Source of the DNA: Paraspadella gotoi
Lineage: Eukaryota; Animalia; Chaetognatha
Direction of reading: 5' to 3'
Length of the DNA stretch: 19,328 nt
NCBI GenBank assembly: GCA_051294375.1
Contig: JBJCIZ010000722.1
Location: forward strand, 22,327-41,654
Positions 1 through 19,328 of the stretch are shown piece by piece. The translations under genes and the position numbers were made by a program. The notes beneath the pieces were generated by a model. That model did not search any database. It saw only the letters and a program-made list of their open reading frames with translations, and was not told the DNA's origin. Numbering within the stretch: position 1 is the stretch's first letter; each line of letters starts with the position of its first letter.

Positions 1-719
1 AAAGACTACAGCATAGTGAAACTTATGTACGGAAATTTCTAAAAGTCAATTATGAACAACATACCATCACTAAACATTAATTTGTAAAAAAAAAATAATT
101 TTATGTTTTTTTAATTTGCGTAGTAAACTATATTTACATATAGTACTATCCTTATAAAATCGAAAAATTTCAAAATAGGCTTCTCTTAATTTTGAACGCA
201 GATTTGAATTCCTCGTCAAAAGTTGATAAAAGAAAATATAAATAATTTTTAAAAATTCTTTCATTAAGTGAATTAAAATTTAAAAAAAAACTCTATTTAA
301 TGTATAAAAAGTTTATTTTCAGATTAAAATATAGCTTTTTCTAATTTTTTACCTACTTAATGAAAAAATTTTTCAAAAAGAGTTGTATTTTTTTTTCTCT
401 TACTCAACACTATTTTATTAGACACAATCCACAATCTGCAAAAAAAAAAAATTCTTAGAAAACAACTGCAATTTTAAATTTTATAAGCATGTATATCAGA
501 TTAGTACTAGAATAAATATGCGCTCGGCCTACAGTTAAATCTAATGCTATAAATTACATTAAATGTTCATTAGTATGAATGGCTTGTTTGTTCTTCACTG
601 TTTATTAGAATCTTTAATGTAAAGTTAAATTTAGAAATTCTACTACGCTCCATACTAAAGACCAAGCCAAAAAAAAAACTGGCAAAAATGTATGACCTGC
701 ATATGTTGATATAATTTCT

Positions 720-880
720 CGTTTTTCTCCACCGTTGTTATTAGAATCGAGAACGTGTCCACGCCCCGTGTATGAAACCTCACGTCTACCGCCATCTTTG
801 AATCTTCACGACACGTCCACGTCGCTTTTTCTCTCTCGTCAGGCCCTTGAGCGCTTGTAGTTCTGTTCTTTACAGGCTAA
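720..880 (+). promoter_or_regulatory. Possible promoter/first-exon region of the Zn-finger gene
   Basis: Local CpG-rich patch in an AT-rich background, with several CACG(T) motifs and a YY1/Pho-like CCGCCATCTT at 789-798. It is followed by a pyrimidine-rich intron-like tract (~880-1018). Confidence 0.3.
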
Positions 881-1080
881 ATTTTGTTTGTTTATTTATT
901 CCCTTTTATTTTATTCTCTCTTTCTCTCTCCTCTCTCCTCTCTTTCTCTCTCTCTCTCTTCTCTTTCTCTTTACTCTTATATTTTTTTCTCCTTCGTTTT
1001 TTTTTTAAAAAAAATAAGGATGAACAAACGATCAGCGCGCTGCAGCGCAACGCTTCGTAAAGACCAGACCAGGCACGCGG

Positions 1081-1139
1081 ATGGGCGAAGTGCGGAAAAA
1101 GGACAAAAGAAGACGAGTCAATTCTTTTTTCGGACTGAG
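1081..1139 (+). CDS. Possible upstream coding exon of the Zn-finger gene (MGEVRKKDKRRRVNSFFGL, NLS-like)
   Basis: GC-richer block ending at a strong donor AG|GTGAGG (GT at 1140). A phase-2 join to tttttaag|T (exon restart 1434) is in frame with the 1498 ORF, which is open back to 1399. Other frames or a UTR exon are equally possible. Confidence 0.3.
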
Positions 1140-1497
1140 GTGAGGAAAATCTTAGATTATTGATAAATTAATGATTATTATTAAATTATTGATATAACTC
1201 ACTTGGTTTTTATTTTAATTTTGTTGCTGTCAAAAAAATAAATTAATTAATATTTTAAATTACCCCCATTTTTCAATCCACACTTTTTTCTCCCATTAAC
1301 TTACTCCACGCGACATAAAACAAATACTTTTTTTTCTGGCCTTTTTGTTTTGTTTGTTATTTAAAAAATTAAAATTTTTTAAAAATAGAAAATTGTAAAA
1401 TATCAAAATTGAGCAACATCAAAATTTTTTAAGTTTAGCAAAGACTTTAATAGATCCTAATCATATTATCACTGAAAGATTAGCAAAAATTGACGCA

Positions 1498-2944
1498 ATG
1501 TCTTTCCCAGACGGGAGGTCGATGACAGTTGATTCCGCAAAAGGTTCCTTGACGAGTGAAGAGTGTGTTAAAAAAATGTTTTCTTCAGCTCTTTCTCTTT
1601 CCCGAGCGGGTGAGCGAGAAGGAGAAAGAGTCTTAATTAATCGTATAAATTCAATTATTGATCAAATTAGTGCGAACAAGCAGGAAGCCGATGCTTTGAA
1701 AGCACAAATCAACTTAAATTTACTAGATAACGACGATCTAAATAAGTCTGTTTTAATAAATCTACATTTGGTTAAAGCAATCGGCTTCCCGACTTACGAG
1801 TCGCTCATAGCCTTCATTCGTGAGGGAAAACAAAAACAATCTAACTTACCTCGGAAGAAGGGGAAATCTTCTATTTTCTATCCCCTATCTTTAACCCCCA
1901 CTTATTTCTTAAGCCTTTTGCAGGCTAATCCCCAGCTTGGGAGGCATGAGAATTCCAGATTTAAAATTATTCTTAAGGAATTTTTAAAGGCGGAACCCTT
2001 ACTAGTTTCTGAATCCACCCATCAATTAGTGCAAATCAGAGATTTTGCAAGGAGGAATGCGACTCATTTCCTAAAACATAAACCAAAAACTCTGGCGTTA
2101 GCCGAAATTTTTAGTTGCACGCCGACTGGAACTCGAAACGTTCCCGCAGCTTCGGCAGAACAAGTAATTAAAAAAATCGGTAATGCCAAGAAAGGGGTTC
2201 ATTACAATTTAATTACTAACGAAGATAAGATAGGGGTAACATATTCTTGTTTCCACTGTCCCTCTGCGGCTCAGCTTAGTGAAGATGCAAAGAAAAAGTG
2301 TTCATTTGAGTTCACTCCAGATGCTCTCGCTTCGTTCAATACCTTACGCTCACAAGTCCTTGAAAATCCCGAAGAAGTGAATGATCATTTTCTGATGAAC
2401 CATTCACCTCACGGGAGATTTAATGACCTGAGCGGTGGTATTTCGAAAAAGAAGCAATCTTCAGCAGCAAAAACTGAACACGGTTTTCTTTTGATTTGTG
2501 GTCGTTGTAGTTTATATCCCGAGAAACACCGTTCTGTATCTGTCACCTGCTGCATCTCCTGTTTGCATCTCCATAGTTTGCTGTTACATACAAAAGAGGA
2601 TCGTTTTTTGTCACTTTACCAACAGCTTAAAACAGACTTTTTTTATGACACTGTTAAGAGCGATATATGTGAGAGCTATTTCTTGATTAGGTGCGATATA
2701 TGTCTCTCTCTCTTTAATAATAAGGCTGAAAGGGATAAACACACAGTCAATGTCTGCGTTCCAAGGATGGTCAGTAGCGCTTATTTTTACGGCAATCCTT
2801 ACATTTTCGGGCGGCCATACGAATCTAAAGTTTCTTTAGAGGCGAAGCAGGAAAAGGAGAACCAAATCTTGGCCAAACAGATTAAATTGTTTCTAGCTAA
2901 GATTAATTCCAAATCCACATACACCCAGATTCCCAACCTATCCA
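1498..2944 (+). CDS. Cys/His-rich putative zinc-finger protein (>480 aa), 3' end lost in assembly gap
   Basis: Long stop-free ORF with CFHC...HFLMNH, CGRC...CCISCLHLHSLLLH and CDICLSLFNNKAERDKHTVNVC (C2HC-like) and a basic PRKKGK patch. It runs into Ns at 2945, so the track's end at 3015 is not reliable. Confidence 0.75.
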
Positions 2945-2969
2945 NNNNNNNNNNNNNNNNNNNNNNNNN
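2945..2969. other. Assembly gap (25 N)
   Basis: Run of N; the right flank starts in a GA repeat. Confidence 0.99.
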
Positions 2970-4031
2970 AGAGAGAGATAAAGTGTCTTTTGGTTTGAGA
3001 GGGAGAGAGGGATAGTATAGGGCTTACGCAATCGGGAGAATAATGGAGTAGCCGAGCTGAGAGATGAAAGGGATGTACGTAGGGGATGGTAAAGAGGAGA
3101 GAGAGAGAAAAGGAACGCATAAGGGCGGCATAATGAGAAGAAGAGTGAGAGTATCTAGGGGGGCCGAGACGGTTGACTGAGTTTTATCATAATAGAGGAA
3201 GTAAGGAGGATATACAGGAAGAAGGTGAAGTGGTAAGATGAGTAAAGTATAAGAAGGTTATACATCTTATCATATATTATAATAATTATGATTATTATAT
3301 ATATATATGATCCATTACACTGTGACGTGTTTGAGATATGTTCGTCTATGACTCACGCTATAAGCGGGTTTTTTTTTTAAGACGGATTCAGAGTGGTCAT
3401 AGCGAGTACCTATTCGTTCTATTCCACGTTCTCTTTGTCCCTATCCTTTCTGTCCTTGTCCTTTATCCTTTCGGGTCCTTCCTTTACTCTGCCTGTCACA
3501 ATCTTGCGATGCCTTTCTTTTTTCGAATTTCTCTTATACTTCCTCCCCTTTGCTATTTGATCCATAATCCTTTCTTCCTATCGGTTTAGACTGATCAAAT
3601 TCATCATCTTTTTCTGTCTTCCTCATTTTTATACTTTTTTTCATTTCGTCTCTTCCTCTGCGTTCCTATTCTTTTCCTTTCTGTTCCCTTTTCCTCAGCT
3701 GCTTTTTTTCTCAAGCCGCTTTTTTTTTCCTTTCTTACTTCCTTTCCCTAAATTCCCCCACTAAAAACTTTTGCTTTTATTTCGCTATATTAAGGCCGAC
3801 ATTCCTTAGTCTGAATCTCTTTTTGTTTTCTTTTATCTTTTCCGCCCCTTTCTTACCTCCTCTCCTCCCTATTCCTTTTGAGATTCACGGCGTCTCTGTC
3901 CTCTGGTCTTTTCCGTTTGTTATCCTCTCTTAACAGCTGTGGTTTTGATGAAGAACTGGAGTGAGGATGATTAGTTCTTGTGAAGATGTTTGAGAAGGAC
4001 TTAGGACTGATTAGTATGATTGAATTTATGC

Positions 4032-4113
4032 TTAGGGTTTAAGGTTAGGGTTAGGACTGAGGTTAGGTTAAGGTAGGAGGGTTGAGGGTTAAGGTTGAGG
4101 TCAAGGTTAGGGG
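4032..4113 (+). repeat. Degenerate telomere-like TTAGG/TTAGGG tract
   Basis: TTAGGG at 4032, 4045 and 4107 and TTAGG at 4051 and 4063, interspersed with TTAAGG/TTGAGG variants. Confidence 0.55.
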
Positions 4114-4670
4114 TTTGTTGTTGGGTTTTGGGTAAAAATCGTCCTTTTGTCAATGCTGGTTTTCGTGAAATTGATTGGCTTCACCATGTAATGGCCATCA
4201 ATTGCTCGATAACGATAGGTTTTGAACGTGGACAAAATCCTGCGCGTCCAACTTTTATCCTCGTAAGGCATCGATCCGCTCTTTTTCTTCCTCTCTGTCC
4301 TCCGCTATCGGTGGCGCTTATGCATCCGAAGGAAGTCTCTGGTGATGGATGCCTCTTCTTCCTCCTTCCGTCCTCGTAACAAAAAAGACACTTCACAATT
4401 GAAAAAAAGGAAAAGGGTCAGAGTGATCTACTCTGATTCAGATTCGAATTCTGAGTAAAAAATTTGTTATGTTTATTATTTTATATATATATGTAAGTTG
4501 TTGCTCGTAATTCAACAAATACAAATGTATATTGTAATATATATGGTAATCTGTTACTTCTTTTTTTGATTGTTTTTTTCCGCTAAAGGCAAATTAAAAC
4601 TTATTAGCAAAGAGACTAAAGACAAAAGACTTTAAAAAAAAATAAATAAAATAAAGTGACTCGTGAGACG

Positions 4671-5464
4671 ATGGCAGATGCGAGTAGTGACCCCGACGAT
4701 AAGGCAGCAGTGAAGAAGGTCGTTTGTCTCCGCGCTGTCCTGCGCTTTCTTCATGATCATTATCGCCGCAAGCAAAAAGTATCAGCTCGTGAGTTGGAGC
4801 GAGATCTGATGGAGCAGGAGAAAGAGGCCTTTGAAGAGTGTGGCGGCAGGTTAATGCCGCTCGATCAATGGTGAGATTAAATAAATAAACGTATGACGAA
4901 TATGAATGAGTGAATGAATAAATAAATAAATGATATACATTTTAAATAATGTGTTATTTATACATATATAAAACATTTATCAGGTGCCTACATCGAGCGG
5001 CCTTCGTGCGAACGATGGAGGGGAGCAGTGACGATGTTCTTGGTCCTTTCAAGAACTATGTTGCCAAACTTGCAGCCGTGTAAGAATTTCTTATAAATGA
5101 GATAAAGAAATATAGATGCATATCAATTATACATACTTAGTACCGAGTACTAATATATTGATTTTTTTTTTTTTTTTTGGTTAACAGGATCCGGGTCGCC
5201 GACAGGTCATGTTCCGACAAGTTCAAACCCAGATACGCACACCACATCGTTGAAGGTCGTCACTCCAGGGAACCCGACAAAATCCTCAGCAAGGGGGGAG
5301 TGATTAAGCATCGCGTCTTTATCGAACTGCCTCGCGAAATGGACAGTGATGCAGATGAAGACGAAGACGAAAAAGATTACGTTCATTCCCACCCTCCCAT
5401 TTACCTTGCAAAGGGGGAAGATCCTTTCGCTGTCTATAAAAGACAGAAATATAAACAATTTTGA
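4671..5464 (+). CDS. Unknown-family paralog A, ~190 aa, 3 exons (4671-4870, 4984-5079, 5188-5464)
   Basis: GT-AG introns 4871-4983 and 5080-5187 (both phase 2) join in frame: KKVVCLRAVLRFL...EECGGRLMPLDQWCLHRAAFVRT...AAVIRVADRS...HHIVEGRHSREPDKI. Aligns by eye to paralogs B and C across the junctions. Confidence 0.88.
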
Positions 5465-5550
5465 CCATTTAAATATTGATTTTATGTATTTTGTAAAACG
5501 TTTCTTTTGTAAATATGTTTCTTTCATTTTGGATTACAAATTCACATATT

Positions 5551-5557
5551 CTCTCCC

Positions 5558-5589
<32 letters not shown>

Positions 5590-5631
5590 ATTTTACACTT
5601 AAAATCTCGTTAATTAAATTCGTATTCAATT

Positions 5632-5671
<40 letters not shown>

Positions 5672-5720
5672 TATTTTATTTTACACTTAAAATCTCGTTA
5701 ATTAAATTCATATTCAAATT

Positions 5721-5773
<53 letters not shown>

Positions 5774-5940
5774 ATTTTACACTTAAAATCTCGTTAAATA
5801 AATTCATATTCAAATTCAATTATCTCTCTCTCTCTCTCTCTCTTTCAATCTCTCTCTCAACTCTCTCTCTCTCTCTCTCTCTCTCCTCTCTTATTTTCTT
5901 TTACACTTAAAATCTCGTTAAATAAATTCATATTCAAATT

Positions 5941-5977
<37 letters not shown>

Positions 5978-6020
5978 ATTTTACACTTAAAATCTCGTTA
6001 AATAAATTCATATTCAAATT

Positions 6021-6057
<37 letters not shown>

Positions 6058-6068
6058 AATCTCTCTCT

Positions 6069-6108
<40 letters not shown>

Positions 6109-6151
6109 CTTTTACACTTAAAATCTCGTTAAATAAATTCATATTCAAATT

Positions 6152-6203
<52 letters not shown>

Positions 6204-6214
6204 AATCTCTCTCT

Positions 6215-6261
<47 letters not shown>

Positions 6262-6401
6262 CTTTTACACTTAAAATCTCGTTAAATAAATTCATATTCA
6301 AATTCAAATCTCTCTCTCTCTCTCTCAATCTCTTTCTCTCTCTCTCTCTCTCTCTCAAATTCAAATCTCTCTCTCTCTCTCTCAATCTCTCTGTCTCTCA
6401 A

Positions 6402-6445
<44 letters not shown>
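5551..6445. repeat. Compound tandem repeat: seven ~55-bp units separated by variable (CT)n tracts
   Basis: Unit TTATTTTATTTTACACTTAAAATCTCGTTAAATAAATTCATATTCAAATTCAAAT begins near 5583, 5671, 5767, 5891, 5971, 6102 and 6256, each flanked by CT microsatellite. Confidence 0.95.
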
Positions 6446-6448
<3 letters not shown>

Positions 6449-6523
6449 CTATTATTATATCATACCTTGTTAATAAAATGTTTTTGAATTAAAAGAAACC
6501 TAAAAAAAAACGATCGTAAAACA

Positions 6524-7389
6524 ATGGCAGAAAAAGGACTCATTGACTGGGCTAAGTTGAAGGCAGAAAGACGAAAGGATAAAAAAAATCACTCCCAAAA
6601 AGACCGTTTGCCTTCGAGGAGTGATTTTTTTCATGCAGTTTATCAAAAATGCAGCGGAGGGCGTGGTACGAATGACGAATCAAGACCTCGAAACCCGGAT
6701 TCTTGAAAAAGAATCACTAGGTTTTGACGAGTTAGGCGGCGCGAGACTACCAGTGAGTGCGTTTTAACCAGAAATATAAAATTAAAAAAGCTAATCATTG
6801 TTTAAATCTATTCACTATCATTTTATCGACTTATAATAATTTTCCTCCCTCCCCTTTTCTTTAAATTTGTCCTAGTTACATCAATGGTGTCTCCATCGTG
6901 CGACATGGTTCGCGACTCACCGAAAGAAAGCCAACGATTTGGAAGAGTTCCGGATTTACGTGCTACATCTGCTTGACATGTAAGTCAATTCTTTGTGATT
7001 GTTTATTTCTTTGTTATTTCTATATCACCTCTCTATCATCTCTCTCACCAATCCGCTTCTGTTTCATATTTTCTCGTATTTTAACCCCTTACTTCTACCC
7101 CTCCCCTCACCTTAGTCTCACAGAAGTAGACGAAGAGTCCAACCTCACCCTCGCACATGCAGAATACCACTTCATACGTGATGGGCGAGAGGAACGATAC
7201 CCCAATCTCATCGCGACCAACATGGGAACAGTCATGAAAAAACAATCTTTTGCTATTGAAGACAAGCGGAATGGTGAAATAAGATTTGGAACTGTTTACG
7301 TTAGAGATGAGGATGATAGAAAAGCGGAAAGTGAAAGAAAGGCTCTCCAAGAAGATCAATATAATTTTTCTTTAAATAACTTTAAATGA
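6524..7389 (+). CDS. Unknown-family paralog B, ~201 aa if a 1-nt frameshift in the A8 run (6581-6588) is corrected; 3 exons (6524-6752, 6876-6979, 7116-7389); possibly a pseudogene
   Basis: The shifted frame reads ITPKKTVCLRGVIFFM...DLETRILEKESLGFDELGGARLP|LHQWCLHRATWFAT...LLDI|LTEVDEES...HFIRDGREERYPNLI. GT-AG introns at 6753-6875 (phase 0) and 6980-7115 (phase 2). Clear similarity to A and C. Confidence 0.82.
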
Positions 7390-8049
7390 TTCGATGATTA
7401 TTAGCTTGTTGCACTGAAGCTTTTAAATATTTATTAAAATATAATAAATGACCTAAAAAAAATTTAAAAAATCTTATTTTTTAAGAACGAATTCCTATAA
7501 AGCTTAAAAAGTTAAATGAAAGTTAGTACTACAATTTTGTTTCAATTTTGACAATAAATTAGTTAAAAATAGAAAAAACCTTAAAAAGCATTATCATTAT
7601 TATCTTTGGCTAGGTTTTATAGTTTTTTTAAATTTTCATTAATAAAACAAAAAAATTAGAAAGTTGAATTAATAACCTTTATTTAACTTTTAAAGCTCGA
7701 TCAAAATCTATTAAAAAAATTTTTAACTTTCTATAATAATAAAATAATCTTTAAATGCTTCCGTGTGCTTATTAATAAGCTAAATTTTAAAAATTATTTT
7801 TATTTTCATATTCTCTAACCATTATTCATTTGAAAGAACTTATAATTTTCAACCTGTTCCGGTCAATATATATTCATATACAAATTTGGGAGAGGGTAGG
7901 CAGATTTATAGATTATTATTTCTCATTAATGTGTTTATAATTGTATAATTTGGTTACTTACATTTGAAATATATTTCGTTGATTCAATTTTTTTAATTTT
8001 TTATATTTTTGATGGAATAGAGGAAATCCAAAAAACAAAAACAAGAGAT

Positions 8050-8737
8050 ATGAGCAGTGAAAAAGAAAAGAAAAAACCTCCTAGTAAAACTGTATGTCTT
8101 TTTGCTGTATTAAAACTCTTACGTGACTGCTCCAATGAGATTACTAATCATGATCTTGAGAACAAACTCATTCGACTCGAGAAGACGGGTTTCCCTGAAG
8201 TCGGTGGTGAAAGACTTCAAAGATCAGATTTCGCCCTTTTACGAGCCAGCTTCTTCCGCACAAGGGCTCGTAGAGCTTCGGAGTTGCCTCTCTTCATGCA
8301 GCATATTCAACATGTATGGAAAATGTTAGTAACAATTTCTTTTCTCTCTCTCTCTCTCTCCTCTCTCCTCCCTCCTCCCTCCAAGCTTCTTTTCTCTGAA
8401 TAAAATATCAATTAACAACTATTTTGCTTACAATGAATTTTTTTTTATTTACTATTTATTACATTTCAGCATTCGTGAGGCTGACGATCGTTCCCGTTCG
8501 GAGGATGAAAGGGCAGAGGAAATTCGACACATCTCTGAAGGTTTTGAAAAACGTCACCCACCCGAAATCATTGGAATAGATGGAGTAGTCATGGAACGTT
8601 GCACAGTACTTAAATATAATATTGACTCAAAAAACTCAGATCTATCAGATTATTATAGTTTTGTTGAAGTGTATTCTCCTAAAGGAGAAAATGTTTTTTA
8701 TTCATTGAAAAAACAGGACGCTATGCTTAAAAATTGA
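8050..8737 (+). CDS. Unknown-family paralog C, ~180 aa, 2 exons (8050-8324, 8470-8737)
   Basis: SKTVCLFAVLKLL...DLENKLIRLEKTGFPEVGGERL...LLRASFFRT; phase-2 GT-AG intron 8325-8469; then IIREADDRS...RHISEGFEKRHPPEIIGIDGVV...VYSPKGENVF, matching the C-terminal exon of A (IYLAKGEDPF). Confidence 0.88.
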
Positions 8738-8837
8738 TTTCGTTTTTTTTCATTAAATAATTATTAATCATTAACCTTAATAAATAAAACATGATTTTTT
8801 TTAAAAAAAAAGGGAAAATTTTATATTAATTGTAACA

Positions 8838-9221
8838 ATGGATAATTCCCTGAGTAACGATGCTGATTCTTCTGATGAAGAAAATGAACTAATCAACCAA
8901 CTTTTAATATCCCCACCGTTGGAGGAAATAAATGAAAATACATTAAAAATTACTAGTTATTTAACAAACGACATGTTTTCTGGTATCAGTTCGAAAAAAA
9001 TTTTTTTTCGAGAAATTCAAGAGCGAGAGAAGCGACTATTATTAGAAACCGAATTAATATGTTATCTTTCTCATGTTCAAAATTACCTTCGCCAACTCTT
9101 GCGGCCAAGAGACGAACAACACCATCCACTTCGTTATTTGGTCTGGCTCGCCACAGGTTACTATTTGATAAAACTAATATTAATTATAATAAAATTCATA
9201 TTATTTATATTATCGTATTAC

Positions 9222-9272
<51 letters not shown>

Positions 9273-12200
9273 TTCTTTCTCTTACTCAACATACATATAA
9301 TAACCAACCTACCTATATAAATACTTAACTATTTTTTCTCTCTCCTTCAGAAATCGAATTCGGAAGAGCAACAGATTTGAGCGATAGAATCTCACACTGG
9401 TGTTCCTACAGGAACCAGCATTGGCTTTTGGATGTAACAGACCAGGTTCAAGAGTTCATTACAAATATGATTCAATCGTTTTTTGATTTTGTTGTAAATC
9501 ACGTATCTTACATGGCAGAGTTAAGAGAAAGTGGATGGATTTACCTATTCCTAAAATCTGTACACGTTAGACATGTAGCAGCTCCCTCTACTAATAACTT
9601 AATACGCTATGGAAATAATTTAACTGAGAAAAGGTTATTTAATGAAGATTTACGTTCCATCTTTTTGAGGAATGTATATGATACAAGTAACTATATTTTG
9701 ACCAATGAAAAAATGAATTTATGCGTTTTATTTGGAATAATGCTCAGTTTAGAAAATAAATTCGGTGAGGAACATCGTTTGAGTAGAATACCTAAGAAAT
9801 ATGCAAGAGAAATTGTCTCAGCAATTGAAACTGGTGACTTGATAAGCCTAGACAATGATGGACTACACGTCAATGACTTTTTAAAACTTGAAAAACTCAA
9901 TTCACCCATACCAAATTCTTTAATTAAATTTTACCCTGAATTAGCTTGTTTTCAGGGGTTATCACTTAACCTGTTTAAAATCAGAAAGGCGGTTGATTTT
10001 AAAGCTTATTCAATCTTTCCAATCGCGTTAAGTTCTCATCACAATGACGATAGAAATTATCACCAAGTTGATCTATTGATTGACTCACCAGACATCAGGC
10101 CATCGGATGAGGGCGACCTTACTGTAGATTATAACGAAAGAGAACATATTCTGTACATTTCCGACCTTGCAAGGTTATTAACAACGTTTCGATCCGTGAC
10201 TGAAAGAAAATTCAATACAGATCGTCTTAAGCATATTTGTCGTGCTTGCATTAATTTATTTGCAGATGAACAGGCTTATTTTAATCACACCCAACTTTGT
10301 AAGGCATTTTCAGCTGGGCAAGGCCGTCGCGAGGCTTCCAATAAAACAGTTCATGTAACACATATAGAAAATTCATGGACTGGAGAATTGGAAAAAAATG
10401 TTCTTAAATTCGAAAGAAGAATGTTGTATAAAAAAATTAAACCGCTATTTTTCTCCTGCATTGATTTTGAGTCCACCACTGTCACAGTGAATCACACTGA
10501 CACTGACACTCACAATGTAAAATCTAACTTAACGCCACTCCTAAAATCCGCAATTTCTGAGCAAAGACCGTTAGCTTATAGTTTGGTTCATAAGAGTCTG
10601 TATGAAAAAGATTTTCCCTTACCAAGAGAATTGAAAACTCCACGCTGTAAATTTTTAGATGAAAAGATACAAACAGAAAAAGATTTCTTTATTAAACTTC
10701 TTTTAACACTTAGAGACGATGCTTGGAAGTTACACCAGCATACACAAACTGTATTTAAGATGGATAAGGGAACTCCGACTTTAGAAGAATTGAGTTTGAA
10801 CGAAAAAATTAAATATGCCTTGCAAGATTTTTGTGATTTATGTGGCCGTAAATTTAATTCTAAGTCTAAAAATAAATATAGCGGAAAAGTATATACTTTA
10901 AAAAAAACGATTGATCATTCTCACATTGATTCAGGGAAAAAAAAAATGAGATTTTTAACATGCGCCGGATGTAATCTTAATCTTGTGGACTTTTTACCAT
11001 ATAAAATCGGACACACAATCTATGCTCATTTTGGGTCGCATTACGACGCCGTTTTCATGCTTTCAGGGATTTTAGAAGCAGCAACACATTGCACTAATGT
11101 ATCACACAATGTAATAGCTGACCCAATTTTTAAGCCCATAATAAAACAAGCCCCAAAAGTTTTATTCCGCGGTAATGAGAACACGCCTCTCTCTATTCGA
11201 TTTAAGTTTTCATGCCCTTATCCATCCATTTGTCCAAAATGTTCTTGTTCCAAAGGAGAAAGAGAGACTTTTTCAAGAATTAATGGTTATACACTAAAGT
11301 GCTTTTCTGACAGATATTTAATTATCTCTGATAGTTTTTTCATTATCAGTCATTCTCTTTCTAATATAATACATGATCTTAATGAAACAGCACACAAAAA
11401 TGCCACGCATATCAATGATGAAAATCACGCACTTACAGAAATTTTTTCATCGACTTACGAATTTGTTAAAAATTGTGGTTACCAAGACTCATTTTTTCAA
11501 TTTTTGATTCGTCAAAAAGTCGTCATGCCTTTTAAACTATTTACCAATTTTGAAACAATTCAAAATATTACAGAAATTCCGAGCATAGAAAGCTTCCACT
11601 CTGAGTTAAGTGGAAAAGATAAAATATCTCACGAACAGTATGAAGTTTTCAAAAAGGTTTGGAATGGATTAGGTGTTGATAATTTATTTGAAATGGTTTA
11701 TTTTTATGTCAATTTCGATTCATTGAACCTGATCGATTCACTTTCATATTATTTTGGATTTTTGCATACTGTCTGCGAATTTTATCCAGCAAATTTTTTG
11801 GTATAGTATATTTGGTATGATTTGAAGATAATAATAATAATAATAATAATATTTATCTGTTTCTAGACCATTTCAAGCCTGGCTCTTACATCTGTTTTAT
11901 TTCATGCAAAAAGTCCGACCCAACCAGACAAAAGAATCGAATTAGAAATGTTAGACGCTGAGACACATCAAATCTTTGAAAATAACTTGGTACAATTAAT
12001 CATTTTTGTTAAATTTTTAATAATAATAACGCATCATAATTCCATTACACCATTTCAGTTGGGAGGGTTTGCTGCTATATTTTCTTTTCTTGGAGAATAC
12101 GACTTTGATAGAGAAGAGGAAATAGCGACAGCTTCGTACGTGGATGCTAATGGTGAGTTAATAAGGTGACTTAACTTTAATATGTAATCTATTTAATATT

Positions 12201-14152
12201 CTAACTTGAACGAATTTTAATTTCAGTACTTAAAATATAGATGATCATTTCTTTTTATATAACTCTGTAAATACAAACTCCCTCTTTTTCCCCTACAAAA
12301 ACCAAAAAAGAAAAAAACAAAAGTCACCTTTTTATTGATAAAGAATTTTTAAAACAATATATATAATATTTTTTCTATCCTTTTGCTTAGGGCTATATCC
12401 CTTTTCTATGACGAATTTTTTGCCCTTTGACGGTTTTGAAATCCTTCGAAAAACGTCCCACCCAGAAGTTTTTAATTTTTTAAGTGAAAAGTTATTGTCA
12501 TGTGACGTTGACTATTTTCACGATGCTTTGATAAATAAGAACGTTGGGTATTTGTTTGTGGTAGTATGTCAAACAGATATAGATGACATAACTAAAAGCC
12601 TAAATTATGATTTATGTCAATTCCCAAACAAAACATTAGTAAAAAGTTACGAGCTCCACTCGGATCAAATTAAAGCTGCTTTAAAACTAGGACGTCGAAT
12701 TGATAAAGAAACTGGAAAGTTAGTTTCCACGGTTTACACTCAACCCACTGAAATCTCTGATTACGTTGAAAATCTTCTTTATATGATTCTTATTCATAAC
12801 ATAGGAGTTTCAAAAGTCCTTAAAATTGTGCGATTTAATTCGTATCGTTTTTTAGATGATTATATGCAATATTTGCAAGACCAAAGATCTAAAATGAGCT
12901 CAAAAATTTTAGGGAAGTGTGTAAAACAGCTTTCAAACGCTGTTTGTGGAAAATTCCATGAGAGGCGATCTAAGTATCTTAATTCATCAGTCTGTATAGG
13001 AAAAGAAAAGTTTTTAAAGGAAGTTAATAAAATTCATTTTTTCGATTTTCGAAAAATTTCTCAAGAAGCGGTGGTTGTCCTAAAGGACGGTGCCAGTAAT
13101 ATTGACAAATCTGTTCCACAAATAAGCTCAAGGATTTACTCTAATTCTAAACTATTTTTGTGGCGAAATTATTTCAACATTGCAGCTAATATAGCCAAAA
13201 TCGGTGACATTAATACTCGCCTGATGCTCACAGGTATATATTTGAAAGTAATTATTTGTGTAATTGTTTTATAATTAATTTATTAATCAATTTATTTATT
13301 ATAATTAGATACCGATAGTATGGTCTGCTCTTTCATTAAAACGAAGTCTGATTTAGAAAGAAAAGAATTGCATGATTTGCAATTATCAGATAAGCAAATT
13401 GCACTATCACTCAGTCTTACTGGAAGTAATTGGGGAAATATATATTTGGAAACTTTTGGTCCTTTGCTCGATTTTTCTTGTCTCAACAAGGTATTTGATT
13501 GTTTTGTCTTAAAATATAATTATTGTAAATATCATTAATTATAATATTATTAATATATATAATAGGATTCTTTTATATATCAATGTTTGATGACAAAAGA
13601 ACCTAAATTACTTCAAGTTCTGCTAAACTTTTTGAGTCAAACTGACAAAAATACCTGTGGACTTTTTAAGGATGAACTAGGCACACAAATTATCAAGGTT
13701 AATTCTAATATAATTATTTATATTAGTAATAATAATAATTAATAATAATAATAATAATCTATCTTTTTTAGACCGTCTTCGCTACTTCTGTTAAGCAATA
13801 CTCAATTTCTACTTATCCAAATAATCCGGACTTTCCCCTTAATAAATTAGGGGGAAATAAAGATGTCAAATTATCTGTCGCTAAATCTAAGGGAGTTAAA
13901 AGAAATGTATTTTTAAACAATATTACTACTGAGGATTACAGAAAGGCTGTAAGTACAGACGAACCGACTCGAAAGGTTACACAACACGGGATAAGAAGGC
14001 GAAACCAGAGGATCTTCATTGTGAAAGAAAAAAAAAAACTTCTCACTCGTTTCACATCCAAACGCTTATATCGTAACAAAGACAATAATAATAGATTTTT
14101 TTTTACACATCCCTTGTATTTAAAAAATGTTTTGTCAAGCGAGTCTTCATAA
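8838..14152 (+). CDS. polB: Protein-primed family B DNA polymerase (Maverick/Polinton/adintovirus type), ~1507 aa, 8 exons: 8838-9156, 9351-11800, 11867-11989, 12059-12152, 12391-13233, 13309-13490, 13566-13697, 13772-14152
   Basis: Seven GT-AG introns (194, 66, 69, 238, 75, 75, 74 nt) give one open frame. Ordered motifs: ESGW, NLCVLFG, HILYISDLARLL, CRAC..H..C, ExoI IDFES, ExoII HFGSHYD, ISDSF..SLS, QKVVMPF, ExoIII YVNFD, LGG, motif A YVDANGLYP, motif B KQLSNAVCGKF, motif C LTDTDS, GLFKDE, KQYS, KSKGVKR..ITTEDY. Confidence 0.95.
9226..9282. repeat. (CT)n microsatellite in pPolB intron 1 (similar tracts at ~915-970, 8343-8370, 19021-19059, 19222-19245)
   Basis: Direct inspection. Confidence 0.9.
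10832..10984 (+). other. Endonuclease VII-like (His-Me finger) module inserted in the pPolB exonuclease domain
   Basis: CDLC...IDHSHIDSG...RFLTCAGCNLNL matches the CxxC...DHxH..G..R...CxxCN pattern. It lies between ExoI (10463) and ExoII (~11042), as in many animal Polinton polymerases. Confidence 0.85.
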
Positions 14153-14263
14153 ATTATTGCTTTCTGTATTTTGTCTTTTCTTTCAGCAAGTTTTTTTAGT
14201 GCAAAAATAAATAAGTGACTAGAATATAAATAAGAAAAAAGGCAAATTTGAACTAGTAGTAGA

Positions 14264-16199
14264 ATGCCTGATGTTAATCTTACCCAAGATACAGCAGCTG
14301 TAGAAAAACGCTACGAAGATTTCTATAAATTGCCTCTTGATCAAGATTTATTGTCCACTGTGCGCTTGACACACGATCGCATCGCCATATTTGCAACTGA
14401 CGATAAGAACGAGCCCATCGTCGAAATCCGCCGTGTCGACAACGAAATCAACAGAAATTGGAAAGAGGTAAATAATTTCTCTTAGTTTTTCTGATAATTT
14501 TAAATTTCAGTTTTATTAATAATAATTAAACTTTCTTTTTTAGTCTGGTTTCGCCACAAACGACTGTCGTCGCTGTTGGGTCTTGCCTCTATGGCACCTC
14601 ATACTCTTGGCTAAGGAAGGTGCCTTTCAAATTCTACAGGTTAAATATTTTTTTTTTACTTTACATTTTAAACTTAGCTCTCTCTCTCTAACTTTTATTC
14701 ACCCCTCTCCCTTTTTTTAGATCGCCATTAACGAACTCAACAGGGAACTCAACGCCAACACTGAGCTTCGCATCGACTCCGATCGTGTCACGCAGATTTG
14801 TGAGGTAATATTAAAATGTGAATCCGAATAATCAAATCTGTTTCCTTTATTTTTTTCATTTTTTGTCTCACAGAAATACCTTATCCAAAAGTCGCGCGTG
14901 TCATCAAGCTCTTACGGTCTTGAACTTTGTCATGAACGTGAAAAACGGACACAATCAGGTATATAGTCATTGACAGCTCATGACCACTAGATACTTATTT
15001 CAACCCAACCCAATACCTACTCAGTAAAAAAACATAAAGATGGTCATCAATCACCTCGGCAACGTAAAAAAAAAAAAACTCTCAAACACAATTCTAAACC
15101 CAAGACTCGTTCCATTGCTACTGAGCACTTACTTGTCTTATCCACAGGCATTGTCCCAGCCGGTTATTTTGCGCAAATCCGCCGTATCGTAAACACCAAC
15201 AACAACGACGTTCAATTCGTTTCGCCTTTCCATCCTGGATCTCCTGGGATGCGTGCGCAGACACATATTTGGACTCGCCTATACCAGGAAAGACGCAACT
15301 AATAATAATAATAATAATAATAATAATAGTAATAATAATAGTAATAATTTATCTTAAGCATTTAAACTCTATTACATCTCGAAATACAAATTAAATAAAT
15401 ATTTTACTTAATATTTGTTTTTATTTTTTTACAGGCGATGTTTTGTTTGCCGTTTCCTGGTCGGCACACCTACGACGACTATAAGGAACATGAGGCTGAA
15501 TATCAGCAGGCTCAACTCCCACCCGCTGAGTCTGGTGATTGGTTTAACTACAGCGATTCAAGACGAACAAGATCCGAATCTTATGTCCCTCCAAAGTTTC
15601 GTCGAAACTTCTTCGGAGAGATGGCGACTCTGGCTCTCCAAGAGCACTTCGACGAGTGCCTTGACCCTGAAAGATGCGACACCTGCGAGAGCGGAGTTAC
15701 CGTTGAGATGATTGAAGATTGGGACGAGTAAGTTTTTTTGTTGCTCATATTAACTAAATAATTTCATTTCTTACATTATCATTTTCTACTACTCCATTAT
15801 ATCCTCACTCCTTCCTTTTTTCAGAAATCATCGTGGCGCGACGTTGTACAAGAAGTTCGAGGGTCGAACGGCGATGGATATCATCGTTGATGAGAAAAAA
15901 TGGACCGTGACCAAAGGTTCTTTCTTTTTATTTAGATTTTTTAAAAGATATTTTAAAAATTCAGTATTTTTATCCGTACTAATTGAACATATATTGTATT
16001 TTCAGTTCAATCCTCGAATCCCTCGCCTACAACCTCGTCGGCAAATGGTTCCAATCAGCTTCTTCCTTCACTGACACCGTCGGAAAGAATGCGCCGTCGT
16101 CTCACTGAAAGAAAAAGAAAGTCGGATGAGGAGCTTCTTTCCAGTAACCTCCCCGATTCTTCACGTTCAACGACCCAGCCGCTGTCTAACGGACGCTAA
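14264..16199 (+). CDS. Hypothetical protein ~395 aa, 8 exons (14264-14467, 14544-14639, 14721-14804, 14874-14958, 15148-15287, 15435-15727, 15825-15916, 16006-16199); possible tandem PC4-like ssDNA-binding protein
   Basis: Six GT-AG introns plus one inferred GA-AG intron (15288-15434) keep one frame. Two repeats resemble PC4 (PIVEIRR...WVLPLWHLILL; YFAQIRR...PGSPGMRAQTHIWTRL). These are followed by HxxxCxxxxxCxxC and a Ser-rich tail with RRRLTERKRK. Could instead be two genes split at TAA 15300-15302. Confidence 0.75.
15300..15347. repeat. (AAT)n microsatellite inside predicted intron (similar tracts at 11829-11850 and 13728-13758)
   Basis: Direct inspection; all three lie within predicted introns. 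Confidence 0.9.
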
Positions 16200-17066
16200 A
16201 ACGGACACCCGAAAACCTCGCCGTTTCGCCAGCTGACCTTGACAAAATTATGACATAATGACGTAACAAACGAACATAATACTTGACTTTCACAAATAAC
16301 TAACTTAAGGCTAGATTACTAAATTACTAATAACTAAATGACTAACTTTTATGGTCAGCTAGAGAAATAAAACGACTGACTGACTAACTATCAAAAACTA
16401 GCCTTTTTTCTATTTTATTTTTAGGGTATATATATATTCTATTTTACTTTTGCGGGATAACCATATTCTTTAAAAGCTTATTTTTCTTGGGTATTTTTTT
16501 CTTTTTTTCTTACCAATCAATTTATACTCAAATATCAATTTTTTAAACAAATACATTTGTAAATATTATAATAATATTACTTAAATGACGTTTACTGACT
16601 CATTATACAAGCGAGTAGTACTCTTTTTTTTTGCTTTGCTTTTTTTGGTGTTTAAATAGTTTATTACAAATTTTAAACAATTTAATTTTTATCAGTATCA
16701 TGCCATTTATTGTCTTTTTTATCCTACTCTGATCTAAATCAAAAAAATACAATAACAACAGTTTCCAGCAGTATATTTTGACTTAGACTGGTCTAGTGAT
16801 TGTCGTTCATTTTTTCTTATTTTGCAATTATTATCACACTTTTTTATCTGCTAATTGGTATCATTTTTATTCTCCTTGTTTTTAAAAAACATAATGGATT
16901 TGTTGTCATGCCGAAATCATAAGCTGAATCATTTAATATCTTATTATATGGATGAGACCCTTTTTAGATTTCCCACTCTTTTCAGTATAATTCCAGCCGA
17001 TTCCAACTATATACTTTAAGAGTGGTGGCAAAAGCAGTTGTCATTAGTTCTGTGAGTAGCGCCGAC

Positions 17067-17250
17067 GATTTTTAAAATTACTGAGTTTACGTTTACTTTG
17101 CTTTCCATGAACTAAATTTTAACCTTGTATCCTTTGTTTTTCTGGGAAAAAGTTTTTTAGCTGTAAATAATGCCAAAGATTTTTAAAATTACAGTTACAG
17201 TTCACATTTGCTTTTTTAAATTTTAACGTTGTATCCTTTGTTTTTTTCTG
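17067..17250 (+). repeat. Imperfect direct repeat pair (~75-80 bp)
   Basis: GATTTTTAAAATTAC...TTTGCTTT...TAAATTTTAAC.TTGTATCCTTTGTTTTT.CTG at 17067-17144 and 17178-17250. Confidence 0.75.
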
Positions 17251-17775
17251 AGTACTGTACTGTACTCATTACGAGTTTTGAATAAAGTTATTATCCTACC
17301 GATCACGTAACGAGATATTGATATTATACTGTAAAATTTTTTTTAGATTGCACTGTTTACATTTCTACTTTTCTTTCGGTTAACTGAATTTCAAAATTAT
17401 ATTTTTTTCCGGGAAAAAAAAATATTTTGTCTGTTTTAGATAACCATTGTCCTGTCGATCACATAACCATTTGTTTTTTTTGGGGAGGGGGGAAACAACA
17501 AAGAAAAATTTTTATTATCTACACGCGTCGTAGTTTTTTCCTACTTGTTTTTTTATAAACACACTGTAACAGTCTGTTACTTGTCTTATTGTAAATATAA
17601 ACGGGAAAATAAACATTTCAACATTTAACCAAAAGAGAGCAAAACTTTTTTGATTTAATCAATATGAATAAGAGATAGAGAAACATAAAACGAAATAGTA
17701 AATCAGCTCGGACATAAATAAATGATAGAAACAATATTATAAAACAAAAATGTGAAAAAAAAAGGCAAAAAAAAG

Positions 17776-18838
17776 CTACAAAGGTAGAAAAAAATTTTCA
17801 GAAGCTTTCTTGAGACGCTCCGAACGACGAGGCGGCAGGACAGGTGTAGGACTAACCACCTGATCATCCAGCAAAGAACTGTCGCCACCAGCGAACTCGT
17901 CCTCCTTCTCAACTTTCACACGTGAAAGAGTCGGTGAAACAATCTAGTTTTTTAAAGAATATAATATTACCATTTTTAAAAATATTACATCGTTTCAATA
18001 TACTTGATCAATTTAAATTTACCTCTTTTGGTTGTGTCTCCATCTCGTCACTAACTGGTGGTGACTCGGGCAACAGTGAGGGAATTGACGATGTTATGTC
18101 TGAAGACATAGGAAGGGGGTGTTGAATGGGTGGATGCGATGGACGGGCTGGCGGTGGACCACGAGATGGATGCCACGTTCGAATTGGGAGAAGCACCGCT
18201 CCATCTTCCCGGAAAAAACGGCAAAGCCGACGTCCACATTTTATCTATTTATTAATAAAAAATATATATATATGTGGGATTCGTTCCCGAATTCTTCCGA
18301 TCTCCAGACTCAGATGGAGTCTGATCCTCAATTGAGGCCACAAAGAACTATCTCATTATAAACTAATTTATATTAGAAACAAGTTCATACCTCGTTCTCT
18401 CGTTCTTTCATATCCTTATTCTTTTAACTTACCATACAACTCATACCGACGGCGCCGAGTGCAATTATAGCACAGACTCCGAAAACCTCTAAATTTGTCC
18501 ACCCGACATGAGACGATGTAGGCGACAATGTTGGTGACAATGGCGATGACGATAATGACAATGACCGTGACGTTGAAGTAATCGCTGACGTCGTGGCGAA
18601 GGATGATGATGTCGACGATGTAGATGGAGGGAGTGGATCGAGACCCAAAACAGTCCTCAAGCAGTCTAAAATAATAACATTTAATTTAAATTTCATTTTA
18701 TATAATTCAATGACAATAATTTCAATTAAACGTACTATCCCCAAACGTTAAAAAGATACATTGCATCTCAGCCTCATCCACATCCAACCCGCACGAGATG
18801 GCGTAAGCAACGCACTGTGAAGTTGATATAAGCGCCAT
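17776..18838 (-). CDS. Single-pass membrane protein ~241 aa, 4 exons (18838-18736, 18665-18433, 18244-18023, 17943-17776)
   Basis: GT-AG introns (phases 1, 0, 0) give a 4-Cys N-terminus (MALISTSQCVAYAISC...QC...NC), a Ser/Thr-rich stalk, hydrophobic VFGVCAIIALGAVGMSCMI, basic/Cys KCGRRLCRFFR, and a Pro-rich tail ending PRRSERLKKASENFFLPL*. Confidence 0.8.
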
Positions 18839-19328
18839 AATATTATGTTTACGATAGGAGAGATGCGTTCAATATCAAGCGTGCAAACGGACTACACAAA
18901 TTTTTCATCTTACAGTTTCGCCTACATAAAAAGCTCGCCACCACTGCAGCGCAGATACTCTTAACTTCTCTAACCACGACTTTCTTTTCTATCTCTCTAT
19001 CTGCTAAATAAAAAAACCACTCTTTCTCTCTCTCTCTCTCTCTTTCTCTCTTTCTCTCTGCATCACAAAAGGCTACAACAAGCTGCAGAAAAAAAATCCT
19101 TTGATCTTTTCCGATCTTTCCGATCATCCGATCTTTCATTTTATCAAAGTCTTAAAAAAATTGAAAACTGAAACTGAGGAATGAATTCAAGAATTGAAAA
19201 TAATTATATTCGCGCTCAGTTAGAGAGAGAGAGAGAGAGAGAGAGAAAGAAAATAATTTTAAAAAATCAGTTTTGTCTTTTTCCTCTCAAATTTAAAAAC
19301 TGTCCCAATTGGCACCTCTCTTTACTAC

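Follow-up and report, generated by a model that had tools for sequence, protein, structure and literature searches.

The closest described systems are the Polintons/Mavericks of animals (adintoviruses), whose pPolB combines an OTU-like Cys/His pair, a C2H2 finger, an EndoVII-like insert in the exonuclease and the Pol A/B/C motifs. Core genes of intact vertebrate and nematode elements are described as intronless (PMC8097293; 10.1101/2022.07.12.499685). In the nematode Mavericks of the second report, accessory genes with introns lie inside the element, and the core genes are present, with no detectable transcription. The introner-bearing eupolintovirus proviruses of dinoflagellates (PMC12166617) are integrated Polinton-like elements that contain spliceosomal introns. 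In bidnaviruses and Drosophila Vesanto virus the polymerase is encoded apart from the capsid genes; their segments measure 3.3-5.8 kb and carry terminal repeats, and the accessible parts of the literature describe neither introns nor chromosomal residence for them.

The locus compared here with these systems lies in a window of 19,328 nucleotides (the whole stretch of DNA that was analysed) from Paraspadella gotoi. ORF and exon modelling gave the following features.

1498..2943, + strand: g1, Cys/His-rich zinc-finger-like orphan of at least 482 aa; ORF running into the gap
2945..2969, no strand: 25-N assembly gap
4671..5464, + strand: paralog A, 190 aa; exons 4671-4870, 4984-5079, 5188-5464
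5537..6445, no strand: tandemly repeated units of 80-96 bp with (CT)n, immediately 5' of paralog B
6525..7389, + strand: paralog B; exons 6525-6752, 6876-6979, 7116-7389; an X5 contig covers 6460-7435
7406..7860, no strand: AT-rich repeat of very high copy number by read-contig depth, likely a host element, between paralogs B and C
8050..8737, + strand: paralog C, 180 aa; exons 8050-8324, 8470-8737; an X5 contig covers 8021-8324
8838..14152, + strand: predicted pPolB, 1,507 aa, from exon modelling, homology and fold matches; eight exons, 8838-9156, 9351-11800, 11867-11989, 12059-12152, 12391-13233, 13309-13490, 13566-13697, 13772-14152
14264..15302, + strand: g6a, orphan, 207 aa; exons 14264-14467, 14544-14639, 14721-14804, 14874-14958, 15148-15302
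15438..16199, + strand: g6b, orphan, 191 aa; exons 15438-15727, 15825-15916, 16006-16199
17776..18838, - strand: g7, 233 aa; exons 18838-18760, 18665-18433, 18244-18023, 17943-17776

Our own gene models reproduced the order and orientation given in a preliminary description of this DNA, with six genes on the + strand (g1, the three paralogs, pPolB and gene 6) and the single-TM gene g7 opposing them. The genes had also been called tightly packed, which was overstated: the spacing at pPolB is approximately 100 bp on each side (8737-8838 and 14152-14264), but other between-gene stretches comprise 1.7 kb including the 25-N gap, 0.9 kb of tandem repeat, 0.45 kb of high-copy repeat and, ahead of g7, another 1.6 kb. 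Eight upstream regions contained no promoter motif common to the genes.

The spliced polymerase aligned end to end with P0194 from Pinctada imbricata (23% identity over 754 columns, E 6e-25), and the corresponding profile match had a probability of 99.8 and an E value of 1.6e-27. Together with P0191/P0192 from Clytia hemisphaerica, P0194 represents the nearest named proteins (22-24% identity), all three being assigned to Maverick-type pPolB from their motifs. The order of the predicted domains is colinear with that of known pPolB, comprising the OTU-like Cys/His pair (aa 231/372), a C2H2 finger, an exonuclease with motifs Exo I-III and an EndoVII-like insert, and the Pol A/B/C motifs; in the alignment with P0194, exon junctions fall inside motifs A and C. 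At the N-terminus, in the predicted terminal-protein region, alignment and predicted structure revealed a conserved strand-strand-helix-strand region with an SGW motif. The OTU-position Cys and His align to the same residues of P0194 and are invariant in alignment A1 (62/62 and 70/70 rows with a residue). The name of this domain follows from residue position and from 10.1101/2024.03.18.585575, the PDB fold match to OTU being not significant (E 1.8). An AlphaFold model of exon 2 (pLDDT 86) gave 19 Foldseek matches in BFVD at E<=0.001, headed by bidna-like, adintovirus, MELD and adenovirus polymerases. The end-to-end alignment, the motifs and the fold matches thus bear out the earlier pPolB assignment, and sequence comparison supports a Polinton/Maverick-type pPolB with introns.

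Pfam PF03175 had no match in the exons of this polymerase and matched three of nine relatives; on the window exons, the one signal from Pfam and PHROGs was a weak suggestion of endonuclease VII, and PDB sequence searches returned blanks or zinc-finger matches only. Word-based homolog searches with single pPolB exons yielded zero matches, but a full HMMER scan found 276 relatives at E<=0.001 (50%-identity representatives), the best 150 of which were 27-43% identical. Named members were absent from all 30 relative clusters that were checked. A tree separated 56 family sequences from four canonical-type proteins, which formed the whole outgroup, with a split support of 1.0 and a stem of 1.57. On this sequence basis, the window polymerase is assigned to a large unnamed clade with a long stem from its named relatives. 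Six of 59 matches in a metagenome pattern scan were relatives, compared with none of 34 in prokaryote genomes, and protein and pattern scans of IMG/VR found no family member. Four of the relatives come from one assembly, judged by contig name, a pattern expected of mobile copies, and relative L060 carries an in-frame stop. The contigs of the six fetched relatives (1.6-3.5 kb) were too short for a comparison of synteny, and an ORF upstream of L020 was unrelated to paralog C; apart from the window, no long genomic context was obtained for the clade. Literature searches, whose coverage excluded most subscription journals and bioRxiv supplements, listed no paper on this clade.

Hand modelling gave 21 GT-AG introns (two each in paralogs A and B, one in paralog C, seven in pPolB, four in g6a, two in g6b and three in g7). 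Of the 22 coding introns claimed before, these 21 stood; the 22nd, which would join g6a to g6b, did not, as acceptor 15434 lacks a good in-frame donor. Gene 6 may therefore be two genes, or g6b may form the 3' portion of g6a. With another acceptor, at 15024, g6a would be 248 aa long. Read-through is blocked in 20 of the 21 introns by an in-frame stop or a length not divisible by three, and the exception (11990-12058 in pPolB) had no counterpart in aligned relatives. The GC content of the modelled introns was 0.08-0.37 versus 0.30-0.54 in the preceding exons. Removal of the seven predicted pPolB introns leaves an open frame. For the paralogs, splicing itself was matched by read contigs: one 732-nt contig from run X5 of study P2 exactly skips both introns of paralog B (6753-6875 and 6980-7115), and a second X5 contig departs from the window at position 8324, supporting this donor of paralog C. 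X5 was treated as RNA solely because its contig is spliced, no run being recorded as RNA, and the small read shares of X7-X9 on pPolB were left out of the read evidence. Splice ends were seen at five of the six fetched relative loci, four of which contained 12 complete candidate introns, some at positions common to divergent relatives. In contrast to the dinoflagellate introners, which are repeats, the window introns are AT-rich, mutually dissimilar and host-type, and are not recognisable as repeats. The locus also differs from the nematode Mavericks, with an intron-rich polymerase and transcription of the tested neighbours.

The three paralogs claimed in the preliminary description are related to one another far above shuffled controls (z ~33 versus 300 shuffles for all three pairs) and stay colinear across predicted exon junctions. 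The frame of paralog B is broken in exon 1 of the window assembly; as contigs of three runs differ from the window there, this is probably an assembly error, and a true pseudogene was rejected. An adenain identity of the paralogs was rejected for lack of motifs, and Atlas gave no usable match for paralog C. The intronless g1 (1,446 nt), which is joined to the other genes by scaffold only, had no Pfam, PHROG or PDB match and no relative on viral contigs; its Atlas leads were weak, C2H2-like and of low recognition (score 0.89-0.92), with none usable. As a capsid candidate g1 was rejected, being Cys/His-rich and free of capsid motifs. The suggestion that gene 6 binds ssDNA found no support: g6a scored -1.4 bits (E 0.76) against a PC4 profile built from 50 bacterial PF02229 domains, and a single-sequence fold of its exon 1 gave a low-confidence model with no fold match. 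The convergent membrane protein held up, g7 having a Ser/Thr-rich stretch, one predicted TM helix (aa 87-105, Kyte-Doolittle 19-mer 2.36) and a Pro-rich tail. No homolog of any neighbour gene was detected in Pfam, PHROGs, PDB, Atlas or IMG/VR searches, so only position ties the neighbours to the polymerase.

The six-frame translation of the window contained no Walker A, rve or adenain motifs, and Pfam found no family over cut-off in 150 of the 155 ORFs of at least 45 aa (the other five were coding exons scanned separately or pure CT repeat). Walker A (GxxxxGK[ST]) was also absent from the gene models, although a gene outside these models could hold a copy divided by an intron; motif and Pfam searches gave no rve integrase gene, and neither an adenain protease nor jelly-roll capsids were matched by motif or by Pfam, which likewise misses the polymerase. 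In this sense, the absence of a recognisable integrase, FtsK/A32 ATPase, adenain and jelly-roll capsid stood, setting the window apart from animal Polintons/Mavericks. An ordinary-sized Maverick could have gained introns and have its core genes just outside the window with cargo inside, as nematode Mavericks have cargo genes with introns within a region of 2-5 kb (10.1101/2022.07.12.499685). However, at most ~9 kb of a 25-kb element would be left for five intron-bearing core genes, and non-core sequence flanks the polymerase by 5.9 kb on one side and 5.2 kb on the other; we consider this arrangement quite improbable.

The 16.4 kb of gap-free sequence with a central polymerase and no recognisable core gene would suit a clade that truly lost the integrase and jelly-roll genes, the locus being an integrated copy of a capsid-less protein-primed nuclear replicon or of a Vesanto-like virus segment. 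Segmented and capsid-less pPolB elements are described in PMC8363768 and PMC13215967, and bidna-like polymerases were among the best fold matches. By sequence, the polymerase is nevertheless allied to Maverick-type pPolB, and its OTU residues are intact; in bidnavirids the OTU is inactivated (10.1101/2024.03.18.585575). Vesanto segments are far shorter than this gap-free stretch, which shows no terminal repeats, and no ends were seen. A read-depth check for the linear extrachromosomal form raised earlier, a weak measure, gave no sign of amplification. Such a loss is judged improbable.

The locus was near-identical across samples of three studies and appears low-copy, paralog B being represented by one variant-free contig per deep run. 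The repeat at 7406-7860, which contains an imperfect inverted repeat (7501-7697), was covered by ~1,200-1,400 contigs per deep run, with a summed depth of up to 3.8e5 versus 40-158 on the genes, and none of the aligned read contigs bridged 7435-7790. As it is low-copy, near-identical between samples and carries a high-copy repeat, the locus probably lies in an animal chromosome; a settled position there accounts for these properties better than a free linear molecule would. Low copy and near-identity across studies are also compatible with a fixed host locus. They would also suit a lone intron-bearing Polinton polymerase, stranded or host-kept among lineage-specific host orphans with no cassette, as would the spliced transcripts, the inserted repeat, the coding GC content (0.34 for pPolB versus 0.39-0.50 for its neighbours) and the lack of neighbour homologs beside relatives. 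Against this, six or seven consecutive neighbours all lack a detectable homolog, the ~100 bp gaps around pPolB appear more element-like than host-like, and elsewhere the family includes paralogs and one broken copy. We regard a stranded polymerase as a serious though doubtful possibility.

We class the locus as a variant of the Polinton lineage. Our favoured reading, to which we give somewhat less than an even chance, is that the window holds an inner portion of a low-copy Polinton/Maverick-lineage element that resides in a chromosome and belongs to an unnamed intron-rich clade, with the integrase and capsid module outside the window or lost. It draws on the open spliced pPolB, the spliced paralog B in an independent sample and the introns in most fetched relatives. 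The GC offset, the lack within the window of TIRs or TSDs, which the preliminary description had proposed to look for, and the missing IMG/VR family members speak against this reading. If the locus is such an element, host Pol II and the spliceosome would produce a separate mRNA per gene, and the N-terminal terminal protein would be released by the OTU-like domain, as described for polintons. The freed terminal protein would then act as primer for replication at the ends of a linear DNA form. Accessory functions would fall to the three paralogs, to gene 6 and to the membrane protein, and these genes together with the introns would lengthen the element beyond 15-25 kb. A broader proposal appears unlikely to us, namely that aquatic invertebrates harbour a widespread undescribed group of DNA viruses or self-replicating elements that are large and rich in introns. 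In such a group a Polinton-type polymerase would be accompanied by other, so far unrecognisable genes (the paralog family and the membrane protein) replacing the integrase-ATPase-jelly-roll module, and introns would hide the group from ORF-based virus mining.

In at least one large survey, endogenous dsDNA viruses were sought without regard to introns (10.1101/2025.04.19.649669). A diverse clade of intact, intron-split polymerases, which IMG/VR scans did not find and which had no name in any cluster checked, suggests eukaryotic DNA-virus diversity that is missed by current pipelines. The window makes it testable whether this clade keeps a capsid and integrase module, replaces it, or is represented by a polymerase kept by the host.

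The polymerase frame was open for 1,507 amino acids once the seven predicted introns were removed, and its assignment to those family B DNA polymerases that are protein-primed (pPolB), made in the preliminary description, was borne out by an end-to-end alignment with the Pinctada imbricata protein P0194 (23% identity over 754 columns, E = 6e-25) and by a profile comparison (E = 1.6e-27). Judged by its motifs, P0194 is a putative Maverick-type pPolB; in the alignment to it, two predicted exon junctions lay inside motifs A and C. The structure model of exon 2 (9351-11800) was confident (pLDDT 86, from a 91-row alignment) and gave 19 viral matches at E ≤ 0.001, labelled mostly as DNA polymerases of bidna-like viruses, adintoviruses, MELD viruses and adenoviruses. 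A PDB structure search with this model gave no significant match.

Among 1.84 billion 50% representatives, the exon 2 query retrieved 276 proteins at E ≤ 0.001 (76 at E ≤ 1e-30), a count in which a single gene may figure twice, by its N-terminal and its C-terminal piece, because the relatives are fragments. The best 150 of the 276 were 27-43% identical to exon 2. None of 30 clusters looked up had a named member; their sources were ENA, Logan, JGI and 'merc', a catalogue of marine eukaryote transcripts. Of 9 matches to a profile, the sole named ones came from Clytia and Pinctada (20-21%), and a literature search found nothing on this polymerase clade. Those 53 of the best 150 relatives that span polymerase residues 230-600 were taken into a FastTree tree (60 sequences, 390 columns, none dropped), which separated 56 family members from 4 canonical-type proteins with a split support of 1.0 and a stem of 1.57, four outgroups being too few to place the clade.

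Of the loci matched by a DNA pattern derived from the family, six of 59 from metagenomes were relatives; the 2 viral and 34 prokaryote matches included none. With splice ends read by eye, four of the six relative loci contained 12 complete candidate introns (11 GT-AG, 1 GC-AG); locus L055 showed single splice ends only, and those of L029 were ambiguous. L005 and L021 had two intron positions in common, and L020, L055 and L060 a third, one base off from one of the L005/L021 positions. The window polymerase lacked the positions common to the relatives and had other ones. The candidate introns in the relatives' polymerase genes make introns a trait of this clade, for which we infer an aquatic invertebrate host. 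At oriented position 2938 of L060 (minus strand), the polymerase gene had, besides a candidate intron of the GC-AG type, a stop codon in frame.

Gene models for the window were built by hand from the sequence and then checked by script.

Selected features of the window
1498-2943, plus strand: g1, Cys/His-rich ORF, intronless; its 3' end enters the 25-N gap
2945-2969: assembly gap of 25 N
8838-14152, plus strand: polymerase (pPolB), 8 exons
18838-17776, minus strand: g7, single-TM gene

These models reproduced the proposed layout of six co-oriented genes (g1, paralogs A, B and C, the polymerase and gene 6, plus strand) and one opposite (the single-TM gene, minus strand). Of the 22 introns claimed, 21 were modelled, all GT-AG and 20 of them impossible to read through; the 22nd, at the joint between the two parts of gene 6 (g6a and g6b), had an acceptor but no good in-frame donor. 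A short ORF with a good splice donor at 1140 (1020-1139, plus strand) lies ~360 bp upstream of g1, of which it may form a first exon; no strong phase-matched acceptor was found for this donor. Just right of the gap, a candidate exon with a strong donor (3857-3955, minus strand, score 9.3) and a 65-aa ORF (4110-4304, minus strand) possibly represent an eighth gene, absent from the preliminary description, and degenerate TTAGGG-like repeats (4030-4110) lie inside this region. Two to three diverged direct repeats, ~105-111 bp apart, were seen between g6b and g7 (17050-17245), and in the AT-rich left end an imperfect inverted repeat of 64 nt (225-399) is possibly another host MITE-like repeat.

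The kinship of the three paralogs was confirmed (z ~33 each against 300 shuffles), and all three had the position and phase of the last intron in common. In the alignment, ~11 nt separated the first introns of paralogs A (4870/4871) and B (6752/6753), which differed in phase, and paralog C had none, a mismatch that points to intron gain, loss or sliding in a tandem family. Nine sequencing runs from a single organism and three studies, none recorded as RNA, contained the polymerase region; the share of its words was nearly complete in four, which may be the source of the sequence, 0.43 in two and ≤0.10 in three. Contigs of four runs (X1, X2, X5 and X7) were aligned to 6460-8329, which covers paralog B and the first exon of paralog C. 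One contig of X5 (study P2) skipped both paralog B introns exactly at the predicted bases, and another departed at the paralog C donor, so that each paralog had an X5 contig of its own; no spliced joint was seen over this interval in X1, X2 or X7. An array of tandem 80-96 bp units with (CT)n (5537-6445) stops no more than ~15 bp from the end of that paralog B contig. At the paralog B start, small indels set contigs of X1, X2 and X5 apart from the window, so the frame break there probably reflects an assembly error.

Paralog B was covered in X1 and in X2 by a single contig free of substitutions; in X7 (study P3), two short pieces showed 0 and 1 differences. At 80% likeness, the contigs aligned to 6460-8329 included no diverged second copy, and the repeat between paralogs B and C drew >1,000 contigs per deep run. 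The locus thus appears to be low-copy, nuclear and chromosomal; depth is a weak measure, and 7435-7790 was bridged by no contig.

In line with the preliminary description, no integrase, FtsK/A32 ATPase or adenain was recognised, the six frames of the window containing no rve, Walker A or adenain motif. Since Pfam also misses the polymerase, capsid and protease are less securely absent than the ATPase. Homologs of the neighbour genes were found neither in Pfam, PHROGs, PDB, Atlas or IMG/VR nor in the fetched relative loci. The suggestion of an ssDNA-binding protein, examined as a PC4-like one for g6a, found no support in a comparison with 50 bacterial PC4 domains. The contigs of the six relatives measured 1.6-3.5 kb, and the sole upstream ORF seen among them (L020:3-758, plus strand, Lys/Glu-rich, at least 251 aa, ending ~150 bp upstream of the polymerase start) was unrelated to paralog C or other window genes. 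That the neighbours are host orphan genes around a stranded or domesticated polymerase is unlikely, if the strongest of the alternatives.

In the available excerpts of published accounts, intact Mavericks of vertebrates comprise eight ORFs without introns and also have TIRs and 6-bp TSDs (PMC8097293), integrase and FtsK accompany adenain and PolB on nearly all animal contigs >10 kb (PMC8502044), and nematode Mavericks have cargo with introns, intronless core genes and no detected transcription (10.1101/2022.07.12.499685). Terminal repeats were not found inside the window. A few bases at its end (19320-19328) resemble the reverse complement of AGTAGT, the terminus of some Mavericks, with no matching arm in the window; this may be chance. 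Because integrase and ATPase were sought in the window and not found, and the ends lie beyond reach, the element is not classifiable as a Maverick. A Maverick of ordinary size with its core genes just outside the window is the least probable reading. Further excerpts describe capsid-less and mosaic pPolB elements (PMC13215967; 10.64898/2026.10.13.758929), the segmented Vesanto virus (PMC8363768) and two pPolB classes with exchange of pPolB (10.1101/2023.08.22.554363); a capsid-less or segmented replicon is rated as quite improbable here. Our leading, still tentative reading is that the window forms an internal part of an endogenous element, larger or otherwise organised, from an unnamed intron-rich clade. 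Introners are carried by dinoflagellate proviruses (PMC12166617), and a survey of 7,103 assemblies, as far as its excerpt states, took no account of introns (10.1101/2025.04.19.649669).

The Cys and His at the positions of the vOTU domain, an OTU-like domain inside pPolB, were invariant across the polymerase family alignment, in contrast to adenovirids and bidnavirids, where this domain is described as inactivated; in polintons it likely frees the terminal protein (10.1101/2024.03.18.585575, available part). By analogy with that work, the vOTU domain of the window polymerase would release the terminal protein. The gene itself would act as in Polinton replication, with expression via the host spliceosome.

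Follow-up and report, generated by a model that had tools for sequence, protein, structure and literature searches.

The window analysed here, a 19,328-nt stretch of a Paraspadella gotoi contig, carries a gene for a protein-primed DNA polymerase (pPolB) interrupted by seven introns, with three paralogous genes upstream and a further gene, gene D, downstream (Table 1). Joining the eight pPolB exons yields 4524 nt, or 1507 amino acids plus a stop codon, with no internal stops. This model of eight GT-AG exons and about 1507 codons, proposed in an earlier sequence-only reading, is confirmed by homologs that cross all seven junctions. Every intron is GT-AG and 66–238 nt long, and the GC content of introns is 8–27%, compared with 30–42% for exons. 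Among 154 homologs tested, junctions 1 to 7 are spanned by 11, 27, 16, 10, 4, 1 and 1, respectively, and the alignments are gap-free across the junction in most rows displayed. Homologs P0010, P0015 and P0076 align to exon 1 starting at residue 2–9, and the alignment of P0001 breaks off at intron 6. Six of the seven introns contain an in-frame stop; the exception, intron 3, is in frame and stop-free, so its removal is forced by homology alone. The same reading held that introns 4 and 5 split the motif A Gly codon and the first Asp codon of motif C, and both are indeed phase 1 introns at those codons. Against a profile of 28 canonical pPolBs, the spliced protein scores 275 bits (E 6e-80), as opposed to 99 bits for the best unspliced ORF.

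Table 1. Genes, exons and introns located in the window
Feature	Position	Strand	Description
Tandem array of three spliced paralogs, upstream of pPolB	4671-5464, about 6524-7389, 8050-8737 (span 4671..8737)	+	
pPolB exon 1	8838..9156	+	ATG 8838; N-terminal, probably terminal-protein region
pPolB intron 1	9157..9350	+	194 nt, phase 1, contains (TC)n tract; basis, homology
pPolB exon 2	9351..11800	+	OTU-like protease region, zinc finger, 3'-5' exonuclease with endonuclease VII-like insert
pPolB intron 2	11801..11866	+	66 nt, phase 0; removed in contig of run X5
pPolB exon 3	11867..11989	+	Gene model and homologs
pPolB intron 3	11990..12058	+	69 nt, phase 0; gene model and homologs
pPolB exon 4	12059..12152	+	First half of motif A (D993)
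pPolB intron 4	12153..12390	+	238 nt, phase 1, splits the motif A Gly codon (YVDAN^GLYP)
pPolB exon 5	12391..13233	+	Remainder of motif A, fingers, motif B (K1174, N1178, C1181), start of motif C
pPolB intron 5	13234..13308	+	75 nt, phase 1, interrupts the codon of D1277 (first motif C Asp, LT^DTDS)
pPolB exon 6	13309..13490	+	Motif C DTDS
pPolB intron 6	13491..13565	+	75 nt, phase 0
pPolB exon 7	13566..13697	+	Gene model and homologs
pPolB intron 7	13698..13771	+	74 nt, phase 0
pPolB exon 8	13772..14152	+	KxY motif, thumb, stop
Gene D	14264..16199	+	8 exons, 395 aa; transcribed, spliced; conserved downstream partner of pPolB

Spliced products were sought in sequencing runs, of which X2 is a DNA run, X5 is RNA by the tool's guess, and X6 duplicates the X5 data; runs X7–X9 had small shares. 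None of the listed runs is recorded as RNA, which speaks neither for nor against that guess. In one 241-nt X5 contig (depth 2.6), 11799 is joined to 11866 at adjacent positions, which represents the spliced form of intron 2. An RNA check of the pPolB junctions thus succeeded for one of the seven, in a single low-depth contig, but introns 3, 4, 6 and 7 had no bridging contig in X5, and a second X5 contig continues unspliced into intron 5. For gene D, six GT-AG joints are present in X5/X6, as against none in X2, and its intron at 15288-15434 is GA-AG.

Exonuclease motifs I–III precede polymerase motifs A, B and C in the spliced protein, and the carboxylates, the motif-B Lys, Asn and Gly, and the KxY motif are all present. 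The exonuclease residues (D478/E480, D672 and Y892/D896) lie in exon 2. The OTU-like region has Cys and His motifs that align with canonical pPolBs, and an independent OTU profile or PDB fold match to this region is absent. Exon 2 alone matches the same custom pPolB profile at E 1e-26, and its structure model (pLDDT 85.6) retrieves adintovirus, bidna-like and adenovirus polymerases in Foldseek (best E 1e-12); Atlas gave 0.95 to clusters bearing DNA_pol_B_2 and Endonuclease_7. Profile and structure searches, as had been suggested for the spliced protein, therefore group it with pPolBs. Pfam returned no polymerase family in any window exon tested; PF03175 passed its cut-off for none of these exons and for 2 of the 19 homologs. 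Searches against PDB gave nothing below E 0.79 for the exon 5 sequence and nothing below E 0.001 with Foldseek; a structure model of P0002 (pLDDT 45) was left unused. By sequence and fold, the window protein is a Polinton/adintovirus pPolB, probably of the Alpha type, with predicted priming activity. The original description as Polinton-type holds for the polymerase but not for the element, since searches of the 19 kb detected neither an integrase nor a capsid or ATPase gene. Similarly, the expectation that ORF-based searches would miss the gene is partly correct: Pfam was negative on the exons tested, and the longest ORF (825 aa) falls below the 900-aa filter described in PMC10748475, but the custom profile catches exon 2.

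Relatives of this polymerase are numerous. At E ≤ 0.001, exon 2 matches 276 clusters, of which the 150 best share 27–43% identity with it, and canonical pPolBs are 20–26% identical to the window protein. In a tree built without an outgroup, 14 clade rows separate from 28 controls with an SH-aLRT of 100 and a long branch between them, a split that is partly by construction because the two sets were chosen by similarity to different queries. The pPolB phylogeny called for at the outset thus places the window protein in a separate clade, a long branch away from the canonical pPolBs. Ten clade clusters were looked up, and none is named or contains a sequence from NCBI or UniRef; ENA contigs with clade polymerases reach 13.7 kb. 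Scanning IMG/VR for members of the clade or for the first ORF gave no match, and exon 5 alone as query found no long relatives. Judged from these comparisons, the pPolB is a member of a large unnamed clade with hundreds of environmental relatives. Arg is the final residue in 40 of 150 homolog ORFs, against 9.7 expected, an excess characteristic of reading through a phase-2 AG|GTAA donor that points to introns within the clade. L001, a metagenomic relative that is 35% identical, has four introns in its polymerase gene, two of which lie at the window's site and phase (intron 5 at the same site and phase, intron 6 at the same site), one is offset by 2 nt from intron 4, and one is private; the probability of such sharing by chance is 1e-5 over all sites and 0.01 over AG|R sites only. 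An ortholog of gene D lies directly downstream of the L001 polymerase (24% identity, E 1e-23). The distinct clade, the conserved intron sites and the conserved spliced neighbour support the first of two possibilities raised initially, an intron-rich, splicing-dependent pPolB lineage.

With moderate confidence, we propose that the spliced pPolB is the likely replicase of unnamed, intron-rich, Polinton-derived elements or viruses that are nuclear and exist as several multi-copy families. Its surroundings are less easily classified. No family was found for the three upstream paralogs or for gene D, whose separate exons were empty in Pfam and whose start may resemble a PC4-like fold. ORF 1399-2943 had no usable Atlas family (recognition 1669), Pfam on window exons and neighbour genes gave no convincing family, and Rfam on the window gave nothing. 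An rve integrase is absent from the 19-kb window by Pfam and by tblastn with control integrases, though the element may reach beyond the window. No double-jelly-roll capsid, A32 ATPase or maturation protease was detected, in a test weakened by short exons and divergence and by controls without an identified protease. A repeat search between the ends of the window, which may not be the ends of the element, found no terminal repeats. Mobility and virions are consequently putative here. The seven pPolB introns share no common repeat family beyond a short AT-rich likeness, and an introner origin is unsupported by this search.

An ordinary Polinton or adintovirus, with its integrase and capsid module outside the 19-kb piece or too diverged or intron-fragmented for detection, would explain the Alpha-type layout of the polymerase, with its OTU-like region and endonuclease VII insert. 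The window contains a gap and may be partial, short exons could have defeated tblastn and Pfam so that Polinton genes were missed, and copy depth ratios are similar in DNA run X2 and RNA-like X5, fitting stable integrated families. We nevertheless regard this as unlikely, as the roughly 8.8 kb ahead of pPolB and 5 kb behind it contain orphan spliced genes only, a set of 93 ORFs drawn from 26 canonical loci and including rve, capsid and A32 ATPase genes gives no match in the window, and L001 shares gene D instead of an integrase as the conserved neighbour. Intact vertebrate Mavericks are, moreover, reported to have no introns (PMC8097293), as opposed to the seven of the window pPolB.

Several copies of the gene occur within the organism. 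In run X2, the window's copy has a depth of 130–180 and diverged copies about 420–1270 (contig depth, not copy number), and X8 has a further variant that is absent from three other runs compared. One diverged X2 copy keeps the pol-to-D order. In a diverged X2 copy, the counterpart of intron 4 is about 68 nt and an AT-rich counterpart of intron 3 lies before the exon; a diverged X8 copy has an intron at the intron 6 site and about 67 extra nt around intron 7. That one organism has several diverged copies with introns, at differing depths, argues against single-copy domestication, and so disfavours the second possibility raised initially, a host-domesticated polymerase. In a broader form, a Polinton gene domesticated long ago would now be a small host gene family, with introns gained like those of other host genes. 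The intron-rich, gene-sparse, microsatellite-rich surroundings, which resemble host chromosome, are consistent with this, as are the open frame, in which third codon positions hold 38 of 55 differences listed, the recovery of the same diverged copies in runs from three studies, and the conservation of gene D as a neighbour at 35% identity. This account is improbable, however, given that copy depth varies up to about eight-fold in one DNA run, one variant is confined to X8, the clade clusters looked up have no database members or names, all neighbour genes are orphans without host-type domains, and the OTU Cys/His and endonuclease insert are retained throughout the clade.

The polymerase had been described as intact, which is accurate for the reading frame and carboxylates but not for the motif-B aromatic: motif B is KQLSNAVCG, with Cys (C1181) instead of Tyr/Phe. 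Judged by the KxxxNSxYG motif, this position is presumably that of Y567 in RB69 polymerase. The RB69 Y567A mutant makes more errors (PMC5009745). Clade-wide loss of the aromatic leads us to expect lower copying accuracy, and by analogy the clade polymerases are predicted to replicate DNA at lowered fidelity. That the motif-B change, found in 12 of 12 clade members and 1 of 28 controls, has left a weakened or dead polymerase retained for an exonuclease, protease or structural role is very improbable, because the window protein and L001 both keep the motif A Asp, motif B Lys and Asn, DTDS and KxY, and RB69 Y567A stays active with its catalytic parameters retained (PMC3792054). A pseudogene or chance splicing is ruled out by the junction-spanning homologs, the L001 introns and the profile score of the spliced protein.

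If the spliced pPolB is the replicase of nuclear, Polinton-derived elements or viruses, its mRNA would be transcribed by the host's RNA polymerase II and processed by its spliceosome, and introns 4 and 5 would have to be removed to assemble motifs A and C. Cleavage by the OTU-like protease may free the N-terminal terminal protein, which would then prime synthesis at linear genome ends in an adintovirus-like manner, and the exonuclease, with its carboxylates kept, would proofread. Without the motif-B aromatic, base-pair selection may be looser, as in RB69 Y567A, which could partly account for the long branch of the clade. Introns would come and go along the clade, with some fixed over long times. 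More tentatively, the window may be part of the genome of marine plankton viruses that form an as yet undescribed family, with intron-rich linear DNA replicated in the nucleus by protein priming, Polinton descent, their own gene set and a naturally error-prone polymerase lacking the motif-B aromatic, and with hundreds of lineages already present in metagenomes as unnamed exon fragments. As Polinton-type polymerases are described and sought as long intron-free ORFs, the whole spliced clade escapes such surveys. The clade offers a system for tracing intron gain, intron loss and near-site pairs in one viral-type gene, and the fidelity residue that it has lost makes it a natural counterpart of a well-studied laboratory mutator, raising the question of whether a replicase with such a pocket tolerates a higher natural error rate.

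Polintons/Mavericks (adintoviruses, Alpha PolB class) have the same order of OTU-like region, exonuclease and polymerase motifs (PMC8502044, PMC8097293), and they supply the best structural and profile matches to the window pPolB. Unlike Polintons, the window pPolB has lost the motif-B aromatic and sits on a separate long branch, with no rve, capsid or ATPase gene detected in the window; intronless genes, a Polinton/Maverick trait seen in 24 of 26 IMG/VR control loci, are not a feature of the window, its copies or L001. Adenovirus and bidnavirus-like polymerases belong to the same fold class, and adenovirus PolB differs in having no OTU. Adenoviruses replicate in the nucleus and have spliced transcripts, and the catalytic region of their polymerase is a single exon. 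The pPolB2 of nematode and oomycete Polintons resembles the window pPolB in that its exonuclease region encloses a zinc domain of HNH/endonuclease VII-like type, a likeness of described domain layout; according to PMC10748475, this set comprises ORFs of at least 900 aa beside an integrase. Intron-rich mirusviruses carry short GT-AG introns of near 80 nt in viral genes, taken as a sign of nuclear life in PMC12768974, but they belong to another realm and have mostly lost the DNA polymerase, the very gene that bears the introns in the window. Dinoflagellate eupolintoviruses, invaded by introners, are, like the elements proposed here, Polinton-like and equipped with spliceosomal introns; their introns are recent transposon copies according to PMC12166617, in contrast to the window pPolB, which still has two intron sites in common with a protein only 35% identical.

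The spliced protein-primed family-B DNA polymerase (pPolB) gene of the window is real, and the eight-exon GT-AG model of about 1507 codons without a stop stands as claimed in the sequence-only reading. As read from the sequence, the exons join into 4524 nt encoding 1507 aa with no internal stop, and the seven introns, all GT-AG and 66–238 nt long, have an AT content far above that of the exons; in-frame stops occur in six of the seven, intron 3 being free of them. Two introns fall inside catalytic motifs, again as claimed: in motif A the Gly codon is broken by intron 4, and in motif C intron 5 breaks the codon of the first Asp. Among 154 homologous proteins, alignments cross every junction (11, 27, 16, 10, 4, 1 and 1 for junctions 1–7) and are gap-free there in most of the rows displayed; P0002, a homologous protein 38% identical to the window pPolB, aligns through junctions 5, 6 and 7. 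Against a profile that combines 28 canonical pPolBs, our controls, the spliced product scores 275 bits; three of 44 unspliced ORFs also score, at 99, 64 and 35 bits.

At the RNA level the predicted junctions were confirmed in part. Nine sequencing runs of one organism contain the window sequence. X5 behaves as RNA, judged from its spliced joints and not from the run record, because a 3549-nt contig matching gene D, directly downstream of the polymerase, shows six GT-AG joints that are absent from the DNA run X2 (the figures for another run, X6, are identical to those of X5). Splicing was seen for one of the seven polymerase introns: an X5 contig of 241 nt, at depth 2.6, joins 11799 to 11866 and so lacks intron 2. 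A second X5 contig continues unspliced into intron 5, and no contig bridging introns 3, 4, 6 or 7 was found in this run.

Pfam returned no polymerase family for the window exons. In the ESM Atlas, exon 2 lies at 0.95 beside clusters carrying DNA_pol_B_2 and Endonuclease_7, and its AlphaFold model (pLDDT 85.6) matches adintovirus, bidna-like and adenovirus polymerases in a structure search (best E 1e-12); against the PDB it had no significant match. The profile score and the fold matches to viral pPolBs uphold the identity first proposed. The protein has Exo I–III, the motif A Asp, Lys/Asn/Gly of motif B, DTDS and KxY. Its N-terminal Cys and His motifs align with the OTU region of adintovirus PolB described in the accessible part of PMC8502044, and we label this part a putative OTU-like region from the motif alignment; profile searches returned no OTU match.

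With a cut-off of E ≤ 0.001, exon 2 matches 276 clusters, of which the best 150 are 27–43% identical. Ten of the clusters were traced to ENA, Logan, JGI and 'merc', presumably a marine eukaryote catalogue, and none of the ten has a name. Full-length canonical pPolBs are 20–26% identical to the window pPolB. An unrooted tree combined 14 clade rows with 28 controls, the latter made up of 24 of 26 IMG/VR loci plus four proteins (L004 and L021, below 800 aa, were omitted and L028–L029 never used). Clade and controls separate in it with an SH-aLRT of 100, at a distance of about 1.6 changes per site. The phylogeny, a check envisaged by the sequence-only reading, places the gene in a well-separated clade. 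Because it lacks an outgroup and the two sets were not selected with the same queries, it shows distance, not origin.

The clade also differs in motif B. The aromatic residue of KxxxNSx(Y/F)G is retained in 27 of the 28 controls, and is C, A, P, S or N in all 12 clade members reaching that column (10 rows plus the homologous proteins P0001 and P0002; four rows end earlier). From the motif, we take this column to be Y567 of RB69 polymerase. According to excerpts of the respective papers, the RB69 Y567A substitution leaves catalytic parameters unaltered (PMC3792054) and raises the error rate, with mismatch incorporation about tenfold faster (PMC5009745). By analogy, the clade enzyme is predicted to be active but less accurate, with proofreading working.

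Introns recur in L001, a 6382-nt metagenome contig whose polymerase is 35% identical to that of the window over 1317 aligned residues and has four GT-AG introns with an open frame. Two match window introns 5 and 6 in exact site and phase (chance probability 1e-5 over all sites, 0.01 if AG|R sites only), one is private, and one lies 2 nt from the position of window intron 4; introns 2, 3 and 7 are without counterparts, and the intron 1 region falls outside L001 coverage. The two introns that lie 2 nt apart, in motif A (L001 2668–2814, window 12153–12390), reflect either the sliding of an intron or its independent gain twice in the same place. A C-terminal Arg ends 40 of 150 homolog ORFs, against 9.7 expected (p 1e-14); read from the ORF proteins and not from their DNA, these ends probably mark gene callers running into a phase-2 AG|GTAA or AG|GTGA donor. 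All motifs lie within one ORF in 24 of 26 control loci, a count on which a bias of IMG/VR towards intron-free contigs may bear, and intact vertebrate Mavericks lack introns according to the accessible text of PMC8097293.

In L001, too, a gene D ortholog follows the polymerase (24% identity, E 1e-23), with five introns, none at a site identical to those of window gene D. We place the fifth intron of the latter at 15288–15434, as a GA-AG intron within CAG|GAA, because only so does the length of the X5 contig fit gene D; the call, which yields the 395-aa open frame, is made from that length. In a copepod and a larvacean, GA-AG introns with these flanks are common, as stated in part of PMC7072748; the intron is no more than a hint at the kind of host, one whose spliceosome would accept GA donors. 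Gene D is a conserved partner of the polymerase and may act as a DNA-binding factor.

Features of the window surrounding the polymerase gene
Feature	Position	Strand	Remarks
Inverted repeat	225–399		AT-rich left end; 64-nt arms, 78% complementary
Cys/His-rich ORF	1399–2944		upstream; intron-free, at least 515 aa, runs into 25-N gap
Degenerate TTAGG/TTAGGG-like tract	4020–4115		follows purine-rich and pyrimidine-rich blocks
Three tandem paralogous spliced orphans	4671–8737		directly upstream of pPolB; 33–41% identity in matched pieces
Tandem array	5537–6445		80–96-nt units around (TC)n tracts, between first two paralogs
Gene D	14264–16199	+	395 aa; directly after polymerase
Membrane-protein model	18838 to ~17780	−	four exons, GT-AG, 233 aa; convergent with gene D

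With E<0.01 as the limit, a comparison with 93 ORFs taken from 26 canonical loci gave no match in the window; of the 50 that were scanned, 10 encode an rve integrase, 5 a capsid protein and 2 an A32 ATPase. A search for terminal repeats found none. No family was found for the Cys/His-rich ORF, which has a C2H2-like stretch with faint likeness to the polymerase zinc finger. The membrane-protein model is rich in Ser/Thr along one stretch and is predicted to have a single membrane helix (87–105); two of its exons gave no Pfam match. In the middle paralog the frame appears to change near 6570–6590, through either a genuine disruption of the gene or a fault in the assembly.

Whether the gene belongs to an element or virus lineage or is a host-domesticated polymerase had been left between the two. 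In X2 the window copy stands at depth 130–180 and diverged copies, with ~80% identity within matching patches, at roughly 420–1270. One carries on past the end of the polymerase gene into gene D; one has an AT-rich stretch at the intron 3 position and an intron 4 of ~68 nt; and a copy found only in the run X8 begins at the intron 6 acceptor and is ~67 nt longer over the span of intron 7. When the 55 polymerase-exon differences listed, a subset of those found, are placed in the spliced frame, 38 fall on the third position of a codon (p 7e-8). Depth ratios of two copies are similar in X2 and X5 (1188:510:155 versus 30:12:~3), as far as contig depth, a poor measure, allows the comparison, and would fit stable multi-copy families. 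Diverged copies at unequal depth favour, but do not prove, a family made up of elements or of viruses that persist, rather than a single host gene.

We propose that host RNA polymerase II would transcribe the gene and the spliceosome would process the transcript into mRNA, with the active site assembled through removal of introns 4 and 5; because the active site needs that removal, the element would depend on the nucleus. The OTU-like protease may free a terminal protein, which would prime replication at linear ends. In adintoviruses, an OTU-like protease has been proposed to release the replication-priming terminal protein.

Beyond the exon model, the separate clade, conserved introns and motif B change are added findings. 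An incomplete literature search, with supplements and RepBase entries outside its scope, found no published spliced pPolB clade or motif B aromatic loss; those sources could hold annotated spliced examples. Spliceosomal introns in pPolB go unmentioned in the accessible portions of PMC12220804, PMC10748475 and bioRxiv 10.64898/2026.06.19.733378, and the survey in PMC10748475 would, by the criteria in that portion, drop the window pPolB because it required ORFs of 900 aa and an integrase nearby. Polinton-like elements with introns are already known from introner-rich dinoflagellates (PMC12166617, in part), as are intron-rich nuclear viruses, the mirusviruses (from a section of PMC12768974). The window enzyme works like the Alpha adintovirus polymerase, a likeness that covers the polymerase and not Polinton membership of the element.
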